A DNA stretch of 64,000 bases, taken from the NCBI GenBank assembly GCA_036002485.1, contig DASYTI010000019.1:11990-75989 (forward strand), given 5' to 3'. The position numbers and the translations under genes were made by a program. Origin of the DNA: Candidatus Methylomirabilota bacterium (GTDB taxonomy: Bacteria; Methylomirabilota; Methylomirabilia; Rokubacteriales; CSP1-6). The notes below the pieces were generated by a model. The model was not told the origin of the DNA. It worked only from the letters and a program-made list of their open reading frames with translations, and did no database searches. This document shows, piece after piece, positions 1 to 64,000 of this stretch (positions are counted from its first letter, which is position 1; each line of letters opens with the position of its first letter).

Positions 1-1
1 T

Positions 2-385
2 CCAGTACCAGCCGATCACGCTGACGCCCGAGGGATACGCCCAGGGGAGGAAGATGGCCAGGAAGACGAGGGCGCGGCCCCGGAACGGCCGGGCGAGGAG
101 CAGGGCGAAGCCGAGTCCGAGAGCCAGTTTCGCGGCGCTCGTGACCACCGTGTAGACGACGGTGACAGCCGTCGCGCGCCAGAACTGGGCGTCGCCAAAC
201 TGCCGCCGGTAGTTCTCCGACCCGACGAAGGCGGTGCCGCCCTCTTGGAGCGGTGACAAGCTGGTGAAGCTCGTCCAGATCTCCCAGCCGAGCGGATAGG
301 CCAGCACCGTGAGGAGCAGGAGCACAGCGGGCGACATGAGCAGATAGGCAGTTCGGATATCGCGCTGACGCTGCGTTCGCCTCAT
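2..385 (-). CDS. Carbohydrate ABC transporter permease (MalF/UgpA-like), N-terminal fragment; the gene runs off the window start
   Basis: Minus-strand ATG near 383-385 opens MRRTQRQRDIRTAYLLMSPAVLLLLTVLAYPLGWEIWTSF..., a typical N-terminus of a sugar ABC permease. There is no stop before position 1. It is absent from the ORF track because it is truncated by the window edge. Confidence 0.45.
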   Translation of the reverse strand, partial: MRRTQRQRDIRTAYLLMSPAVLLLLTVLAYPLGWEIWTSFTSLSPLQEGGTAFVGSENYRRQFGDAQFWRATAVTVVYTVVTSAAKLALGLGFALLLARPFRGRALVFLAIFLPWAYPSGVSVIGWYW

Positions 386-493
386 GGTCGCCCGGACCAT
401 ACCTCGGCTCCGACCTCTAGAGCACCAGGAGGGTAAGCACGAGCGCGCCCCGGAGGGCGCGCTCGGCGAGACGTATCACGGTGGGCCAGGTGC

Positions 494-1588
<1,095 letters not shown>

Positions 1589-1697
1589 GGGCGACCTCAC
1601 TCGTTGAGCCGGGATTGGTGGCTACCGCGGGCGGGGCCCGGAAGCCCGCGCGCAGGATACTAGCATAGTTAGGCGATTGTGGGTATCAGTCCCCTGG

Positions 1698-2549
1698 CTA
1701 CCCCTTGACGGAGCCGGTCAGGCCCGTGACGTAGTACTCCACGAAGAACGAGTACACCACGGCCACCGGGATCGAGCCCAGCAGCGCGCCGGCCATGAGC
1801 TGCCCCCAGAAATAGATGTCCCCGCGGATCATCTCCGACACCACACCCACGGGGACCGTCTTCTTTTCCGGCGACGAGAGGAATACGAGCGCGTAGATGA
1901 ACTCGTTCCAGGACAGCGTGAAGGCGAAGATGCCCGCCGAAAGGATGCCGGGGACGGCGATCGGGAAGATGATCCTGATCATGGCCCCGAAGCGCGTCGC
2001 GCCGTCGATGCGCGCGCACTCCTCCAGCTCCTTCGGGATGGTCTTGAAGTAGGCCATCAGGAGCCAGGTGCAGAACGGGATCAGGAAGGTCGGATAGGTC
2101 AGGATGAGCGCCCACGGCGTGTCGCCCAGCTGGAAGGCACGGATGATGTTGGCGAGGGGGATGAACAGGAGCGTCGGCGGCACGAGATAGGTCACGAAGA
2201 TCGCCGTGCCGAGGGTGCCGGCCATCGGGAACTTGAGCCGGCCGAGCGCGTAGCCGGCCAGGAGCCCGCAGAAGAGCGAGATGGCCGTGGACGCGCAGGC
2301 TATGAAGAACGTGTTCCAGAGCCAGTGCGGGAAGGTAGTCTTGGCGAAGAGGTCCTGGAAGTGCTCGAGCGTCGGGTGGAGCGTCCAGAAGGGCGCGTTG
2401 TTGGCCGCCCGCCAGGACCGGTAGAGCTCGGAGTCGGGGCGGATGGCCGTGATCAGCATCCAATAGAAGGGGAAGAGCGTCCCGATCACGAAGACCGTGA
2501 GGGGGATATAGAAGTACACCCACCGCTTCCACTTCTTCTCGATGACCAA
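1698..2549 (-). CDS. Carbohydrate ABC transporter permease (MalG/UgpE-like)
   Basis: 283 aa, 6 TM, with the EAA-loop motif region (ARIDGATRFGAMIRIIFP) typical of binding-protein-dependent permeases. Confidence 0.88.
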   Translation of the reverse strand: MVIEKKWKRWVYFYIPLTVFVIGTLFPFYWMLITAIRPDSELYRSWRAANNAPFWTLHPTLEHFQDLFAKTTFPHWLWNTFFIACASTAISLFCGLLAGYALGRLKFPMAGTLGTAIFVTYLVPPTLLFIPLANIIRAFQLGDTPWALILTYPTFLIPFCTWLLMAYFKTIPKELEECARIDGATRFGAMIRIIFPIAVPGILSAGIFAFTLSWNEFIYALVFLSSPEKKTVPVGVVSEMIRGDIYFWGQLMAGALLGSIPVAVVYSFFVEYYVTGLTGSVKG

Positions 2550-2552
2550 GTG

Positions 2553-3521
2553 CTAAGCCCCCTCGAGCCTGCGGACGTACCGGAGCTGGAGCCAGACCAC
2601 GATGAAGAGGACCGGGAGCATGAAGAGCGAGATCGCGGCGCCCTCGCCCAGGAGGCCCGTGGCGATGCCGATCTGGTAGGCGTAGGTCGCGAGGAGGTGC
2701 GTGGCGTTGGCCGGGCCGCCGCCCGTCAGCACGTAGATAAGCTGGAAGTCGGAAAAGGTCTGGATGATCGAGAACACCACCACGACCACGGTGACGGGCT
2801 TGAGAAGGGGCCAGGTCACGTGCCAGAAGCGGTACCAGCCGTTGGCGCCGTCGAGCGAGGCCGCCTCCTGAAGGTCCGGGCTGATGGTCTGCAGCCCGGC
2901 CAGCAGCGTGAGGGCGAAGAAGGGCATGCCGCGCCAGGTATTGACGACGATCGCGCACCACATGCCGTATGTGCCATCAGAGAGGAAGGGCAGCTTGGTC
3001 GTAATGAAGCCGGTCTGGTAGAGAAGCCAGTTGAGCACGCTGAAGGTTGGATCGAACATCCAGCGCCACGCGAAGGTGCTGAGCACGGTCGGCACGATGA
3101 AGGGCAGGAGCATGGTCGCCCGCACGATGCGCTTGCCGCGGAAGCTGCGGTTGAGCAGGAGGGCGAGCCACATCCCGAGAGCCAGCTTGAAGATGGTGGC
3201 CCAGAACGTGTAGAAGAACGTGTTCCCGAAGGCCGTCCGGAAGATCGAGTCATTCCACGCCTTGACGAAGTTGCGAAACCAGACGAACTCGCCGACATTG
3301 CCCACGCTGGTGTTCGACAGCGACAGCCATACCCCCATGACGAATGGATAGGCGATGAACAGCCCGAGCAGGAGAACCGCCGGGGCGAGCAGGAGCGTGG
3401 CGAGCAGGCGCTCGCTCTCGAGCCAGCGGGTCATGCGCCCGGGGCTGGACGCCCCCGCCCGGGGCAGCGCCGTGGCGATCCCCGCGGTGCCCCCAGATCC
3501 TCCGGCGATCGGTTCCTTCAA
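2553..3521 (-). CDS. Carbohydrate ABC transporter permease (MalF/UgpA-like)
   Basis: 322 aa multi-TM permease with EAA loop (EAASLDGANGWYRFWHVTWP). 3 bp from the downstream permease. Confidence 0.85.
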   Translation of the reverse strand: MKEPIAGGSGGTAGIATALPRAGASSPGRMTRWLESERLLATLLLAPAVLLLGLFIAYPFVMGVWLSLSNTSVGNVGEFVWFRNFVKAWNDSIFRTAFGNTFFYTFWATIFKLALGMWLALLLNRSFRGKRIVRATMLLPFIVPTVLSTFAWRWMFDPTFSVLNWLLYQTGFITTKLPFLSDGTYGMWCAIVVNTWRGMPFFALTLLAGLQTISPDLQEAASLDGANGWYRFWHVTWPLLKPVTVVVVVFSIIQTFSDFQLIYVLTGGGPANATHLLATYAYQIGIATGLLGEGAAISLFMLPVLFIVVWLQLRYVRRLEGA

Positions 3522-3525
3522 CCGA

Positions 3526-4881
3526 CTACCCGTAGATCTTCCCTAGCTCGTCCGCCGCCCACTTGACCGCGTCCTCGGCCTTGGTGCCCTGGCAGGCCTT
3601 GGCGTACATGTCGGTCAGGATGTACTTCGAGTAGACCTCGGTGGCCCGGGCCGACGGCGGCCCCGCGTAGCCGATCATCCGCGAGGCGGCGGCGGCCTGG
3701 CGGTAGATTCTCATCGGCGCGTCAATGGTGTTCCACATCGGACTCTGCTCCCAGTACTTCGTCGAGCCGACCGAGAAGCCGTCGGCGACGAGGAACCATT
3801 TGCCGAACTGCTCCTTGCCGTGGAGCCACTTGAGGAAGTCCTTGGCGAGCTTCGGGTTCTTGCCGTACTTCATCACGGCATGAGAGAAGGCCACGTGGTA
3901 CGCCCACGTCCCCGCCGGCCCGTTCGGGATGGGCCCATGCTGGATGTCCTTGACCATGGGCTCGCCCTTTTCGTCCTTGATCTTGTCCTGGCCCCGCTTG
4001 GCCGCGATGTAGATGCTGGCCCCGTTGAGGGTGGCCGCGATCTCGCCGGAGAGGAAGGCCCGGTTGTTGCTCGTGTCGTCCCAGGCGAAGCCGCCCTCGT
4101 CGCAGGCGTCCTTCCAGAAGGCCTGCATGAACTTGACCGCCTCGACGGTCTCCTTGCTGTTCAGCACGACCTTCTTGCCGGGTTTGTCCACTTCCGCGCC
4201 GCCGAAACCCCAGGTGAGGGGATAGGCCCAGGCCGGAGCGTCACCGAAGGTGTGGCCGAGCGTCTGGCCGATGGGGTGGCCCTTCTTCTTGAGCTTCATC
4301 CCGACCTGGCGCAGCTCGTCGAGGGTCTTCGGCCACGACGTCTGGCCCACCTCGTCGAACCACGACTTCCGGTAGGCGAACTGGAGCCCCACGATGCCGT
4401 GGGGCAGGGCGAGCCAGCGCTTGCCGTCCTTGGCGGCCGCCTCGGACTGGGCGTAGTAGCCGCCCTGGTCCTTGCCCTGCCACTCGCCCAGATCGGTCAC
4501 GTCCACGAGGCCGTTCTGGTAGAGGTGCGGCCAGTTGTGCAGCATCTGGATGATGTCCGGTCCCGCCCCCGACTGCATGGCGGCGGTGATGCGTGGCTGC
4601 AGGTCGTTGCCGTTGATGAACTCGAAGACGACCTCGGCGCCGAGCGCCTTCGAGGCCTCGGGCGCCTGGCGCTTGAGCTCTATGTCGCAGGCGGGGATGA
4701 AGTCGACCCAGCGCAAGATATTGAGCCGCGTCCCCTGCGCGAAGGCCGGCGCGCGGCGCGCCGCGAGTATTCCCTCGATACCGGTGGCCGCCATCCCCAC
4801 CGCAGCCGACCCCGCGATGAACCGTCGACGCGTCACGCCGGACGTTACGCCGTGCCCATCGAGTTCTGGATTTTGCATCAT
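3526..4881 (-). CDS. ABC transporter extracellular solute-binding protein (family 1, sugar-type), Tat signal
   Basis: MMQNPELDG..VTRRRFIAGSAAVGMAATG twin-arginine signal. AAGGAG RBS 6 nt upstream of the ATG at 4881. SBP-family fold throughout. Confidence 0.85.
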   Translation of the reverse strand: MMQNPELDGHGVTSGVTRRRFIAGSAAVGMAATGIEGILAARRAPAFAQGTRLNILRWVDFIPACDIELKRQAPEASKALGAEVVFEFINGNDLQPRITAAMQSGAGPDIIQMLHNWPHLYQNGLVDVTDLGEWQGKDQGGYYAQSEAAAKDGKRWLALPHGIVGLQFAYRKSWFDEVGQTSWPKTLDELRQVGMKLKKKGHPIGQTLGHTFGDAPAWAYPLTWGFGGAEVDKPGKKVVLNSKETVEAVKFMQAFWKDACDEGGFAWDDTSNNRAFLSGEIAATLNGASIYIAAKRGQDKIKDEKGEPMVKDIQHGPIPNGPAGTWAYHVAFSHAVMKYGKNPKLAKDFLKWLHGKEQFGKWFLVADGFSVGSTKYWEQSPMWNTIDAPMRIYRQAAAASRMIGYAGPPSARATEVYSKYILTDMYAKACQGTKAEDAVKWAADELGKIYG

Positions 4882-4957
4882 CGCTCCTTGCCACGCCTCG
4901 CGGCGCTCTTGACCTGCCCCCGTTCGAGCGCCGACTCTGCCGGCGCAATCCGCTCTT

Positions 4958-4998
4958 GGGGGGAGGCTTCGGAAGGGGGGCAAAGCCCCCCTCCGAGT
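4958..4998. repeat. GC-rich palindromic hairpin repeat (REP-like), copy 1
   Basis: tggggggaggcttcggaaggggggcaaagcccccctccgagtt. Directly abuts the stop codon of the minus-strand SBP gene. Near-identical copy at 62019..62060. Confidence 0.7.
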
Positions 4999-6357
4999 TT
5001 AAACTTCATAGATTTTCTTCAGCTCGCCTTCCGCCCACTTCACGGCATCCTCGGCCTTCGTGCCCTGACAGGCCTTCGCGTACATATCGACGATGATGTA
5101 CTTCGTGTAGGACTCCGTGGCCTTGGCCGAGGCGGGGCCGGGATAACCCAGCATCCGGGTCTGGCGCGCCGCCTGGCGGAAGACCTGCAGGGGCTTGTCG
5201 ACCCGGCTCCACATCGGATCATCCTCCCAGGCCTTGGTGGCGCCGACGGTATAGCCCTCGTTCACCTGGAACCACTTCCCGTAGTTCTCCTTCTGGTGCA
5301 TCCACTTGAGGAGTTCCTTGGCCGCCTTCTGGTTCTTCGAGTATTTCATGATCGAGTGCTGGAAGGCGCCGTACAGCGCGAATTGCCCGCCCGGCCCCTT
5401 GGGAAGCAGCGCCTCGTGCTCGATGTCCTGGTACAGGGGCTCGCCCTTCTCGTCCTTGAGCTTGTCCTTCTGCCGCTTGGCCACGATGTAGATGGAGGCG
5501 CCGTTGAGGGTGGCGGAGATGTCGCCGGAGTGGAAGGCGCGGTTGTTGTTCGTGTCGTCCCAGGCCAGCCCGCCTTCGTCGCAGGCGTCCTTCCAGAAGG
5601 CCTGCATGAACTTCACCGACTCGATGGCGCCCTTGCTGTTGATGACGACCTTCTTGCCGGTCTTGTCCACCTCGGCGCCCCCGAAATCCCAGAGGAGGGG
5701 ATAGGCGAAGGTCGGCGGATCGCCGAAGCTGTGGCCGAGGGCCTGGCCCACCGGCTTGCCCTTGGCCTTGAGCTTCTTGCCCACCTCGCGCCACTCGTCC
5801 CAGGTCTTCGGGAACTCCTTGACGCCGATCTCGGCGTGCCAGGACCGGCGGTAGGCGATGGCGTTGCCACCTGTGCCGTGCGGAACGGCCAGCCAGCGAT
5901 TGCCGACCTTCGCGGTGCTGGAGAACACATCGTAGTAGCCGCCCTGCGCCTTGCCGATGGGCTCGGCCACGTCCGAGACGTCCACCAGGCCGTTGGCATA
6001 GAGATGCGGCCAGTTCCAGAGCATCTGGATGATGTCGGCGCCGCTGCCGGACTGGATGGCGGCGGTGATGCGGGCCTGCAGATCATTGGCATTGATGAAC
6101 TCGAACGTGACCTCGGCCCCGAGCGCTTTCGAGGCCTCCGGCGCCTGGCGCTTGAGCTCCACGTCCGCCTCGGGAATGAAGTCCACCCAGCGCAGGATGT
6201 GCACCTTCGTGCCCTGGGCGAAGGCCGGCGCGCGCCGCGCGGCCAGAATGCCCTCGAGCCCCGCGGCTGCGAGGCCCGCCGCGGCGGACCCCGCGATGAA
6301 CCGTCGACGCGTCACGCCGGGAATTGCCGTCTGCCCATCGAGCCCTGGAGTCGTCAT
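4999..6357 (-). CDS. ABC transporter extracellular solute-binding protein, tandem paralog of 3526..4881, Tat signal
   Basis: 452 aa, roughly 65-70% identical to the downstream SBP along its full length (VTRRRFIAGSAAAGLAAAG..., FMQAFWKDACDEGG..., DMYAKACQGTKAEDAVKWA). Confidence 0.85.
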   Translation of the reverse strand: MTTPGLDGQTAIPGVTRRRFIAGSAAAGLAAAGLEGILAARRAPAFAQGTKVHILRWVDFIPEADVELKRQAPEASKALGAEVTFEFINANDLQARITAAIQSGSGADIIQMLWNWPHLYANGLVDVSDVAEPIGKAQGGYYDVFSSTAKVGNRWLAVPHGTGGNAIAYRRSWHAEIGVKEFPKTWDEWREVGKKLKAKGKPVGQALGHSFGDPPTFAYPLLWDFGGAEVDKTGKKVVINSKGAIESVKFMQAFWKDACDEGGLAWDDTNNNRAFHSGDISATLNGASIYIVAKRQKDKLKDEKGEPLYQDIEHEALLPKGPGGQFALYGAFQHSIMKYSKNQKAAKELLKWMHQKENYGKWFQVNEGYTVGATKAWEDDPMWSRVDKPLQVFRQAARQTRMLGYPGPASAKATESYTKYIIVDMYAKACQGTKAEDAVKWAEGELKKIYEV

Positions 6358-6580
6358 CGACCCTCCTCGTCACGCCTGGCGGCGTTCCTCACTGGTCAGC
6401 GTTCGAGCGCCGGATCCGCCGGCGCAACCCGTTTCGAGGCAGTTCTCCTGAACTGGTGAAACCTTGAATGGTCTTGGGGGCATCAAGTGATCTCGAAGTG
6501 GTGAGAAATCCGGCACAAATCGTGTCGCATTTCTAGCAGGAAAAGCGCGCAGTGTCAACGGCGATCGGGCCTCGCCGCCC

Positions 6581-7792
6581 TCATGCAGGATGGCCCGCCG
6601 CGTCAAGCCGCCTCGATCCCGCGGTGGGATGTCGAAGACTCATGGCAAGCACGAAGGCCATCCCCCCGATCACGCTCGAAGCAATGAAGAGCCATGCGTA
6701 CGAGCCCAGCGTGTCGTGGATGGCTCCGCCCGCATAGGAGCCCAGGCCCATCCCGATGCAGGAGATGAAGAAGATGAAGCCGTAGGCAGTGCCCACGCCG
6801 CGCTCGCCAAAGTACTCGCGCGTGAGGACGGCGTAGAGCGGCATCGCGCTGCCGTAAGCGAAGCCGAAGATACCCGCGAGACCGTAGACGGACTCCTGAC
6901 TGCGCGCGAAGAGATACAGGAAGATCACGCCCGCCTGAAGCGCCAGGGCCGCCAGCATCGTGCGCTTGACCCCGACGCGGTCGGCGACGATCCCCGTCCC
7001 CACCCGGCCGAAAATGGACGTGAAACCCGAGAGGCCGAGCGCGCTGGCCGCGGCCAGGGCGGGCACTCCTTGGTCGATGGCGTGGGAGACCATGTGGAAG
7101 ATCGGTCCCGAGTGCGCGGCACAGCATCCGAAGTGAGTGAACACGATGGCCCAGAAGGGCCAGCGCGTGAAGACGCTCCGCGCCTCGGCGGCGCCGGCGA
7201 CCATGTGGGGCGCCTGGGCGATGCCGTCGGCGCGGTCTCTCAGAAGCAAGGCGGCGGGAATGACCACGAGGGCCGAGACCTCGGCGAGCACGACGAAGGC
7301 CGTCCGCCAGTCGAAGGAGTCGATGAGCCAGCGCGACAGGGGCGAGAGGGCGAGGGTGCCCAGCCCATTGCCGGAGGACACGACGGCCGCCGCCATGCCT
7401 CGTCGCGTCTCGAACCAGCGAATCACGGTTACGGTCAGCGGGACGTAGAAGCAGCTGACCCCCGCTCCCACGAGGACGCCGAAGGTCAGATAGAACTGCC
7501 ACAGATCGCTCACGCGACTCGAGAGGAAGAGTCCCGTGGTCAGCAGCACCCCGCCCGAGAGCACGACCACGCGTCCACCCAGGCGGTCCGAGAGGTATCC
7601 GGAGGCGAACGAGCCGAGGCCCATGACCAGCCAGTTGAGCAGCGCGATCGTGCCGACGCTCGAGCGCGTCCAGCCCATCGAGGTCTCGAGCGGCTGCTGG
7701 AAGACGGCCAGCGTGAACAGGGTGCCGATGGCCATGGTGATGATGGCGAAGGCCGCGCCCAGCACGACCCAACCATAGGACTTGTCGGTCAC
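6581..7792 (-). CDS. MFS transporter
   Basis: 12-TM MFS sequence (VTDKSYGWVVLGAAF...SGYLSDRLGGR...). GTG start overlaps the TGA of the upstream MFS gene (GTGA). The N-terminal 172 codons of the track ORF are Arg/Gly-rich and non-coding-like. Confidence 0.75.
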   Translation of the reverse strand: MTDKSYGWVVLGAAFAIITMAIGTLFTLAVFQQPLETSMGWTRSSVGTIALLNWLVMGLGSFASGYLSDRLGGRVVVLSGGVLLTTGLFLSSRVSDLWQFYLTFGVLVGAGVSCFYVPLTVTVIRWFETRRGMAAAVVSSGNGLGTLALSPLSRWLIDSFDWRTAFVVLAEVSALVVIPAALLLRDRADGIAQAPHMVAGAAEARSVFTRWPFWAIVFTHFGCCAAHSGPIFHMVSHAIDQGVPALAAASALGLSGFTSIFGRVGTGIVADRVGVKRTMLAALALQAGVIFLYLFARSQESVYGLAGIFGFAYGSAMPLYAVLTREYFGERGVGTAYGFIFFISCIGMGLGSYAGGAIHDTLGSYAWLFIASSVIGGMAFVLAMSLRHPTAGSRRLDAAGHPA

Positions 7793-8979
7793 GGGGTCTC
7801 CATGCGTCCTTCGCGGACGGGAATGAGCAGGCACAGGGTGGCGACCATGGCAAGGCCGAGGCCGACCCAGGGTACGGCGAAGCCGCCGAGACGCTCCACG
7901 GCCAGGCCGAAGAGCGGCGGGCACAGCGTGACCCCGCAGGAGGAGACGGCGAGTCCGAGCCCGACCGCGGTGCCCGCCGCCCGGATGCCCACGATCTCGG
8001 CGAGGAGCGTGTGCTGGACGCCGTTCCAGCCGATGCCGACGAACCCGAAGCCGAGGGCGAGCGCGGCGAGCAGCCACCAGCTCGTGCCGGGTCCCGTGCC
8101 CGCCATGGCGAGCGAGCAGGCGGCTGAGCCCAGCCCCGCGATGGCAAGGACGATGCGTCGGCGTCCGCCGAAGACGCGATCCGAAAGCACGCCGAAGGCC
8201 ACCCGGCCCACGGCGCCCGTCACCTGGGCCATGACGAGGAAGCGCGAGGCGGAGATGAGCGGCATCTTGACGATCTCCGCGAGGTAGAGCACGAGGAATC
8301 CCATCCACACCGTCTGCATGCCCGCGAACGTGAAGGTGGCGGCCGACACGAGCCAGAGATCACGGCTAGCCAGGACCACCCGCAGGGCGACCGGCCTCGG
8401 CGAGGCCCTGCCGTGCTCCGGCTCGGGCGCTTCGCGGTAGAGGAACCACGTGATCACGGCGAGGAGGGCCACCACGGAGGCCGCGAGCGCCACGGCGCCG
8501 CGCCAGCCGACACGCAGAGCCAGCGGGGGCAGGAGCGAGGCGCCGATGGCGCCGCCCAGGGGCAGGCCGACCTGCTTGAGGCCCGTCACCGTGCCGCGCT
8601 GGCGCCGTGGGAACCACGCGATGCCCGCCTTGGTCGTGGTCGGGTTCAAGATGCCGTAGCCGACACCCGCGGCGATCATGAGGACGACAAGGGGCGTGAA
8701 GGAGTGCGAGCCCGCCACGGTCACGAGCCCGATGGCGATGAGAGCTTGACCTCCGACCATGCTCGGCCGCACGCCCCAGCGGTCCGCGATCCAGCCGGCG
8801 GGAAGAGACATGAGCGAGGGGCCGATATAGTAGGCGGAGATGAACGAGCCGGCCTGGGCCATGGACAGTCCCAGATCCTCGCGGATGAGCGGGGCAATGG
8901 ACGGGATGCCGAGCGGGCCGACATTGGCCATGGTCTGGGCGGCCATGATGAGAGCGAGGATGCCCCAGCGGCTCGTCAC
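7789..8979 (-). CDS. MFS transporter
   Basis: 396 aa, 12 predicted TM, MFS signature (GWIADRWGVRP, SDRVFGGRRR). GTG start overlaps the kdsB stop by 4 nt. Confidence 0.8.
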   Translation of the reverse strand: MTSRWGILALIMAAQTMANVGPLGIPSIAPLIREDLGLSMAQAGSFISAYYIGPSLMSLPAGWIADRWGVRPSMVGGQALIAIGLVTVAGSHSFTPLVVLMIAAGVGYGILNPTTTKAGIAWFPRRQRGTVTGLKQVGLPLGGAIGASLLPPLALRVGWRGAVALAASVVALLAVITWFLYREAPEPEHGRASPRPVALRVVLASRDLWLVSAATFTFAGMQTVWMGFLVLYLAEIVKMPLISASRFLVMAQVTGAVGRVAFGVLSDRVFGGRRRIVLAIAGLGSAACSLAMAGTGPGTSWWLLAALALGFGFVGIGWNGVQHTLLAEIVGIRAAGTAVGLGLAVSSCGVTLCPPLFGLAVERLGGFAVPWVGLGLAMVATLCLLIPVREGRMETP

Positions 8980-9707
8980 GAGGGGCGCGATGCGACGAGA
9001 GCGATAACGGCCTTGAGGTCCTCCTCGGTGTCCACACCGATGGTGGGCTCGCGAGTCTCGAGCACGCGAATGGGGACTCCATGCTCGAGGAGGCGGAGCT
9101 GCTCCAGCTGCTCCGCCTGCTCCAGGGACGAGGCGGGCAGCGAGTGGTACATCTCGAGCACGGAGCGTCGATAGGCGTACATGCCGATGTGCTTCCAGTA
9201 GGTGATGCCGCCGCCATTGTCCCGATCGAAGGGGATGGGTAGCCGCGAGAAGTAGAGCGCGTCACCGTGCCGGTTCGTCACCACCTTGTTGGCGGTGCGG
9301 GTCGCGACCTCTTCGGGGGTCGCCCGGATCTTGAGGGTGGTCACCTGGACCTCGGGCTCCTTGAGGAAGGGCCGGACCAGCGTCTCGATGTGCCCCGTGG
9401 TCACGAGCGGCTCGTCCCCCTGGATATTGACGTAGACGTCGGCCATCCGCGCGCGCGAGACCTCCCAGAGCCTGTCCGTACCCGAGCGGTGATCCGCCGA
9501 GGTCAGCACGGCGGGCACGTGATGCGTGTGGCAGGCCTCGACGACCTCCTCGCTGTCGGTGGCCACCAGGAGGTCCGAGAGCATCCGGCAGGCCTGAGCG
9601 CGCTGGAACACGTAGACCACCATGGGCAGGCCGCCGATCTCGCGGAGGACCTTGCGGGGCAGGCGGGTCGACTGAAGCCGCGCGGGGATGACGCCGAGGA
9701 TATTCAC
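8976..9707 (-). CDS. kdsB: 3-deoxy-manno-octulosonate cytidylyltransferase (CMP-KDO synthetase)
   Basis: MNILGVIPARLQSTRLPRKVL...IQGDEPL is the canonical KdsB N-terminus with catalytic motifs. Confidence 0.9.
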   Translation of the reverse strand: MNILGVIPARLQSTRLPRKVLREIGGLPMVVYVFQRAQACRMLSDLLVATDSEEVVEACHTHHVPAVLTSADHRSGTDRLWEVSRARMADVYVNIQGDEPLVTTGHIETLVRPFLKEPEVQVTTLKIRATPEEVATRTANKVVTNRHGDALYFSRLPIPFDRDNGGGITYWKHIGMYAYRRSVLEMYHSLPASSLEQAEQLEQLRLLEHGVPIRVLETREPTIGVDTEEDLKAVIALVASRPS

Positions 9708-9897
9708 GCCGCTAGGCTAGCAGAAATCTTGGGGGCCGACAGAAAACGCGAGGGCTATCAGAAAGCGCGCGGCGCTGAAGGCTGCGTCCGTTCTCAGTCA
9801 CGGCCGGCCCGGGCCGATCGCTTCTGGGAGCCTTGTCAGAAGGATCTGGTCGTAGCGCTCTTTCCCTACGGCGTTGTTTGCCTCCCCCGCGGCCCGT

Positions 9898-10821
9898 TCA
9901 GCCCACCAGCCGTCCCCCACCCCCGCGCAGGCGGGGATCCAGGAGGTCGCGCAACGCGTCGCCGAACATGTTGAAGCCGAAGACGGCGAGGGAGATCGCC
10001 GCTCCCGGGAACAGCGCCATCCACGGCGCGTGGAACATGAACGAGCGGCCCGAGCCCGAGAGCATCCCACCCCACGACGGATACGGCGGGGGAATGCCGA
10101 AGCCGAGGAATGAGAGCGCGGACTCGGCCAGGATGACCGTGCCCAGCCCGATGGTGGCCAGGATGATGATGGTGGCCATCACGTTGGGAAGCACGTGGCG
10201 CAGGATCACGCGGGCGTGCCCGGCGCCGAGGGCGCGAGCCGCCTCAACGTAGGGGTTCTGCATGGTTGACAGCGCGGTCCCGCGGATCACGCGGGAGGTG
10301 CCCGCGGCGATGAGAATCGATAGCGCGAGGATCAGGTTCAGGAGGCCGGGCCCGAGGGCAGCCAGCAGCGAGAGGACGATCACCAGCGGGGGGAAGGACA
10401 TCCAGGCGTCGACCACGCGCTGGACCACGATGTCGTAGGCGCCGCCGAGATACGCGCTCGACACCCCGATGACGGCGGCGAGCAGCGTCGCCAGGGCGAC
10501 GGTGGCGAACCCGACGGTCACCGAGATCCGCGCGCCGTAGACCACGCGGCTCCAGACGTCTCGCCCGATATTGTCGGTGCCCATCCAGTACTGGACGCTG
10601 GGCGGCTTCATGCGGGCGCCGCGGACCGACTCGTCGTACGGGTAGGGCGCGATGCGATCGGCGAAGGCGGCCATCACGAGCAGGCCGACGACGATGACGG
10701 CGCCGATGGCGCCGAGCGGCTTGCGGCGGCAGAACCGGAGGAACCCCGCGAGGGCGCCGGGCAGCCTGAGCGGCCGGGACAACGTCTCGGGGACCGGAAT
10801 GCTCTCGACCGAGTTGGCCAT
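9898..10821 (-). CDS. Peptide/nickel-type ABC transporter permease (DppC/OppC-like)
   Basis: Real start MANSVESIP at 10821. Permease fold with EAA region (EAARALGAGHARVILRHVLPN). The upstream 236 codons of the track ORF are a GC-rich spurious extension. Confidence 0.85.
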   Translation of the reverse strand: MANSVESIPVPETLSRPLRLPGALAGFLRFCRRKPLGAIGAVIVVGLLVMAAFADRIAPYPYDESVRGARMKPPSVQYWMGTDNIGRDVWSRVVYGARISVTVGFATVALATLLAAVIGVSSAYLGGAYDIVVQRVVDAWMSFPPLVIVLSLLAALGPGLLNLILALSILIAAGTSRVIRGTALSTMQNPYVEAARALGAGHARVILRHVLPNVMATIIILATIGLGTVILAESALSFLGFGIPPPYPSWGGMLSGSGRSFMFHAPWMALFPGAAISLAVFGFNMFGDALRDLLDPRLRGGGGRLVG

Positions 10822-10829
10822 CGAGCGCC

Positions 10830-11789
10830 TCAGTACCGGATGCGCGGATCCATCACGGCGTAGGTCAGGTCGACCAGGAGGTTGGTCGCGACGATGATCA
10901 GGACCACGAGGAGGTTGATGCCCTGGATCACCGGGTAGTCGCGCTGGATGATGGCCTCCACCAGGAACTGCCCCATGCCCGGCAGCCCGAAGATCTGCTC
11001 GATGATCACGGCGCCCCCGGCGATCTGGGCGACCTGCAGGCCGAGCACCGTCACCACCGGGATGATGGCGTTCTTGAGACCGTGCTTGAACACGACCACG
11101 CTCTCGCGGAGCCCCTTGGCCCAGGCGGTGCGGACGTAGTCCTGCCGCAGCACCTCGAGCAGCATGCCGCGGGTCAGCCGCATGATCCCCGCCGCCGAGG
11201 CGATGCCGAGGATGATCGCGGGCAGGAGGAACTGGAGGAGGTACCCCGCCGGATCGTTCGACAGGTCGGTGAACCTCATCAGCGGGGTCCATCCCCACCA
11301 CATGGCGGGGAGCAGGATGACCACGATCGCCTTCACGAAGCTCGGGATGGACAGCCCGAGGATGGCGCCGCTCCGCGCGAAGAAGTCGAGCACGCCGTCC
11401 TGGCGAACCGCCGACACGATCCCGACCGGGATGCCGATCAGGATGGCCACGGCGATGGCCATGCCGCCCAGCGTGAGCGTCACCGGCAGGCGCCGGGCCA
11501 GCTCGCCGAGCACCGGCCGGCGCGTCCACAGCGACTCGCCGAAGTCACCGCGGGTGATCTTCCCCATCCACGCGACATACTGCACGGGGATCGGCCGGTC
11601 GAGCCCGAGCTTGGCCCGAAGCTCCGCCAGGTCCTTGCCGTAGGCCTTTTCCTCGAGCATGAGCTGGACCACGTCCCCGGGGATGAGGCGGGGCAGCGCG
11701 AACACGATCACCGATGCGAGCAGCAGCGAGGGGATGGCGATGAGCAGCCGCTGGAAGACGTAGTTGCGCACGCGCGGGTCGGGGGCCAC
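10830..11789 (-). CDS. Peptide/nickel-type ABC transporter permease (DppB/OppB-like)
   Basis: 319 aa, with N-terminal YVFQRLLIAIPSLLLASVIVF and an EAA loop. Confidence 0.85.
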   Translation of the reverse strand: MAPDPRVRNYVFQRLLIAIPSLLLASVIVFALPRLIPGDVVQLMLEEKAYGKDLAELRAKLGLDRPIPVQYVAWMGKITRGDFGESLWTRRPVLGELARRLPVTLTLGGMAIAVAILIGIPVGIVSAVRQDGVLDFFARSGAILGLSIPSFVKAIVVILLPAMWWGWTPLMRFTDLSNDPAGYLLQFLLPAIILGIASAAGIMRLTRGMLLEVLRQDYVRTAWAKGLRESVVVFKHGLKNAIIPVVTVLGLQVAQIAGGAVIIEQIFGLPGMGQFLVEAIIQRDYPVIQGINLLVVLIIVATNLLVDLTYAVMDPRIRY

Positions 11790-11826
11790 GCCGCCACGCC
11801 CGCGGGCGGCGCGGCCCCGGCTCCTC

Positions 11827-13491
11827 TTACTTGTCGATCCAGGCCGCCATGAGCCTTCCGCCGTAGTCGAAGCCGTTGTTCGGCATGTAGTTCTTGATGT
11901 AGGGCTCCCAGGCCGAGACGACCTTGACCGATCCGTTGACGCCGAACAAGGCTTGCTCGGCCAGGTACCGCTGGATGTCGTAGACGATCTGCTTGCGCTT
12001 GACCACGTCGAATGTCCGGCGCTGCAGGTTGATCATGTCGGTCAGCTTGGGGTCGTTCACGTTCATGACATTGAGCGGCTGGCCGGGCATGTAGGGGCGG
12101 TAGAAGTAGGCCTCGGGGTCGGTCCAGGCGCCCCGGAGCCCCAGGTACAGGTGATCGAACTTCCCGTAGATCGTGCTGGAGATGAAGGCCCCGTACTCCT
12201 TGAGCTTCAGCTCGGCGTCGATGCCGGCCGCCTTCCAGTTCTTGACGGTGATCTGCACGCCGTCCATGAAGTCGGGGCCGTAGCCCGTGCCGGGCGCCTC
12301 CACCTGCGTCTTGAACCCGCTCGGATGGCCGGCCTCGGCCAGGAGGCGCTTGGCCTCCGCAGTGGAGTGCTCGTAGAGCTTCCGCCCCTCTGGACCGAGC
12401 TGGTCGATGGGGATCGACCACTCCGCGGCGGCGGCCGGGACCGCGGGGTTGGGAGTCCAGTGGCCCTGGGAAAACGCGTTCGACTCGAAGATCTCGGCCA
12501 GGCTGACCGCGCGGGAGAGCGCGCGGCGGACGCGCACGTCGTTGAACGGTGGCTTGTCGATCTTCAAGCCGGTGGCTCCGCTGGTGAACCACGTGTACTC
12601 GGCGGTCTGCAGCCCGGGCTTCCGCTGCTTGGCCACCGCCAGATCGAGGCGGCGGACCACCTGCTGGTACTCGGGGCCGAAGTCGATCTTACCGGAGAGA
12701 AAGGTGGCCAGGCGGGACGACGGGTCCTTGTCGATGACCACCTCGACGCCGTCGGCGTACGGGAGCCCCGGGACGAAGTAGTTCGGGTTCCGCACGTAGA
12801 CGAGCCTCACGTTCGGCTCCCAGCGATCGAGCATCCACGGCCCGGTGCCTACGACCGACTCGGCCTTCTTGAGATCGCCGAACTTCTCGACGCACTCTTT
12901 CGCGACGATCCACGTCGACGTCGAGGCCAGCAGGTCCAGGAACCAGGCGTTCGGCTCCTTCAGCGTGAACTTGACGGTGTGCCTGTCGATGACGTCGATC
13001 CTGTCGACGTACTCCAGCACGGGCTTATTGCCGTTTCCCGTGATCGTGAGGAATCGCTCGTAGGTGTACTTGACGTCGTCGGCCGTCAGCTCGCGTCCGT
13101 TGACGGGGGGCTTGGGGTGCCAGCGGACGCCCTTCTTCAGCTTGAAGATGTAGGTCTTGTCGTCGGGCTGGGTCCACGACTCGGCCAGGTCGGGCTCGAT
13201 CGGGTAGGTCATCGGCTTCACGGACGGGCCCGCCTTCACCTTGACCAGGCGGCTATAGGCGAAGGAGAGGGGGATCTGCGTCAGGAACGAGATGCTCTGG
13301 TGCGGGTCGAGGCCGGTGACGGGGTCGCTCTGCAAGGCGAGGCGCAATGTCCCGCCCCGCTTCGGCGTCTGGGCCCTGGCCGCTTCCGGGGTGAGGAGGC
13401 CAGCGCCGATGGCGAGGCCGGCGGCGGCGGTGCCAGTGGCCTTGAGGACATCACGGCGGGTGATGGCGGTTGGAAACGGTGGACGGTCCAT
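11827..13491 (-). CDS. ABC transporter substrate-binding protein, family 5 (peptide/nickel type), Tat signal
   Basis: Start MDRPPFPTAITRRDVLKATGTAAAGLAIGAG (twin-arginine), followed by an SBP_bac_5-like sequence. Confidence 0.85.
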   Translation of the reverse strand: MDRPPFPTAITRRDVLKATGTAAAGLAIGAGLLTPEAARAQTPKRGGTLRLALQSDPVTGLDPHQSISFLTQIPLSFAYSRLVKVKAGPSVKPMTYPIEPDLAESWTQPDDKTYIFKLKKGVRWHPKPPVNGRELTADDVKYTYERFLTITGNGNKPVLEYVDRIDVIDRHTVKFTLKEPNAWFLDLLASTSTWIVAKECVEKFGDLKKAESVVGTGPWMLDRWEPNVRLVYVRNPNYFVPGLPYADGVEVVIDKDPSSRLATFLSGKIDFGPEYQQVVRRLDLAVAKQRKPGLQTAEYTWFTSGATGLKIDKPPFNDVRVRRALSRAVSLAEIFESNAFSQGHWTPNPAVPAAAAEWSIPIDQLGPEGRKLYEHSTAEAKRLLAEAGHPSGFKTQVEAPGTGYGPDFMDGVQITVKNWKAAGIDAELKLKEYGAFISSTIYGKFDHLYLGLRGAWTDPEAYFYRPYMPGQPLNVMNVNDPKLTDMINLQRRTFDVVKRKQIVYDIQRYLAEQALFGVNGSVKVVSAWEPYIKNYMPNNGFDYGGRLMAAWIDK

Positions 13492-13652
13492 GATCGCACC
13501 CTCCTCAGCGGCCACGATGGAGGCCGCGATCGCTGTCCGGACGCTTTCCTGGCCTCGGGGAGACGATGAACGCGCCCCGGGAGATTGGCGCGATACTGCT
13601 CCGTCGCCGGTTGCCCTGTCAAGGCCCTGTGGGCAAGTTGTGCTGCCGCTCC

Positions 13653-14795
<1,143 letters not shown>

Positions 14796-14927
14796 TCACG
14801 GAAAGCCGCCTAGTTCGGCGGCCACCACCAATCCTGTCGTGAGCGTGCGCGCGCATCGGCCTGCATGGGGGGTATCTTGCCACGACCGGACCAGGCTCGT
14901 CAATGCGCGGCCATGGTCGGTAGTGTC

Positions 14928-15356
14928 TCAGTTTGATCTGAGTAAGAAGCTGCCAGCTGCGATCAGCCCTATCGCGAATAGCTTCGTCCAGGTGAAGGGT
15001 TCCTTCAAGAACATAAACCCAACGAGCAGCACCAAGACCGTCGATGTACCCCCGATCACGAACGACGACGTCACTCGGAGTCCGCTCGCATAGGCCAACA
15101 GCGTGAACAGGTTTACGCAGGCGGTCGCCACCCCTACCAGGACCATGAAAGAGAACCCCTTCATGGAGAAGGCGACGGGCGTACCGGTGGCCCTGATCGA
15201 GAGCGTCACCATTGCGGTTATGAGGAAGGCAATGCCAGTGATTATCGCGGTACCGAGTGCGGGATGAATGCCTGGTGATGCCATCCGGGCCCCGATGATG
15301 TATGTGGCCATCGACACGCCGGCGAGAAGCGCATACGCGAAAGCGAGATTCAACAT
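14928..15356 (-). CDS. Small 4-TM membrane protein, EamA/DMT-superfamily-like
   Basis: 142 aa, four hydrophobic helices. Local GC is clearly lower than the flanks. Confidence 0.55.
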   Translation of the reverse strand: MLNLAFAYALLAGVSMATYIIGARMASPGIHPALGTAIITGIAFLITAMVTLSIRATGTPVAFSMKGFSFMVLVGVATACVNLFTLLAYASGLRVTSSFVIGGTSTVLVLLVGFMFLKEPFTWTKLFAIGLIAAGSFLLRSN

Positions 15357-15660
15357 GATGGCTCCTAGTCAACTAGCCGGGCGACCTCTTCCAGAGACCA
15401 CACGTGATCCGCCTTCCCGGCTTCCATGGCCGGGGTGACCCGCAGGGGAGCTTGGCAAGCTGTCAGGTCTCGGGGCCTCTCTGGAAGCTTCGCCACGGCC
15501 GGAGTATGCCACAGCTAGGCATGGAGCTTGCCGAGCCTCAGTTTCCAAACTGAGACACTACCCCCGAACCCGCACCGTATAGCTCGGTCATGGTCAGTGC
15601 TTGCGACATCCGAACGCATCTGCTTTACTCATGCGCAACGCGACCTCCGGGGAGGCCTCC

Positions 15661-16875
15661 ATGCGAGCACGACGGCTCTGGTTTTTGGCTACCGCAGCTC
15701 TTGCCCTTGCCCTCTGCGCGGGCGCGGCGACCGCCCAGTCGCCCATCAAGATCGGCGAGATCAACTCCTATAGCGGCATCGGCGCTCCGTTCACGGGGCC
15801 GTACCGCGCCGGCGTCGAGATGGCCGTGGAGGAGATCAATGCCAAGGGCGGCGTCCTCGGGCGCAAGCTCGAGGTCGTCTTCCGCGACGACAAGGGGCAG
15901 CCCGCGGAGGCGGTCAAGCATGCCCAGGAGCTCGTCGAGTCCGAGAAGGTGGCCCTGATCGCGGGCACCTTCCTCTCAAATGTGGGGCTTGCCGTCTCGG
16001 ACTGGGCCAAGCAGAACAAGACCATGTTCGTGGCCGCCGAGCCCCTGACGGAAGCGCTCACCTGGGCCAAGGGGCACGACTACGTCGTCCGCCTCCGCCC
16101 CAATACCTACGAGCAGGGGCGCATGCTCGCCGAGAAGGCGAGCAAGATGAAGTACGTGAAGTGGGCGACCATCGGCCCCAACTACGAGTACGGCAAGCGG
16201 GCCTGGGAGACCTTCCGTGACCGGCTCAAAGAGCTGAAGCCGGACGTGCAGGTGGTGGGCGAGCACTGGCCGACCCTCGGCAAGATCGAACCCGGTCCGC
16301 TCGTCACGGCGATCATGAGCCAGAATCCCGACGCCCTCTACGTCTCGCTCTTCGGCAGCGACTGGCTGGCCTTCGTGCGCGAGGCGCAGAAGCGGGGGCT
16401 CTTCCAGAAGACGTTCGTGGTGGGCATCCTGCTCGGCGAGCCAGAGTACATCGACCCCCTCAAGCTCGAGGCGCCCGAAGGCAATCTCGTGACCGGCTAC
16501 CCCTGGTACGACATCAAGAGCCCGGCGCACCAGGACTGGGTGACGCGCTACACCAAACGGGGCGACAAGCATCCGGTGCTGGGCTCGCTCATCGGCTACG
16601 TCACCTACGTCTCGATCGCGGAGGCGATCAAGAAGGCCGGCGGCACCGACACGGCCAAGCTCGTCCAGGCCTTCAAGGGCCTCAAGGTCGAGACTCCCAT
16701 CGGCCCCATCACCTTCCGGGCCTCGGACGGCCAGTCGACCATGGGCGCCTGGGTGGGCACCACCAAGCTCGATAGCCAGCGCGGCGTGGGGGTCATGGTC
16801 AATCACGAATACATTCCCGGCGAGAAGGTGCTGCCCTCCGACGACGAGGTGAGGAAGCTCCGCCCGGGCTCGTGA
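15661..16875 (+). CDS. Branched-chain amino acid / amide-type ABC transporter substrate-binding protein (LivK family)
   Basis: Signal peptide MRARRLWFLATAALALALCAGAATAQSP, then a Peripla_BP_6-like sequence (IKIGEINSYSGIGAPFTGPYRAGVEMAVEEINAKGGVLGRK). GGGGAGG RBS upstream of the ATG at 15661. Confidence 0.88.
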   Translation: MRARRLWFLATAALALALCAGAATAQSPIKIGEINSYSGIGAPFTGPYRAGVEMAVEEINAKGGVLGRKLEVVFRDDKGQPAEAVKHAQELVESEKVALIAGTFLSNVGLAVSDWAKQNKTMFVAAEPLTEALTWAKGHDYVVRLRPNTYEQGRMLAEKASKMKYVKWATIGPNYEYGKRAWETFRDRLKELKPDVQVVGEHWPTLGKIEPGPLVTAIMSQNPDALYVSLFGSDWLAFVREAQKRGLFQKTFVVGILLGEPEYIDPLKLEAPEGNLVTGYPWYDIKSPAHQDWVTRYTKRGDKHPVLGSLIGYVTYVSIAEAIKKAGGTDTAKLVQAFKGLKVETPIGPITFRASDGQSTMGAWVGTTKLDSQRGVGVMVNHEYIPGEKVLPSDDEVRKLRPGS

Positions 16876-16895
16876 GCTGAAGACCGCCCCCTCAT

Positions 16896-16945
16896 GATCT
16901 CAGCCCTCGCCTCATTCGAGGCGAGCCTCGGCTCGAAGTGCGGCC
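16896..16945 (-). repeat. Single copy of the same ~45-bp repeat family (inverted orientation)
   Basis: ctcagccctcgcctcattcgaggcgagcctcggctcgaa is the reverse complement of TTCGAGCCGAGG..GAGGCGAGGGCTGAG. Confidence 0.6.
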
Positions 16946-17001
16946 CTCTCCCCCGATTGTGGAGAGGATTTCTTGACTCCCTCTCCTCTCTGGGGAGAGG
17001 G
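16944..17001 (+). promoter_or_regulatory. Two stem-loops between livK and livHM; the first has a T-tract (partial terminator or attenuator candidate)
   Basis: The first stem-loop is ccctctc-ccccgattgt-ggagagg followed by atttctt. The second is ccctctcc-tctctgg-ggagaggg, directly before the RBS and GTG at 17023. Confidence 0.4.
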
Positions 17002-17022
17002 GCGGGGTGAGGGGAGCCGCCC

Positions 17023-18867
17023 GTGTCGCTTCTCCCGCTTCTCCTCGTCCAGTTGCTGAGCGGTCTCGCCAACGCGATGTTCCTCTTCCTCATCGCGTCT
17101 GGACTGTCGCTCATCTTCGGGGTCACCCGGATCGTCAACTTCGCCCACGGCTCGTTTTACATGCTGGCGGCCTATCTCACGTACTCGCTCACGGCGGCCC
17201 TGCCCTTAGGGCCCAACGCCTTTTACGCCGCCGCGCTGCTTGCCGCGCTTCTCGTCGCGGGGCTCGGCGGGCTCGTGGAGGCGCTGCTCCTTCGCCGCGT
17301 CTACCGCGCGCCCGAGCTCTACCAGCTCCTGCTGACCTTCGCGCTCGTCTTGATCGTGGCGGATGCCGTGCGCTATCTCTGGGGCGCCGACAACAAGACG
17401 GGGCCCGCCGCCCCAGGTCTGAGCGGCTCCGTGTCCATCGCCGGACAGCTCTTCCCGAGCTATGACCTCGCCGTCATCGTCTTCGGCCCCCTCGTCGCCC
17501 TCGGGCTCTGGGGCCTTTTCCATCGCACGCGCTGGGGTGTCCTGATCCGCGCCGCCACCCAGGACCGCGAGATGGTCGCGGCCCTCGGCGTGGATCAATC
17601 GCGCCTCTTCACGGGCGTCTTCATCCTCGGCTCCTTCCTGGCGGGACTCGCGGGGGCGCTCCAGGTGCCGCGGCTGGCCCTGACCACCGTGATGGACACC
17701 ACCGTCATCGTCGAGGCCTTCGTGGTGGTCGTCATCGGGGGCATGGGATCGGTGTGGGGGGCGCTGCTCGCCTCGCTCCTCATCGGCGTGCTCAACGCCT
17801 TCGGTGTTCTCGTGCTGCCCAAGATCTCCATCGTGCTCATCTTCGTCGTCATGGCCGTGGTGCTGATCGTGAGGCCCTGGGGTCTCCTGGGGCGGCCGGA
17901 GATCCAGCTGCGCGCGGCGGGGGGCGCCGTGGCCGAGGTGAGGCCGTCACGCGCCGGCCGATCATGGAACAAGGCATGGCTCGGGGCCGGAGTCCTGCTG
18001 CTCGCGGCGCTGCCGTGGGCGCTTCCGACCTTCTGGGCGTGGCTCGTCGTGGAGATCTTCGCCTTCGTGCTCTTCGCGGCGAGCCTCCACCTGCTCATGG
18101 GCCTGGGCGGCATGGTCTCGTTCGGGCATGCCGCGTATTTCGGGATCGGCGCCTACGCGGCCGCTCTCCTCCTCAAGCTCGCGAGCTGGCCCATGCCGCT
18201 GGCCTTTCTCGCGGCCCCCCTGGTGGCGGCGCTGGCCGCCGTCGTCTTCGGCTACTTCTGCGTCCGGCTCACGAGCATCTACTTCGCCATGCTCACCCTC
18301 GCGTTCGCCCAGATCGTCTACGCCGTCGTCCATCAGTGGGACGAGGTCACGGGGGGCGACAACGGCGTACTCTCCGTCTGGCCCCCCACATGGCTCGCCT
18401 CTCCCATGCGCTACTATTACTGGTCGCTGGCCGCGACCCTGGGGGGAGTGATCCTGCTCCGCGTGGTCGCCGGTTCGCCGTTCGGCCTCTCCCTGCGGGC
18501 GGTGCGCGACCATGCCCGGCGCGCCGAGGCCGTGGGCATCAATGTCCGGCTGCTGCAGTGGACGGCGTTCATCGTGGCGGGGTTCGTGGCCGGCCTCGGC
18601 GGCGCCGTCTTTGTCTTCCTCAAGGGAAGCGTCTTTCCCGTCTACACCGAGACGCCCATGTCGGTGCAGCCTCTCGTCATGGTCCTGCTGGGCGGGGTGG
18701 GCTCGCCCTCGGGTCCGCTGATCGGCGCTGCCGTGTACAAGCTCCTGGACACCGTGATCACCCGCTACACCGATTACTGGCAGTTCGTGCTGGGCGGCAT
18801 CCTCATCCTCCTGGTCCTGGCTTTTCCCCGCGGCATCGCCGGCGCGCTTCGCCCGAGGCGTCCATGA
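17023..18867 (+). CDS. Fused LivH-LivM type ABC transporter permease (two permease domains in one 614-aa protein)
   Basis: The N-terminal half resembles LivH (GLSLIFGVTRIVNFAHGSFYMLAAY). The C-terminal half resembles LivM (GLGGMVSFGHAAYFGIGAYAAALL). GTG start. Stop overlaps the livG start (ATGA). Confidence 0.8.
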   Translation: MSLLPLLLVQLLSGLANAMFLFLIASGLSLIFGVTRIVNFAHGSFYMLAAYLTYSLTAALPLGPNAFYAAALLAALLVAGLGGLVEALLLRRVYRAPELYQLLLTFALVLIVADAVRYLWGADNKTGPAAPGLSGSVSIAGQLFPSYDLAVIVFGPLVALGLWGLFHRTRWGVLIRAATQDREMVAALGVDQSRLFTGVFILGSFLAGLAGALQVPRLALTTVMDTTVIVEAFVVVVIGGMGSVWGALLASLLIGVLNAFGVLVLPKISIVLIFVVMAVVLIVRPWGLLGRPEIQLRAAGGAVAEVRPSRAGRSWNKAWLGAGVLLLAALPWALPTFWAWLVVEIFAFVLFAASLHLLMGLGGMVSFGHAAYFGIGAYAAALLLKLASWPMPLAFLAAPLVAALAAVVFGYFCVRLTSIYFAMLTLAFAQIVYAVVHQWDEVTGGDNGVLSVWPPTWLASPMRYYYWSLAATLGGVILLRVVAGSPFGLSLRAVRDHARRAEAVGINVRLLQWTAFIVAGFVAGLGGAVFVFLKGSVFPVYTETPMSVQPLVMVLLGGVGSPSGPLIGAAVYKLLDTVITRYTDYWQFVLGGILILLVLAFPRGIAGALRPRRP

Positions 18868-19631
18868 TGACGGACTCGCTGGCGACCGGGCCCGTCCTCG
18901 AGACGCGGGGGCTCTCGAAGGCCTTCGGCGGGGTCCAGGCGGTGGCCGCGGTGGACCTGGCGATGCCGCGCGGCGAGGTCCGGGCTCTCATCGGCCCGAA
19001 CGGCGCGGGCAAGACCACCTTTTTCAATATGCTGACGGGCCAGCTTCGGGCCGACGCGGGCGAGGTGCGCTTCAAGGGCGAGCTTCTCTCCGGCCTTCCC
19101 CCTCATGCGGTATGGCGCCGCGGCGTGAGCCGTACCTTCCAGATCACCGCGACCTTCTCGTCGCTGACCGCGCTCGAGAACATCCAGGTCGCCCTGTAGT
19201 CTCACCGTCACGAGACCTATGCGCTCCTGAGCCGGGCGGCCCGGCTCGAGGTGGGAGCGGCGCGGACGCTTCTGGCTCAGGTCGGGCTCGAGGGGCAGGC
19301 GGACAGGCCGGCGGGGGTGCTCGCCTACGGTGATCTCAAGAAGCTCGAGCTCGCCATGGCCCTGGCCAATGAGCCCGATGTGCTGCTGCTCGACGAGCCG
19401 ACAGCCGGCATGGCTCCGGCCGAGCGCGGCGCCCTGATGGCGCTCACCGAGCGAATCGCGCGCGCGCGCTCCCTCACCGTGCTCTTCACCGAGCACGACA
19501 TGGACGTGGTCTTCTCCGTGGCCGACCGTATCATGGTGCTGCACCAGGGTCGGGTCATCGCCGAAGGCAGCCCCGACGAGGTGAGGGCCGACCCGGAGGT
19601 CCAGCGCGTGTATCTGGGGGATAGCGAATGA
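18864..19631 (+). pseudogene. livG: LivG-type ABC ATPase interrupted by an in-frame TAG at 19197-19199
   Basis: The two track ORFs 18864..19199 (Walker A GPNGAGKTT, Q-loop) and 19251..19631 (signature LAYGDLKKLE, Walker B LLLDEPTAGM, H-loop) are in the same frame, with no other stop between them. The TAG sits where homologs usually have Gln or His after the ENI.VA motif. Confidence 0.75.
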
Positions 19632-19640
19632 GACGCGCCC

Positions 19641-20330
19641 GTGCTGACGCTTGACGGCGTCGAGGCGGCCTACGGACCTTCACGCGTGCTTCACGGCGTC
19701 TCTCTCGAGGCGCGCGAGGGCGAGGTGGTGTCGCTCCTCGGACGCAATGGCGCCGGCAAGTCCACCACGCTCAAGGCCACCATGGGCTTGGTGGATGTCA
19801 TCGGCGGCTCGGTGCGTCTCGACGGCCGAGAACTGAGGGGATTGCCGACCCACGAGATCGCCAGATTGGGTGTGGGCTGGGTGCCGGAAGACCGGCGCAT
19901 CTTCAGCGATCTCAGCGTGGAAGAGAATCTCCTGGTCGGGGCCCGGAGCGCGGGAGGGCAGAGCGTCGATCGCGTCTATGAGCAATTCCCCGCCCTCGGA
20001 CGGATGGCGGCGCGGCGAGGGGGAAGCCTCTCGGGCGGAGAGCAGCAGATGCTCACCGTCGCGCGCACCCTCATGGGCCATCCGCGCATCCTCCTCCTCG
20101 ACGAGCCGTCGGAGGGGCTGGCCCCCGTCATCGTCCAGGCCCTCGGCCAGCAGATCGCCGCGCTCAAGCGGGAGGGCTTGACCATCGTGCTCTCCGAGCA
20201 GAATCTCAAGTTCGCGGCCCGGCTGGCCGATCGGGCCTACATCATCGAGAAGGGCCAGATCCGGTGGGAAGGGCCCATGGCGCGGTTGATGGAAGACGAA
20301 GTCGTCCGCCGCGCGTACCTCACCGTTTAG
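19641..20330 (+). CDS. livF: LivF-type ABC transporter ATP-binding protein
   Basis: Walker A GRNGAGKST, signature LSGGEQQML, Walker B LLLDEPSEGL. GTG start. Confidence 0.88.
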   Translation: MLTLDGVEAAYGPSRVLHGVSLEAREGEVVSLLGRNGAGKSTTLKATMGLVDVIGGSVRLDGRELRGLPTHEIARLGVGWVPEDRRIFSDLSVEENLLVGARSAGGQSVDRVYEQFPALGRMAARRGGSLSGGEQQMLTVARTLMGHPRILLLDEPSEGLAPVIVQALGQQIAALKREGLTIVLSEQNLKFAARLADRAYIIEKGQIRWEGPMARLMEDEVVRRAYLTV

Positions 20331-20339
20331 GGAGCTCGC

Positions 20340-21515
20340 ATGAAGACGCTGATCAAGAATATCGGCGTGATCGTCTCCGGCGACATCGCGCGCCCGCTCC
20401 TCGAGGGCGACAGCATCGCCATCGCCGACGGCCGGATCGCCGCCGTGGGGAAGGGGCTCGAAGATCAGGCCGACACCGTCATCGACGCCAAGGGCAGCGC
20501 GGTGATCCCCGGGCTCATCGATTCGCACTGTCACCCCGTCTTCGGCGACTTCACCCCGCGTCAGCGAACCATGGACTTCATCGAGTCCGGGCTCAACGGC
20601 GGAATCACCACCATGATCTCGGCCGGCGAGGTGCATCTCCCGGGGCGACCCAAGGACATCGTGGGCCTCAAGGCCCTCGCCGTGGTGGCCGCCAAGGCCT
20701 ACGCCAATCTTCGGCCGGCCGGGGTCAAGGTCCACGGCGGGGCGCCCATTCTCGAGCTCGGCCTGGTCGAGGCGGACTTCGCCGAGATGGCCAAGCACGG
20801 CGTCAAGCTGGTCGGCGAGATCGGCCTCGGCTCGGTCAAGACCGGCAAGGACGCGGCGCCCATGGTCCGCTGGGCCAAGAAGCACGGCATGACCGTGACC
20901 ATTCACACGGGGGGGCCGTCCATCGCGGGCTCGAACCCCATCAGCGCCGAGGTCGTGCTCGAGGCGGATCCTCACGTCGTCGGTCATATCAATGGCGGCA
21001 CGACCTCCATGAGCGAGCGCGAGATCGACTCGCTGGTGGCGACAAACATGGCGCTTGAGATCGTCCACTGTGGCAATGGCAAGACGGCGCTGCACACGCT
21101 GGAGCGGGCCACCGAGGCCAAGGCGCTTCACCGCATCATCATCGGCAATGACGCCCCGTCGGGAACGGGCGTGGTGCCCCTGGGCATCGTCCGCGTGATC
21201 GCACATCTCGTCTCGCTGGGCGGGGTGAGCGCGGAGATCGCGATCTGCATGGCCACCGGGAATACGGCGCGCGTCTACAATCTGCCCGTCGGGGTCATCG
21301 CCACCGGCCGCGAGGCGGATCTCTGCATCGTGGACGCGCCCGTGGGATCGGTGGGCAAGACGGCCCTCGAGGCGCTCAAAGCCGGCGACCTCTTCGGCAT
21401 CTCGATGGCCCTCATCGACGGACAGATCAGGATAGGGCGCAGCCGTAATACGCCGCCGGCCGCCCGCGCCGCCGAGGTGATCAAAGGGCACGGCCCCTCG
21501 GGAGGAGGACACTAG
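20340..21515 (+). CDS. Enamidase-like amidohydrolase (metal-dependent amidohydrolase superfamily)
   Basis: The N-terminus MKTLIKNIGVIVSGDIARP...IAAVG and the C-terminal block CMATGNTARVYNL...GREADLCIVDAPVGSV closely recall enamidase (6-oxo-tetrahydronicotinate amidohydrolase) family proteins. Confidence 0.75.
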   Translation: MKTLIKNIGVIVSGDIARPLLEGDSIAIADGRIAAVGKGLEDQADTVIDAKGSAVIPGLIDSHCHPVFGDFTPRQRTMDFIESGLNGGITTMISAGEVHLPGRPKDIVGLKALAVVAAKAYANLRPAGVKVHGGAPILELGLVEADFAEMAKHGVKLVGEIGLGSVKTGKDAAPMVRWAKKHGMTVTIHTGGPSIAGSNPISAEVVLEADPHVVGHINGGTTSMSEREIDSLVATNMALEIVHCGNGKTALHTLERATEAKALHRIIIGNDAPSGTGVVPLGIVRVIAHLVSLGGVSAEIAICMATGNTARVYNLPVGVIATGREADLCIVDAPVGSVGKTALEALKAGDLFGISMALIDGQIRIGRSRNTPPAARAAEVIKGHGPSGGGH

Positions 21516-21516
21516 A

Positions 21517-21726
21517 CTTTCGAGCTGAGCCGCTGCCCCGCATTTCGAGTTGAGCGGTGGCCGATGGCCGCCGCGAGACGAGAGCTGAGTTGATTCGAGG
21601 TGAGTGGCGGCCAGCGGCCATCGCGAGACGAGGGCTGAGTGGAGCGCGCAGGCCGCAGTTCGAGCTGAAGGGCGAAGCCCTGAGGCGAGGGCTGAGTGGA
21701 TCAGCGGCGAGGCGAGTGCTGAGACA
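21517..21726 (+). repeat. Tandem array (about 3.5 units) of a ~45-50 bp intergenic repeat, consensus TTCGAG(C/T)TGAG...GCGAG(A/G)CGAGGGCTGAGTGG
   Basis: Units at roughly 21541-21591, 21592-21641, 21642-21698, and a partial unit at 21699-21722. Lies between the amidohydrolase stop and the PF06684 gene start. Confidence 0.75.
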
Positions 21727-21738
21727 AGGAGAAAGATT

Positions 21739-22308
21739 ATGCATATCCGGAAGCTGCTGACCGTGGTGGAGGAGATCTACGAGGACGGCGGGAAGAAGGC
21801 GGCCAGGCCCATCAAGAAGGTCGCGGCCATCGCGGTGATCGAGAACCCCTTCGCCGGACGCTTCGTGGAGGACCTGCAGGAGCTCGTCAAGACCGGCGAG
21901 GAGCTGGGCGATCTCCTCGGCCGCCGGGCCGTGGCCGCCCTCGGCGCGCCCGCCCATTCCTACGGCAAGGCCGCCATCGTCGGCGAGCAGGGCGAATACG
22001 AGCACGCCGCCGCCATCCTTCACCCTACCCTGGGCGCTCCCTTTCGCGCAGCGGTGGGCGGGGGCCAGGCCATCATCCCGTCGACGAAGAAACTTGGCGG
22101 GCCCGGCGCGACCATCGACGTGCCGCTGCACTACAAGGACGCGGCCTTCGTCCGGACTCATTTCGACGCGATGGAGGTGCGCCTGGGGGACGCTCCGCGC
22201 GCCAACGAGATTCTCGTCGCCCTCGTCGTCACGGATGGAGGCCGGCCTCACCCTCGCGTGGGAGGCCTGACCGTCGACGAGGCCAAGAAAGAGGACGGGT
22301 TGAGATGA
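21739..22308 (+). CDS. PF06684 (amino-acid-synthesis / DUF1185) family protein
   Basis: MHIRKLLTVVEEIYEDGGKKAARPIKKVAAIAVIENPFAG. GGAG RBS. The in-frame upstream part of the track ORF is a tandem repeat array, not protein. Confidence 0.65.
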   Translation: MHIRKLLTVVEEIYEDGGKKAARPIKKVAAIAVIENPFAGRFVEDLQELVKTGEELGDLLGRRAVAALGAPAHSYGKAAIVGEQGEYEHAAAILHPTLGAPFRAAVGGGQAIIPSTKKLGGPGATIDVPLHYKDAAFVRTHFDAMEVRLGDAPRANEILVALVVTDGGRPHPRVGGLTVDEAKKEDGLR

Positions 22309-23291
22309 AATTCGGACTCCGCATCCCGAGCTTCGCGCTCGGGCCCCAGACGACGACCCTGGCCGAGATGGGCGCCTATCTCCGGCGGGCCGAGGACCTG
22401 GGCTTCGATTCCGCGGTCAGCATCGATCACCTGCTGCAGACCCCGCCCGCCTATGCCTGCACCTGGCTCGAGCCCGTGGCGCTCCTCTCCGCGCTGGCGG
22501 GCGTGACGCGCACCATCAAGCTCGGCACCATGGTGCTGGTGCTGCCTTTGCGCAATCCCGCCTACTTCGCCAAGGAATGGGCGACCCTCGATCTCCTGTC
22601 GGGCGGCCGCAGCATCCTCGGGGTCGGGGTGGGCTGGCACGAGGAGGAGTTCGGGCTCATGGGCATCCCGCACAAGGAGCGGGGGCGCCGCATGGACGAG
22701 ATGCTGGAGCTCGTGACGGCGCTCTGGGCCGGCGACAACGTCACGTATGCCGGCAAGTACTACCAGGTCAAGAACCTGACCATCGATCCCAAGCCGGCCC
22801 AGAAGCCGCACCCGCCGATCTGGATCGGCGGCGGCAGTCAGCCCTTCGAGAAGGTGTACGGCCAGACCGTGACGAACATCGATCCCGTGCTCATGCGGAT
22901 CGCCAAATACGCCAAGACCTGGGTGCCTCACTCCTCCGCCACGGCCGACATGGTCAAGGACGACTGGGACAAAATCCAACGCTTCATGGTGGGGCTGGGC
23001 CGAAAGCCCGACGACATGACGAAGGTCTATTCGAATTTTGTGTACGTGCTGAAGAAGGGCGAGAAGCCCGAGGTGGCGGCGCCCCACTTCGAAGTCTACT
23101 CGGGCATGGACTTGCCCTACTGGCAGGAATACTACCTTCTGGGCGAGGCCGAGCCGGTGGCCGAGAGGATCCGCGCCAAGGTTGCCTCTCTGGGCGGCTG
23201 CGAGCACATCGTGCTCAACCCGCTCAACTGGGGGACAGAGCAGCTCGAGCTCCTGGCCGGCGAAGTCTTGCCGCGGGTCGCCAAGCCCTGA
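22305..23291 (+). CDS. LLM-class flavin-dependent oxidoreductase (luciferase-like monooxygenase family)
   Basis: 328 aa TIM-barrel LLM-like sequence (FDSAVSIDHL, GRSILGVGVGWHEEEF). Start overlaps the upstream stop (ATGA). Confidence 0.8.
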   Translation: MKFGLRIPSFALGPQTTTLAEMGAYLRRAEDLGFDSAVSIDHLLQTPPAYACTWLEPVALLSALAGVTRTIKLGTMVLVLPLRNPAYFAKEWATLDLLSGGRSILGVGVGWHEEEFGLMGIPHKERGRRMDEMLELVTALWAGDNVTYAGKYYQVKNLTIDPKPAQKPHPPIWIGGGSQPFEKVYGQTVTNIDPVLMRIAKYAKTWVPHSSATADMVKDDWDKIQRFMVGLGRKPDDMTKVYSNFVYVLKKGEKPEVAAPHFEVYSGMDLPYWQEYYLLGEAEPVAERIRAKVASLGGCEHIVLNPLNWGTEQLELLAGEVLPRVAKP

Positions 23292-23435
23292 CGGCTCAGG
23301 TCGGCGCGTGAGCTCGGCCACGGTGCCGCGCTGAGCACGGCCCCTCGCCTCACCGGCGCGCGCGTCAAGCGCGTCGAGGATCCGCGCTTCCTGACCGGGC
23401 GGGGCGCGTACCTCGACGACCTCCAGATCCCGGGA

Positions 23436-25640
23436 TTGCTTCACGCGGCCTTCGTGCGCAGCGCCCATGCGCATGCCGTGCTCCGCCACGCCGAGGTGGG
23501 TCTCGCCCGAGGGACGCCCGGGGTGGTTGCCGTTCTCACCGCGCATGATCTGGTGGAGTGGGTGAGCCCGCTCGCCCCGCGACTGGAAGGCGGAGGGTTC
23601 TGGCCTACCCGGTGCCCGGCTCTCGCGGTGGATCGGCTTCGCTTCGTCGGCGAGCCGATCGCGACGGTCTGCGCGGTAAGCCCGGGCCAGGCCGTGGACG
23701 CGGCCGAGCTCGTGGCAGTGGATTGCCAGCCCCTGCCCGCGGTTGTTGATGCAGGGTCGGCGCTCGCGGCGAACGCGCCCCTCGTCCATGAAAGCGTCCC
23801 TGGAAATATTCTGTTCCATCGCGACTATCGTCACGGCGACGTCGAGGGAGCTTTCGCGCGAGCGCACGTCGTGCTGGAAGAGCGATTCAGCCATGGACGC
23901 TGCTCGGCGGCGCCGCTCGAGCCCCGCGGCCTCATCGCCTCGTGGGCGGGCGAGCGGCTCACCGTCTGGACGGGCACCCAGGCGCCGCACATCTATCGCG
24001 CGGCCCTTGCTCGCGCGTTCGGCGTGCGTGAGGATCAGGTCCGGGTGATCGTGCCCGATACGGGTGGTGGCTTCGGCCAGAAGATGCACGTGCTCTCCGA
24101 GGATCTCGCCGTGGCTGCCCTCGCCTGGGTGACCGGGCGTCCCGTCAAGTGGATCGAGACACGCCGGGAGAACCTGGCCTGCGCCTCTCAGGCCCGTGAG
24201 GGGCGCGTGGACCTCGAGGCGGCCGCGGATGCGCGTGGCATGCTTCTGGCTCTGCGCGCCCGTGTCGTCTCTGACAACGGCGCATATCACGTCTATCCGC
24301 TGACCGCCGCTCTCGAGCCGCTCGGCATTGCCGGGATCATTCCCGGGCCCTACCGCACGCCGGCCTACGAGTGGGAAGCCATGGGCGTGGCGACCAACAA
24401 GCCGCCCCTGGGCGCCTACCGCGGCGTGGGGATGACCATGGGCGCCTTCGTGATGGAGCGCACCCTCGATCTTCTGGCGGAGCGGCTCCGCCTCGACCCG
24501 GCCGAGATCCGACGCCGCAACCTGGTCCCGCGCGACGCCTACCCCTTCAGGTCGGCGGCGGGCTTTCTCTATGACAGCGGTGACTACCCGAAGGCGCTCG
24601 AGATGGCTCTGGAGCTGGCCGACTACGAGGGCCTGAAGCGCGAGCGGGAACATGGACGCGCGCGCGGGCGTCTCCGCGGCGTGGGGATTTCCTGCTACAC
24701 GGAGTACACGAGCATGGGCTCGGCGACCTTTCGGAGCCGCGGCATGAGCGAGGTGCCCGGCCACGAGGCGGCGCGCGTCTCCATCGAGCGGGACGGCGCC
24801 GTGCATTGCCGCCTGACCATGCCGTCTCAGGGACAGGGACACGCCACCACGGTGGCCCAGATCGTGGCCGACGAGCTCGGCGTGCCGCTCGAGAGCGTGG
24901 TGGTCAGCCAGCCGGACACCGACACGACGCCGGCAGGCAGCGGCACCTTCGCGAGCCGAGGGGCGGTGGTCCAGCGGGGCGCGGCCGGCGCCGCGGCCGT
25001 CTCGCTCCGCCAGAAGGTGCTCGATCGGGCGGGAGCGCTCCTGGAAGCAAATCCCGCTGATCTCGAGCTTCGCCACGGTCGGGTGACCGTCCGAGGCGTG
25101 CCCGACCGCGGCGTGACGGTGGCCGAGGTCGCCGGCGCGGCCGGCGAGGGGACGCTCGCGGTGACGGAAGAGTTCGATCCGCCCGGACCGACGTTCTCGG
25201 GCGCCGTCCATGTCGCCTCCGTGGAGGTCGACGCCGAGACCGGGCGCGTCGTGCTCCACCGCTACATCGTCGTCGAGGATTGCGGCCCGGTCATCAATCC
25301 CGTCATCGTCGAGGGCCAGATTCACGGCGCGCTGGCCCAGGGAATCGGCGAGGCGCTGGGCGAGCGGCTCGTCTACGACGAGTCGGGGCAGCTCTTGACG
25401 GGCAGCTTGATGGACTACGCCTTGCCCACGGCGGCCGATCTTCCGCTCTTCACGCTGGGCCACCTGGAAACGCCCTCCCCCCTCACCCCCGGCGGCCACA
25501 AGGGCATGGGCGAGGGCGGCACCATCGGCGCTCCCGCCGCCATTGCCAACGCCGTGGCCGACGCCGTGCAACCGCTCGGCGTGCGTGTGATCTCACTGCC
25601 CATCCAGCCGGAGGTGCTGACCACGGGGGCGGACCGATGA
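23436..25640 (+). CDS. Xanthine dehydrogenase / CO dehydrogenase family molybdopterin-binding large subunit (CoxL/aldehyde oxidase-like). The true start is probably upstream, around 23331.
   Basis: Ald_Xan_dh_C and C2-like sequence throughout. The conserved family N-terminus ARVKRVEDPRFLTGRGAYLDDLQIPG is encoded in frame upstream of the first ATG/GTG/TTG (see findings). Confidence 0.8.
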   Translation: MLHAAFVRSAHAHAVLRHAEVGLARGTPGVVAVLTAHDLVEWVSPLAPRLEGGGFWPTRCPALAVDRLRFVGEPIATVCAVSPGQAVDAAELVAVDCQPLPAVVDAGSALAANAPLVHESVPGNILFHRDYRHGDVEGAFARAHVVLEERFSHGRCSAAPLEPRGLIASWAGERLTVWTGTQAPHIYRAALARAFGVREDQVRVIVPDTGGGFGQKMHVLSEDLAVAALAWVTGRPVKWIETRRENLACASQAREGRVDLEAAADARGMLLALRARVVSDNGAYHVYPLTAALEPLGIAGIIPGPYRTPAYEWEAMGVATNKPPLGAYRGVGMTMGAFVMERTLDLLAERLRLDPAEIRRRNLVPRDAYPFRSAAGFLYDSGDYPKALEMALELADYEGLKREREHGRARGRLRGVGISCYTEYTSMGSATFRSRGMSEVPGHEAARVSIERDGAVHCRLTMPSQGQGHATTVAQIVADELGVPLESVVVSQPDTDTTPAGSGTFASRGAVVQRGAAGAAAVSLRQKVLDRAGALLEANPADLELRHGRVTVRGVPDRGVTVAEVAGAAGEGTLAVTEEFDPPGPTFSGAVHVASVEVDAETGRVVLHRYIVVEDCGPVINPVIVEGQIHGALAQGIGEALGERLVYDESGQLLTGSLMDYALPTAADLPLFTLGHLETPSPLTPGGHKGMGEGGTIGAPAAIANAVADAVQPLGVRVISLPIQPEVLTTGADR

Positions 25641-26110
25641 GCGTCGAGATCGAGAGGAAGTTCCTCGTGACCTCCCTGCCGGAGGCGATGGATCGGTATC
25701 CCCATGAGCGCATCGTGCAGGGCTATGTCGTGCTGGGCGCGGACGGGGGCGAGGTGAGACTGAGAAGAAAAGGGCTGAAGCATTTCGAAGCGGTCAAGAT
25801 GGGTCGGGGGGAAATCCGGTCCGAGCTCGAGGTCGAGCTCACCGCGGCCCAGTTCGATACCTTGTGGGAGGCCACCGCCGGACGAAGAATCGAGAAGACG
25901 AGGTACGAGATCCGCCATGCCGGAGCGATCATGGAGCTCGACGTCTACCACGGGGAGCTGGCCGGCCTCGTCACGGCGGAGTGCGAGTTCGCGTCACCCG
26001 AGGAAAGTCGGCGCTTCGTTCCGCCGGACTGGCTCGGGAGGGAAGTCACGAACGACCCCGCCTACAAGAACCAGAGCCTCGCGGTTCGTGGACGGCCGCT
26101 CGAGACGTAG
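25637..26110 (+). CDS. CYTH-domain protein (CyaB/thiamine-triphosphatase-like)
   Basis: MSVEIERKFLV is a hallmark CYTH N-terminus. 157 aa. ATG overlaps the coxL-like stop (ATGA). Confidence 0.8.
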   Translation: MSVEIERKFLVTSLPEAMDRYPHERIVQGYVVLGADGGEVRLRRKGLKHFEAVKMGRGEIRSELEVELTAAQFDTLWEATAGRRIEKTRYEIRHAGAIMELDVYHGELAGLVTAECEFASPEESRRFVPPDWLGREVTNDPAYKNQSLAVRGRPLET

Positions 26111-26111
26111 A

Positions 26112-26149
26112 GAGCCCGGAGGCGGAACCGGTGTACCGCCTCCGGGCTC
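26112..26149. terminator. Perfect 14-bp inverted repeat between convergent genes (bidirectional terminator candidate)
   Basis: gagcccggaggcgg-aaccggtgtac-ccgcctccgggctc begins 2 nt after the CYTH gene stop. Confidence 0.5.
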
Positions 26150-26444
26150 GGCATGTTGCGCACAGGCCCACGCCTGCGGCATGACCCGGCGCGAGCCGGG
26201 CTCTCTCGTGATGTGCTACGCGACGCTGCGCACCATCAGGAGCTCACCGCGCCCGATGGCGCCCTGTTGAGCCAGGCGGAGTCTTCTCCATGACACCTCC
26301 CCGATTGTGAGCGTCAAGACCGGAGGTGGCGCCTCCACTCCCGTCACGTTCAGTCAACTCCGGCCGGACGTGTGCTGTCAAGCCCTCGTGACGTGGCGCG
26401 CGAGCTGCGCGGGCTTCGCATCACGAAAGCTTGACGCCCTGGCC

Positions 26445-26882
26445 TCACTTCGGCGGCACGGACACCGACAGCGTCTGATCCGGATTGCGTTTCAGCTTCA
26501 AGGTCACCGCCCTCGCATGCAGGGGGAACAAGGTCAAGGACGCCGTGTCTTCCTGGTCGAGGGTGAGAAGAATGGGACGGCGCTCTATCTCCACCACCCG
26601 GGAGGCGGGCTTGCTGAATTCCTGGAAGATGACGAAGATGTGAGCAGTTCGCCCGTCCGCCCCCGCGAAGTACCAGATCGCGCTGCCGCTCGCCGGCGGC
26701 TCGGACCATCGCGTTTCGTTTGCGATCACGCCGCCGGGGGGGACCCGCTCGAGATTCACTTTCAGTGAGAACGACCAGTGGAATCCCGCTCGCCCCGTCT
26801 CGATCACCGTCCACTCCGGCTCGGCAAAGGCCGGCGATACCAGCGCCATCCCAAGAAGCCATGCCCCAAGGAGCCGCATCAT
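26445..26882 (-). CDS. Secreted hypothetical protein
   Basis: Signal peptide MMRLLGAWLLGMALVSPAFA. 145 aa. An AT-rich promoter island lies upstream (26883-27060). Confidence 0.6.
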   Translation of the reverse strand: MMRLLGAWLLGMALVSPAFAEPEWTVIETGRAGFHWSFSLKVNLERVPPGGVIANETRWSEPPASGSAIWYFAGADGRTAHIFVIFQEFSKPASRVVEIERRPILLTLDQEDTASLTLFPLHARAVTLKLKRNPDQTLSVSVPPK

Positions 26883-27119
26883 GATCCTGATCCCCCTATG
26901 ATGAGATTGCTCTGATTGAACAAGAGGGGCCCAGTCTATCGCAATGGAGTCTGGTACGGGTCGCAGGAGTAGTGCGGAAAAAATCCCGCTCCGACCAATC
27001 CCCGGTATCCTCCCCCGATTTTTGTCGCCCCTCGCGGCAGGGGCTCATCACGCCCGCCTGAACTGACGGGCCTTTGCGCGAGAGGAGCCAATGGAACGCC
27101 CCTTGCTCCACGGGTGAGC

Positions 27120-28388
27120 ATGCGCATCGTGCATGTGACTCCCGGCTACTGGCCCCGGCGGGGAGGCGAGCAGGTCTACGCTCGGAGGCTATCCGAAGGG
27201 CTGGCCTCGCGCGGGCACCACGTGACCGTCCTCACGGCGCGAGGCCTTGAAGCGACGGACGGGGTCCCGCCTCCGCCGTCGGGGCTCCCCCACCCGCCGC
27301 AAGTTCTGCATTTCACCGAGAACGGCGCCTTCCACCGCTTCTTGAAGGTTCCCGGGGCTCAGCGCCTCCTGGGCGCCCTTCTCCCCCAGGACCGAATCAG
27401 GATGATGGACGGCGGCCCGCTCAGCGCGCGGCTCTTCGTGGAGCTCCTGCGGAGCAAGGCGGACATCGTGAGTGTCCTCGGATGGCGGGCAAGCCTTCTG
27501 CCCTTCAAGGTCGCGATGGCGAAGAGGCTCAGGAGATGGCGGATGGTGGGGATTCCGATGTTCCACACGGAGGAAGCCTGGAGCCGGGAGGATGTCTACC
27601 CGCCCCTGCTCAGCCGGTGTGACGCCATCGTCGCGAACACCGGCTACGAGAAACAGTTCGTCGAGGGCCGCATCTCTTCGCCGACCCGGGTGCTCGTCGG
27701 GGGCGCCGGGATCGATCCGCACGCCTTCTCCAAGCGGGACGGGCGAAAGATCCGAAGCCGCCATGGCCTGCGTGGGGGCCCCGTGGTCGGCTACGTGGGC
27801 CGCGTCGTTCCCTCCAAGGGCGTCACCGCGCTCATCAAGGCCATGCGCGTCGTCTGGCAGTGGAATCCCGAGGTGCGGCTCGTCCTGGCGGGGCCAAGGA
27901 TGTCGGGGGGGAGGGCGGCGGATCGGGAGGTGGAGCTGGCCCTCGCCCGGCTGCCGGAGGCGGAAAGGTCTCGAGTCCTCTTGCTGGGCGAGTTCGACGA
28001 GGAAGACAAGGCCAGCATCTTCGACAGTCTCGACGTGTTCGCCATGCCATCGATCGGAGAATCGTTCGGCATCGCATACCTCGAGGCGTGGATGTGTGGC
28101 AAACCGGTCATCGGCGCCAACGTCGGATCGACCCCCTCCGTCATCCGAAATGGCGTGGACGGCCTCCTCGTGAACCCGCAGGACCCACGGCACATCGGAG
28201 AGGCCATCGTGAGGCTGCTGAAGGATCCTCCGGAGTGCGCTAGACTCGGCCAGGCTGGCTACACACGGACGACGTCCGAGTTCACGTGGGACAGAATCAT
28301 CGACCGGATCGAGGGCCTCTACAAGGAGCTGGCATCTCCCGAGCCTATCCCGGCACCCGCGGCGGCAGCCCGGCGGGCTTCCAGCTGA
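27120..28388 (+). CDS. Glycosyltransferase family 4
   Basis: MRIVHVTPGYWPRRGGEQ N-terminus. C-terminal GT4 motif region (GESFGIAYLEAWMCGKPVIG). Confidence 0.85.
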   Translation: MRIVHVTPGYWPRRGGEQVYARRLSEGLASRGHHVTVLTARGLEATDGVPPPPSGLPHPPQVLHFTENGAFHRFLKVPGAQRLLGALLPQDRIRMMDGGPLSARLFVELLRSKADIVSVLGWRASLLPFKVAMAKRLRRWRMVGIPMFHTEEAWSREDVYPPLLSRCDAIVANTGYEKQFVEGRISSPTRVLVGGAGIDPHAFSKRDGRKIRSRHGLRGGPVVGYVGRVVPSKGVTALIKAMRVVWQWNPEVRLVLAGPRMSGGRAADREVELALARLPEAERSRVLLLGEFDEEDKASIFDSLDVFAMPSIGESFGIAYLEAWMCGKPVIGANVGSTPSVIRNGVDGLLVNPQDPRHIGEAIVRLLKDPPECARLGQAGYTRTTSEFTWDRIIDRIEGLYKELASPEPIPAPAAAARRASS

Positions 28389-28485
28389 GGGAGGGGCAGC
28401 CGGGCGGAGGCGCCGAGGACGTGATGTCCCGTCCGCGCGCTATCAGATCCTCGTCGTTCGGAGTCTCATCATCCAAGAGGGTAAA

Positions 28486-30123
28486 TTGATGCGGCGCACG
28501 TGTATGGTAGCGGTGGTGTTCCTCGTACTCTGCGGCACCGCTCACGCCCAGCATACCCACCACGCCACCAAGCCGAGCGGGCCGGAGACACCCGCGACGC
28601 TCGTGCGCGGTCTGGGCTCGCATCATCATCCCGTCTCCACCACCAGCCCCGAGGCGCAGAGATTCTTCGATCAGGGCCTGCGCTTCGTGTATGCCTTCAA
28701 TCACGACGAGGCCGTGCGATCGTTCAGGCGCGCGGCCCAGCTCGACCCGCAGATGGCCATGGCCTACTGGGGCATTGCCCTCGCCTTCGGTCCCAATATC
28801 AATCTGGAGGCCGAGCCGGAGAGGGAGAAGGCGGCCTACCAGGCGGTGCAACAGGCCCTTGCCCTCGCCGGGAAGGCGCCGACAAACGAGCGCCTGTACA
28901 TCGAGGCGCTCGCCAAGAGATATACGGCCACGGCAGGCGTCGAACAGGGAAAGCTCGCCCTCGACTACCGGAACGCCATGGGCGAGCTCGTCAAGCGCTA
29001 TCCCGACGATCTCGACGCGGCCACGCTCTTTGCCGAAGCCGGCATGAACCTGCGCCCCTGGCAGCTCTGGACGGCTGACGGCAAGCCCGCGGAGGGCACC
29101 GAGGCGATCGTGGCGACCCTGGAGTCCGTGCTGAGGCGAGATCCGAACCACGTCGGCGCGATCCACTACTACATCCACGCGGTGGAAGCGTCACCCAATC
29201 CGGAGCGGGCCCTCGCCTATGCTCCCAAGCTGGCCTCCCTGGCCCCGGCGGCCGGACATCTCGTCCACATGCCTGCCCATATCTATCAGCGCACGGGAGA
29301 CTACAAAGCCGCCGCCCGGAGCAATCATGAGGCGGCGCGCGCGGACGAGGCGTATATCAGGTCCCGCGGGGTGCAGGGTCTATACCCCGTGATGTACTAC
29401 AGTCACAACCTGCATTTCCTCGCCGTCGCGCACAGCATGGCGGGACGGAGCGCCGACGCCTTGGCTGCCGCGAAACGACTCGAAGCCCATGTGGTCTCGC
29501 AATTCAAAGAGATGCCGATGGTTGAAGGCTTCATCCCGACGTCGACCCTGCTCCTCGTGCGCTTCCGGAAATGGAAGGAGATCCTCAAAGTCCCGAGCCC
29601 CGATCCGTCGATGCTCACCACGTACGCTTTCTGGCACTTCGCTCGGGGATCTGCCTTGGCGGCGCAGGGCGAGGTGGCCAAAGCCGACAGCGAGCGCACG
29701 GCATTCCGCGAAGCCGTGAAACGCGTTCCCGAGGACGACGGCGCGCAGGCGACGCTGAAGGTCGCCGAGCGGATGTTGAGCGCCCGGATCGCCGCTTCGA
29801 AGCGCGAGAACAAGGCAGCGATCGAGCTCCTTGGCAAGGGTGTGGAGATCGAAGACTCGCTCCCTTATGGCGAGCCGCCCGCGTGGTACTCGCCGGTACG
29901 CGAGTCTCTGGGCGGGCTGCTGTTGCGAGAGGGACGGTATGCGGAAGCCGAAGCCGTATTTCGCGCCGACCTCGAGAGAAACAGACGTAGCGGTCGATCT
30001 CTCTTCGGCTTGATGGCCGCCCTGAGGGGTCAGGGGAGGGCCTACGAGGCCAAGCTCGTCGAGGGGGAATTCGAGAAGGCCTGGGCGGAGGCAGACACGA
30101 GGCTGAGCGTCGAGGATCTCTGA
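28486..30123 (+). CDS. Secreted TPR-like repeat protein
   Basis: Signal peptide MMRRTCMVAVVFLVLCGTAHA. A 545-aa helical-repeat protein (AMAYWGIALAF... repeats). Confidence 0.7.
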   Translation: MMRRTCMVAVVFLVLCGTAHAQHTHHATKPSGPETPATLVRGLGSHHHPVSTTSPEAQRFFDQGLRFVYAFNHDEAVRSFRRAAQLDPQMAMAYWGIALAFGPNINLEAEPEREKAAYQAVQQALALAGKAPTNERLYIEALAKRYTATAGVEQGKLALDYRNAMGELVKRYPDDLDAATLFAEAGMNLRPWQLWTADGKPAEGTEAIVATLESVLRRDPNHVGAIHYYIHAVEASPNPERALAYAPKLASLAPAAGHLVHMPAHIYQRTGDYKAAARSNHEAARADEAYIRSRGVQGLYPVMYYSHNLHFLAVAHSMAGRSADALAAAKRLEAHVVSQFKEMPMVEGFIPTSTLLLVRFRKWKEILKVPSPDPSMLTTYAFWHFARGSALAAQGEVAKADSERTAFREAVKRVPEDDGAQATLKVAERMLSARIAASKRENKAAIELLGKGVEIEDSLPYGEPPAWYSPVRESLGGLLLREGRYAEAEAVFRADLERNRRSGRSLFGLMAALRGQGRAYEAKLVEGEFEKAWAEADTRLSVEDL

Positions 30124-30452
30124 GCCGGCACGCCATCCGGGCGGCCCTCGCCACGAAGACCGGGCATTCGAAACCGTAGGATGTTGTAGGGGAACCCGAC
30201 AGTAGCACGAGAGAGTTACCCGACGGAATTCACGAGCAATGGCAGTCGTTTGCCCAGATACCAGGGAAAATCATCCAACGATGTTCCAGCGAGAACGTCG
30301 GAAGAGTTTACGCGCAACCAATAGATCATTTGCCAATTGAACTGAAGTTGCTGTTTTGACGGCTTATTCCTTCGTACGACCATCTTGGCATAGTGTCTGC
30401 TCATACTCGTGGCCGGTGTCGAACTTGACCGTAAAAGGAGCTACGTGACCCT

Positions 30453-31061
30453 ATGCCGATAAAGAATTCTCTCGGAAGAGCGAAGCCCGCGGGGGTCCTC
30501 GTGGCCCTCGTGCTTGGACTGACTCTTTCCACCACAGCCACTGCGGCGCCTATCTTGGGTCAGCAGATCTACTACGAGGGCGGGGATGTCCAGGTCACCG
30601 TCTTGCCGTATAGCGCGGCCTACACCAGTCAGGTGATCCTGTTTTCGACGCCCTCTCCCCTCGTCATAGCCAACAGCTCGCAGGTGGGGCAGGTCGTGAA
30701 CCTTGGCAATCTGGCCGCCCTGTACGGCATCACTCCAGGAAGCGAGCTCATCTTCGGAATCCTCGTCCTGAACACGGGAAATACCTTCAAGATGGGGCCC
30801 GGCGGACGGAATCCCGATGGTGTCGAGCACGTCATGGTGGACTATACGGAAGGCGCCAGCGAAGACTACGCGTTTCTGGGATTTGAAGATCTCTTCGGAG
30901 GTGGCGACCAGGACTACAACGATGCCAACTTCCAAGTGGAGGGCGGAATCGGTTTTGTCCGGACGCCCGAGCCTTCTTCGCTGGCTCTGCTCGTGCTTGG
31001 TCTGGCCGGTCTAGGCGCCTGGTCCCGTTCGCTCTCCAAGGGAGCTCGTCTCAATATCTGA
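30453..31061 (+). CDS. PEP-CTERM sorting-domain protein with DUF4114-like domain
   Basis: N-terminal signal peptide. DQDYNDANFQVEGG (DUF4114-like). C-terminal PEPSSLALLVLGLAGLGAWSRS is a PEP-CTERM anchor. AAAAGGAG RBS. AT-rich upstream region. Confidence 0.8.
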   Translation: MPIKNSLGRAKPAGVLVALVLGLTLSTTATAAPILGQQIYYEGGDVQVTVLPYSAAYTSQVILFSTPSPLVIANSSQVGQVVNLGNLAALYGITPGSELIFGILVLNTGNTFKMGPGGRNPDGVEHVMVDYTEGASEDYAFLGFEDLFGGGDQDYNDANFQVEGGIGFVRTPEPSSLALLVLGLAGLGAWSRSLSKGARLNI

Positions 31062-31290
31062 GGGGCTCTCTGAAGTAGTTTCGGTAGTCCTGCCACACTG
31101 ATACTTCGTCGGGCATTACGCCAACGTAGTCCCCACCTCCCTCGGGCAGCCTTCCAGCGCCCTGTCAAACCGGTCACGCGCAAGTCATTGACATTGCGTA
31201 TGGAGACGAGCTGGCACGGCTTCTGCGTTACGGGGGCCCAGTTGACGGGCTGCCCAAGCTACCTGGTGCGATGAAGAGGAGGAAGCGGCC

Positions 31291-31500
31291 ATGGAACTGG
31301 AGACACTGGTCGGCTACCTGGTGGCGCTCGCTCTGCCCCTCTGGCTCCTGGTGGAACTCGTCACGCACCCGTGGAGATCGGAGCAACCCGAGAAGCCTCG
31401 CGAGTCGGATTGGCTCCCCGGCCCGCCTGTCCCTAAAGAGTCATCGACAACCCACCGCGTTCGGGCCACGAAGCTGGAGCATCCGCGCAGAGCCGCATAG
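31291..31500 (+). CDS. Small hypothetical membrane protein
   Basis: 69 aa with one TM helix (LVGYLVALALPLWLLVELV). AGGAGG RBS 8 nt upstream of the ATG. Confidence 0.35.
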   Translation: MELETLVGYLVALALPLWLLVELVTHPWRSEQPEKPRESDWLPGPPVPKESSTTHRVRATKLEHPRRAA

Positions 31501-31647
31501 CGAATCCTGGCGTCGACCTCAGATAGACGCTTTTCTCTCTCAGTAGCTCGAGAGGCATCGCCCCGCCCACTACGATGGCCGCTTGATCGCTGAAGGTGCG
31601 AGCCGTCGATCCGCCGGCGCACACGTCGACCGACTATAATCGACGGG

Positions 31648-32712
31648 ATGAGGTGGATGGTACGGGCTCGTGCTGTGGGTTTCCTCGCGACCAGCCTCAT
31701 GACCGGCCTGGCGGCGGGGCCCGTTGCTCCGGCCGCTGAGCCCGCGGGTAGTGAGGTGCTGGACCTCCTCCAGATCTCAGCCGCAGAGGGCCGCCGTCTC
31801 GTCAGCGGGGAGATCGTGTCTTATCCGGTCAGCGAGTTCAGCGAGAGGGAGCTGGCAGTGGGGCTTGCCATGTTCGTGCCGGGCCCGGTGAGCCGCGTGG
31901 CCGAGTATTTGAGCTCGGGGCAAGTGATAGCCCGTGACACCACGATCTCCGAGTTCGGGATCGTGCCGGAGCCCACGGGCACGGAGCCTCTCCCGGGAAC
32001 CCCGCTCGTCAAGGGCGATCGGGACGAGGCCGGCAGCCTTCTCGACGCCTCGCCCGGCACGCGATTCAACCTGTCCACGGCCGAGATCGCGACGCTGCGC
32101 GCGCTCCGGGACACGACGGGAAGCATGTCGCAGGCGGGAACGGCCGAAAGGGTCTGGGACGTGTATCGCGGGCTCCTGCGGCAGCGGCTGCAAGCCTATC
32201 AGCAAGGCGGTCTCGCCGCTCTCGCCCCGTATACGCGGAGCGGGGGAGCGATCACCGACCCCGCGACCGAGTTGCGGTTGGCCATCGCGGATGTCGATCG
32301 CGCAGGACGCGACGGTCCCGAGCTCCACGACACGCTCTTGCGATATCCCGCCGCTCAGTCCCCGCGCCTGCTCCATCGCTTCTACTGGCTCAAGCGGCAA
32401 GTGCAGAGACGGCCGGATCTCAGCCTGCTTCATCAGATCATCGCGGCGGGCTCCGGTCCGACCGTCCATGTCGAGCGCTACTTCTACGTCGGGCACTCTT
32501 ACAATGCCGCGCAGATCATCACCGGCGCCCTCGCGTACCAGCACGGCGCCGTGGTCTTCTGCACGAGCCGTTTCTCGACCGATGAGGTCCTGGGCGTGGG
32601 GAACCAGCTGAAGCGGTCGATCGGACGCACCCAGCTCCGAGACGAGATGCGCAAGCGGCTGGAGGGGATCCGTGCGTTCCTAACCCGCCCCCCCTCCACC
32701 GAGAGCCCCTAA
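31648..32712 (+). CDS. Secreted hypothetical protein
   Basis: Signal peptide MRWMVRARAVGFLATSLMTGLAAGPVAPAAEP. 354 aa. I recognise no family. Confidence 0.6.
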   Translation: MRWMVRARAVGFLATSLMTGLAAGPVAPAAEPAGSEVLDLLQISAAEGRRLVSGEIVSYPVSEFSERELAVGLAMFVPGPVSRVAEYLSSGQVIARDTTISEFGIVPEPTGTEPLPGTPLVKGDRDEAGSLLDASPGTRFNLSTAEIATLRALRDTTGSMSQAGTAERVWDVYRGLLRQRLQAYQQGGLAALAPYTRSGGAITDPATELRLAIADVDRAGRDGPELHDTLLRYPAAQSPRLLHRFYWLKRQVQRRPDLSLLHQIIAAGSGPTVHVERYFYVGHSYNAAQIITGALAYQHGAVVFCTSRFSTDEVLGVGNQLKRSIGRTQLRDEMRKRLEGIRAFLTRPPSTESP

Positions 32713-32739
32713 ATTTCCCGCAGGCGGCTCCAAAAGGTC

Positions 32740-32830
32740 CAGATGCGAGGCGGCGCCCGAAGGTCGCACGCGAGGCGTAGTTCTCACTCAGCCCTCGCCT
32801 CGCGGCTGCGTCCCTCAGCTCGAACGGCCA
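32740..32830 (-). repeat. Copy of the ~45-bp repeat family (inverted orientation) between convergent genes
   Basis: The reverse complement of 32784-32829 is GGCCGTTCGAGCTGAGGGACGCAGCCGCGAGGCGAGGGCTGAGTGAG, nearly identical to unit 3 of the tandem array. Confidence 0.65.
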
Positions 32831-32891
32831 TGTACGTTGAGCGTGCGACCGAGTGCGCCAACGAAGCAGATGGGCCTTTTTCAGCCGCCGC

Positions 32892-34153
32892 CTAGGGATA
32901 GAGGCCGCGGACCTGGTGGGCGTCGGCCACGCGTCGCACGCCCTCCATGAGGGCGGCCGTGCGCAGGTCGACGTGCTCTTTCTTCGAGATGTTCCACACG
33001 CGGGCGAACGCGCGCGCCATGATCTCCTGCAGGCGGCTGGTGATCTCACTCTCTTTCCAGAAGAAGAACTGCAGGCCCTGCACCCACTCGAAGTAGGACA
33101 CGACGACGCCCCCGGCATTGGCGAGGATGTCCGGGATGACCAGGATGCCGCGATTGTGAAGGATGACATCGGCCTCGGGCGTGGTGGGGCCGTTGGCGCC
33201 CTCGACGACGATCTTGGCCTGGATCCGGTCGGCGTTGTCCTCGCGGATCTGCGACCCCGTGGCCGCGGGCAGCAGGATGTCGCACGGCTGCTCGAGGATG
33301 TCCTTGTTGGAGATGGCGTCGGCTCCAGGGAAGCCGCTGACGCTCCCCGCCTCCTTGCTGTGCTGCTCGAGGGCCCGGACATCCAGCCCCTGGCTGTTCC
33401 AGACACCGCCTCGGTAGTCGCTCACGCCCAGGATCAGGGCCCCGTCGCGCCAGAGCATGCGCGCGGCCACTCCGCCCACATTGCCGAAGCCCTGGACGAC
33501 GACCTTCCTGCCTTTGATCTCTTGTCCCAGGCGATGGACGGCCTGGTAGAGCACGTAGACGATGCCGCGTCCTGTCGCTTCACGGCGACCCGCGGAGCCG
33601 CCGACGAGGAGCGGCTTGCCCGTGACGACGCCCGGCACGCTCTTCCCCTGGGTCATCGAGTACGTATCCATCATCCAGGCCATCGTCTGCTCGTCGGTGC
33701 CCAGGTCGGGGGCGGGGATGTCGAGATCGGGACCGATCATCAGGATGATCTCCGCCGTGTAGCGGCGGGTCAGCGCTTCCAGCTCTCGCTTCGACATGTT
33801 GCGCGGGGTGCACCGCACGCCGCCCTTGGCGCCGCCATAGGGCAGGCCCATGAGCGAGCACTTCCAGCTCATCAGCATGGCGAGCGCGCTCACCTCGCCC
33901 ATGCTGACCTCGGCGTCGTAGCGCAGGCCGCCCTTGGTCGGGCCGAGTGCCGTGTTGTGGTGGACGCGATAGCCCATGAAGACTTCCGTGTGCCCGCTGT
34001 CCATTCTGACGGGGACCGAGACCACCAGGGCCCGGCGCGGGTAGCGGAGGCGGATGTGCGTGTCATGGTCGAGATGCAGACGCTCCGCCACCTGGTCCAG
34101 CTGAGCCACGGCGGTCCGGTGCATCTCGGATTCGAATTCCGGCATCTCGGCCA

Positions 34154-34154
<1 letters not shown>
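32892..34154 (-). CDS. gdhA: NAD(P)-specific glutamate dehydrogenase
   Basis: Start MAEMPEFESE. Conserved GLPYGGAKGG catalytic Lys-Gly motif and the GFGNVG Rossmann motif. ATG overlaps the glgX stop (TGATG). Confidence 0.9.
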
Positions 34155-36307
<2,153 letters not shown>

Positions 36308-36312
36308 GGAGA

Positions 36313-38514
36313 TCAGCCCTCGCTCGGGGAGAGCCACACGGCGGCGAGCGGAGGGAGGGTAAGCAGAACCGAATGAGGCTGGCCGTGCCAGGGAACCGGC
36401 TCGCCGACCACGCCTCCGCGATTGCCCATGTCGCTGCCGCCGTAGTAGGCGCTGTCCGTGTTGAGGATCTCCCGGTAGAATCCGCCCCGCGGCACGCCCA
36501 CGCGATACCCGTGCCGCGGCACCGGCGTGAAGTTGCAGACGCACACCGTGAGGTCGCCCGGCCTCCGCCCGAATCGCGCGAAGGCCACGATGCTCTGGTC
36601 GGCATCGCTACAGTCCATCCAGGCGAATCCCGCGGCCTCGCAATCCAGTTGATGCAGCGAGAGCTGCCCCCGGTACTGCCGGTTTAGGTCCGCCACCAGC
36701 CGCTGAACGCCTCGATGGTACGGCCCCTGGTCGAGCAGGTGCCAGTCCAGGCTCTTGTCGTGGTTCCACTCGTCCGACTGTCCGAACTCCCCGCCCATGA
36801 AGAGGAGCTTCTTGCCGGGATACGCCCACATGAAGCCGTAGAGCAGGCGGAGGTTGGCGAAGCGCTGCCAGTCGTCGCCCGGCATCTTGCGGGCGAGCGA
36901 GCGCTTGCCGTAGACGACCTCGTCGTGGGAGAGGGGCAGGACGAAGTTCTCCGTCCAGGCATACAGCAAGCCGAAGGTGAGCTGGTTATGGTGATACTTC
37001 CGGTGGACGGGCTCGTTGCGCAGGTAGTCGAGCACGTCGTGCATCCAGCCCATGTTCCACTTGAGCCCGAACCCGAGTCCACCGAGATGGACGGGCCGCG
37101 AGACCATGGGCCACGCCGTCGACTCCTCGGCCACCGTGACCACGCCAGGGTGCACGGCGTACACGACCTCGTTCAGGCGCTTGAGAAAGGCGATGGCCTC
37201 GAGATTCTCGCGTCCACCGAAGACGTTGGGCACCCACTCGCCGGCCTTGCGTGAGTAATCGCGGTAGATCATGGAGGCCACCGCGTCCACGCGCAGCCCA
37301 TCCACGTGATAGCGCTCCAGCCAGAAAAGCGCGTTGCCGAGGAGAAAGTTCGCGACCTCGCGCCGACCGAAATTGAAGACGCGCGTGCCCCAGTCGGGGT
37401 GCTCGCGCTCGCGCGGATCGGCGTGCTCGTAGAGGTGCGTGCCGTCGAAGTACGCGAGCCCATGCGGGTCCTTGGGGAAGTGGGCGGGCACCCAGTCAAG
37501 GAGGACCCCGATGCCGCGCCGGTGCAGGCGATCCACAAAGGCCATGAAGTCGTGGGGGCGGCCGTAGCGGCGCGTGGGCGCGTAGTACCCGATGGTCTGG
37601 TATCCCCACGAGCCGTAGAAGGGGTGCTCCATGACGGGGAGCAGCTCCACGTGGGTGAACCCCATCTCCGTGGCATGGTCCGCGAGCTGGTCGCCCAGCT
37701 CCTGGTAGCTGAGGAACCGGTTGCCCTCCCCCGGCACTCGTCGCCAAGAGCCCAGATGCACCTCGTAGACGCTCATGGGGGCATCGAGAGCCTGGCGGCG
37801 GGAGCGCTCGGCCAGCCAGGCGCCATCCCCCCAGGTGAAACCGTCGAGCCGTTCGACCACGGAGGCGGTGCGCGGCTCCTCTGGCTCGAAGCCGAAGCCA
37901 TAAGGATCACTCTTGAGGGCCAGGGGCGCGCCGGATCGGGACACGATTTCGAACTTGTATCGGGCGCCTTCGGGCACGCCGGGCAGGAAGAGCTCCCAGA
38001 TGCCATTGCCGGGATGGAGCCGCATCGGATGGCTGCGCCCGTCCCAGCCATTCCAGTCGCCCACCACGGATACCCGCTTCGCATTCGGCGCCCAGATGGC
38101 GAAGATGATGCCCCCCACGCCTTCGAGCGTCGCCGCATGCGCGCCCAGCTTGTCGTAGATGCGGTAGTGGGTACCCTCACCGAGCAGGTGGAGGTCAAAG
38201 CCCGAGAGGGTCGAAGGGAAACAGTACGGGTCTTCAATCTCTGCCGTATGTCCCCCGCCGTACGCCGCGCGGAGATGGTACCGGACGGGAAGGCGGCCGG
38301 GAATCTCACCCTCCCAGAGACCGGCGGGATGCAAGGATTTGAGCGGGTGCGAAAGCTTGGTGCCGTCGAGCGGGACCACGGACACCTCGACGGCGCCGGG
38401 CAGGAAGGCCCGGACGATGACCCCGTCCGTGGCGGGATGAGGGCCCAGGATGGCGAAGGGATCGCCGTGCTCTCCGCTGACGAGGGCCTGGACGGTTTCG
38501 CGGGAAAGGCTCAT
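36313..38514 (-). CDS. glgB: 1,4-alpha-glucan branching enzyme
   Basis: 733 aa. N-terminal CBM48 and GH13 motifs ([25 protein letters not shown]). Confidence 0.9.
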
Positions 38515-38545
38515 GAACGTCGATCCCGGTCCGGGGACGGCGGAA

Positions 38546-39901
38546 CTAGAAGGAGCGGATGAGGCGCTCCACCCGCTCGTCGTGGCTCTGGAACGGGTCC
38601 TTGCAGAGGATGGTCTCGCGCTCGGGGTCGTTGAGCTTCAAGTACACCCAGTCCACGCGGTAGTCCTTGCCTTTGAGGTTGGCCTGCCGGATGAACTCGC
38701 CGCGCAGCCGCGCGCGGGTGGTCTGCGGCGGGATGTGCTTGGCGCGCTCGATGATGTCGTCGCTGGTGATGCGATCCACCATGTCGTGCTTCACGAGCTG
38801 GAAGTACACGCCCTTGTGCGGCCGGATGTCGTGGTACTGCAGGTCCATGAGCGAGACCTTGGGGTCGCGCCAGGACAGGCGATGCTTCTCCATGAAGGAC
38901 TCGATGATGCGCTTCTTGATGACCCAGTCGACCTCGCGATGCAGCTCCATGGGGTCCGTATGCAGCGCCTCGATGACGTGGGTCCAGCGCCCGAGGACGT
39001 CCTTGGTCACGGGGTCGGCGTCGATCGACTGGACATATCGCGTGGCGTGCTCCAGGTATTCCGTCTGCAGCTGGAGCGGGGTGATGGTGCGCCCATCCTT
39101 GAGCCGGACCGTCTCGCGCAGGGAAGGGTCGTGGCTGATGTCCCGGATGGCCTGGACGGGGGACTGCAGACTGTAGTCCCGGTCGAAGAACCCGTCCTCG
39201 ATCATGTCGAGGATGAGGGCGGTGGTGCCCACCTTGAGGTAGGTGGCGACCTCGGACATGTTCGAATCGCCCACGATGACGTGGAGGCGGCGGTACTTCT
39301 CCGCGTCAGCGTGGGGCTCGTCGCGCGTGTTGATGATGGACCGCGAGGAGGTGGTGGCCCCCGAGATCTCCTGGCAGATATGCTGCGCCCGCTGCGAGAG
39401 ACAGTAGTGGAAGCCCCGGGGGGTCTGCAGCACCTTGCCCGCGCCCGCGAAGATCTGGCGGGTGACGAAGAAGGGGATGAGGCCCTCGGCCAGACGCTGG
39501 AACGACACGTCGCGGCTGACCAGGTAGTTCTCGTGACAGCCGTAGGAGTTGCCGGCGGAATCGGTGTTGTTCTTGAAGAGGAGGATATTGCCGGAGATCC
39601 CGTCCTCGCGAAGCCGCTTCTCCGCCTGATGCAGGAGATCCTCGACGATGCGCTCGCCCGCCTTGTCGTGGATGACCAGGTCGGCGATGTCGTCGCACTC
39701 GGGGGTCGCATACTCGGGATGGAAGCCCGTGTCGAGATAGAGCCGCGCCCCATTCTCGAGGAAGACATTGGCGTTCCGCGCCCCCGGGATGACCTTCTCG
39801 AAGAGGTAGCGGGCGACGTTGTCGGGCGAGAGACGCCGCTGGCCGTTGAGCGTGCACGTCAGACCGTACTCGTTTTCCAAGCCGAAGATGCGGCGTTTCA
39901 T
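38546..39901 (-). CDS. pafA: Pup--protein ligase PafA
   Basis: [37 protein letters not shown] matches the PafA N-terminus. Carboxylate-amine ligase fold. Lacks the Dop-specific insertion. Confidence 0.85.
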
Positions 39902-39968
39902 GTGGGCCTCAGCGTAGCAGGGGAGAGGACGGGAGGCAAGGATTGCCTTTGGCCGTCGGGCGGATGCG

Positions 39969-40661
39969 CTACTTGTCGTCGGCGAGGAGCTGATGGAGCA
40001 CGGCGGGAGGGATCCGGCGGAACTTGCGGCGCTCCTTACCGCGGTCGAGCACGGCCACTTCCAGGTCACGCTCGGTCAGGGTTTTGTTCTGGGTCACCAT
40101 GAGGGCCCGAACTCCCAGCTTGACCGCGCCCGAGAAGTCCAGGCCTTCCTGATAGTTGTCCTTGAGATAGCGCCGGATCTCGTCGGACTGCCCACCCATG
40201 GCCGCGTAGTTCTTCTCGTCCTCGATGGTGCCGTCATAGAGGATGTGGTAGATCTCATTTTTGGTGCCGTCGCTGTCGCCCACCTCCACCACCAGCACCT
40301 CGACCTCGAAGGGCTTGATGTCCTGGGTGAAGATATTGCCGAGGGCCTGGGAGTAGGCGTTGGCGAGGGACTTGGCCGTCACGTCCCCGCGGCTGTACGA
40401 GTAGCCTTTGATGTCCGCGTGCCGGACGCCCGCCACTCGGAGGTTCTCGAACTCGTTGTACTTGCCCACGCCCGCGAAGGCAATCCGATCGTAGATCTCC
40501 GAGATCTTGTGGAGCAGGGCCGAGGGGTTCTCGGCCAGGAGCAGGACGCCGTCGCGATACTCGAGGGCCACGATGGCCTTGCCGCGCGAGATGCCCTTGC
40601 GAGCATACTCCGCCTTGTCCTTCATCATCTGCTCGGGCGAGACGTAGTAGGGCAGCGGCAT
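39969..40661 (-). CDS. prcA: Proteasome subunit alpha
   Basis: [33 protein letters not shown] is a canonical bacterial 20S alpha-subunit N-terminus. Confidence 0.9.
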
Positions 40662-41473
40662 CAGCTACCCCCTCGCTCGGCGAGGATGGCTTCGCAGTAG
40701 CGGCGGATCTCCTCGTCGGAAACCTCTCCGAAGCCCGAGCGGGTGATGGTCTTGACCGTGGGATAGATCCCGCGCTGGAGATCCGGCCCCCCCGTGCCCA
40801 GATCTTCGTCGGCCGCGTCCATCAGGGCCTCGATGGACACCCGCACCGCCTCGTCTTTGGACAGGTCACGCTTGAAGCGCTTCTTGAGGGAGTCCCGCGC
40901 GTCCTTGCCCCCCGAGCCTTGGGCGAAGTAGTCGGTCTCCTCGTACCGGCCTCCCGTGACGTCGTACTTGAAGAGGCGCCCCACCCCCGCGCGCTCGTCG
41001 AAGCCCGCGAAGATGGGCACCACCACGAGGCCCTGCATGGCCAAGGGCAGGTTCATGCGGATCATCTGGCCGAGCTTGTTGGCCTTGCCATCGAGCGAGA
41101 GATTCTCACCCTCGACCTTCTCGTAGTGCTCGAGCTCGGTCTGGAAGAGACGCGCCATTTCCATGGCGGGCCCCGCCGCGCCCGCGATGCCGATACCAGA
41201 GAGATCGTCCGACCTGAAGATCTTTTCAATGCGACGGGAGGCGACCTGGTACCCCTCGCTGGCCTGGCGGTCGCCTGCCATGATCACGCCGTCGCGGTAT
41301 CGGAGGGCGAGAACCGTGGTGCCGTGGGGGACGGTCGGGGGACTATTCGTCTCCCTCGGCACGTCCTCGCCCTGAGGAAGTAGGTGAGGCGCCGAGTGTC
41401 GCAAGACGTCCGCGAAGCTCGAGGTGGCGTACCCGAAGAACACGCCTTCCCAGCGGCTGGGCTTGTCGTTCAC
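40661..41473 (-). CDS. prcB: Proteasome subunit beta with propeptide
   Basis: About 52-aa propeptide followed by catalytic Thr in GTTVLALRYRDGV. GTG start overlaps the dop stop (GTGA). Confidence 0.88.
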   Translation of the reverse strand: MNDKPSRWEGVFFGYATSSFADVLRHSAPHLLPQGEDVPRETNSPPTVPHGTTVLALRYRDGVIMAGDRQASEGYQVASRRIEKIFRSDDLSGIGIAGAAGPAMEMARLFQTELEHYEKVEGENLSLDGKANKLGQMIRMNLPLAMQGLVVVPIFAGFDERAGVGRLFKYDVTGGRYEETDYFAQGSGGKDARDSLKKRFKRDLSKDEAVRVSIEALMDAADEDLGTGGPDLQRGIYPTVKTITRSGFGEVSDEEIRRYCEAILAERGGS

Positions 41474-42969
41474 ACGTCCCCCGCGGGCTTGCCGAGGTTG
41501 CGGAGAAGATCGCCGGCCGTGGGGCTGTCGGCGAAGAGCTGGCGGACGTGCGCCTCGGTCCCGCGAAGCGGCTCGAGCATGAAGATCTTCTTGAGCGGGC
41601 CTTCCTTGAGGTCGAAGATCACCGAGTCCCACGAGGCGGACACGACTTCGTCGGCGTACTTCTGCAGGCACATGCCGCGGAAGTAGGCCCGGGTGTCCTT
41701 GGGCGGGTCATAGATCGCCTTGGTCACTTCGTCCTCGGTGGTGAGCCGCTCGACGGCGTCGGACTCCTCGAGCTTGTAGTAGAGACCCTTGCCCGGACGA
41801 ATGTCGTGATACTGCAGGTCGATCATGGCCACGCGGGAGTCGGACCACTCGAGCCCGTGCTTGGCCATGTAGCTCTGGATCAGCGCCTGCTTGATCACCC
41901 AGTCCAGCTCCCGATCGAGGCTCATGGGGTCCTTGGCCAGCTGATCCAGCACGGTGCCCCAGCGCAGCATGACGTCGTCGACCCACGGCTCGTGCTCGCG
42001 TCCGGCGTAGTAGCGCTGGGCCAGGGCGAGGTACTCGCGCTGCAGATCCACGGCGGTGAGCGCGCGGCCATCCTTGAGCCGGAACGTCTCCCGGCAGGTG
42101 AGATCCCGCGAGACCTTCCGATACGCCAGCACCGGGCTCTCCAGCGAGAGGTCGCGCTCGATGAAATCGTCCTCGATCATGCTGAGGGCGATGGCCATGG
42201 TGCCGACCTTGAGGTAGTTGGAGACCTCGCTCATGTTCGCGTCGCCCACGATCACGTGCAGGCGGCGATAGCGCTCGGGGTCGGCGTGGGGCTCGTCGCG
42301 GGTATTGATGATGGGTCGGCTGTGCATCGTTTCCAGACCGACCTCGGTCTCGAGGAAGTCGGCCCGCTGGGAGATCTGATAGTCGCAGTGCTCGGTGTTG
42401 TTCTCGGCCCCCACCTTGCCCGACCCCGTGAAGACCTGGCGGCTCACGAAGAAGGGCATGAGGTGCTGGACGATGCGCGCGAAGGGCACCTTGCGGTCCA
42501 TGAGGTAGTTCTCGTGGGTGCCGTAGGAGTTGCCCTTGGAGTCCGTGTTGTTCTTGTAGATGAGGATCCGCTGCTCGGGCGGCGACACCGCCTCCGCCCG
42601 TGAGCGCGCCAGATTCAGGATGCGCTCGCCCGCTCGGTCCCAGATGACGCAATCGCGCGGATTGGTCGTCTCGGGGGAGGAGTATTCAGGGTGGGCGTGG
42701 TCGACGTAGAAGCGGGCGCCGTTGGAGAGGATGAGGTTGATCAGGCGCGACTCTTCCTTGGAGGGCGCCTCCTTCTCCTCCATGTACTCGAAGCCTCGCG
42801 CGTCGCGCAGGGGGCTCTCCGCCTCGTAGTCCCAGCGGATACGTGAGGACCGGTAGGTCTCGTACGAGTTGATGAGCAGGAGAGACGAGAGAATCGGATT
42901 GAAGTCGGGCTGGTTCTTGACCGTGATGCCGTACTCGGTCTCGATGCCCATCACCTTCGGAATCGCCAT
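41470..42969 (-). CDS. dop: Pup deamidase/depupylase Dop
   Basis: MAIPKVMGIETEYGI plus the Dop-specific RWDYEAESPLRDARGF region. 499 aa. Confidence 0.85.
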   Translation of the reverse strand: MAIPKVMGIETEYGITVKNQPDFNPILSSLLLINSYETYRSSRIRWDYEAESPLRDARGFEYMEEKEAPSKEESRLINLILSNGARFYVDHAHPEYSSPETTNPRDCVIWDRAGERILNLARSRAEAVSPPEQRILIYKNNTDSKGNSYGTHENYLMDRKVPFARIVQHLMPFFVSRQVFTGSGKVGAENNTEHCDYQISQRADFLETEVGLETMHSRPIINTRDEPHADPERYRRLHVIVGDANMSEVSNYLKVGTMAIALSMIEDDFIERDLSLESPVLAYRKVSRDLTCRETFRLKDGRALTAVDLQREYLALAQRYYAGREHEPWVDDVMLRWGTVLDQLAKDPMSLDRELDWVIKQALIQSYMAKHGLEWSDSRVAMIDLQYHDIRPGKGLYYKLEESDAVERLTTEDEVTKAIYDPPKDTRAYFRGMCLQKYADEVVSASWDSVIFDLKEGPLKKIFMLEPLRGTEAHVRQLFADSPTAGDLLRNLGKPAGDV

Positions 42970-43006
42970 AAGTCCCCCGGACGCCCTCGTCGAGATGAGA
43001 ACAAAC

Positions 43007-43039
43007 GGCGGGAGGGGGCGATAGCGCTCCCCTCCCGCC
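43007..43039 (-). terminator. Intrinsic-terminator-like hairpin immediately after the mpa stop
   Basis: ggcgggagggg-gcgatagcgct-cccctcccgcc forms an 11-14 bp GC stem. On the mpa transcript it is followed by GUUUGUUCUC. Confidence 0.5.
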
Positions 43040-43046
43040 GCGGCGC

Positions 43047-44876
43047 TTACAGGTACTGGCCGGTATTGATGATGCGCTCGACCGCCCGCTGCTTCTCCTT
43101 CGTCTCACCCATGAGCGGCTTGACGTAGACGATACGCTCGCCCTTCTTGCCCGCGATCTTGGCCCAGTCGTCCGGGTTCGTGGTATTGGGCAGGTCCTCG
43201 TTCTCTTTGAACTCTTCGCGCACGGCGGCCAGGAGGTCGTCGAGGTTGATGCCCTTCTCGCTCGTCTGGATATAGCGCTTGAGGGCCAGCTTCTTGGCCC
43301 GGCGTACCACGGATTCGATCATAGCGCCCGAGGAGAAGTCCTTGAAGTAGAGGATCTCCTTGTCGCCGTTGGCGTAGGTGACCTCGAGGAACCGATTCTC
43401 CTCCTCCAGGCTGTACATCTCTTCCACGGCGGCGGCGATCAGACGATCGAGGGTCGGCTGCATCTCGCCGCCGTGCTGCTGGAGCTCGACCGCGTGGATG
43501 GGGAGGTCGCCCGTCAGGTACTTGTTGAAGATGTCCACGGCCGCGCTGCGGTCCGGCCGCTCGATCTTGATCTTCACGTCGAGCCGGCCGGGACGCAGGA
43601 TGGCCGGGTCGATGAGATCCTGCCGGTTCGAGGCGCCCACCACGATCACGTTCTTCAGGTGCTCGACGCCGTCGATCTCGGCCAGGAGCTGCGGGACGAT
43701 GGTCGTCTCCACGTCGGAGGAGATGCCCGAGCCGCGGGTGCGGAAGAGGGCGTCCATCTCGTCGAAGAAGACGATGACGGGGACGTCCTCGGCGGCTTTC
43801 TCGCGCGCCTTGATGAAGATCTCGCGGATCTTGCGCTCGGTCTCGCCCACGTACTTGTTGAGGAGCTCCGGGCCCTTGATGTTGAGGAAGAAGCCCTTGA
43901 CTTTTTCGCCCCGCTTCTCGGAGATCTTCTGGGCGAGATTGTTGGCCACCGCCTTGGCGATCATGGTCTTGCCGCAGCCCGGGGGGCCGTAGAGCAGGAC
44001 GCCCTTGGGCGGCGTCAGCTGATGCTCGCGGTAGTAATCGGCGTACAGGTACGGCAGCTCCACGGCATCCTTGATCGCCTCGATCTGGGTGGTGAGGCCG
44101 CCGATGTCCTCGTAGTTGATGTCCGGCACTTCCTCCAGGGCCAGATCCTCGACCTCGCTCTTGGGCAGCTTCTCCAGCAGGTACCCGCTCTTGCCGTCCA
44201 TGAGGATGTGATCGCCGACCTTGAGCTTCACGGAGCGCAGGGGATCGGCCACGATGCCGACCTTGTCCTCGTCGGCGCGAAGGGTCACCACGGCGCGGCC
44301 CTCCTCGAGCAGCTCCTTGAGGATGACCACGTCACCCTGGATCTCGTAGCCGGCCGCCTCCACCACGTTGAGGCCTTCGTTGAGGACGAGCTCCTGGCCG
44401 GGCTTGAGGGACTCGGCCTTGAGGGATGGATGCAGGTTGACCTTGACCTTGCGCCCCTGGGACAGCACGTTGATGGTGCCGTCCTCGTTCACCGAGAGGT
44501 ACACGCCGTACGTCGAGGGCGGCGCGCAGAGCTTGTCCACCTCTTCTTTCAGCGAGGTGATCTGCTCGCGCGCCTCGTAGAGCGCATTGACAAGCTTTTC
44601 GTTCTGGTTGAACGCCTGCACGAGCTGGCGATTGGCCTCGCGCAGCTTGTTCTCGAGCACCATGAACTCCTTCGGCGCGTCCTCGAGCTTCTTGCGCAGC
44701 CGACCCGTCTCGGCCTCGAGCGAATGCACGTAGGCCTGCAGGTCTTGGACCTGCACCTCGTACTCCGTCAGTCGGCGGCGGTAGTTGGAGTCGGACATGG
44801 GCAGAAACTTCGACAGTCCCTTCATTCCTTCAGACGACGGCTCCCGGCTTGGAGTCTTTTTCTCGAACTCCTTCAT
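43047..44876 (-). CDS. mpa: Proteasome-associated AAA ATPase Mpa/ARC
   Basis: N-terminal coiled coil, OB domains, Walker A GPPGCGKT, and the C-terminal proteasome-docking motif GQYL. Confidence 0.9.
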
Positions 44877-45314
44877 GTTCGCCCGTTCCTTTCTGGCTAG
44901 TTCAGCGGGCGCTTCCCTGAGAGCGAACCCCCCGCCCTCTGTGGGTGTGGCCGAAAGTTGCGCTCAGTATAGTGGTCCGTGTCGCGGCAAGTCAAGAGAA
45001 TTGGGGCCAATTGATCGTTCAGAGCCATTGAAATCATTCGACTTTTCCCACTTCCTCCCTTCGGCAACACCGATGGGTCTCAGCGATGAAACCCAATGCC
45101 CAAGAGACCCGTTCCTCGCCCATCCTAGATGGGTCTCTACCTTCTGAGCATAAGGGAAGCACGTTCGGTGCCATCGTCTCGGGCCGACGAGAACGCCCGA
45201 CCGAGGGCCGAATAGCGCATGAGTTCGCGATGATATTGCGGATTCGTTGAGCAACCGGCGATCCACGTCGGCGCGTGACGCGCCATGTGTCGGTCTTTTT
45301 GATATAAGGGCTCC

Positions 45315-46886
45315 ATGTTTCGTCAGTTCGGTGTACTCGCGCTCGTCGCGCTCTGTGCCGCTGGTGCGCCGCCGCCCTCCGACGCTCAAGGACCCACGCT
45401 GCGCGTCGGACTGCCATCCATTCCGACCGTTCTCGATCCAGCCACCGCCCTCGAGGGCTCCATGCCCTTCATCGCGCGCCAGGTCTTCGACACCCTCGTC
45501 CAGTACCGCGACGGCGGGAGCGATATCGAGCCCGGCCTCGCCACTCAATGGACCGTATCGCGCGACGGGCTGTCCTGGACCTTCCGGTTGCGCGAGGGCG
45601 TCCGTTTTCATGATGGCACCCCCCTCCAGGCCCGGCAGGTTGCCGAGAGTCTCGATCGCATCATCATTCCCGCCCATCCCCTGGCGCCGAGCCCCAGCCC
45701 CGCCGGCTCGCGGCTCCTTCGCGGCGCTCCCGGGGTAATCAAGGACATCCTCACTCCCGACCAGCGCACGGTGCAGATCAACCTCGTCCTGCCCTATGCA
45801 CCTCTTCTGACGGTGCTCGCCCATCCCGTGTTCTCGATCGTCCACCCGACGACGGGAGCCACGCGCTGGGTAGGAACCGGACCCTTCGCCCTGGGCGAGG
45901 CATACGCCGGCCGACTTGTGCTCGAAGCCAATCCCGCGTATTGGGCGGCGCCGGCCCGTTCACCTCGCGTCGTCCTGAGCGAGACGCCGGACCAGGCGCG
46001 GGCCGAAGCCGACCTCGATGCAAGAAGCCTCGACCTCATCGTTCCTGCCGGGCCGCCCCTCCGCATGCAAGGCGCCCTCTCGCTGCCCGGCTGGCGGATC
46101 GGCTACCTCGCCATCCAGACCGAGAAGGACCCGTGGCGGCGGCGGAAGGTGCGCCAGGCCTTTGCCGCGGCGCTCTCGCCCGCCATGTTGACGTCAGCCG
46201 TCGAGCCGGCCGGCGTGGCGCTCAGAGCTTTCCTTCCACGTGGCATATGGAGCGCGGCGGAGCCGCCTGTCCCGCTCCTCGGCACCGATGCAGGGACGGC
46301 ACGGCGCCTCATGGGGGAGGCGGGGGCGGGGCAGGCGGTGGTGGCCTCGTTGCTGGCCGATGGCTCCATCGGGCCCGAAGTCCCGCGGGTCGTCGACGCC
46401 ATCCGTGCCGCCCTCGGCGCGGCCGGCGTCACGGTGAAGCCGCGGATCGAGGCCGGAGATGCCGCGTTCCAGACCGCACAGAGCGGGACGCACGACCTGG
46501 CATTCTTCGAGGCCCGCGTGGACGGCGGCGACCCCCATCTCCTCCTCTATCCCCTCTCCACGAGCGAGGGCGCGACCCGCGGGCCCAGCGCGACCAACTT
46601 CTCTTTCTATCGCAACGCGCGCCTCGACGATCTCCTGATCCGCGCGAGCCAGATTGCCTTCCGGCCGGAGCGCCAGCGCATCTACGCCCGTGCCCAGGCC
46701 TTTCTCGCCGAGGAGCTACCATGGCTACCCCTCTACGTCCGCCTGAACTGGGCTGTGGCTCGTCCCGAGCTCCGCGGGTTTCGCTTGCATCCGAGCGGCA
46801 ACCATCGCCTCGGCGGCGCCTGGGTCGAGACGGCGACGCCTTCAGCACCGGCTTCTCCATCGATTGCGCCGCCTCGCACCCCCTGA
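45315..46886 (+). CDS. ABC transporter substrate-binding protein, family 5 (orphan)
   Basis: Signal peptide MFRQFGVLALVALCAAGAPPPSDAQ, then an SBP_bac_5-like sequence. No adjacent permease or ATPase genes. Confidence 0.75.
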   Translation: MFRQFGVLALVALCAAGAPPPSDAQGPTLRVGLPSIPTVLDPATALEGSMPFIARQVFDTLVQYRDGGSDIEPGLATQWTVSRDGLSWTFRLREGVRFHDGTPLQARQVAESLDRIIIPAHPLAPSPSPAGSRLLRGAPGVIKDILTPDQRTVQINLVLPYAPLLTVLAHPVFSIVHPTTGATRWVGTGPFALGEAYAGRLVLEANPAYWAAPARSPRVVLSETPDQARAEADLDARSLDLIVPAGPPLRMQGALSLPGWRIGYLAIQTEKDPWRRRKVRQAFAAALSPAMLTSAVEPAGVALRAFLPRGIWSAAEPPVPLLGTDAGTARRLMGEAGAGQAVVASLLADGSIGPEVPRVVDAIRAALGAAGVTVKPRIEAGDAAFQTAQSGTHDLAFFEARVDGGDPHLLLYPLSTSEGATRGPSATNFSFYRNARLDDLLIRASQIAFRPERQRIYARAQAFLAEELPWLPLYVRLNWAVARPELRGFRLHPSGNHRLGGAWVETATPSAPASPSIAPPRTP

Positions 46887-46929
46887 CCGCCTCTGCGGCT
46901 GGACTTGGGGCGGCCCGCATGATAGACAA

Positions 46930-47946
46930 ATGAAGGACTTACGCCATCCTGGCGCCAACCTCATGCTCACGATCAGCGATACCGTCACCGAGATGGTCCA
47001 GTGGGTGTTCCCCGAGCACGCGGGCGCGCCCGGCCAGATCCACGGCGGCCGCATAATGCAGTGGATAGCCACGGTGGGGACCATGGCGGCCGCTCGGGTG
47101 GCGCGCGGCCAGGTCGTGCTGGGGGCCATGGACGACATCGACTTTCTTCACCCGGTCAAGGTAGGGGAGATCGCCGTCTTGCGGGCTCAGGTCGAAGCCA
47201 TCGGGCGCTGCTCGATCGAAGTCGGAGTCAAGGTCTTCGCCGAGAACGTCCAGAACGGTCGCCGCGCCCCGACCCTCAACTCCCATCTCGTCTTCGTGAA
47301 AGTGGACGAGGATCTGAAGCCCGTGCCCGTGCCGGCCACGCTGGTGCCGAGAGGACCAGCGGAAGAGGCGCTCTTCGCCGAGGCGCGAGAGCGTCGGCGC
47401 CAGCGTCTCGAGCGCCTGGCCCGGCGCCGGGCGGCCGCTCTCGACATCGGCGACGAGGCGGAGGAGGAGCCGCGCTGGACGCTCGAATCCTCGCGCGCGG
47501 TGCTGCCCGAGGACACGCTGTTCGGGCACACCATGTTTCCCGGCAAGCTCCTCATGGACATCGACGAGGTGGGAGGCATCCTCTCCATGCGCTACTGTCG
47601 CGGCCTCGTCATGACGGCCTGCCTCGACGCCATGGACTTTTTCGCCCCCATCAACACCCACGAGGTCGTCACGTTCAAGGCGGCGCTGAACTATGTCGGC
47701 AATTCTTCGCTGGAAGTCGGCGTCAAGGTACTGACCGAGGTGCCCTGGTCGGGCGAGGTGCGGCACGCCTGCACGGCCTATCTGACCTTCGTCCACCTGG
47801 GGCCGGACCTCCGGCCGCGACCGTGCCCGCCCTTCACGGCCCAGACGTCGGGCGAGAAGCGGCGCGGGACGGAGGCGGAGGAGCGGCGCGCACGGAGGCT
47901 GGAGCGGGTGAAGCGGTTGAAAGCATCCATTCAAGAAGGAAGGTGA
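46930..47946 (+). CDS. Acyl-CoA thioesterase, tandem hotdog domains
   Basis: Two hotdog-fold halves (GQIHGGRIMQWI... and GHTMFPGKLLMDIDEVGG...), similar to the acyl-CoA hydrolase family. Confidence 0.75.
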   Translation: MKDLRHPGANLMLTISDTVTEMVQWVFPEHAGAPGQIHGGRIMQWIATVGTMAAARVARGQVVLGAMDDIDFLHPVKVGEIAVLRAQVEAIGRCSIEVGVKVFAENVQNGRRAPTLNSHLVFVKVDEDLKPVPVPATLVPRGPAEEALFAEARERRRQRLERLARRRAAALDIGDEAEEEPRWTLESSRAVLPEDTLFGHTMFPGKLLMDIDEVGGILSMRYCRGLVMTACLDAMDFFAPINTHEVVTFKAALNYVGNSSLEVGVKVLTEVPWSGEVRHACTAYLTFVHLGPDLRPRPCPPFTAQTSGEKRRGTEAEERRARRLERVKRLKASIQEGR

Positions 47947-47950
47947 CGCC

Positions 47951-48703
47951 ATGTCCGGACACTCCCGGTGGTCCCAGATCAAGCGTAAGAAGGGCAAGGC
48001 CGACGTGCAGCGCGGGAAGCTCTTTTCCAAGATCCTCCGCGAAATCACCGTGGCCGCGAAGCACGGCGGCGGCGACCCCAAGGGCAATCTCCGGCTCAAG
48101 GCGGCCGTGGAGTCCGCCAAGGCCGCCAATATGCCCGCGGACAACATCAAGCGAGCCGTTCAGAAGGGGACGGGCGAGCTCCCCGGCGAGCAGTACGAGG
48201 AGATCACCTACGAGGGCTATGGGCCGGGCGGAGTCGCCGTCCTCGTGCGCGTGCTGACGGACAACAAGAACCGCACGGGGCCCGAGATCCGGCACATCTT
48301 CGAGAAGCAGAGCGGGCGCATGGGCACGTCGAACTGCGTGGCCTGGATGTTCGACCGCCGCGGGGTCATCCAGGTCGACGGCGAGAAGGCGAAGGAGGAC
48401 GAGGTGCTCGAGCAGGCCCTCGAGGCCGGGGCCACCGACGTGCGCACGGTGGAAAGAGTTTTCGAGATCACCACCGCCCCTGATGAAATGGAGTCGGTGC
48501 GCCAGACGCTCGAGGCCAAGGGATTGCCGGTGCTCGAGGCGCAGGCCTCTATGGTCCCCCAATCCACGGTGCGGGTGGAAGGCAAGGACGCCGCCGCCGT
48601 GCTGCGGCTGATCGAGGCGCTCGAGGAGCAGGACGACGTCCAGGCCGTCTATTCCAACTACGACATCCCCGACGAGGTCTTCGACGCCATCTCTGCGGCC
48701 TAG
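47951..48703 (+). CDS. yebC: YebC/PmpR family DNA-binding transcriptional regulator
   Basis: MSGHSRWSQIKRKKGKADVQRGKLFSKILREITVAAK is the canonical YebC N-terminus. Conserved synteny upstream of ruvC. Confidence 0.92.
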   Translation: MSGHSRWSQIKRKKGKADVQRGKLFSKILREITVAAKHGGGDPKGNLRLKAAVESAKAANMPADNIKRAVQKGTGELPGEQYEEITYEGYGPGGVAVLVRVLTDNKNRTGPEIRHIFEKQSGRMGTSNCVAWMFDRRGVIQVDGEKAKEDEVLEQALEAGATDVRTVERVFEITTAPDEMESVRQTLEAKGLPVLEAQASMVPQSTVRVEGKDAAAVLRLIEALEEQDDVQAVYSNYDIPDEVFDAISAA

Positions 48704-48707
48704 CGGC

Positions 48708-49211
48708 GTGCGCGTGATGGGCGTGGATCCCGGGCTCGTGGACACGGGCTTCGGAATCCTCGAGGCGGGGCCGGGCGCGGTGACGGTCGTGGCGGCGGGG
48801 GTGGTGTCGACCACGTCCACCCTGCCCCTCGAAGCCCGGCTCAATGCCATTCACCGGGCCATGGTCAAGATCATCGAGGAGCGCCGGCCGGCCTTCCTGG
48901 TCGTCGAGGATCTCTACACCGAGTACAAGTTTCCCCGCACGGCCATCCTCATGGGCCATGCCCGCGGGGTCATCTATCTCGCCGCGCGCCAGCTCGGCGT
49001 GGCCGTGACCGCCCTCTCACCGTCGGAGGTCAAGCGCGCGGTGACGGGCAATGGCGCGGCGGGCAAGGCGCAGGTCCAGCGCAGCGTCCAGACCCTCCTC
49101 GGCCTCAAGGACCTGCCGCGGCCCTCGCACCTGGCCGACGCGCTCGGCCTCGCCGTCACCGGTCTCGCCCGCGTCACCGGCATCACCCCACGGGCTCGAG
49201 CGGTCAGATGA
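48708..49211 (+). CDS. ruvC: Crossover junction endodeoxyribonuclease RuvC
   Basis: GVDPGLVDTGFGILE with catalytic Asp/Glu. 167 aa. Confidence 0.9.
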   Translation: MRVMGVDPGLVDTGFGILEAGPGAVTVVAAGVVSTTSTLPLEARLNAIHRAMVKIIEERRPAFLVVEDLYTEYKFPRTAILMGHARGVIYLAARQLGVAVTALSPSEVKRAVTGNGAAGKAQVQRSVQTLLGLKDLPRPSHLADALGLAVTGLARVTGITPRARAVR

Positions 49212-49218
49212 TCCGCAC

Positions 49219-49881
49219 ATGATCGCCCTCCTGCGCGGACGACTGCGCCGGAAGCACGAGAACCGCGTGGTGGTCGAGGCGGCGGGAGTCGGCTACGAGG
49301 TCGTGCTGCCCCCGGTGGTCCAGCAGGCCATCGCGGGCGCGCTCGCGAGCGACGGAGACGGCGCGGCCGAGGTGACGCTGGAGATCCACTACCACGCGAC
49401 CCAGAACCAGCCCTCGCCCGTGCTGATCGGGTTCCTCTCCGGACTCGAGAAAGAATTCTTCGAGAAGCTCATCACGGTCAAGGACGTGGGCCCGCTGGTG
49501 GCGGCCCGGTCGCTTGCCTCGCCGGTTTCGGAGATCGCCGCCGCCATCGCGCGCCAGGACGAGGCCTATCTTCGGCGCCTGCCGGGTATCGGTCCTCAGA
49601 AGGCCAAGAACATCGTGGCCCAGCTGTCTTCCAAGGTCGCCAAGTTCGCCCTGTCCCAGCCGGGGGCGGTGGTGGAGCACGGCAAGGCCACCGCGCCCGC
49701 TTCCGTCCGTATGGATGAGGATGGCCTGCGAGGCGCGGTCTTCGAGATCATGACCAAGCAGCTGGGCCATCGGCCGGGCGAGGCCGCCCATCTCATCACC
49801 GCCGCCCTGTCCCGGAAGCCGGGCATCACCACCCCGGAAGAGCTCTTCGACGAGATCTACCGCGGGGCCAAGACCCCGTGA
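49219..49881 (+). CDS. ruvA: Holliday junction branch migration protein RuvA
   Basis: MIALLRGRL...GVGYEVVLP N-terminus. HhH motifs (LPGIGPQKAKNIV). Confidence 0.88.
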   Translation: MIALLRGRLRRKHENRVVVEAAGVGYEVVLPPVVQQAIAGALASDGDGAAEVTLEIHYHATQNQPSPVLIGFLSGLEKEFFEKLITVKDVGPLVAARSLASPVSEIAAAIARQDEAYLRRLPGIGPQKAKNIVAQLSSKVAKFALSQPGAVVEHGKATAPASVRMDEDGLRGAVFEIMTKQLGHRPGEAAHLITAALSRKPGITTPEELFDEIYRGAKTP

Positions 49882-50909
49882 CCGACGAAGCCAGGGTCAT
49901 GAGTCACGTCGCCTTGCCCGAGGAGACGCAGGTCGAGCGGCAGCTCCGGCCCCAGCGGCTCGACGAGTATGTCGGCCAGCGGGCGGCCGTGGAGAGTTTG
50001 CGCGTCTCCGTCCTGGCCGCCGGCCAGCGGGGCGAGCCGCTCGATCATGTGCTTCTGTCGGGCCCTCCGGGGCTGGGCAAGACCACCCTGGCCACCATCC
50101 TCGCCAATGAGATGTCCGCTTCGATCGTCACCACGGCCGGGCCCTCGCTCGAGCGCGGGGGCGACCTGATGGGCATCCTCACCAACCTCAATGAGCGGGA
50201 CGTCCTCTTCGTGGACGAGATCCACCGGCTGCCGCGCATCGTCGAGGAGCTCCTCTATCCGGCCATGGAGGACTTCACCGTCAATTTCGTCATGGACAAG
50301 GGCCTGAACGCCCGCACCATGCGGATCCCCCTTCGGCCCTTCACGCTCGTGGGAGCCACCACTCGGCCGGGCATGCTCTCGTCGCCGCTCCGCGAGCGCT
50401 TCGGCATCTTCCACCACCTGGATTTCTACTCGCTGGAGGAGCTCCAGGCCATCATCACGCGCTCGGCCTCCATCCTGGGCGCCCCCCTCCAGCCGGACGG
50501 GGCCGGGGCCATCGCCAAGCGATCGCGCGGGACGCCCCGCATCGCCAACCGTCTCCTGCGACGGGTGCGCGACTATGTCCAGGTCAAGGGCACCGGAGTG
50601 GTGTCGGGGGCCGCGGCCGTCGATGCCCTCAGCCGCGAGGGAGTCGACTCGGAAGGGCTCGATCGGCTCGACACGCGCTTCCTCAAGGCGATCATCGAGC
50701 AGTACGGAGGGGGCCCCGTCGGGCTCGAGGCCATTGCCGCCACCATTAATGATGAAGCGGAGACTCTCGCGGAGGTCGTGGAGCCCTTCCTCCTCAAGAT
50801 CGGCTTCCTCGTGCGGACGCCCACCGGCCGCAAGGCGACGCCGGCCGCGTATGCCCATCTCGGGTTCGCCACGCCGGCTCCGGGCGGGCAGGGCATGCTG
50901 CCGATCTAG
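49878..50909 (+). CDS. ruvB: Holliday junction branch migration DNA helicase RuvB
   Basis: Walker A GPPGLGKTTLA and Walker B LFVDEIHRL. GTG start overlaps the ruvA stop (GTGA). Confidence 0.92.
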   Translation: MTDEARVMSHVALPEETQVERQLRPQRLDEYVGQRAAVESLRVSVLAAGQRGEPLDHVLLSGPPGLGKTTLATILANEMSASIVTTAGPSLERGGDLMGILTNLNERDVLFVDEIHRLPRIVEELLYPAMEDFTVNFVMDKGLNARTMRIPLRPFTLVGATTRPGMLSSPLRERFGIFHHLDFYSLEELQAIITRSASILGAPLQPDGAGAIAKRSRGTPRIANRLLRRVRDYVQVKGTGVVSGAAAVDALSREGVDSEGLDRLDTRFLKAIIEQYGGGPVGLEAIAATINDEAETLAEVVEPFLLKIGFLVRTPTGRKATPAAYAHLGFATPAPGGQGMLPI

Positions 50910-50940
50910 GAGCCGCTCATCCGTGGCCGACTTGGGGAAA

Positions 50941-51150
50941 ATGCTTCTCGGGGTCGGGCTCGTGATGGTACTTCTTGGAGGAATTCTGCTTCTCGTCTCC
51001 AACTTCGCGGGAAAGGTGCCATGGCTCGGACGATTGCCGGGGGATATCTATATCGAGCGGGGAAGCTGGCGGTTCTATTTTCCGCTCGGCACCTCCATCC
51101 TGCTCTCCGTCGTGCTGTCGCTGCTCGTGTGGCTCTTCTCGCGGCGCTAG
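50941..51150 (+). CDS. DUF2905 family small membrane protein
   Basis: MLLGVGLVMVLLGGILLLVS...LPGDIYIERG..FYFPL matches the DUF2905 pattern. An in-frame GTG at 50923 is a possible alternative start. Confidence 0.6.
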   Translation: MLLGVGLVMVLLGGILLLVSNFAGKVPWLGRLPGDIYIERGSWRFYFPLGTSILLSVVLSLLVWLFSRR

Positions 51151-52256
51151 GCCTGGCCCTCCCGCTGGCCCTGTCGGCGCCGGCCTGGGCATCGGGCGAT
51201 ATCCGCGTCGGTCTGGCCGAAGGGCTAGCCACGGTCGAGGTGGGCGGCGGCCCCATGCTCGTCCATGACCTCGCGGGCCGCGCGCTCGCCGAGGAGCCAA
51301 TCACCTGGCTGCGGGTGCTCCGACGGGACGGCGGGCTGGAGTGGCGCGGGCAACGCCTGACGGGTCTTCGTGTGTCCCCGGCCGGGGGCCATGCCCTTCG
51401 CTTCCAGCAAAGGCCCTATCCAGGCGTCCTCGAGGTGATGCTCGGGCCCGAAGGGCTGATGGTGGTGAACCAGCTCCCGCTCGAGGAATACCTGGTCGGC
51501 GCCGTCAAGGCCGAGGCCGGCGACAAGTGGCCCCTCGAGATGCTCAAGGCCCAGGCCATCGTGGCCCGCACCTACGCTGCGTATCACCGGCGGCTCAATG
51601 GGACCAAGCCCTACCACCTGATGTCGAGTACGGCCAATCAGCAGTACGCCGGACAGGTACTCGAGACCTCGCCGGCCTGGTCGGCCGTGCGGGAGACAGA
51701 GGGGCAGGTGCTGCTCTGGGAGGGTGATCTCTTCCCGGCCTTCTATCACACGGACAGCGGGGGCTACACCGAGGACCCGCGCGCCGTGTTCGCCGCCAGC
51801 AACATGCCGGCGCTTCCCCCGGTGCGGGTGGAGTTTCCCTCGGCCTCTCCGCACCACGCCTGGATCCTAGACGTGCCGCTCGCGGATCTCGCCACCGCCT
51901 TGAGGAGGGGCGGGGTCTCGGTGGGCAGCATCGTGGGCCTCCGCGTGGTCGAGCGCAGCACCTCGTTGCGGGTCTCTCGCATCGCCGTCGACGGCACGCG
52001 CGGCACCGCCACCCTGCGCGGCAACGATCTCCGACGCCTGGTCGGCTACGATACGCTGAAAAGCACGCTGTTCGCGGTCTCGGTGGATCGGGCCTATGCT
52101 CGATTCGCCGGGCGCGGCTATGGCCATGGCGTCGGCCTCGATCAGTGGAGCGCCAAGACCATGGCCGAGCAGGGCTATGCGGCCCGCCAGATCGCCCTCT
52201 ACTACTACCCCGGGGCCACGCTCGCTTCGCTGACGGCCAGTCCCTCACTCAAGTAG
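51129..52256 (+). CDS. SpoIID/LytB domain protein
   Basis: Signal peptide ..LLAALGLALPLALSAPAWA, then a SpoIID-like amidase-enhancer sequence (YLVGAVKAEAGDKWPLEMLKAQAIVARTYA). Start codon uncertain, because the long track ORF overlaps the DUF2905 gene. Confidence 0.75.
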   Translation: MALLAALGLALPLALSAPAWASGDIRVGLAEGLATVEVGGGPMLVHDLAGRALAEEPITWLRVLRRDGGLEWRGQRLTGLRVSPAGGHALRFQQRPYPGVLEVMLGPEGLMVVNQLPLEEYLVGAVKAEAGDKWPLEMLKAQAIVARTYAAYHRRLNGTKPYHLMSSTANQQYAGQVLETSPAWSAVRETEGQVLLWEGDLFPAFYHTDSGGYTEDPRAVFAASNMPALPPVRVEFPSASPHHAWILDVPLADLATALRRGGVSVGSIVGLRVVERSTSLRVSRIAVDGTRGTATLRGNDLRRLVGYDTLKSTLFAVSVDRAYARFAGRGYGHGVGLDQWSAKTMAEQGYAARQIALYYYPGATLASLTASPSLK

Positions 52257-52269
52257 CCGCATCCTTTCC

Positions 52270-52602
52270 ATGGCCATCTCGTGGGCAGATTTCGAGCGAG
52301 TGGACATGCGTGTCGGGGTGATCACGGACGCTCAGCCCTTCCCCGAAGCCAAGAATCCGGCCCTCAAGCTCTCCATCGACTTCGGCCCTCTCGGCGTCAA
52401 GCGCTCGAGCGCGCAGATCACGGATCGCTACGCGCCGGGCGATCTCGTAGGACGGCGCGTGGTCGCCGTGGTGAACTTCCCGCCCAAGCAGATCGGACCC
52501 TTCGTCTCCGAGGTGCTCGTGCTGGGCGCCTACGACGAGCATGGCGCGGTCATCCTCCTCCGCCCCGACTTCGACGTCACGCCAGGATCGAAGATCGGGT
52601 AA
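52270..52602 (+). CDS. csaA: tRNA-binding protein (CsaA/Trbp111, Myf domain)
   Basis: 110 aa. DMRVGVITDAQPFPEAKNPALKLSIDFG is the hallmark of the EMAP/Myf tRNA-binding fold. Confidence 0.8.
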   Translation: MAISWADFERVDMRVGVITDAQPFPEAKNPALKLSIDFGPLGVKRSSAQITDRYAPGDLVGRRVVAVVNFPPKQIGPFVSEVLVLGAYDEHGAVILLRPDFDVTPGSKIG

Positions 52603-52648
52603 GCCCGCTCCCCCCGCGTGCCTGTCCGCGAGGGGATGCTAGACTTCG

Positions 52649-53692
52649 ATGGCGATGGATCTCTCCCTGTTTGACTATGAGCTGCCACCGGAGCGCATCG
52701 CGCAGGAGCCCGCGGAGGCGCGCGATGCTTCCCGGCTCCTCGTGCTGGACCGCGGGCGCCACCGCTGGGAGGATGCGCGGTTCTCGGATCTGCCGCGGTG
52801 GCTGCGGGCCGGCGACTGCCTCGTGGTCAACGAGAGCCGGGTCATCCCGGCACGGCTCCTGGGCCTCCTGGAGGGTGAGGACACCGCGGTCGAGCTGCTC
52901 ATGGTGCGGGCGCTCGAGGGCATGCGCTGGGAGGCATTGGTGCGTCCCGGCCGGCGCCTTCGAGTGGGCGCGCGGGTCTCGCTGGCGCATGGCGCCGCGC
53001 GCGTCACCGTGCTCGACCGCCGCCCCGAAGGAGCTCGCGTGGTCGAGATCGAGGCGCCCTGGCCCGTGCAGGAGCTTCTCGAGCGCCACGGGCTGCCGCC
53101 CCTCCCTCCTTACATCGCGCGTCACGACGCGCCCAAGCCCGAGGACTGGGAGCGCTACCAGACGGTGTACGCGCGCCCCCCGGGCTCGATTGCCGCGCCG
53201 ACGGCCGGACTCCACTTCACCCGGGCCCTTCTCGAGCGCCTGGCCGCGGCCGGCGTGGAGATTCACCCCATCACCCTGCATGTAGGACCCGGCACGTTTC
53301 GGCCCATCCGTACGCGCGCCGTCGAGGCGCATCGTCTCGCGCCCGAGACCGCCGAGGTGCGCGCGGCGACCGCCGAGGCCGTGAACCGGGCCCGCGCGGA
53401 GGGCCGCAGAGTCATCGCCATCGGGACCACGGCCACCCGGACTCTGGAGTGGGCGTCCGACGCCACGGGCGTGGTCCAGGGGCGGAGCGGCGAGGCGGAC
53501 CTGTTCGTCTTTCCGGGCCACCGCTTCAGGGTCGTGGATGCCCTCGTCACGAATTTTCATCTGCCTCGCTCGAGCCTGCTCTTGCTCGTCTCGGCGTTCG
53601 CCGGGCGCGAGCTCATCCTCGCCGCCTACGCCCACGCCGTGGCTGAGGGCTATAGGTTTTATTCCTACGGCGACGCGATGCTGATCCTGTGA
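52649..53692 (+). CDS. queA: S-adenosylmethionine:tRNA ribosyltransferase-isomerase
   Basis: LFDYELPPERIAQEP N-terminus. 347 aa. Confidence 0.92.
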   Translation: MAMDLSLFDYELPPERIAQEPAEARDASRLLVLDRGRHRWEDARFSDLPRWLRAGDCLVVNESRVIPARLLGLLEGEDTAVELLMVRALEGMRWEALVRPGRRLRVGARVSLAHGAARVTVLDRRPEGARVVEIEAPWPVQELLERHGLPPLPPYIARHDAPKPEDWERYQTVYARPPGSIAAPTAGLHFTRALLERLAAAGVEIHPITLHVGPGTFRPIRTRAVEAHRLAPETAEVRAATAEAVNRARAEGRRVIAIGTTATRTLEWASDATGVVQGRSGEADLFVFPGHRFRVVDALVTNFHLPRSSLLLLVSAFAGRELILAAYAHAVAEGYRFYSYGDAMLIL

Positions 53693-54849
53693 CGGCGCCC
53701 GTGACCTTCGAGGTGCTGGCGCGGGACGGCGCCGCGCGGGCCGGACGGCTCGGCACGCGTCACGGGGCCGTCGAGACGCCGGCCTTCATGCCCGTGGCCA
53801 CGGTCGGATCGGTCAAGGGCCTCTCGCCGGCAGACGTCCGCGCCTCCGGCGGGCAGATCGTGCTCGCCAATACCTACCATCTCTTCCTGCGCCCCGGGCA
53901 CGAGGTGATCCGCGAGCTGGGCGGGCTCCACCGCTTCATGGGCTGGGAGGGGCCTCTGCTCACGGACTCCGGGGGCTTCCAGGTCTTCAGCCTGTCGAAG
54001 CTCCGAAGGCTGGGCGAGGAGGGCGTGGAGTTCCGCTCGCACATCGATGGCTCGCTGCGCCTCCTCACGCCAGAGGTCTGCGTCGAGATCCAGCACGCGC
54101 TGGGCGTGGACATCCTCCACCCCCTCGACGAATGCCTGCCCTATCCCGCGACGGAGACAGACACGGAGCGGTCGCTCGGACTCACCCTCCGGTGGCTCGC
54201 TCGATCGGTGACGATCCATGCCAAGGGCGATGGCGGCCGAGCGCTCTTCGGGATCGTGCAGGGCGGGAGCTACCCCGTATTGAGGCGGCGGGCCACCGAG
54301 GCGGTCTGCGCCTATGACCTGCCGGGCTACTCGATCGGCGGCCTCGCGGTCGGCGAGGACACCGGGCGTCTCTACGACATGGCGGAGCTGACGGCCGCCC
54401 TTCTCCCGCCGGATCGGCCCCGCTACTTGATGGGAGTGGGCAAGCCGCGGGACCTGGTGGAGGCCGTCGCGCGCGGGATCGACCTGTTCGACTGCGTGGT
54501 CCCGACGCGCAATGCCCGCAACGGCCAGGCTTTCACGGCGAACGGGCCGCTCACCATCAGCCACGCGCGCCACGCGCGTGATCCCGGCCCCCTCGACGCG
54601 GAGTGCCCGTGTGAAGCGTGTCGGCAGTTCTCCCGCGCGTATCTCCGACACCTCTTCGCGGCGCGAGAGCTCCTGGCCTATCGGCTCCTCTCCTTGCACA
54701 ACCTGACCTTCTATCACGGGCTCTTGACGAGCGCGCGTCACGCGATCACGGAAGGCCGGTTTTCCTCTTTCCGGTCTCGGTTTCTCGACCGTTATGGGGT
54801 AGAATCCCTGGGCGGTTCGGACCCCACCTCGATGGTCACGGAGGCCTGA
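53689..54849 (+). CDS. tgt: Queuine tRNA-ribosyltransferase
   Basis: FEVLARDGAARAGRL...TPAFMPV, DSGGFQV, and the zinc motif CxCxxC...H (ECPCEACRQ). Start overlaps the queA stop. Confidence 0.92.
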   Translation: MTAPVTFEVLARDGAARAGRLGTRHGAVETPAFMPVATVGSVKGLSPADVRASGGQIVLANTYHLFLRPGHEVIRELGGLHRFMGWEGPLLTDSGGFQVFSLSKLRRLGEEGVEFRSHIDGSLRLLTPEVCVEIQHALGVDILHPLDECLPYPATETDTERSLGLTLRWLARSVTIHAKGDGGRALFGIVQGGSYPVLRRRATEAVCAYDLPGYSIGGLAVGEDTGRLYDMAELTAALLPPDRPRYLMGVGKPRDLVEAVARGIDLFDCVVPTRNARNGQAFTANGPLTISHARHARDPGPLDAECPCEACRQFSRAYLRHLFAARELLAYRLLSLHNLTFYHGLLTSARHAITEGRFSSFRSRFLDRYGVESLGGSDPTSMVTEA

Positions 54850-54854
54850 AGTCC

Positions 54855-55190
54855 ATGGTGGATCTCGCGTTCGCGGCGGCGCAGTCGCCCAGCGGGCAGG
54901 GCGGCGGCTCGGCCATGGTGCAGGTCGCCTTCTTCGCGGCCATCTTCGCTATCTTCTACTTCCTCCTCATCCGCCCCCAGCAGAAGCAGCGGCGCGAGCG
55001 CGAGTCGCTGCTCACCAAGGTCAAGGCGGGGGACCGCGTGGTGATGTCGAGCGGCTTGCACGGCACCGTGGTCAAGCTCTCGGAGCACAGCGTCACCATC
55101 AAGGTGGCCGACCAGGTGCGCCTCGAGTTCGACCGCACGGCCATTGGCCGCATCGTGCCGTCCTCGGGCGAGGGCGCCGCGGGCTCCTGA
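54855..55190 (+). CDS. yajC: Preprotein translocase subunit YajC
   Basis: AIFAIFYFLLIRPQQKQRRE...VKAGDRVVMSSGLHGTV is the canonical YajC sequence. Confidence 0.88.
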   Translation: MVDLAFAAAQSPSGQGGGSAMVQVAFFAAIFAIFYFLLIRPQQKQRRERESLLTKVKAGDRVVMSSGLHGTVVKLSEHSVTIKVADQVRLEFDRTAIGRIVPSSGEGAAGS

Positions 55191-56743
55191 TGACCCGCCG
55201 TCTCTGGCTCCGCGTCGGCATCGTGGCCGTGGTGGCGGTGGTGTCGATCTTCTACCTCTACCCTCCGAAGAAGACCATCAACCTCGGCCTCGATCTTCAG
55301 GGCGGCATCCACCTCGTGCTCGGCGTGGACATCGACAAGGCTTTCCAGACCCAGGTCGATCGGGTCGGGGACAGCATCCGCGGCGCGGTCGAGAAGAAGG
55401 GGATAGCCCTCAAGGCCGTCGAGCGGCGGGGCACCACGGAGCTCGTCGTGCAGCTAGCCTCCCCCCCGCAATGGGCGGAAGCCCAGACCGCGCTCAAGGA
55501 GTTCGGCGCGCTCGAGATCAAGGAATCCGATCAGACGGCCGGCCGCGTCGTGCTCGCCATGCGCCCGCGCGAGGTCACGGCCCAGCGCGAGTGGTTCATC
55601 AAGCAGGGTCTCGAGACCATTCGAAACCGCGTGGACCAGTTCGGGGTGGCGGAGCCTTCCATTCAGCAGCAGGGCGACAACCGCATCCTCGTCCAGCTGC
55701 CGGGGGTCCAGGACCCCGAGCGGGCCAAGGCTCTGATCGGCAAGACCGCGCTGCTCGAGTTCAAGCTGGTCAACGAGAGTGCCAGTGTCGAGCAGGCGGT
55801 GGCGGGGCAGGTGCCGCCGGGTTCAGAGCTGGTCTATCAGCGCCGCGTCGACAAGGAGACCAAGGAGGAGCGCAAGACCCCCTTCGTGGTCGAGAAGAAG
55901 GCGCATCTCACGGGGGCCGACGTCGCCAATGCGCGCGTCTCCATCGACCAGAACACGAGCGAGCCCTATGTGTCGCTCGAGTTCACGGCGGCCGGCGCGA
56001 AGGCCTTCGCGGAATTGACCACGAACAATGTCGGCCGCCATCTTGCCATCATCCTCGACGGCAACCTCTACTCCGCTCCCGTCATCCGCGAGCGGATTCC
56101 CTCGGGGCAGGCCCAGATCACGGGCGGGTTCACCACGGAGGCCGCGACCGATCTGGCCATCGTGCTGCGGGCGGGCGCCCTGCCCGCGCCCGTGCAGGTG
56201 CTCGAGGAGCGCACGGTGGGACCGTCGCTCGGCGCCGACTCGATTCGCAAGGGCATCGTCTCGAGCGCGGCGGCCGCCCTGGCCGTGGTGCTGTTCATGC
56301 TCGTCTATTACCGGGTGTCCGGGCTCATCGCCGACGTCGCCCTCGGGCTCAACCTGCTCATCCTGCTCGCGGCTATGGCCGGCTTCCACGCCACCCTGAC
56401 CCTGCCGGGCATCGCGGGTGTGGTGCTGACGATCGGCATGGCCGTGGACACCAATATCCTGATCTTCGAGCGCATCCGGGAGGAGCTGCGCGGCGGCAAG
56501 ACGGTGCGCGCGGCCATCGACTCGGGCTTCGCCCGCGCCTTCCGCACGGTCATCGACACCCACGTGACCGTGCTCGTCTCCGCGGCCATCCTGTACCAGT
56601 TCGGCACCGGACCCGTGAAGGGATTCGCGGTCACCCTCGCCATCGGCCTCCTGGCCAGCCTCTTCACGGCCGTGTTCTTCACCCGCCTGGTCTTCGACCT
56701 GATGTACATGCGATCCCGGCGGGTCGAGAGCATCTCGATCTAG
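55190..56743 (+). CDS. secD: Protein translocase subunit SecD
   Basis: 517 aa, a periplasmic domain, and an RND-like 6-TM C-terminus (GIAGVVLTIGMAVDTNILIFERIRE). Confidence 0.92.
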   Translation: MTRRLWLRVGIVAVVAVVSIFYLYPPKKTINLGLDLQGGIHLVLGVDIDKAFQTQVDRVGDSIRGAVEKKGIALKAVERRGTTELVVQLASPPQWAEAQTALKEFGALEIKESDQTAGRVVLAMRPREVTAQREWFIKQGLETIRNRVDQFGVAEPSIQQQGDNRILVQLPGVQDPERAKALIGKTALLEFKLVNESASVEQAVAGQVPPGSELVYQRRVDKETKEERKTPFVVEKKAHLTGADVANARVSIDQNTSEPYVSLEFTAAGAKAFAELTTNNVGRHLAIILDGNLYSAPVIRERIPSGQAQITGGFTTEAATDLAIVLRAGALPAPVQVLEERTVGPSLGADSIRKGIVSSAAAALAVVLFMLVYYRVSGLIADVALGLNLLILLAAMAGFHATLTLPGIAGVVLTIGMAVDTNILIFERIREELRGGKTVRAAIDSGFARAFRTVIDTHVTVLVSAAILYQFGTGPVKGFAVTLAIGLLASLFTAVFFTRLVFDLMYMRSRRVESISI

Positions 56744-56754
56744 GCGCTCCTGCC

Positions 56755-57687
56755 ATGATGCAGATCTTCGTCAACGCCAAGTACGACTTCGTGGGCAAGC
56801 GGCGCTGGTTCTACGCCGTCTCCGGCGGGTCCATTCTCGTGAGCATCATCTGGATCCTCTTCGTGGGCGGCCTCAACTACGGTATCGACTTCACGGGGGG
56901 CGCGCTCGTGCAGGTTCGGTACGACAAGCCAGCCTCCGTTGATCTCGTTCGACGCGGCCTCGACGAGATCAAGCTCGGCACGGCGATCATCCAGCAATTC
57001 GGTGATCCTCAGGAATATCTGATCCGACTGCCGCACGTCGCAGAGAAGCCGGACGACCTCGCCAAGCAGGTGCAGGCGGTCCTGGCCAAGGCCGCGGGCG
57101 CATCGGTGGAGATCCGGCGCCTCGAGTTCGTCGGCCCGCAGGTGGGCCGAGACCTCCAGCTGCAGGCCCTCTATGCCGTCCTGGCCGGCATGGCGGGCAT
57201 CCTGATCTATGTCGCCTTCCGCTTTCATTTCCGCGACGGGGTCATCTCGGTGGTGGCCATCGCCCACGACGTCATCGTCACCCTGGGCGCGCTCTCGCTG
57301 ACCCAGCGCGAGATGTCCCTGCCTGTGCTGGCGGCCCTCCTGACCATCGTGGGCTACTCCATCAACGACACCATCGTCGTCTTCGACCGCATCCGGGAGA
57401 ACCGCGCCAAGGGCCTGCGGAAGGGCCAGACCATCGCCGAGCTGGTCAATACCGCCATGAACCAGACCCTGTCCCGGACGCTCCTGACGTCCTTCACGAC
57501 CTTCATCTCCGCCGTTGTCCTCCTCGTCTTCGGGGGCGAGGTCCTGCGTGATTTCGCCTTCGCTCTCGTGGTCGGGGTGGTCACGGGCACCTACTCGTCC
57601 ATCGCGGCGGCCTCGCTGGTCATGGACTGGGAGACCTGGAGTCGGGTTCGGACCAAGACGGCGGGCAAGGTTCCCGCGAAGGCCTGA
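56755..57687 (+). CDS. secF: Protein translocase subunit SecF
   Basis: MMQIFVNAKYDFVGKRRWFYAVSG...GYSINDTIVVFDRIREN. Confidence 0.92.
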   Translation: MMQIFVNAKYDFVGKRRWFYAVSGGSILVSIIWILFVGGLNYGIDFTGGALVQVRYDKPASVDLVRRGLDEIKLGTAIIQQFGDPQEYLIRLPHVAEKPDDLAKQVQAVLAKAAGASVEIRRLEFVGPQVGRDLQLQALYAVLAGMAGILIYVAFRFHFRDGVISVVAIAHDVIVTLGALSLTQREMSLPVLAALLTIVGYSINDTIVVFDRIRENRAKGLRKGQTIAELVNTAMNQTLSRTLLTSFTTFISAVVLLVFGGEVLRDFAFALVVGVVTGTYSSIAAASLVMDWETWSRVRTKTAGKVPAKA

Positions 57688-57702
57688 AAAAAGCCGTAGC
57701 AA

Positions 57703-57738
57703 CCTCCTGATTTTAGTGGCAAAATCAGAGGTCAACCT
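57703..57738 (+). terminator. AT-containing hairpin between secF and relA
   Basis: cctcctgatttt-agtggc-aaaatcagaggt forms an imperfect 12-bp stem. Confidence 0.3.
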
Positions 57739-57751
57739 CGGAGGGTAAGGG

Positions 57752-59893
57752 TTGACCCAGCTCGAGACGCTCATAGAGGAGATCCCGAAGTACCAGCCGG
57801 GCGCGAACCTGGATCTGGTCAACCGCGCCTACCGCTTCTCCGAGCTCAGCCACCGCGGCCAGCAGCGCGCCTCGGGTGAGCCGTACCTCTCGCACCCCCT
57901 GGAAGTCGCCGGCCTCCTCGTGAACTTCAAGATGGACGTGACGACGGTTACCGCCGGCCTCCTTCACGACGTGCTCGAAGACACCGAGGCGACCAAGGAC
58001 GATCTCGAGCGAGAGTTCGGCCGGGAGATCGCCGACCTCGTGGACGGCGTGACCAAGATCGGCAAGCTCGCCTTCTCGTCGCGCGAGGAGCGGCAGGCCG
58101 AGAACTTCCGGAAGATGGTCGTGGCCATGGCCCACGACCTGCGCGTGCTCATGATCAAGCTGGCCGACCGTCTCCACAACATGCGCACCCTCGACTACCT
58201 CCCGCCCGACAAGGGGCGGAAGATCGCCCAGGAGACGCTCGACATCTACGCGCCCCTGGCCCACCGTCTCGGCATGGCCAAGGTCAAGGCCGAGCTGGAG
58301 GACCTGGCCCTCCGGGTCATGCAGCCCGAGGACTACCAGGACCTGATGCGCCGGGTGGCCAAGCGCCGCCTCGAGCGCGAGGCCGAGATCAACCAGCTCA
58401 TCGCCATCCTCCAGGAGAAGCTGGGGGAGGTGGACATCGAGTCGAAGATCGCCGGGCGGCCCAAGCACTTCTACTCGATCTGGAAGAAGATGCACGAAGG
58501 GGGGCGCGAGTTCGACGAGATCTACGATCTCACCGCCGTGCGCGTGCTCACCAAGACCGTGCGCGACTGCTACGGTGCCCTGGGCGTGATCCACTCGCTC
58601 TGGAAGCCCGTGCCCGGCCGCTTCAAGGACTTCATCGCCATGCCCAAGGTCAACATGTACCAGTCGCTCCACACCACGGTCATCGGGCCCAAGGGCGATC
58701 CGGTCGAGATCCAGATCCGAACCTGGGACATGCACCGGGTGGCAGAGGAGGGGATCGCCGCGCACTGGCTCTACAAGGAGAAGAAGAGCGAGCGCGACCG
58801 CTTCGACGAGGCCTTCGTGTGGCTCCGGCAGCTCGTGGAGTCGCAGAGCGATCTCAAGGACTCGCAGGAGTTTCTCGACTCGGTCCGTCTCGATCTCTTT
58901 CCCGACGAGGTCTACGTCTTCACCCCCAAGGGCGACGTCAAGGCGCTCCCGGAAGGCTCGACGCCGCTCGACTTCGCGTACGCCGTCCACACCGACGTGG
59001 GCCACCATTGTGTGGGCGCCAAGGTCAACGGCAAGCTGGTGCCCCTCCGCTACACCCTGCGCCAGGGCGATATCGTCGAGATCGTCGCCTCGCCCACCCA
59101 GCACCCGAGCCGCGACTGGCTCAAGATCGTCAAGTCGAGCCGCTCCAAGGCCAAGATCAACCAGTGGCTGAAGATCGAGGAGCGCGCCCGCTCTCTCGAG
59201 CTCGGCCGCGAGCTCTTCGACCGGGAGGCCAAGAAGTATCGGCTGGTCCCCGCCACGCTCCTGGCCTCGGAGGAGATGAAGAAGCTCCTCGTGGAGCTCG
59301 GCTTCTCCTCGGCCGACGACCTGCTCGCCTCCGTGGGCTATGGCAAGAGCTCGGTGCACCAGGTCCTGGGCAAGCTCGCGCCCGCCGTGGTCCACGACGA
59401 GCCCGCGCCCGACCGGACGGCCAAGGCGCCGCGCAAGGCCGAGGGCGCTGTTCGCATCCGGGGCGTGGACGACGTGCTCGTGCGCTTCGGCAAGTGCTGC
59501 TCGCCCGTGCCGGGCGACGGCATCGTGGGCTTCATCACACGGGGCCGAGGACTGACGGTGCACGCGCGCGACTGCCTGACCGTAGTCAAGAACGTGCTCG
59601 ACAAGGAGCGGCTGGTGGCCGTGGAGTGGGACGGGGGCGAGCCCGCCACGCGCCCGGTCAAGATCGCCGTCTACATCGGGCGCGACCGTCCCGGCCTCCT
59701 CGCCGAGATCACCGCGGCCATTTCCTCGCGCCACGGCAACATCACCAAGGCGGAGATCACCGTCACCGACGACCGGAAGGGCATCAACCATTTTGTCATC
59801 GAGGTGGAGGACCTTCAGCAGCTGCAGGGCATCATGCAGAGCATCCGCGAAGTGAAGGACATCGTGAACGTGGAAAGAGTCCGCGGGCTCTAG
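57752..59893 (+). CDS. relA: Bifunctional (p)ppGpp synthetase/hydrolase (RelA/SpoT/Rel)
   Basis: HD hydrolase domain (HPLEVAGLL..HDVLEDT), synthetase domain, TGS, and ACT (GLLAEITAAISS). TTG start with GGAGGG RBS. Confidence 0.92.
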   Translation: MTQLETLIEEIPKYQPGANLDLVNRAYRFSELSHRGQQRASGEPYLSHPLEVAGLLVNFKMDVTTVTAGLLHDVLEDTEATKDDLEREFGREIADLVDGVTKIGKLAFSSREERQAENFRKMVVAMAHDLRVLMIKLADRLHNMRTLDYLPPDKGRKIAQETLDIYAPLAHRLGMAKVKAELEDLALRVMQPEDYQDLMRRVAKRRLEREAEINQLIAILQEKLGEVDIESKIAGRPKHFYSIWKKMHEGGREFDEIYDLTAVRVLTKTVRDCYGALGVIHSLWKPVPGRFKDFIAMPKVNMYQSLHTTVIGPKGDPVEIQIRTWDMHRVAEEGIAAHWLYKEKKSERDRFDEAFVWLRQLVESQSDLKDSQEFLDSVRLDLFPDEVYVFTPKGDVKALPEGSTPLDFAYAVHTDVGHHCVGAKVNGKLVPLRYTLRQGDIVEIVASPTQHPSRDWLKIVKSSRSKAKINQWLKIEERARSLELGRELFDREAKKYRLVPATLLASEEMKKLLVELGFSSADDLLASVGYGKSSVHQVLGKLAPAVVHDEPAPDRTAKAPRKAEGAVRIRGVDDVLVRFGKCCSPVPGDGIVGFITRGRGLTVHARDCLTVVKNVLDKERLVAVEWDGGEPATRPVKIAVYIGRDRPGLLAEITAAISSRHGNITKAEITVTDDRKGINHFVIEVEDLQQLQGIMQSIREVKDIVNVERVRGL

Positions 59894-59917
59894 TCCGCCG
59901 CCCCTCGCCGTTCCGCC

Positions 59918-60289
59918 ATGACGCACACGGAGTTCGAGACGCTCGTCGAGCGGGCCCTCCGTACCTTGCCCCGCCGGTTCAAAGACAAGATCAGCAACGT
60001 GGCCATCGTGGTGGAGGACTGGGCGGACGAGGAGACCCTGGAGCAGGTCGGCATCGAGCCGCCCGACACCCTCTACGGCCTCTACCGGGGCATCGATCTC
60101 ACCCGCCGCGACACCTCCTACGGCAATGTCCTGCCGGACACGATCCACATCTATCAAGGGCCGATCGAGGAGGACTGCGCCGATGCCGAGGAGATGGCCG
60201 AGCTCGTGCGCGACACCGTGATCCACGAGATCGGACACTATTTCGGTCTCGATGACGACACCATGGAAGACATCGAAGGCCACGAGTAG
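59918..60289 (+). CDS. Metallopeptidase-like protein (PF06262-type, HExxH)
   Basis: 123 aa, with HEIGHYFG zinc-binding motif. Confidence 0.7.
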   Translation: MTHTEFETLVERALRTLPRRFKDKISNVAIVVEDWADEETLEQVGIEPPDTLYGLYRGIDLTRRDTSYGNVLPDTIHIYQGPIEEDCADAEEMAELVRDTVIHEIGHYFGLDDDTMEDIEGHE

Positions 60290-60366
60290 TCGCCGGGCCG
60301 ATCTGCTTCGCCTGGATTTCCCCGTTCCGTCCCCGGTTGTCCGCCCGCTTCGGCTAAGTTTTTTGC

Positions 60367-60395
60367 TTGACAGCATTTTCATTTGTCCTTATGGT
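60367..60395 (+). promoter_or_regulatory. Near-consensus sigma70 promoter (TTGACA, 17-bp spacer, TATGGT) with an A/T-rich UP-like tract
   Basis: ttgaca-gcattttcatttgtcct-tatggt lies in an AT-rich island 40-70 nt upstream of the ATG at 60433. Confidence 0.55.
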
Positions 60396-60432
60396 TTCAG
60401 CGTACGCTGAAAATTATGGAACAAGTGAAACG

Positions 60433-61479
60433 ATGGACAAAACGCAGAGTATCGTGCGGTCAGCGGCCCAGTGGCTTCGGGACCTCCTTCCGAAAGCCAC
60501 CGGTTGGGAGGAGCATGCCGGTTTCAAGGTCGGCAGCCAAAGGGCCGATCTCGTGATCAAATTCAAATTCGGCGGAGAAGAGCAGACGCTGCTTCTCGAA
60601 ATCACTTCGCTCGGTCAGCCCCGCCAGATCCGGGAGACCATCACCCGTTTGGGGGAGCTGCGCGCCGAACTGGGCGGGGCCTATCCGGTGGCCGTGGCGC
60701 AATACATCAGCCCCCAGGGCGCGGGCATCCTGAAACGGAACGGTCTCGGATATCTCGATCTCTCGGGAAATTGCCATCTGGCCTTTGGCAATGTGCTCAT
60801 CGAGAAGGAAGGCAAGCCCAATCTCCGGCCCTCGACGCGGCCGCTCAAGTCGCTCTTCGCGCCGCGCGCGACGCGCGTGATCCGGGCCCTCCTTGCCGAG
60901 CCCGCCCGCCTGTGGCGGCTCGATGAGCTCGCCAAGGCCTCGCAGGTCAGCCTCGGCCACGCGCACAACGTGGTCAAGCGCCTCGTCGAGCTCGCCTGGC
61001 TGGATCGGGGCGAGCAGCAGCGGATCCAGCTCAGCAAGCCCGCCGACCTCCTCGACGCATGGGTCGACGCCTACACGTACCGCCTCAACGAGGTCTCCAC
61101 CTACTTCTCTCCCGAGCGGATCACCCGCAAGCTCGTGGGCGAGCTCGCCCGCGTTGCTCAGGAGGAGGGCCGGCGCTTCGCTTTCACGCTCCATTCCGGC
61201 GCCGCCCTCGTCGCGCCCAACGTCCGGTTCCCGGCTATCCACTGCTATCTCGAAGGCGATCCCGAGCCGGTGGCGAGGGTGCTGGGGCTGAGACCGGGTG
61301 ATGACGGGGGTAATGTGCACCTGCTCGCGCCCTATGATCCTGGCGTCTTCCACGCGCCCATAACGAAAAGCGGCGTGCCCGTGGTGTGCCTGCCCCAGCT
61401 CTATGCCGATCTCTATCACTATGAGCGGCGTGGCCGTGAACAAGCGGCCCATATCCGCCGCGAAGCCATGGGCTTCTAG
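60433..61479 (+). CDS. Hypothetical protein with central winged-helix DNA-binding region (possibly AbiEi-like)
   Basis: 348 aa. wHTH-like LDELAKASQVSLGHAHNVVKRLVELAWL. A near-consensus sigma70 promoter sits upstream. No family assigned with confidence. Confidence 0.6.
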   Translation: MDKTQSIVRSAAQWLRDLLPKATGWEEHAGFKVGSQRADLVIKFKFGGEEQTLLLEITSLGQPRQIRETITRLGELRAELGGAYPVAVAQYISPQGAGILKRNGLGYLDLSGNCHLAFGNVLIEKEGKPNLRPSTRPLKSLFAPRATRVIRALLAEPARLWRLDELAKASQVSLGHAHNVVKRLVELAWLDRGEQQRIQLSKPADLLDAWVDAYTYRLNEVSTYFSPERITRKLVGELARVAQEEGRRFAFTLHSGAALVAPNVRFPAIHCYLEGDPEPVARVLGLRPGDDGGNVHLLAPYDPGVFHAPITKSGVPVVCLPQLYADLYHYERRGREQAAHIRREAMGF

Positions 61480-61503
61480 GCGGGGAAGGGAGGTGACGCT
61501 TCT

Positions 61504-61575
61504 ATGAAGAAGAAAGCCAAGAAGAAGAGCGCAAAGAAGCGCAAGAAGGCGACGAAGAAGGGGCGGCGGCGGTAG
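61504..61575 (+). CDS. Micro-ORF encoding a 23-aa polybasic peptide MKKKAKKKSAKKRKKATKKGRRR
   Basis: GGGAAGGGAGGTGA Shine-Dalgarno sequence 7 nt upstream of the ATG. Immediately follows the hypothetical gene. Confidence 0.4.
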   Translation: MKKKAKKKSAKKRKKATKKGRRR

Positions 61576-61589
61576 CCGACGTCGAGCGT

Positions 61590-61690
61590 TCGAGTCGAGA
61601 CGGTGCCCGATGTTCGAGTTGAGCGGCGAAGCCGCGAGACGAGGGCTGGGTTGATCCCGCAGGCGTGGCAGTTCGGCTGAGTTGACGAAC
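61590..61690 (+). repeat. Copy (about 1.5 units) of the ~45-bp repeat family between the two micro-ORFs
   Basis: tgttcgagttgagcggcgaagccgcgagacgagggctgggttga matches unit 1 of the array at 21541. Confidence 0.65.
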
Positions 61691-61715
61691 GCAGCGGAAA
61701 GGGGGTGACTTCCTA

Positions 61716-61757
61716 ATGGCGAAGAAGAAGAAGGCGGCCAAGAAGAAGAAGAAGTAG
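61716..61757 (+). CDS. Micro-ORF encoding a 13-aa polybasic peptide MAKKKKAAKKKKK
   Basis: GGGGGTGA Shine-Dalgarno sequence 7 nt upstream. Paralogous in architecture to 61504..61575. Confidence 0.3.
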   Translation: MAKKKKAAKKKKK

Positions 61758-62018
61758 CGTGATCGGTCGGTGGGAGGTGGCGGCCTTCCATCGACGCGTT
61801 CCACGCTCTGTGAGCAGGTCACCCGGCGGGGGGCGGCAACGCTCCTCGCCGGGCTCCTGTTTCCCGGCTAGACGCAGGAGTCTGTCTCAGTAATCTCGAT
61901 GCCCTCACGAGCAGGAATGTCACATTTCGAGCGCCGGCTTCGCCGGCCCAGTTCTCGGATTGCTCGCCTCGGGCGGCGGGGCCCCAGCCCCGCGACGTCC
62001 TCCGGCTCGCACTGGGTC

Positions 62019-62060
62019 GGGGGGAGGCCCCGGAAGGGGGGCGGAGCCCCCCTCCGAGTT
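62019..62060. repeat. GC-rich palindromic hairpin repeat (REP-like), copy 2
   Basis: cggggggaggccccggaaggggggcggagcccccctccgagtt. Directly abuts the rpmB stop codon. The stem GGGGGGC/GCCCCCC is conserved, the loop differs. Confidence 0.7.
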
Positions 62061-62062
62061 CT

Positions 62063-62260
62063 CTAGACGACCTTGACGACCTTTCCGGCTTTCAGGCAGC
62101 GAGTGCAGACGCGCAGGCGCTGGACGGTGCCCGCGTCGCCGATCTTGCCCCGCATCGAGACGAGGTTGACGAGCCAGCGCCGCTTCGTGACATTGTGGGC
62201 GTGACTGATCTTGTGGCCGACGGACGGGCCTTTCCCGCACACATCGCAACGCTGAGCCAT
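62063..62260 (-). CDS. rpmB: 50S ribosomal protein L28
   Basis: MAQRCDVCGKGPSVGHKISHAHNVTKRRWLVNLVSMRGKIGDAGTVQRLRVCTRCLKAGKVVKVV. Hidden inside the long track ORF 62063..62713. Confidence 0.88.
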   Translation of the reverse strand: MAQRCDVCGKGPSVGHKISHAHNVTKRRWLVNLVSMRGKIGDAGTVQRLRVCTRCLKAGKVVKVV

Positions 62261-62342
62261 GCCGACTCCTTGAGGGGATCTGCGCCTGATTTGCCGGACG
62301 CGAGGCCCTTTTATAGCATGATCGGGTGAGCGGAGCAACGAC

Positions 62343-64000
62343 TTGACCCCCACCGGCCCACGATCCCTCGGCGCGGCGTCTGAGCCCGCGGCCAAGCCCG
62401 GGCCCCGCACGCGTCTGGAGGCGCTTCCCGGAGTCGGCCCGCAGCGCGCGAAGCTCCTCGCCAAGCTCGGACTCGTCACCATCGAGGACGCGCTCGGCCA
62501 GCACCTGCCCAGCCGACACGAGGACCGCAGCCAGATCCTCCCCCTCGGGCGTCTCACGGTGGGCGAGGCGCGCACGTGCGCCGGTACCATCGCGGGGATC
62601 AGCCCTCCCCCGAGGGGACGGCCGCGCATGCCCTTGACCGTCATGATCCGCGACGCCAGCGGCTTCCTCCGCTGCGTCTGGTTCAACCAGCCGTACCTGG
62701 CGCGAGTCTTCAAGCGCGGGCAGTACCTGATCGTGCACGGAAAAGTCCAGCCCTATGGCCGTGGTCCCCTCCAGATGCAGGTCAAGGACTACGAGCTCGT
62801 CGAAGACGAGGAGGACGAGACGCTCCACACGGGCCGGCTCGTCCCCGTCTATCCGGCCACCGAGGGCCTGACCCAGCGCCCCCTGCGTCGTTTGATGAAG
62901 CGTCTCGTAGACGGATGGGCCGATACGATCGAAGATCCATTGCCGGCGACCGTCCGCGAGAAGCTCGGCCTTCTGCCCCTGGGCCAGGCCATTCGGGGCG
63001 CTCATTTCCCGGATACGGATGCCTCGCAGTCCCTGGCCCGCGGCCGACTCGTCTTCGACGATTTCTTTCTCCTGGAGATCGGCCTCGCCCTTCGCCGGCA
63101 CCGTGAGGGCCGTCGGCGCGGCCTCGCCATGAATCCCCGGGGCGACCTGGCCCAACGTCTGCTCGCGGGGCTGCCCTACACGCTGACGGCCGCCCAGGAG
63201 CGCGTCCGGCGCGAGATCAAGATGGACATGGCCGAGCCCTATCCCATGAACCGCCTGCTCCAGGGCGACGTCGGCTCGGGCAAGACCGTGGTGGCGGCGT
63301 TGGCCATGGTCACGGCCATCGAAGCCGGCTACCAGGCGGCCCTCATGGCTCCCACGGAAATCCTGGCCGAGCAGCACATGATGACGCTGCAGGCGCTCCT
63401 CGAGCCCCTGGGCGCGCGCGTCGTCCTGCTCACCAGCGCGGTCAAGGGCAAGGCCCGACAGGCGGCCGTGGAGGCCGTGGAGAGCGGCGCGGCCGCCTGC
63501 GCCGTGGGCACCCACGCCCTCGTGCAGGGGGGCGTGGCCTTCAAGCGGCTGGGTCTCGCCGTCATCGACGAGCAGCACCGCTTCGGGGTGGGGCATCGCG
63601 CGGCCCTCCGCGGCAAGGCCGAGAGTCCCGACGTCCTCGTCATGACGGCCACGCCGATCCCGCGCACCCTCGCCCTCACCCTCTACGGCGACCTCGACGT
63701 CTCCGTGCTCGACGAGCTGCCGCCCGGGCGCAAGCCGGTGCGCACGGAGGCTCGCGAGGAGAAGGCCCGGCAGAAGATCTACGCCTTCCTTCGCGACGAG
63801 ATGACGGCGGGCCGGCAGGTCTACGTCGTCTGCCCGCTCGTCGAGGAATCCGAGGTCTCGGATCTCCGCGCCGCCACCGAGGTGGCCGAGCGGCTGCAGG
63901 GGCAGGTGTTCCCGGAGCGTCGCGTGGGACTGATCCACGGCCGGCTGGGTTTCCTGGAGAAGGAGCGCGTCATGCGGGAGTTCAAGGAGGGCGCCCTCCA
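62343..64000 (+). CDS. recG: ATP-dependent DNA helicase RecG (5' part, continues beyond window)
   Basis: Wedge/OB region, then helicase motif I GDVGSGKT, motif II VIDEQHRFG, motif III MTATPIPRT. Candidate TTG start with GGAG upstream. No stop before the window end. Confidence 0.85.
   Translation, partial: MTPTGPRSLGAASEPAAKPGPRTRLEALPGVGPQRAKLLAKLGLVTIEDALGQHLPSRHEDRSQILPLGRLTVGEARTCAGTIAGISPPPRGRPRMPLTVMIRDASGFLRCVWFNQPYLARVFKRGQYLIVHGKVQPYGRGPLQMQVKDYELVEDEEDETLHTGRLVPVYPATEGLTQRPLRRLMKRLVDGWADTIEDPLPATVREKLGLLPLGQAIRGAHFPDTDASQSLARGRLVFDDFFLLEIGLALRRHREGRRRGLAMNPRGDLAQRLLAGLPYTLTAAQERVRREIKMDMAEPYPMNRLLQGDVGSGKTVVAALAMVTAIEAGYQAALMAPTEILAEQHMMTLQALLEPLGARVVLLTSAVKGKARQAAVEAVESGAAACAVGTHALVQGGVAFKRLGLAVIDEQHRFGVGHRAALRGKAESPDVLVMTATPIPRTLALTLYGDLDVSVLDELPPGRKPVRTEAREEKARQKIYAFLRDEMTAGRQVYVVCPLVEESEVSDLRAATEVAERLQGQVFPERRVGLIHGRLGFLEKERVMREFKEGAL

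Follow-up and report, generated by a model that had tools for sequence, protein, structure and literature searches.

A Pup-type proteasome operon of Rokubacteria without pup between dop and prcB

In Actinobacteria the gene for the protein tag Pup lies within the operon that uses it, in the order mpa-dop-pup-prcB-prcA ... pafA (M. tuberculosis, Acidothermus cellulolyticus, Rhodococcus). The locus analyzed here, found in a 64-kb stretch of Rokubacterial DNA (the window), raises the question of what a Pup ligase, a depupylase and a proteasome act upon when the tag gene is gone from their operon. The complete set of mpa, dop, prcB, prcA and pafA occupies positions 38546-44876 of the window, all on the minus strand (Table 1). 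The set had been called in a first-pass annotation of the sequence; its coordinates proved correct, and all five proteins exceed the curated cut-offs of their families, the Pup-proteasome equivalogs.

Table 1. Genes and non-coding elements of the Rokubacterial proteasome locus (positions in the window)
Feature	Position	Strand	Basis
mpa/arc, proteasomal AAA+ ATPase, 609 aa	43047..44876	-	TIGR03689 and Pfam domains
dop, depupylase/deamidase with Dop-loop, 499 aa	41470..42969	-	TIGR03688
prcB, 20S proteasome beta subunit, 270 aa, 51-residue propeptide	40661..41473	-	PF00227
prcA, 20S proteasome alpha subunit, 230 aa	39969..40661	-	PF00227
pafA, Pup ligase, 451 aa	38546..39901	-	TIGR03686
GC-rich hairpin, 17 bp, then GUUUGUU, in the mpa-dop spacer	42997..43041	-	folding
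Candidate sigma-70-like promoter TTGACT-18-TATACT, ~90 nt 5' of the mpa ATG	44966..44995	-	consensus scan only
Terminator-like hairpin overlapping the pafA stop codon	38553-38578

The slot between dop and prcB does not hold pup (PF05639/TIGR03687, with its GGQ/GGE end); instead, dop runs 4 nt into prcB. At the junction, GGG GAC GTG TGA ACG AC, dop ends with GTG-TGA and prcB opens with GTG-AAC-GAC, and the shared GTGA between the TGA stop and the GTG start is the overlap reported earlier. The GTG can be taken as the true start of prcB, since the protein aligns from residue 11 onward with the Rhodococcus PrcB propeptide and Thr1 falls at residue 52. Through this GTGA, dop and prcB would be translationally coupled. 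The prcA ATG shares 1 nt with the prcB stop. The remaining spacers are 77 nt between mpa and dop, filled by a hairpin, and 67 nt between prcA and pafA, both as the first-pass annotation had them. The mpa-dop hairpin has an MFE of -45.7 kcal/mol (z = -2.97) and, judging from its predicted fold, probably serves as an attenuator or intrinsic terminator between mpa and dop-prcBA-pafA. The median MFE was -53 kcal/mol when 72 Rokubacteria mpa-dop spacers were folded, and a counterpart of the hairpin, with a T-rich tail, is present in those Rokubacteria loci that were inspected, the stem sequence varying by lineage. The sigma-70-like promoter upstream of mpa is a weak candidate, as the scan returned 1 site where chance alone would give 0.8; in this intergenic region only the proximal ~200 nt are conserved, in the closest relatives only. 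Rfam and tRNA scans of the 64-kb window were empty.

Could a small tag gene have been overlooked? All six-frame ORF fragments of at least 20 aa were used as HMM input, and ORF lists were made down to 25 aa. Narrow and diverse Pup HMMs found no Pup in the six frames of the window, and the fragments contained no Pup remnant (best E = 7.7). Searches of the same frames for UBact, the modifier of Nitrospirota and PVC bacteria, by phmmer with a UBact proxy (which itself scores 79.7 bits on NF033388) and by a UBact HMM were also negative. Extension by ~16 kb beyond the window ends (~6 kb and ~10 kb) gave neither Pup nor UBact. It had been stated that no ORF ending in GGQ or GGE is apparent in or around the block, and the scan for G[QE] ends bears this out: it gave two ORFs only, at 17.9 kb and 25.6 kb, which were rejected as Arg/Ser/Pro-rich alternative-frame junk. 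The only coding-like ORFs of the window that end in E or Q encode an ABC ATPase and a Zincin_1 peptidase. Hiding places within the operon and just 5' of it were rejected as well. The 438-nt region 5' of mpa has only basic, non-conserved ORFs and is alignable in the closest relatives only. A fusion of Pup to Mpa, Dop, PrcB, PrcA or PafA does not agree with the termini of these proteins, which align end to end with their canonical counterparts, and the PrcB propeptide is ordinary, ending in ...PHG. A pup gene that was missed, or is highly divergent, within 38.5-45.3 kb was left as a possibility in the first-pass annotation; on these sequence searches it is excluded, since there is no room for it, no six-frame match to the Pup or UBact HMMs, no small ORF that ends in E or Q and is conserved within ±8 kb in 80 related genomes (see below), and no conservation of the region 5' of mpa.

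The comparison with homologous loci that had been proposed earlier covered 80 related species-level genomes, with ±8 kb read around each locus. The pup-less gene order is kept in 80/80. Across 78 related loci, the distance from dop to prcB is 0.5 nt at the median and never exceeds 124 nt. Within ±8 kb of the 80 loci we found no match to the Pup or UBact profiles, no G[QE] C-terminus and, outside known genes, no small ORF that is conserved and ends in E or Q. A novel modifier gene beside the operon was rejected, as the small E/Q ORFs that cluster are alternative-frame-like S/R/P-rich families only. The deletion of pup from its dop-prcB slot is clean and, being common to all loci, ancient.

The proteins of the window are canonical members of their families. 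Mpa scores 750.2 bits against TIGR03689 (cut-off 504.75) and has an N-terminal coiled coil, a double OB (Prot_ATP_ID_OB_N, Prot_ATP_ID_OB_C) and an AAA domain in Pfam. M. tuberculosis Mpa (7px9) matches it with 677 bits over residues 50-609, an alignment that includes the C-terminal GQYL docking motif. Dop scores 629.6 bits against TIGR03688 (cut-off 492.3) and is matched by Acidothermus Dop (5lrt, 4b0r) with 575 bits. It keeps the catalytic Asp (VDHAHPE), the Dop-loop Trp (RWD) and the equivalents of R90/Y92 (GARFY), the alpha-loop T217 (LETM) and W453 (ASWDS), so that equivalents of all the catalytic or Pup-contacting residues named for Dop (W47, R90, Y92, T217, W453; PMC8599861) are retained. 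PafA scores 627.8 bits against TIGR03686 (cut-off 551.3) and is matched by C. glutamicum PafA (4b0t, 4bjr) with 414 bits; in this alignment the catalytic Asp is conserved, within [12 protein letters not shown]. PF00227 matches both PrcB and PrcA, and PrcB including its propeptide aligns with the Rhodococcus and M. tuberculosis proteins, Thr1 following the ...PHG. Over 50-79 genome pairs, dN/dS for the five genes ranges from 0.11 to 0.20 (pafA 0.11, mpa 0.13, dop 0.14, prcA 0.14). Such values indicate that PafA and Dop are kept in working order, and a substrate tag is thereby implied.

Which kind of tag these enzymes would recognize can be approached through their relatives. The window Dop is 48-56% identical to 40 Dop from pup-bearing metagenome loci, and PafA is 57-63% identical to 23 PafA from such loci. 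Against UBact loci of the Nitrospira/PVC type the identities are 38-42% for Dop, 34-38% for Mpa and 32-35% for PafA. By sequence comparison the enzymes are thus placed with the Pup type, that is, the actinobacterial type, on a separate branch of their own; the PafA branch of Rokubacteria lies outside all 23 sampled Pup-type PafAs. The actinobacterial frame of the first-pass annotation stands as far as the type of system is concerned and fails for the host, which belongs to Rokubacteria/Methylomirabilota and whose system forms its own branch. The sampled Pup-type Dops differ among themselves as much as the Rokubacterial Dop differs from them. In the sampled pup-bearing loci Dop identity goes down to 45% with a nearly invariant Pup C-terminus, and a cognate Pup-like tag is therefore expected at the distance of the window enzymes.

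Further similarities to the actinobacterial locus are the five families and their order, the coiled coil, double OB and GQYL of Mpa, the Dop-loop and the long PrcB propeptide. Unlike that locus, the Rokubacterial one is without pup, has pafA directly after prcA and has no pafBC, and its host belongs to a Gram-negative candidate phylum. The UBact systems of Nitrospirota and PVC (mpa-dop-UBact-prcB-prcA-pafA) share with it the order, the enzyme families and hosts outside Actinobacteria. They keep the modifier (PF20513, NF033388; R[TS]G[EQ] end) between dop and prcB, whereas Rokubacteria do not, and the GQYL of the Rokubacterial Mpa is absent from the UBact-type Mpa. A lineage-specific loss of one component from a conserved locus has a parallel in Corynebacterium and Bifidobacterium, which have lost prcBA and kept pup, dop, pafA and arc (PMC6466877). 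The case is the reverse: there the tag has outlasted the protease, whereas Rokubacteria retain the protease in a locus that no longer has the tag gene.

Tag genes of Rokubacteria were also sought in sequence collections. Three protein-database searches, with the best 120 matches of each considered, gave no Pup or UBact attributable to Rokubacteria; the matches among these were only actinobacterial Pups or UBacts in canonical loci. An exhaustive profile search returned 2877 Pup representatives at E <= 0.001, the best 150 of which all have typical actinobacterial-type Pup C-termini. Among the matches listed in a metagenome scan there was no Rokubacterial Pup, only canonical loci. A UBact labeled 'Methylomirabilota' (P0130) was rejected as the missing tag because its contigs carry their own dop-UBact-prcBA-pafA cluster. 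With a Dop only 36% identical to that of the window and PVC-like pilin neighbours, the P0130 contig is probably mis-binned; the bin belongs to a catalogue in which Rokubacteria-type contigs are also labeled as archaea. Unlinked pup genes look rare, as 79/80 randomly matched metagenomic pup genes adjoin dop and/or prcB, and in every UBact locus examined the modifier lies beside dop and/or prcB. This rarity is an observation that speaks against an unlinked pup, and so, if weakly, is the failure to find a Rokubacterial Pup or UBact among the matches listed, which number 80-150 per search.

On balance we lean towards a functional Pup-proteasome system with an unlinked pup gene. The canonical enzymes and the purifying selection on them favour this reading, and the gene most probably sits elsewhere in the genome, outside the ~80 kb examined. 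The tag gene would have been cleanly removed from the dop-prcB slot as a lineage-specific feature of Rokubacteria. To judge from homologous proteins, PafA would attach a small Pup-like tag through its C-terminal Glu to lysines of the substrate, and Dop would either deamidate this tag or take it off; with its coiled coil Mpa would capture the tag and feed the substrate to the PrcAB 20S core. The tag itself could have diverged, given that PafA sets Rokubacteria apart from every Pup-bearing lineage sampled.

How far such divergence might go is the issue in a rival explanation, in which PafA, Dop and Mpa use a third, undescribed family of small modifiers with C-terminal Glu or Gln, encoded elsewhere and invisible to Pup and UBact profiles. 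That modifier families can drift beyond profile recognition is evident from the mutual blindness of the two known profiles, the best E for UBact sequences under the diverse Pup HMM being 12. The separate position of the Rokubacterial PafA fits this explanation, with 57-63% identity to the 23 Pup-type PafAs against 67-94% among those 23, as does the N-terminal half of the Mpa coiled coil, which aligns poorly to M. tuberculosis Mpa. We nevertheless regard it as unlikely: the enzymes are nearer to the Pup type (48-63%) than to the UBact type (32-42%), the Pup C-terminus stays invariant across equally divergent Pup-type Dops, the Dop residues that contact it are kept, and no conserved small E/Q ORF was found within ±8 kb in the 80 genomes. 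Still less probable in our judgment is a system with no protein tag, in which Mpa-20S degrades untagged substrates and PafA and Dop are repurposed, for example towards ligation or hydrolysis of another gamma-glutamyl substrate. The lack of a modifier gene in ~80 kb here and within ±8 kb in 80 genomes agrees with it, as do the clean, ancient deletion common to all loci and the tag-independent proteasome routes known in mycobacteria (PMC6466877). It is at odds with the strong purifying selection on PafA and Dop (dN/dS 0.11 and 0.14), with the retained catalytic residues of both, with the Dop-loop Trp that senses Pup binding and with the Mpa coiled coil, and a ligase/deligase pair kept in a proteasome operon without a shared substrate would be unparsimonious. 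That a complete PafA/Dop/Mpa/20S set exists with no Pup or UBact gene in the genome, and hence with a third tag family or a tag-free mode, is a minority prospect of some weight. The simplest objection is that the absence of pup is an artefact, whether of mis-assembly, of a local deletion in one contig or of a missed pseudogene or small ORF. Small ORFs do frequently escape notice, and frameshifts or N runs occur in some of the related MAG contigs (L019, L044). This explanation is effectively refuted by the same pup-less order in 80 assemblies that were made independently, in different studies and with different sequencing technologies, by near-identical contigs that recur in four JGI samples, and by the six-frame HMM search of all ORF fragments of at least 20 aa, which showed no remnant.

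In the literature, Dop/PafA homologues in Rokubacteria or NC10 receive a passing mention (PMC7947786), beyond which we found nothing on pupylation or pup in these groups.

Set against tag genes that lie beside dop and/or prcB in nearly all pup loci sampled and in every UBact locus examined, Rokubacteria are a clear exception, with enzymes and protease under strong selection and the tag gene gone from the operon. Rokubacteria are an abundant lineage of soil and groundwater. If the tag has merely been relocated, its supply can be regulated apart from the machinery, and the lineage offers a defined outgroup for the co-evolution of PafA, Dop and Pup. If the genomes hold no Pup or UBact, either a new modifier for protein tagging in bacteria or a new activity within the Pup-ligase family would be indicated.

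The operon runs in the order mpa, dop, prcB, prcA and pafA on the minus strand at 38.5-44.9 kb. The Pfam and NCBIfam assignments of all five genes are unambiguous, and with the coordinates they bear out the complete gene set proposed in the first-pass annotation. The junctions were also as it had described, with a GTGA in which the dop stop overlaps the prcB start by 4 nt, a 77-nt mpa-dop gap holding a hairpin and a 67-nt prcA-pafA spacer. The overlap of prcB and prcA is a single base. Judged by alignment, the GTG of prcB is the true start, because the product can be aligned from residue 11 with the PrcB propeptides of Rhodococcus and M. tuberculosis; its catalytic Thr1 is residue 52, directly after ...PHG. 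Through the 4-nt and 1-nt overlaps, dop, prcB and prcA would be translationally coupled.

Features of the Pup-proteasome operon and its downstream neighbours
Feature	Position	Strand	Remarks
mpa	43047-44876	minus	TIGR03689, 750 bits, above equivalog cut-off
mpa-dop spacer hairpin	42997-43041	minus	77-nt spacer; 17-bp GC-rich stem then GUUUGUU; -45.7 kcal/mol, z = -3
dop	41470-42969	minus	TIGR03688, 630 bits, above equivalog cut-off
prcB	40661-41473	minus	PF00227
prcA	39969-40661	minus	PF00227
pafA	38546-39901	minus	TIGR03686, 628 bits, above equivalog cut-off
glgB (branching enzyme)	36313-38514	minus	directly downstream of pafA
second CBM_48/alpha-amylase protein	34154-36544	minus	with glgB, directly downstream of pafA

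A tentative promoter-like sequence (TTGACT-18-TATACT) lies ~90 nt upstream of mpa. When 72 Rokubacteria mpa-dop spacers from the related loci L001-L080 were folded, the median MFE was -53 kcal/mol, and in the loci inspected among them a GC-rich stem (11-17 bp) had a T-rich tail after it. Sub-lineages differ in the sequence of the stem (GGCGGGAGGGG, GGCGGGGGGGAG, GGGGTGGGGGG, GGGGGGGCC), so the two arms have changed in step, and the hairpin looks to be conserved as a structure. It probably acts as a terminator or attenuator that separates mpa from dop-prcBA-pafA, and is suggested to set how much Mpa is made relative to the genes downstream. A terminator-like hairpin also overlaps the pafA stop. 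Beyond it, glgB carries GlgB_N, CBM_48 and alpha-amylase domains; the pafA-glgB neighbourhood recurs among the closer Rokubacteria loci, though not in all. Since the two glycogen gene ORFs overlap by ~230 nt, one of their starts probably lies further downstream.

Neither of the two known small protein tags, Pup and UBact, was detected at the locus. All six-frame ORF fragments of at least 20 aa from the window and 80 related loci were searched with a narrow Pup HMM, a diverse Pup HMM (121 representatives taken from an exhaustive search of 1.84 billion proteins), a UBact HMM and a UBact proxy sequence scoring 79.7 bits on NF033388. No match was better than E = 0.09, and the matches near this value were Gly/Arg-rich noise. 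Fragments of the same minimum length from the window and the 80 loci held no pup pseudogene remnant, and no Pup or UBact was present in the ~6 kb and ~10 kb beyond the window ends. In the window, a G[QE] end is seen in just two ORFs of at least 20 aa, which lie far from the operon and are Arg/Ser/Pro-rich products of an alternative frame; among its ORFs with a final E or Q, an ABC ATPase and a Zincin_1 peptidase alone look coding. Clustering of E/Q-ending ORFs of 30-160 aa outside known genes in the 80 loci gave alternative-frame-like families only. The 438 nt upstream of mpa are alignable among the closest relatives only, and thus no conserved protein is encoded there.

The gene order was identical in 80/80 loci. 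At 78 loci the estimated dop-prcB distance never exceeded 124 nt, with a median of 0.5 nt, and the remaining operon spacers of the related loci were likewise below the room needed for a 60-aa gene. Based on the ORF scans, the profile searches, and the gene order and spacers of the 80 loci, the local absence of pup is real, ancient and lineage-wide. What had been noted at first, that pup is missing between dop and prcB and from in and around the block, therefore withstood the HMM, G[QE] and E/Q-ORF scans, and the homologous loci it had proposed to check share the pup-less order. The recurrence of this order in 80 independent assemblies rules out an artefact of assembly or annotation.

The host lineage was examined by scanning the Dop protein against one genome per GTDB species, which gave 588 relatives, of which the best 80 were used. 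These 80 are 84-98% identical to the window's Dop, and almost all carry the label Candidatus Rokubacteria, Rokuibacteriota or Methylomirabilota; the G+C of the window is 64-70%. By the labels of its Dop relatives, the locus is not actinobacterial. The earlier comparison was with actinobacterial loci; the host here belongs to Rokubacteria/Methylomirabilota. Dop proteins 84-92% identical to those of Rokubacteria were also seen on contigs of oddly named SMAG bins (L003, L008, L009, L010, L014, L022, L039, L045, L078), the names being Nitrosotalea and Nitrosocosmicus (both archaea), Verrucomicrobiia, Deferrimicrobiaceae, Limnocylindria, Binatia and Acidoferrum; such labels look like bin contamination. 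In the reverse case, a PVC-like UBact contig (L084) is filed as Methylomirabilota. For small contigs, the taxon labels of these bins are unreliable. On one long-read MAG contig (L019, 10305-12416) prcA and pafA are each split across two or three frames, probably by sequencing indels and not as pseudogenes, and L044 has an N run within prcA (4125-4141).

The enzymes were compared with those of both known systems. Dop scored 575 bits against Acidothermus Dop, Mpa 677 bits against M. tuberculosis Mpa, and PafA 414 bits against C. glutamicum PafA. Identities were 48-56% to 40 full-length Dop and 57-63% to 23 PafA from pup-bearing metagenome loci, as against 36-42% (Dop), 32-35% (PafA) and 34-38% (Mpa) to UBact-type loci. 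In a neighbour-joining tree the 23 Pup-type PafAs sampled (67-94% mutual identity) all have the Rokubacterial PafA as their sister, and the Rokubacterial Dop distance lies within the spread of Pup-type Dop among themselves (45-97% identity). These scores, identities, tree position and distances show a Pup-type system on its own branch. Unlike the Mpa of UBact-type systems, the Rokubacterial Mpa has GQYL, and membership of the UBact-type family was rejected on two counts, tag gene and enzyme similarity. Among known systems the operon comes closest to the actinobacterial Pup-proteasome locus, of which every defining component tested was found except pup in the locus. The one UBact named 'Methylomirabilota' was rejected as the missing tag: it has its own complete cluster, with a Dop 36% identical to the window's and PVC-like pilin neighbours, and its contig is probably mis-binned.

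Relative to related loci, at dS ~0.7, dN/dS was lowest in pafA (0.11) and highest in prcB (0.20), with mpa at 0.13 and both dop and prcA at 0.14. Dop keeps the catalytic Asp (VDHAHPE), R90/Y92, W453, the Dop-loop Trp, which reorders on Pup binding, and T217 of the alpha-loop, which hydrogen-bonds the residue at Pup's C-terminus (PMC8599861). The catalytic Asp of PafA and Thr1 of PrcB are retained, and in Mpa so are both Walker motifs (A and B), the second helix of the coiled coil and GQYL. So well conserved a ligase/deligase pair implies that a substrate common to PafA and Dop exists.

Elsewhere the tag slot hardly varies, whether in Pup-type or in UBact-type systems. In a metagenome scan with the Pup profile, pup directly adjoins dop and/or prcB in 79/80 loci listed, and the tag gene also lies between dop and prcB in the UBact-type loci retrieved (Nitrospira CP092079, a 1.66-Mb MAG contig and several soil contigs). 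On the 80th, a contig of 1.4 kb, an HNH/endonuclease-VII-like ORF comes after pup; to judge from their spacing, other loci seem to carry this insert as well. The pup-prcB spacing is 550-900 nt in many actinobacterial metagenome loci (L096, L100, L101, L105, L128, L165), and this space in L138 (450-1013) holds a 187-aa Cys-rich HNH/endonuclease-VII-like ORF; it may represent a small insert that recurs in the canonical pup locus. A very abundant soil group (L081-L088, L089) has UBacts of 57-58 aa, MP[DE]RIQKPQP...RYRQRTG[EQ], in dop-UBact-prcB-prcA-pafA clusters. Several soil UBact contigs have no mpa directly upstream, where prepilin-type or H-X9-DG-like genes are found; in L089 mpa is present (539 aa, without GQYL). 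Each of three database ORFs (P0241, P0258, P0305) has two or three tandem Pup-like stretches, and P0241 (188 aa, three stretches) has an internal ...VQKGGQ followed by a further Pup-like repeat. They could be read-through of tandem Pup genes or real poly-Pup precursors.

Then, where is the tag of the Rokubacterial system? The likeliest reading, which we consider probable though well short of assured, is that the Pup-proteasome system would work as a machine in Rokubacteria, pup having been cut out of the operon in the ancestor of Rokubacteria and now being encoded at an unlinked site. The Pup C-terminus is nearly invariant (...LDEID.VLE.NAE.FV..YVQKGGQ) across Pup-type lineages whose Dop proteins diverge as greatly as the Rokubacterial Dop does from them, so a recognisable Pup would be expected in Rokubacteria. 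The best 120-150 matches listed in protein searches all came from canonical loci and were either actinobacterial Pups or UBacts. A third family of modifiers that current profiles miss is plausible in that the Pup and UBact profiles fail to detect each other, and we regard it as unlikely. Less likely still is a tag-free system with PafA and Dop repurposed, since the selection on both enzymes makes it unparsimonious.

Dop/PafA homologues are sporadic in NC10 and other phyla (PMC7947786), and nothing on pupylation in Rokubacteria was found in the literature searched. The interest of the locus would rise sharply if whole-genome searches gave no Pup or UBact. The likely explanation, relocation, is a modest one, but the exception itself is solid and lineage-wide.

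Follow-up and report, generated by a model that had tools for sequence, protein, structure and literature searches.

Within the 64-kb window (the whole stretch of 64,000 nucleotides that was analysed), a TTGACA-17-TATGGT promoter precedes an ORF of 348 aa with an ATG start (60433-61479, + strand), which is followed by poly-lysine micro-ORFs, hairpins and a convergent rpmB gene (Table 1). The initial annotation had described a 348-aa ORF behind a textbook promoter, and both hold. A mechanical ORF call (60367..61479, 370 aa) begins at a TTG at 60367, the first base of the -35 hexamer. All 71 orthologous loci that were aligned have an ATG matching the one at 60433, which by this alignment is the real start, giving 348 aa. 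More than 1400 homologues are listed for the protein; the top 120 share 69-93% identity with it and, with few exceptions, have 348 aa. The reading frame is intact, at almost exactly 348 aa, across hundreds of homologue clusters, and an alignment of 19 close relatives contains more than 100 invariant residues.

Table 1. Features of the locus, in positions of the window.
Feature	Position	Strand	Basis
T-tract (UP-element-like), run of six T, just 5' of -35	60359..60364	+	read directly; TTTTT here in most of 71 loci
-35 hexamer TTGACA	60367..60372	+	promoter scan; distant relatives in other phyla have it before the gene too
Outer half-site TTTCATTTG, in promoter spacer, left arm of outer inverted repeat	60377..60385	+	TTTC core at least 95% conserved
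-10 hexamer TATGGT	60390..60395	+	promoter scan
Perfect 18-bp palindrome TTTCAGC-GTAC-GCTGAAA, proposed operator over predicted transcription start	60395..60412	+	conservation
Outer half-site CAAGTGAAA, right arm of outer inverted repeat, 2 nt 5' of start codon	60422..60430	+	
CDS, 348 aa + stop, orphan AbiEi_2/COG4861 member	60433..61479	+	PF09952 match, homologues, AlphaFold2
N-terminal domain, residues 1-128, PD-(D/E)xK nuclease fold, degenerate active site (D39, E56, T58 for K)	60433..60816	+	
Winged helix-turn-helix, residues 144-200, recognition helix VSLGHAHNVVKRL	60862..61032	+	
C-terminal AbiEi_2 domain, residues 203-348, nucleotidyltransferase-like fold, lacking the catalytic motif	61039..61476	+	
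Micro-ORF 1, MKKKAKKKSAKKRKKATKKGRRR (23 aa), 24 nt past CDS stop; Shine-Dalgarno AAGGGAGGTGA at 61486-61496	61504..61575	+	
Micro-ORF 2, MAKKKKAAKKKKK (13 aa); Shine-Dalgarno GGAAAGGGGGTGA at 61697-61708	61716..61757	+	
Conserved hairpin, GGTGGGAGG-TGGCGG-CCTTCCATC, just 3' of micro-ORF 2	61767..61794	+	RNAfold, 12 loci
GC-rich terminator-like hairpin between cassette and convergent rpmB	61822..61853	+	terminator scan; equivalent in folded relatives

Micro-ORFs rather than a toxin gene had been reported after the CDS, and this is what we find at 61504-61575 and 61716-61757. Their co-occurrence with the gene extends to relatives: every one of the 72 genome loci has, where the toxin would stand, between one and three poly-Lys micro-ORFs, and the combination of a housekeeping-family match with a missing micro-ORF association was not encountered. 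The sequence MAKKK(K)A(A/T)KKKKK is nearly invariant, with at least one such ORF in 72 of 72 genome loci and 117 of 120 metagenome loci. Most of the 72 loci have a proximal K/R-rich micro-ORF of 12-27 aa, which usually starts 12-76 nt past the stop codon; an NCBIfam search with variants of micro-ORF 1 returned no match. These conserved poly-lysine micro-ORFs are mostly missed by gene callers. Further downstream, the consensus 24-mer GGTGGGGGGTGGCGGCCTCCCACC has at least 120 exact metagenome matches, and all those with enough flank have the 348-aa gene upstream and rpmB downstream.

We also considered an antisense reading of micro-ORF 2 and the hairpin (..GRPPPPT..YFFFFLAAFFFFAI, ORF 61502-61822, minus strand). 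Codon-position variation cannot separate the sense and antisense frames of micro-ORF 2; we favour the + strand because a Shine-Dalgarno sequence of the GGAGG/GGGGG type and a start codon precede nearly every tandem copy.

Family, fold and active site

The protein had been called unclassified. It belongs to PF09952/COG4861, and its orthologues already bear the NCBI label 'type IV toxin-antitoxin system AbiEi family antitoxin'. The earlier guess of an AbiEi-type C-domain corresponds to a true AbiEi_2 match above the Pfam gathering score (28.8 bits against 21, E 1.8e-6), spanning residues 199-345 and profile positions 1-141 of 143. The same match occurs in 47 of 50 diverse full-length relatives, and most listed homologues are annotated PF09952 in precomputed annotation. 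Searches with the protein gave only noise in NCBIfam and no match among PDB sequences. To our knowledge, no AbiEi_2/COG4861 protein has been experimentally characterised.

An AlphaFold2 model of the protein (mean pLDDT 93.9) combines a NucS-like PD-(D/E)xK fold, a winged helix and a nucleotidyltransferase-like C-domain. Profile match, model and fold comparison together bear out the initial three-domain reading of a nuclease-like N-domain, a wHTH and an AbiEi-like C-domain. The N-domain has the alpha-beta-beta-beta-alpha-beta core of the PD-(D/E)xK superfamily and also bears a family-invariant GYLDLSGN hairpin; in this subfamily, the domain has no Pfam model, and none of the papers retrieved by a literature search on the family names describes it.

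The nuclease-like D..E motif noted earlier is real in part. Its D (RADLVIKF) and E (LLLEITS) occupy the canonical PD-(D/E)xK positions, D39 and E56, but the place of the catalytic lysine is taken by T58, so that the D...(D/E)-x-K triad is incomplete. Lysine at position 58 occurs in 0 of 71 orthologues, as against 184 of 227 distant relatives, and E56 in 38 of 71, as against 202 of 227. D39 is retained, E56 persists in about half of the orthologues, and D..ExK is intact in most relatives at 35-42% identity from other phyla. Many COG4861 antitoxins carry an apparently active PD-(D/E)xK domain. A second candidate motif, D109...E126-x-K128 (GYLDLSGN...IEKEGK), was rejected: in the model it lies in the extra hairpin after the core fold, and the wider family's D..ExK lines up with D39/E56/x58 instead. 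The N-domain of the window protein may still have a residual or altered nuclease or DNA-binding activity.

The fold of the C-domain resembles minimal nucleotidyltransferases (Pol-beta-type). The hG[GS]...DxD signature was not found in this domain, which reads LHSGAAL...AIHCYLE and has no DxD. That the C-domain might be a duplicated, inactivated toxin is unsupported beyond this fold resemblance, and a profile-profile comparison of the family with the partner nucleotidyltransferase described below gave no homology (probability 0.4%). In canonical systems, the C-domain would be the part that acts on the toxin; its conservation in the orphan clade nevertheless equals that elsewhere in the family, with the family-invariant D302, D326, R333, G334, E336 and A338 all retained. 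A pure autorepressor model would leave this conservation unexplained.

Toxin-linked relatives and the orphan clade

Relatives at 35-42% identity from other phyla have a nucleotidyltransferase gene directly downstream in 8 of 8 distinct loci (L004, L005/6, L007, L078, L080, L204, L206 and L208). The partner ORFs are mutually homologous, 275-302 aa long and 0-13 nt after the family gene, with one copy frameshifted. They carry a GG...DxD nucleotidyltransferase motif and weak AbiEii/NTP_transf_8 matches; NCBIfam gave no match for the partner, and a PDB search with its profile gave only chance DHFR matches. These distant, canonical relatives adjoin integrases, restriction-modification/AAA genes and helicase-PLD genes.

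The window gene falls within an orphan clade with members in ~70 species genomes of Methylomirabilota and in 113 metagenome contigs, all in a housekeeping neighbourhood. Wherever an orphan-clade locus reaches far enough, it has convergent rpmB downstream; most loci also have a zincin gene and relA/spoT upstream, and a few are without these genes or contain an insertion. The protein's identity correlates with the identities of relA, zincin and L28 (r = 0.83-0.84), the means being 71% for the window protein, 84% for relA, 77% for zincin and 79% for L28. An identity gap separates the two groups, confirmed orphan loci being at least 55% identical and confirmed toxin-linked loci at most 42%. By these sequence comparisons, the orphan gene is vertically inherited and fixed at one core-genome locus.

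The orphan protein could instead serve as an antitoxin in trans, acting against a COG4849/DUF1814 toxin elsewhere in the genome or against plasmid- or phage-borne toxins (anti-addiction/anti-defence), a role that is compatible with autoregulation. The highly conserved AbiEi_2 C-domain, which keeps the invariant residues of the whole family, is consistent with such a role, and orphan antitoxins are already recognised as a class (PMC10790755, PMC11541004). However, the 64-kb window and the ~70 orthologous loci (4-6 kb of flank per genome) contain no homologue of the toxin partner, and the gene stays at one housekeeping locus, diverging with its neighbours rather than tracking mobile elements. 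We consider a role in trans rather unlikely.

Promoter and nested inverted repeats

The promoter scores 10/12; it is the sole + strand site with this score in the 64-kb window, and the sole one with a perfect -35. Shuffled sequence would give 0.4 promoter-like sites in 59500-62500, where the scan found 2. No other 100-nt stretch of the window is as AT-rich as the one that starts at 60351, whose GC is 0.40 compared with 0.668 for the whole. TTGACA, TAnnnT and the flanking motifs keep a fixed spacing in 71 species-level relatives despite 57-93% protein identity: TTGACA is exact at the 17-bp register in 54 of 71 loci, most others being shifted by one base or carrying one mismatch, and the -10 fits TAnnnT in 70 of 71, with variation confined to positions 3-5. 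The near-consensus promoter with its upstream A/T tract is thus real, as first annotated, and well beyond what chance would give. It is not an oddity of a GC-rich host, as it had been taken to be; it is the family's ancestral promoter and operator, found also in AT-rich relatives that belong to other phyla. A near-consensus, AT-rich promoter would stand in a 67% GC genome because it came with the module.

The 18-bp palindrome is unique in the window (1 match against 0.04 expected). It begins at the last base of the -10 and keeps a fixed position relative to it; across 71 loci its arms are invariant and its central 4 nt variable. The outer half-sites, 60377-60385 and 60422-60430, are symmetric about 60403.5, the centre of the inner repeat. 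Distant relatives have TTTCACTG at the position of the left outer half-site. No Shine-Dalgarno sequence precedes the 348-aa CDS; the commonest arrangement among the loci is AAGTGAAAC 10 nt before the ATG, and in one subclade a 12-nt insertion creates a GAAGGA Shine-Dalgarno sequence.

In the 1.57 Mb of sequence examined, TTTCAGC-N4-GCTGAAA was found at the gene's promoter only, in one copy per orphan locus. The repeat occurs twice, 76 bp apart, in four toxin-linked loci (L005/L006, L007 and L080), and in several such relatives the second copy lies 5' of the -35, where this promoter would not transcribe it. The architecture of promoter and operator is common to relatives from Nitrospiraceae, Spirochaetes and Calditrichaceae MAGs. 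Where the recognition helix differs, so does the palindrome, with equal geometry (TTTTACC-GTAC-GGTAAAA), and half-site and recognition helix co-vary across 11 loci in 3 classes. Promoter and inverted repeat are, on this comparison, inherited with the gene across phyla. A candidate operator code for COG4861 can be defined from sequence alone: 7-bp arms, a 4-bp centre and a half-site that varies with the recognition helix.

The palindromes might alternatively be RNA structure, a 5'-UTR hairpin for translation or stability, and not a DNA operator. The nested repeats could fold and end 2 nt before a start codon that has no Shine-Dalgarno sequence; conserved arms around a variable 4-nt centre also fit a stem-loop, and G-U pairing would survive an A-to-G change in the left outer arm. 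However, the -10 abuts the inner repeat and the predicted start lies inside it, which would leave the 5' arm untranscribed. The outer arms beyond the TTTCA core vary one-sidedly without compensation (for example TTTCAACTT against CAAGTGAAA, 8 loci). A second repeat copy 5' of the -35 and a half-site that follows the recognition helix likewise argue for DNA, and Rfam had no match at E <= 1 in 60200-62400 or, at gathering scores, anywhere in the window. An RNA hairpin is therefore improbable.

Proposed mechanism and known systems

We propose that the window gene is probably a toxin-less, vertically inherited AbiEi_2/COG4861 member, a domesticated, nuclease-dead autorepressor co-transcribed with the micro-ORFs. 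Its family supplies the regulator/antitoxin side of COG4861-COG4849 (AbiE-like) toxin-antitoxin pairs, and the protein would descend from that side of a mobile pair. In its subfamily, the gene of the three-domain protein stands directly 5' of a 275-302-aa nucleotidyltransferase toxin gene, under its own sigma-70 promoter bearing inverted repeats. In a Methylomirabilota/Rokubacteria ancestor, this module may have become fixed upstream of convergent rpmB, usually just after relA/spoT and zincin. The toxin gene and the nuclease active-site lysine would then have been lost and the glutamate turned variable, with one to three poly-lysine micro-ORFs now in the toxin's place. The winged helix, presumably as a dimer, would bind TTTCAGC-N4-GCTGAAA and the two flanking TTTCA/TGAAA half-sites, and the bound protein would repress its own strong promoter, as AbiEi antitoxins do. 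Of the roles suggested initially, that of a regulator is the best supported. The micro-ORFs would share the regulator's transcript, on which they have strong Shine-Dalgarno sequences and the regulator none, so that the regulator would set the level of poly-Lys peptide.

A more far-reaching version, which we find doubtful, is a TA-derived switch whose payload is the ultra-short poly-lysine peptides (12-27 aa), the ex-antitoxin controlling output from its ancestral operator while the C-domain senses a small molecule or acts on the peptides. All sampled Methylomirabilota encode poly-lysine micro-ORFs with strong ribosome-binding sites. If this version were true, the peptides might form a novel class of microproteins that bind nucleic acids or associate with the ribosome, with genes beside rpmB and relA.

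The window copy had also been suggested to be a defence-related module. An active defence or nuclease effector of unspecified type would fit the genuine PD-(D/E)xK fold of the N-domain, the mobile or defence-like contexts of the canonical relatives and a single weak PADLOC match to PDC-M05A, which covers the wHTH only. However, PADLOC matched no system, neither a toxin nor any other second gene accompanies this copy, the catalytic lysine is missing from every orthologue and the glutamate from about half, and the core-genome position, conserved synteny and divergence in step with relA, zincin and L28 speak for vertical descent; we regard a defence effector as very improbable. Toxin loss and an eroded nuclease motif resemble decay, but a functionless remnant of a dead toxin-antitoxin module is effectively refuted by the intact frame and invariant residues, by a promoter and operator conserved phylum-wide, and by synteny fixed in 72 genome loci and 113 metagenome contigs.

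As a domesticated autorepressor, the gene would be a clean phylum-wide case of TA component domestication, in which regulator, promoter and operator were kept while toxin and active-site lysine are gone. For the orthologues in Methylomirabilota, the database label 'Type IV TA antitoxin' misleads.

COG4861 has been linked to COG4849 nucleotidyltransferases (PMC3985639; bioRxiv 10.64898/2026.01.19.700257). With AbiEi_2/COG4861 paired with COG4849 (DUF1814) (PF09952; Dy et al. 2014, PMC3985639), the window gene shares the PF09952 C-domain, a wHTH directly upstream of it and promoter inverted repeats, and with the toxin-linked relatives also length and architecture. In contrast to these pairs, in which the gene adjoins a nucleotidyltransferase gene, the window clade has no toxin gene, a fixed housekeeping locus, no catalytic lysine, and poly-Lys micro-ORFs.

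AbiE-type TA systems (type IV/VII) have two components, a nucleotidyltransferase toxin that inhibits growth and its neutralising antitoxin, whereas only the antitoxin-like gene is present here. AbiEi of Streptococcus agalactiae and MenA3/MenA4 of M. tuberculosis are antitoxins of AbiEii/MenT toxins (type IV, recently reclassified as type VII) and follow the same logic of a wHTH and a C-terminal antitoxicity domain, in a bicistronic operon with a DUF1814 nucleotidyltransferase; they belong to the COG5340 family, which is unrelated to COG4861. Their negative autoregulation via inverted repeats in their own promoters is established (PMC3985639, PMC7319586, bioRxiv 10.64898/2026.01.19.700257). The window promoter, overlapped by conserved inverted repeats that co-vary with the recognition helix, may be controlled in a like manner. 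The N-domain is 13-15% identical to NucS/EndoMS, AF1548, the Can2/Card1 nuclease domains and MspJI, with Thr for the catalytic lysine; compared with NucS/EndoMS-type nucleases, the window protein adds the conserved beta-hairpin (GYLDLSGN...IEKEGK) and the fusion to a wHTH and AbiEi_2.

Like orphan (solitary) antitoxins, the gene is an antitoxin homologue retained without its cognate toxin (PMC10790755, PMC11541004). Described orphan antitoxins usually vary between strains or are borne on plasmids. The window gene, in contrast, occupies a single core-genome position throughout the phylum, has kept its ancestral promoter and operator intact and is followed by conserved micro-ORFs where the toxin would stand.

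Family and fold of the 348-residue protein

The product of the window gene was called unclassified in the initial annotation, a description that does not hold. Its residues 199-345 match AbiEi_2 (PF09952) in Pfam at 28.8 bits against a gathering score of 21, and an HTH_IclR match at residues 145-191 lies slightly under threshold. NCBIfam, PADLOC and PDB sequence searches with the protein gained nothing useful. A search of 5.8 billion proteins returned >1400 matches; the best 120 come from Methylomirabilota/Rokubacteria assemblies, are 69-93% identical and nearly all exactly 348 aa long, and some of them already carry the name 'type IV toxin-antitoxin system AbiEi family antitoxin'. At E <= 1e-3, an exhaustive search of cluster representatives gave 3713 clusters, of which 415 reach E <= 1e-30; many are of full length, with about 350 aa and 30-45% identity, and thus the three-domain protein belongs to a large family. 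A confident AlphaFold2 model (mean pLDDT 93.9) was built from 55 diverse sequences, and fold searches with it identify residues 144-200 as a winged helix of MarR/IclR/ArsR type. The protein has the sequence and architecture of AbiEi_2/COG4861. Its C-domain has no G[GS]...DxD signature, and no homology to the partner toxin of its relatives was found at the profile level.

The nuclease-like D..E motifs noticed earlier were correctly placed, and the protein does have a PD-(D/E)xK fold, but it lacks the catalytic triad. In the orthologues without a toxin gene (the orphan clade) the active site is eroded: D39 is retained, the glutamate is kept in only 38/71 and the lysine in 0/71, with T, S, A, R or G at its place. 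Canonical-side relatives have an intact motif, with D in 209/227, E in 202/227 and K in 184/227. The orphan clade keeps all family-invariant residues elsewhere, namely GYLDLSGN in the extra hairpin, W210 and, in the C-domain, D302, D326, R333, G334, E336 and A338.

A mechanical ORF list starts the gene at TTG 60367 (+), giving 370 aa; this TTG is the first base of the -35 hexamer. The biological start is ATG 60433, which is kept at the aligned position in 71/71 orthologous loci. Database entries of 362-379 aa, P0002, P0003 and P0005 among them, carry annotated N-terminal extensions from within the promoter/operator region (e.g. MF..SAYAENHEIGET-M...). Their starts have probably been miscalled; the conserved one is the ATG that gives 348 aa.

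An orphan locus and its two-gene relatives

Scanning one genome for each GTDB species gave 74 loci, ~70 of which are orthologues at 57-93% identity from Methylomirabilota/Rokubacteria MAGs. The convergent rpmB lies 3' of the gene in every orthologous locus reaching far enough, and Zincin_1 and relA/spoT lie 5' of it in most; in a few, these are missing within the examined flank or an insertion is present. A homologue at 55% identity has the same arrangement. No partner nucleotidyltransferase was found in the ~70 orthologous loci or in the entire 64-kb window. Across 50 loci, identity of the protein (mean 71%) tracks that of relA (84%), zincin (77%) and L28 (79%) with r = 0.83-0.84, as predicted by vertical inheritance under purifying selection.

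The cassette (the gene and the micro-ORFs before rpmB) also occurs, with Methylomirabilota-like neighbours, at L044, L059, L025, L030, L017, L021, L049, L015 and L077, in MAGs named Nitrosocosmicus, Nitrosotalea (both archaea), Limnocylindria, Dormiibacterota, Acidoferrum, Deferrimicrobiaceae, Binatia, Eisenbacteria and Verrucomicrobiia. Because synteny is identical to Methylomirabilota loci despite these labels, the contigs are probably mis-binned. The spacer between cassette and rpmB is 586 nt in the window vs about 250-400 nt in most relatives and 383 nt in the closest one, L008; the extra segment (61860-62060) is GC-rich and densely hairpin-forming.

Feature coordinates (window positions unless a relative's locus is named)
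Feature	Position	Strand	Remarks
secDF			upstream of the gene
relA/spoT	57752-59893		upstream of the gene
Zincin_1 gene	59918-60289		upstream of the gene
Promoter-like site TTGACA-17 bp-TATGGT	-35 60367-72, -10 60390-95	+	10/12
Outer repeat pair	60377-85 and 60422-30		symmetric about inner-repeat centre
Inner repeat	60395-60412		perfect 18-bp palindrome, found once in window
AbiEi_2/COG4861-family gene	60433-61479	+	348 aa
Micro-ORF 1	61504-61575	+	Lys-rich, MKKKAKKKSAKKRKKATKKGRRR, 23 aa; strong Shine-Dalgarno
Micro-ORF 2	61716-61757	+	Lys-rich, MAKKKKAAKKKKK, 13 aa; strong Shine-Dalgarno
Conserved hairpin	61767-61794	+	consensus GGTGGGGGGTGGCGGCCTCCCACC; directly 3' of distal micro-ORF
Two hairpins			3' of micro-ORFs, before rpmB: the conserved hairpin and a GC-rich, terminator-like one at 61822-61853
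rpmB	62063-62260	-	convergent with the gene
recG			beyond rpmB
Canonical two-gene module	L005 4907-6897
Canonical two-gene module	L007 4916-6906
Canonical two-gene module	L080 3769-5748
Canonical two-gene module	L004 4971-6880

Distant relatives with readable DNA (an 8-Mb genome contig, Nitrospiraceae, Calditrichaceae and Spirochaetes MAG contigs, and metagenome contigs) have a second gene directly behind the regulator in 8/8 distinct loci. This is a homologous ORF of 275-302 aa, beginning 0-13 nt after the regulator or overlapping it and frameshifted in one copy, with a textbook nucleotidyltransferase motif (GGW...x17...DVDL, then VDLL) and weak AbiEii/NTP_transf_8 matches. In L005, L007, L080 and L004, a 275-aa nucleotidyltransferase (GGW..DVDL) comes after a three-domain regulator with an intact D..ExK. 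Several canonical modules adjoin integrases, a restriction-modification/AAA cluster, a Fic gene or a helicase-PLD gene. These loci are the COG4861-COG4849 pairing that Dy et al. 2014 (PMC3985639) noted and that a 2026 preprint reclassifying AbiE as type VII (bioRxiv 10.64898/2026.01.19.700257) takes up again; their nuclease-antitoxin fusion appears to be undescribed so far. Since adjacency to the toxin defines such pairs genomically, the window gene, which has no such neighbour, should be classed neither as a toxin-antitoxin system nor as a defence module. The earlier suggestion of a defence-related module finds no support for this copy.

Promoter and candidate operator

Near the gene, a local scan found 2 promoter-like sites vs 0.4 expected. 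Over the whole window, TTGACA-17-TATGGT is alone on the + strand in scoring 10/12 and alone in having a perfect -35. No 100-nt stretch of the 64 kb is more AT-rich than the one from 60351 (GC 0.40 vs 0.668 overall). The ORF, promoter and micro-ORFs of the initial annotation were borne out by the ORF list, these scans and the downstream reading. The sole other 10/12 sigma-70-like site of the window is TTGACT-18-TATACT at 44995 (-); the second most AT-rich patch (30240-30400, GC about 0.45) has no Rfam match at gathering scores. A promoter-like 9/12 site at 60413-60440 (-), TTGTCC-16-CATAAT, mirrors the + strand promoter across the palindrome; it could be either a consequence of the symmetry or a divergent/antisense promoter.

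Among 71 aligned upstream regions, one block is conserved nearly to the base, the proteins being far more divergent. It reads T-tract, TTGACA, TTTCA in the spacer, TAnnnT, TTTCAGC-N4-GCTGAAA and CAAGTGAAA right before the ATG; the inner-repeat arms are invariant, and 13 different sequences occur at the 4-nt centre. Canonical modules of other, AT-rich phyla share this architecture (CTTGACA, N10, TTTCACTG, TAnnnT, TTTTCAGC-N4-GyTGAAA). L005, L007 and L080 carry two TTTCAGC-N4-GyTGAAA copies 76 bp apart flanking the promoter, the second upstream of the -35, and L004 carries one. The GC-rich relatives L204 (1-110) and L206 (1430-1580) have a palindrome of the same geometry with a different half-site, TTTTACC-GTAC-GGTAAAA, and recognition helices, ISVRSAHLVINAL and VSLRTAYRVVTTL, that differ from the window protein's; L078 has a third variant, TTTAACC / TTCACC. 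Within 1.57 Mb of examined sequence, the TTTCAGC-N4-GCTGAAA-type repeat is confined to these promoters. Taken together, the conserved block, the architecture shared across phyla, the helix-linked half-site and the confinement of the repeat argue that the winged helix has its cognate DNA operator in the palindrome, and that the textbook promoter was inherited with the module and is not a peculiarity of the host. The half-site variants suggest a readable helix-operator code for COG4861 proteins.

Micro-ORFs and proposed autorepression

The association of gene and micro-ORFs proposed earlier holds within the phylum: at least one K/R-rich micro-ORF is present in 72/72 loci with a readable gene-rpmB interval (two in most, three in some) and in 117/120 metagenome contigs carrying the 24-mer of the hairpin consensus. 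This 24-mer has at least 120 exact metagenome matches, all inside the cassette, with the 348-aa gene in 113/113 contigs with enough upstream sequence and rpmB in 118/118 with enough downstream. Nearly every micro-ORF copy has a GGAGG/GGGGG-type Shine-Dalgarno and then a start codon, and the distal peptide hardly varies across the phylum (MAKKK(K)A(A/T)KKKKK); no NCBIfam model matched the peptides. The micro-ORFs stand at the toxin gene's place, the position directly downstream of the regulator that the nucleotidyltransferase gene takes in toxin-linked relatives. Because the proximal one usually starts 12-76 nt past the regulator stop codon and spacers were mostly short in 12 folded loci, the regulator and micro-ORFs are likely co-transcribed.

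The arms of the 61767-61794 hairpin resemble a Shine-Dalgarno (5', GGGAGGTG) and an anti-Shine-Dalgarno (3', CCTCC). Antisense to micro-ORF 2 and the hairpin, an ORF at 61502-61822 (-) reads ..GRPPPPT..YFFFFLAAFFFFAI.. and would share the strand of rpmB, lying downstream of that gene. It spans 106 aa in the window and 40-44 aa in L002 and L011, and is probably a by-product of sense-strand conservation; codon-position data are compatible with either strand.

We favor, as the probable reading, a domesticated, nuclease-dead AbiEi_2-family autorepressor. The protein would repress its own promoter by binding the nested TTTCA repeats that lie over it, and would set the level of the poly-Lys micro-ORFs through a shared transcript. 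Shown here are the family, the folds, the missing toxin gene, the loss of the active site, the synteny, and the conservation and co-variation of the repeat; binding, repression, the transcription start and co-transcription are inferred. Such autorepression has been demonstrated experimentally for the analogous COG5340 AbiEi antitoxins (PMC3985639, PMC7319586). The main point that this model does not explain is the strong conservation of the C-domain, which keeps alive a trans-acting or anti-addiction antitoxin role, unlikely by comparison though compatible with autorepression. It also leaves room for a present-day role of the C-domain in ligand sensing or in acting on the micro-ORF peptides. 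That the repeats work as an RNA hairpin and not as a DNA operator is improbable: the -10 abuts the repeat, so that the predicted transcription start lies within it, the upstream copy of some canonical modules would go untranscribed, the outer arms vary without compensation past the TTTCA core, and Rfam gave no match (60200-62400 at E <= 1; whole window at gathering scores). An active defense nuclease is very hard to credit in a clade with an eroded triad, and we give almost no weight to a dead remnant.

Most worth following up are the micro-ORFs, together with the operator code that can be read for the uncharacterised COG4861 family. In its working, the protein would be most like an AbiEi-type autorepressor. 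In its evolution it resembles an orphan antitoxin, unusual in its phylum-wide fixation, its housekeeping locus and its intact ancestral control region.

Follow-up and report, generated by a model that had tools for sequence, protein, structure and literature searches.

Conserved lysine-rich micro-ORFs at the end of a small operon beside rpmB in Rokubacteria

In the 64,000-nucleotide stretch of a Candidatus Methylomirabilota genome analyzed here (the window), two very short open reading frames made largely of lysine codons lie in tandem beside rpmB, which raises the question of whether they are genes and, if so, what their products might do. ORF1 (61504-61575, plus strand) runs from ATG to TAG and encodes the 23-residue peptide MKKKAKKKSAKKRKKATKKGRRR (net charge +16), with 12 lysine codons out of 23. 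ORF2 (61716-61757, plus strand), likewise bounded by ATG and TAG, encodes the 13-residue peptide MAKKKKAAKKKKK (net charge +9), with 9 lysine codons out of 13. Both peptides had been read from the sequence in the original prediction and matched the ORF listing of the window exactly. Their calculated monoisotopic masses, with and without the initial Met, are 2768.81 and 2637.77 Da for ORF1 and 1515.02 and 1383.98 Da for ORF2, and trypsin would break both peptides down. Each ORF is preceded on the same strand by a Shine-Dalgarno (SD) sequence, GAAGGGAGGTGA at 61485-61496 and GGAAAGGGGGTGA at 61696-61708, and the predicted spacing of 7 nt between the end of the SD and the ATG was confirmed for both. 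When the canonical 3' tail of 16S rRNA was assumed, the SD duplex energies were -21.4 kcal/mol (ORF1) and -20.4 kcal/mol (ORF2), compared with -14.8 kcal/mol for the best SD among the 39 long ORFs of the window (median, -9.7 kcal/mol). On this assumption the two SDs (12 nt each) are the strongest of the window, which bears out the proposal that the ORFs look built for translation. Further, both ORFs are purine-rich and largely unpaired in the predicted RNA fold.

The window contained six occurrences of the sequence AAGAAGAAGAAG (at most one mismatch), with 0.07 expected, and four of the six lay inside ORF2. ORF1 and ORF2 were the sole K-rich micro-ORFs within the 64-kb window. As negative-control DNA we used recG neighbourhoods of other phyla, 0.94 Mb in total (RecG approximately 50% identical), in which no K-rich micro-ORF of at least 13 aa was present; none was found outside the module within 730 kb of Rokubacteria loci. 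The excess of AAGAAGAAGAAG, together with the lack of other K-rich micro-ORFs in the window and the controls, indicates that ORF1 and ORF2 are more than chance occurrences.

ORF2 is followed by a hairpin, H1 (61767-61794, plus strand), with a 9-bp core (GGTGGGAGG / CCTTCCATC) and the loop TGGCGG. We picked 80 metagenome loci by the H1 pattern, so that conservation of H1 is built into this set. The order AbiEi-like gene, ORF(s), H1 and convergent rpmB was kept in 78 of the 80 loci, with sequence identity down to 56% for the AbiEi-like protein and 63% for L28, the product of rpmB; the original prediction had proposed looking for such synteny beside rpmB. In addition, seven lineages were retrieved via L28 alone (L28 75-95% identical), all of which carried both ORFs and H1. 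The distal poly-K ORF was retained in 93 of 95 related Methylomirabilota/Rokubacteria loci, and two poly-K ORFs in 60 of 83 distinct module versions. This counterpart of ORF2 is 10-16 aa long and ends 11-20 nt before H1 (93/95 H1-bearing loci); 20 distinct peptides and 42 distinct nucleotide versions of it were tallied. ORF1 was represented by 37 distinct peptides of 11-25 aa, each in frame with its own SD and composed of K, A, R, G, T, V, S and P, apart from a single internal M and a single H. The SD on the ORF2 side, GAAAGG(A/G)GGTGA, was common to all relatives. The start codon was ATG, rarely GTG, mostly 7-8 nt past the SD (approximately 11 nt in a few loci), and every micro-ORF version found was intact and in frame, reading in the lysine frame over 10-25 codons.

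Differences among relatives included synonymous changes at alanine (GCA/GCG/GCC) and lysine (AAG/AAA) codons and exchange of TAG and TAA stops. TGA terminated only 1 of 150 micro-ORFs, compared with 18 of 36 genes of the window. In ORF1, 54 of the 74 arginine codons (73%) were CGN, which breaks the purine run and keeps the charge, suggesting selection on charge and not on an AAG repeat in the RNA. ORF2 was nearly free of arginine (3 AGG codons vs 353 lysine codons), and here lysine codons, rather than charge, may be the thing required. Acidic residues were nearly absent, being present in a single ORF2 variant (MARKKEEKKKKK), and Leu, Ile, Phe, Trp and Tyr did not occur in the micro-ORF peptides. 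The opposite strand contained no conserved ORF, with neither a conserved frame nor a conserved start codon or SD, and we therefore rejected an antisense poly-Phe/Leu peptide. A type I toxin was rejected on the composition of the peptides and the lack of conserved features on the antisense strand. Programmed frameshifting or read-through, as the dnaX-like combination of SD, lysine codons and hairpin might imply, was also rejected, since AAG AAG does not form a slippery heptamer and the spacer lengths cover all values modulo 3. The comparisons among relatives indicate that selection preserves the reading frame and the positive charge, and that ORF1 and ORF2 are genuine genes, not chance ORFs. 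A lack of conservation would have favoured chance ORFs according to the original prediction; frame, ATG, SD spacing and charge were all kept. Taken together, the strong SDs, the avoidance of TGA and the unpaired, purine-rich ORFs suggest a design for high expression.

The micro-ORFs are invariably adjoined on the upstream side by an AbiEi_2-like gene (60433-61479, plus strand), the first gene of the operon. Its 348-aa product matched Pfam AbiEi_2 with 29.4 bits (cut-off, 21) and HTH_IclR just below the cut-off. An AF2 model shows a PD-(D/E)xK-like fold at the N terminus, together with a winged helix and, at the C terminus, the AbiEi_2 domain, and Foldseek with this model returned NucS/EndoMS and IclR regulators. 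The protein has 1416 homologues, and the 120 matches listed were 68-99% identical. No strong SD was visible before its ATG. In single-ORF lineages, the SD of the micro-ORF begins directly after the stop codon of the AbiEi-like gene. A putative sigma-70-type promoter lies upstream at 60367-60395 (plus strand; -35 element TTGACA, 60367-60372; 17-nt spacer; -10 element TATGGT, 60390-60395), with AAGTTTTT ahead of it. Of 63 distinct relatives, 61 had the pattern TTGACN-N16-18-TANNNT at the same site 5' of the AbiEi_2-like gene, and the consensus match and its conservation suggest that this site serves as the promoter. Directly after the -10 element is a perfect palindrome, TTTCAGCGTACGCTGAAA (60395-60412), which is kept as TTTCAGC-NNNN-GCTGAAA in nearly all relatives and is a candidate operator for the winged-helix protein or a candidate 5'-terminal hairpin of the mRNA. 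The operon locus was single-copy and part of the syntenic core in every relative. Farther upstream of the micro-ORFs are relA (1.5-6 kb, same strand) and a gene for a zincin-like peptidase (1.2-4 kb).

On the other side of the ORFs, a terminator scan detected a second hairpin with a U-rich tail, H2 (61822-61863, plus strand), the predicted intrinsic terminator of the micro-ORF transcript. It combines a GC-rich hairpin with a U-rich tract on the transcribed strand, as intrinsic (Rho-independent) terminators do. A GC-rich hairpin of 12-14 bp was present 30-60 nt past H1 in 79 of 79 distinct modules. On the ORF strand its tail averaged 3.8 T in every 10 nt, vs 2.2 at the equivalent position for the rpmB strand. 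The U-tracts of H2 are short, a feature that many high-GC genomes share. Both H1 and H2 formed in the MFE and centroid folds. The next gene, rpmB (62063-62260, minus strand; Pfam Ribosomal_L28, E = 1.5e-20), is convergent, as originally described, with no plus-strand gene downstream of the ORFs, and in most of 78 related loci 68-224 nt separate it from H1; by its position it provides the genomic context of the micro-ORF unit as a convergent neighbour. Since the terminator follows them, ORF1 and ORF2 are, judged by gene order, the last cistrons of a small Rokubacteria operon and not leaders.

The view that the ORFs are not attenuation leaders therefore held in every lineage, each having the intrinsic terminator and convergent rpmB after the ORFs. 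A transcription attenuator was rejected because the ORFs follow the AbiEi-like gene, because H2 and convergent rpmB lie downstream in all lineages, and because the lysine codons end 11-20 nt before H1, overlapping neither stem. The micro-ORFs resemble the hisL, thrL, pheL and trpL leaders in having 10-25 codons, one dominant amino acid and subsequent hairpins that include an intrinsic terminator. Unlike these leaders, they are located at the 3' end of an operon with nothing encoded downstream on their strand, their lysine codons are outside the stems, and Lys and Arg are exchanged in ORF1.

H1 occurred once per locus and was absent from the 0.94 Mb of recG neighbourhoods of other phyla. Its core paired in 50 of 50 variants, with G.U pairs valid on the ORF strand only; as a covariation test this is weak, the stem being nearly invariant and the sample selected by pattern. 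We consider it less likely that the 9-6-9 inverted repeat serves at the DNA level, as an operator or as the core site of a recombinase, since every mismatch is G.T when read in the orientation of the ORF strand and H1 is found in no promoter. A role as the terminator of rpmB was rejected since a U-run is within reach on neither strand, and pairing of the H1 3' arm with the SD of ORF2 as an anti-SD mimic would comprise only 5 bp, which we judged too weak.

The two ORFs are separated in the window by an insertion of approximately 95 nt (approximate borders, 61591-61684) containing a short dispersed repeat, of which further copies lie at 21544-21694 and 32789-32825. A repeat element between the ORFs had been predicted, and the repeat is indeed there, as part of an insertion limited to this strain and its closest relatives: it is shorter in two of them (L105 and L182) and missing in two others (L122 and L178) whose L28 is 98% identical. 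The accompanying suggestion, that the element had duplicated the ORF, failed, since relatives without any insert already possess both ORFs, 33-76 nt apart, and close strains differ in the insert alone. ORF1 and ORF2 are identical at the nucleotide level in three lineages (L120, L151 and L179), and tandem duplication with gene conversion therefore appears to be the better account of the pair.

To which family might the peptides belong? The Rfam covariance scan of 61300-62400 gave no matches at E <= 10. Searches of Pfam and NCBIfam with the ORF1 variants (low-complexity queries) gave no match at E <= 10, nor did PDB-wide phmmer with these variants; PADLOC likewise returned nothing for them, and BLASTP of the micro-ORF peptides against bS22, again with low-complexity queries, gave no match. 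The same PDB search recovered the bS22 family at 1e-13 from Mycobacterium smegmatis bS22, 24 sequences from eL41 (eS32) and 7 from THX. Thus, the bS22- or THX-like identity raised by the original prediction found no support as homology; the peptides may be functionally analogous to the tiny polybasic ribosomal proteins. An exact-sequence look-up in a collection of 15 billion proteins found 1 of 10 variants, labelled 'hypothetical protein'. Searches of the literature on poly-lysine or polybasic micro-ORFs, small proteins of Rokubacteria, or AbiEi with small ORFs turned up no account of the family. We conclude that the poly-K micro-ORFs are an undescribed mini-protein family in Rokubacteria.

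Tiny polybasic ribosomal proteins provide a precedent. eL41, bS22, bL37 and bTHX are 24-33 residues long, contain more than 50-60% Lys + Arg (61% K/R in bS22), are often unannotated and bind rRNA by charge (PMC10618245). ORF1, with 20-25 aa in many lineages, is within this size range, and the micro-ORFs adjoin a ribosomal protein gene. However, they have no sequence similarity to eL41, bS22 or bTHX, vary in length down to 10 aa and are arranged in tandem with a hairpin of their own. Further, the rRNA-buried mini-proteins have roughly equal Arg and Lys and carry 4-8 hydrophobic or aromatic residues, whereas the micro-ORF peptides consist of Lys and Ala. Such a composition is known from the histone-H1-like tails of bacterial AlgP, Hc1 and HU/Hlp, which are Lys/Ala-rich regions of K/A/S/T/P/G low complexity. 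The micro-ORF peptides share this composition and, presumably, charge-based binding of DNA or RNA. Unlike the tails, which are domains of larger proteins, they are free-standing products of 10-25 residues with their own strong SD.

The explanation we prefer, to which we give about an even chance, is that ORF1 and ORF2 are translated heavily into oligolysine peptides, which work in trans as polycations that bind nucleic acids. One mRNA would yield little regulator and very large amounts of oligolysine peptides of 10-25 residues, which would act as diffusible polycations on nucleic acids. Their target could be either ribosomal RNA, with a function like that of eL41, bS22, bL37 or THX, or DNA and the nucleoid, in the manner of the histone-H1-like Lys/Ala tails; the spread of ORF1 lengths (11-25 aa) makes a defined rRNA pocket a poor fit. 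The winged-helix protein probably sets the peptide level via the promoter palindrome. Two ORF copies would serve dosage, gene conversion keeping them identical in several lineages. A simple peptide-gene model leaves the near-invariant H1 unexplained, and we provisionally regard H1 as a 3' stabilizer of the operon mRNA or a specific binding site on it.

Among the alternatives, the one that survives best, although we think it unlikely, is a cis-acting translation device in which the peptide is irrelevant and what matters is that ribosomes occupy short lysine-codon ORFs at the mRNA 3' end. Ribosomes loaded by the very strong SDs might protect or tune the AbiEi-like mRNA, or they might signal Lys-tRNA or translation capacity through the folding of H1 and H2, which would govern termination and the read-through antisense to rpmB. 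Such a device would account for the almost pure lysine content of ORF2, essentially without arginine, for the sequence conservation of H1 and its restriction to this site, and for a stop codon constrained to 11-20 nt before H1, a distance that puts H1 close to the front edge of a ribosome terminating there. The presence of relA upstream on the same strand is in keeping with it, and by inspection the H1 3' arm (CCUCCC) could pair with the G-run of the H2 5' arm, an alternative pairing that is weak and drawn by eye. However, the distance from stop to H1 is not fixed, no gene follows on the same strand, and all 79 modules have a strong H2 hairpin. With the lysine codons outside both stems, a stalled ribosome would mask no stem arm. 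ORF1 exchanges Lys and Arg freely over its 11-25 codons, which fits selection on charge better than codon sensing, and an attenuator needs no second, independent ORF.

A second alternative starts from the upstream gene and is considerably less probable: the poly-K peptides would be the effector or 'toxin' of a degenerate AbiE-type module, occupying the abiEii slot under an AbiEi-like autorepressor. AbiE operons are described as bicistronic, with AbiEi autoregulating via inverted repeats (PMC3985639, PMC7319586). The present operon resembles abiEi-abiEii in the AbiEi_2 match and predicted winged helix of its first product, the promoter palindrome, and the order of regulator and then effector as second cistron. 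Unlike AbiE, it includes no AbiEii nucleotidyltransferase, a DUF1814/AbiEii gene being called in no locus; PADLOC matched no AbiE model at the locus and gave only weak PDC-M05A matches. The AbiEi-like protein carries an extra N-terminal nuclease-fold domain. Further, the module is chromosomal, single-copy and syntenic across the clade, not sporadic and mobile, and the peptides do not have the hydrophobic character of known small toxins. Judged by the SD energies, the putative toxin would be translated far above its antitoxin, the reverse of toxin-antitoxin logic.

A reading in which the ORFs are incidental to a purine-rich non-coding element of RNA or DNA, for instance a 3'UTR or an AAG repeat that binds protein, is in our view highly improbable. 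The AAG-rich low-complexity sequence, the protein-family searches without a match, and the small nucleotide variation among the 5-7 groups of loci that share the ORF2 peptide MAKKKKAAKKKKK agree with such an element. On the other hand, 93 of 95 loci have retained the ATG, the in-frame stop and the SD, the last of these mostly 7-8 nt away, all versions are intact and read in the lysine frame, AAG is replaced by CGN arginine codons, alanine third positions vary, and Rfam was empty even at E = 10. Polylysine-type peptides can be antimicrobial, and a zincin-like peptidase is encoded 1.2-4 kb upstream. Nevertheless, the least credible reading is that the peptides are exported, as antimicrobial or cell-penetrating polycations, or serve as RiPP precursors for neighbouring processing enzymes such as this peptidase, given that the operon has no signal or leader sequence, transporter or modification enzyme, that the peptides have no hydrophobic face, and that in several lineages the zincin gene and the operon are 1.3-2.7 kb apart, with other DNA in between.

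A bolder reading is that peptide, invariant hairpin and ribosome make up a new functional unit, a dedicated and regulated free-oligolysine system unrelated to the known families of ribosomal proteins, leader peptides or toxins; we hold this tentatively, as a possibility well worth considering. Lambda N-boxB and Tat-TAR are pairs of an arginine-rich peptide and an RNA hairpin. The operon is similar in that it encodes a short basic peptide next to a small, conserved hairpin that immediately precedes a terminator; it differs in that the peptides are rich in Lys and not Arg, and their binding to H1 would be one idea of what this hairpin does. If the bolder reading is true, the system would include the shortest conserved bacterial protein-coding genes yet noted (10-13 codons), each with a 12-nt SD, and might represent, for example, a peptide-RNA recognition pair tuning termination or mRNA fate near rpmB, or a stress-induced polycation condensing ribosomes or the nucleoid.

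The locus touches on the number of tiny polybasic ribosome- or nucleoid-binding peptides still to be found after bS22, bL37 and bL38, on the help that simple cationic peptides give to RNA function, and on strong SDs and stop choice as drivers of extreme micro-ORF expression. H1 and the promoter palindrome offer concrete experimental handles. Gene callers with length cut-offs of approximately 30 codons systematically overlook genes such as ORF1 and ORF2. If the peptides are made, they would add an unannotated mini-protein family to an abundant, uncultured soil phylum, and oligolysine with a few alanines would be near the simplest possible functional gene product.

ORF1 (61504-61575) and ORF2 (61716-61757), the two tandem micro-ORFs on the plus strand, each run from ATG to TAG and encode the peptides MKKKAKKKSAKKRKKATKKGRRR and MAKKKKAAKKKKK, respectively. 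Extended Shine-Dalgarno (SD) sequences lie 7 nt 5′ of the ATG of ORF1 (GAAGGGAGGTGA, 61485-61496) and of ORF2 (GGAAAGGGGGTGA, 61696-61708); the sequences and the 7-nt spacing claimed in the original prediction match at these positions. With a canonical 16S 3′ tail, which was assumed and not observed, the SD-antiSD duplex was -21.4 kcal/mol for ORF1 and -20.4 kcal/mol for ORF2, and on the same assumption the 39 long ORFs of the window reached -14.8 kcal/mol at best (median, -9.7). AAG runs were ~80-fold above expectation in the window, the majority inside ORF2, and ORF1 and ORF2 were the only K-rich micro-ORFs in its 64 kb. Further, K-rich micro-ORFs of at least 13 aa were absent from 0.94 Mb of sequence around recG in other phyla, and none was found outside the module in 730 kb of related loci. 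The ORF1/ORF2 pair is far from a chance occurrence.

When homologues of L28 (the rpmB product) 75-95% identical to that of the window were used as anchors, all contexts carried both micro-ORFs between the AbiEi-like gene and rpmB; examples of the ORF1 and ORF2 peptide pairs are MAKKKAAKKSAKRKKATKKAKKRR with MAKKKKAAKKKKK, MPKRKKAVKKGGKKKATKKGKRK with MAKKKKAAKKKKK, MKKKAVKKGGKKKAVKKGKKR with MAKKKATKKKKK, and MAKKKATKKGKKR with MAKKKATKKKKK. Conservation and synteny beside rpmB, the check proposed with the original prediction, were thus borne out, as relatives keep the micro-ORFs intact and in the same place. In these loci a hairpin (H1) always followed ORF2, and a GC-rich hairpin (H2) followed H1. 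A metagenome scan by H1 pattern yielded at least 80 loci. Of the 80 listed from the scan, 78 had the AbiEi-like gene (56-93% identity) 5′ of H1, in most loci ending 104-284 nt from it, and convergent rpmB (63-98% identity) 3′ of H1, in most loci at 68-224 nt; the remaining two were unrelated chance matches. A poly-K ORF of 10-16 aa ended 11-20 nt before H1 in 93 of 95 H1-bearing loci. Two micro-ORFs were present in 60 of 83 distinct modules and one in 23, sampled within the Rokubacteria clade, and many counted loci are phylogenetically related, so that the counts are not independent events. L28 homologues with a source name were labelled Methylomirabilota or Candidatus Rokubacteria. The window's strain was also present in JGI soil metagenomes, L001 and L002 differing by 1 nt across the region, and RecG had no close relative among ~600 scored candidate stretches from GTDB species representatives (best listed, 53%). 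In ENA contigs named contig_N (L095, L096, L097 and L098), recG, relA and the AbiEi-like gene were fragmented in several and ORF1 of L095 was frameshifted; such breaks resemble indel errors of long-read assembly more than a biological change, and L095 ORF1 was left out of the evidence.

All versions were intact ORFs in the Lys frame. Apart from a few ORF1 versions with GTG, they start with ATG, and the start codon mostly follows the SD at 7-8 nt and, in a few loci, at up to ~11 nt. ORF2 spanned 10-16 aa and ORF1 was bimodal (11-13 or 20-25 aa), with 37 distinct peptides for ORF1 and 20 tallied for ORF2. Only K, A, R, G, T, V, S and P were used, apart from one internal M, one H, and Glu in one ORF2 variant. 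In ORF1, Arg often replaced Lys, and 54 of 74 Arg codons were CGN; these codons interrupt the purine run while the charge is kept, a pattern that argues for selection on the peptide rather than on an AAG RNA element. On the opposite strand, neither a reading frame nor a start codon nor an SD was conserved. From these patterns, we consider it highly probable that ORF1 and ORF2 are coding. Stop codons in L087-L182 and the window (n = 150) were TAG in 98, TAA in 51 and TGA in 1, and TGA was the commonest stop of the window genes (18/36); all micro-ORFs except one end in an RF1-readable codon (TAG or TAA). In a collection of 15 billion proteins, one of 10 ORF1 variants was present, labelled 'hypothetical protein'; public annotation misses these genes.

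The gene order around the micro-ORFs is relA/spoT (57752-59893), a zincin-like peptidase gene (59918-60289), the AbiEi_2-like gene (348 aa, 60433-61479), ORF1 and ORF2, convergent rpmB (62063-62260, minus strand) and recG (from 62345). Upstream of the AbiEi-like gene is a near-consensus promoter, TTGACA-N17-TATGGT (60367-60395), preceded by AAGTTTTTGC (AAGTTTTT) and directly followed by a perfect 18-nt palindrome, TTTCAGCGTACGCTGAAA (60395-60412). Distinct relatives share this promoter pattern (61 of 63), nearly all with the palindrome right behind it; the palindrome may serve as an operator for the neighbouring winged-helix protein or form a 5′ mRNA hairpin. In single-ORF lineages the micro-ORF SD starts immediately past the AbiEi-like stop codon, leaving no space for a separate intergenic promoter. 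H2, read as an intrinsic terminator, was found in 79 of 79 modules as a GC-rich hairpin of 12-14 bp; the ORF strand is enriched in T behind it, and in many lineages the hairpin adjoins the rpmB stop codon. Taken together, the conserved promoter, the lack of promoter space and the position of H2 after the ORFs indicate that the micro-ORFs are distal cistrons of an operon, which opens with the winged-helix gene, whose ATG has no visible strong SD in front of it, and closes with the ORFs and their extremely strong SDs. An extra 1.3-2.7 kb separates the zincin-like and AbiEi-like genes in L112, L118, L128, L132, L136, L142, L153, L173 and L174, in which the operon-to-rpmB junction is unbroken; the linkage to relA and the zincin gene is therefore looser than that to rpmB.

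H1 has the consensus CGGTGGGRGG-TGGCGG-CCTYCCACCG and occurs in one copy per locus; it was not found in controls from other phyla. Its 9-bp core was paired in 50 of 50 sequence variants, and the two variable pairs were always standard ones (GC, GU or AU). G.U pairs are frequent and can form on the ORF strand only, so H1 would act as RNA on that strand. Statistical covariation was weak, and conservation among L103-L182 follows from the pattern by which these loci were selected; the loci reached through L28 carry H1 independently of that pattern. The 5′ arm is SD-like (GGGAGGUGG), and CCUCC lies within the 3′ arm. A terminator was ruled out by the lack of a U-run; as candidate roles, H1 may stabilise the 3′ end, bind the peptide, the regulator or the 30S subunit, or act as a folding partner of H2.

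The ~95 nt between ORF1 and ORF2 (61591-61684) hold a short repeat, with other copies at 32789-32825 (minus strand) and at 21544-21640, where two stand in tandem and partial matches continue to 21694. In this genome the family is short, dispersed or tandem, and intergenic, with a unit of ~37-50 nt, TTCGAG(G/T)TGAGCGGCG...GCGAGACGAG(A/G)GCTG(A/G)GTTGA, and resembles a REP or MITE element. The insert is missing in L122 and L178 (L28 98% identical) and shorter in L105 and L182. Thus the repeat predicted between the ORFs is present, but it did not cause their duplication, since the tandem ORFs are older than the insert. In L120, L151 and L179, ORF1 and ORF2 are nucleotide-identical, and a rare AAA codon is common to both in L151; the identical pairs indicate that the ORFs probably arose by tandem duplication, accompanied by gene conversion. 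In the window lineage, ORF1 is lengthened and has gained Arg. Between H2 and rpmB there is another variable insert, within which one copy of a 42-nt GC-rich hairpin-forming repeat, GGGGGGAGGCCCCGGAAGGGGGGCGGAGCCCCCCTCCGAGTTCTC (62019-62060 and 4958-4999, 90% identity), abuts the rpmB stop codon.

The best-supported reading of the operon, which we hold with evenly balanced confidence, is that it would yield little of a DNA-binding regulator and oligolysine peptides in very large amounts, and that these peptides would act in trans as nucleic-acid-binding polycations. Two points favour a ribosomal target: eL41, bS22, bL37 and THX set a precedent for tiny proteins that are 50-60% basic and frequently missing from annotation (PMC10618245), and the micro-ORF genes adjoin rpmB. 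However, homology with tiny ribosomal proteins was not found in searches whose controls worked, the known proteins combine Arg ~ Lys with hydrophobic anchors whereas the micro-ORF peptides are Lys/Ala only, and ORF1 length varies. Histone-H1-like proteins bear Lys/Ala tails, and these are closer in composition to the micro-ORF peptides than the ribosomal mini-proteins are; by this analogy, binding to the nucleoid or to RNA in general would be roughly as probable as a ribosomal target.

The main rival, to which we assign a minor share of the probability, is a cis-acting, translation-dependent device, in which ribosome loading or Lys-codon decoding alters mRNA fate, H1/H2 folding and read-through towards rpmB. 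This would account for H1 and for the purity of ORF2 but leaves unexplained the Lys/Arg exchange, the presence of two ORFs and the absence of any downstream gene.

The AbiEi-like protein is made up of an N-terminal PD-(D/E)xK-type fold, matched by Foldseek to NucS/EndoMS and restriction enzymes, an IclR/MarR-type winged helix and an AbiEi_2 domain; the model has a mean pLDDT of 73, at which only a domain-level statement is safe. Its gene (60433-61479) belongs to the core genes of the clade, in single copy and conserved synteny. The label 'AbiEi antitoxin' is doubtful, because the gene is core and syntenic, the locus has no AbiEii toxin gene, the PD-(D/E)xK domain is extra, and PADLOC gave no AbiE match. 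An AbiE-like toxin role for the peptides is improbable. Less likely still are a purely non-coding element, against which the CGN codons argue, and, last, an exported or RiPP peptide.

The families, structures and Rfam models searched held none describing the micro-ORF genes, and no description was found in the literature. Tiny polybasic nucleic-acid-binding proteins are the most similar known class in working, although the micro-ORF genes failed every membership test run. There is a considerable, though minority, chance that peptide, very strong SD and hairpin together form a categorically new kind of unit.
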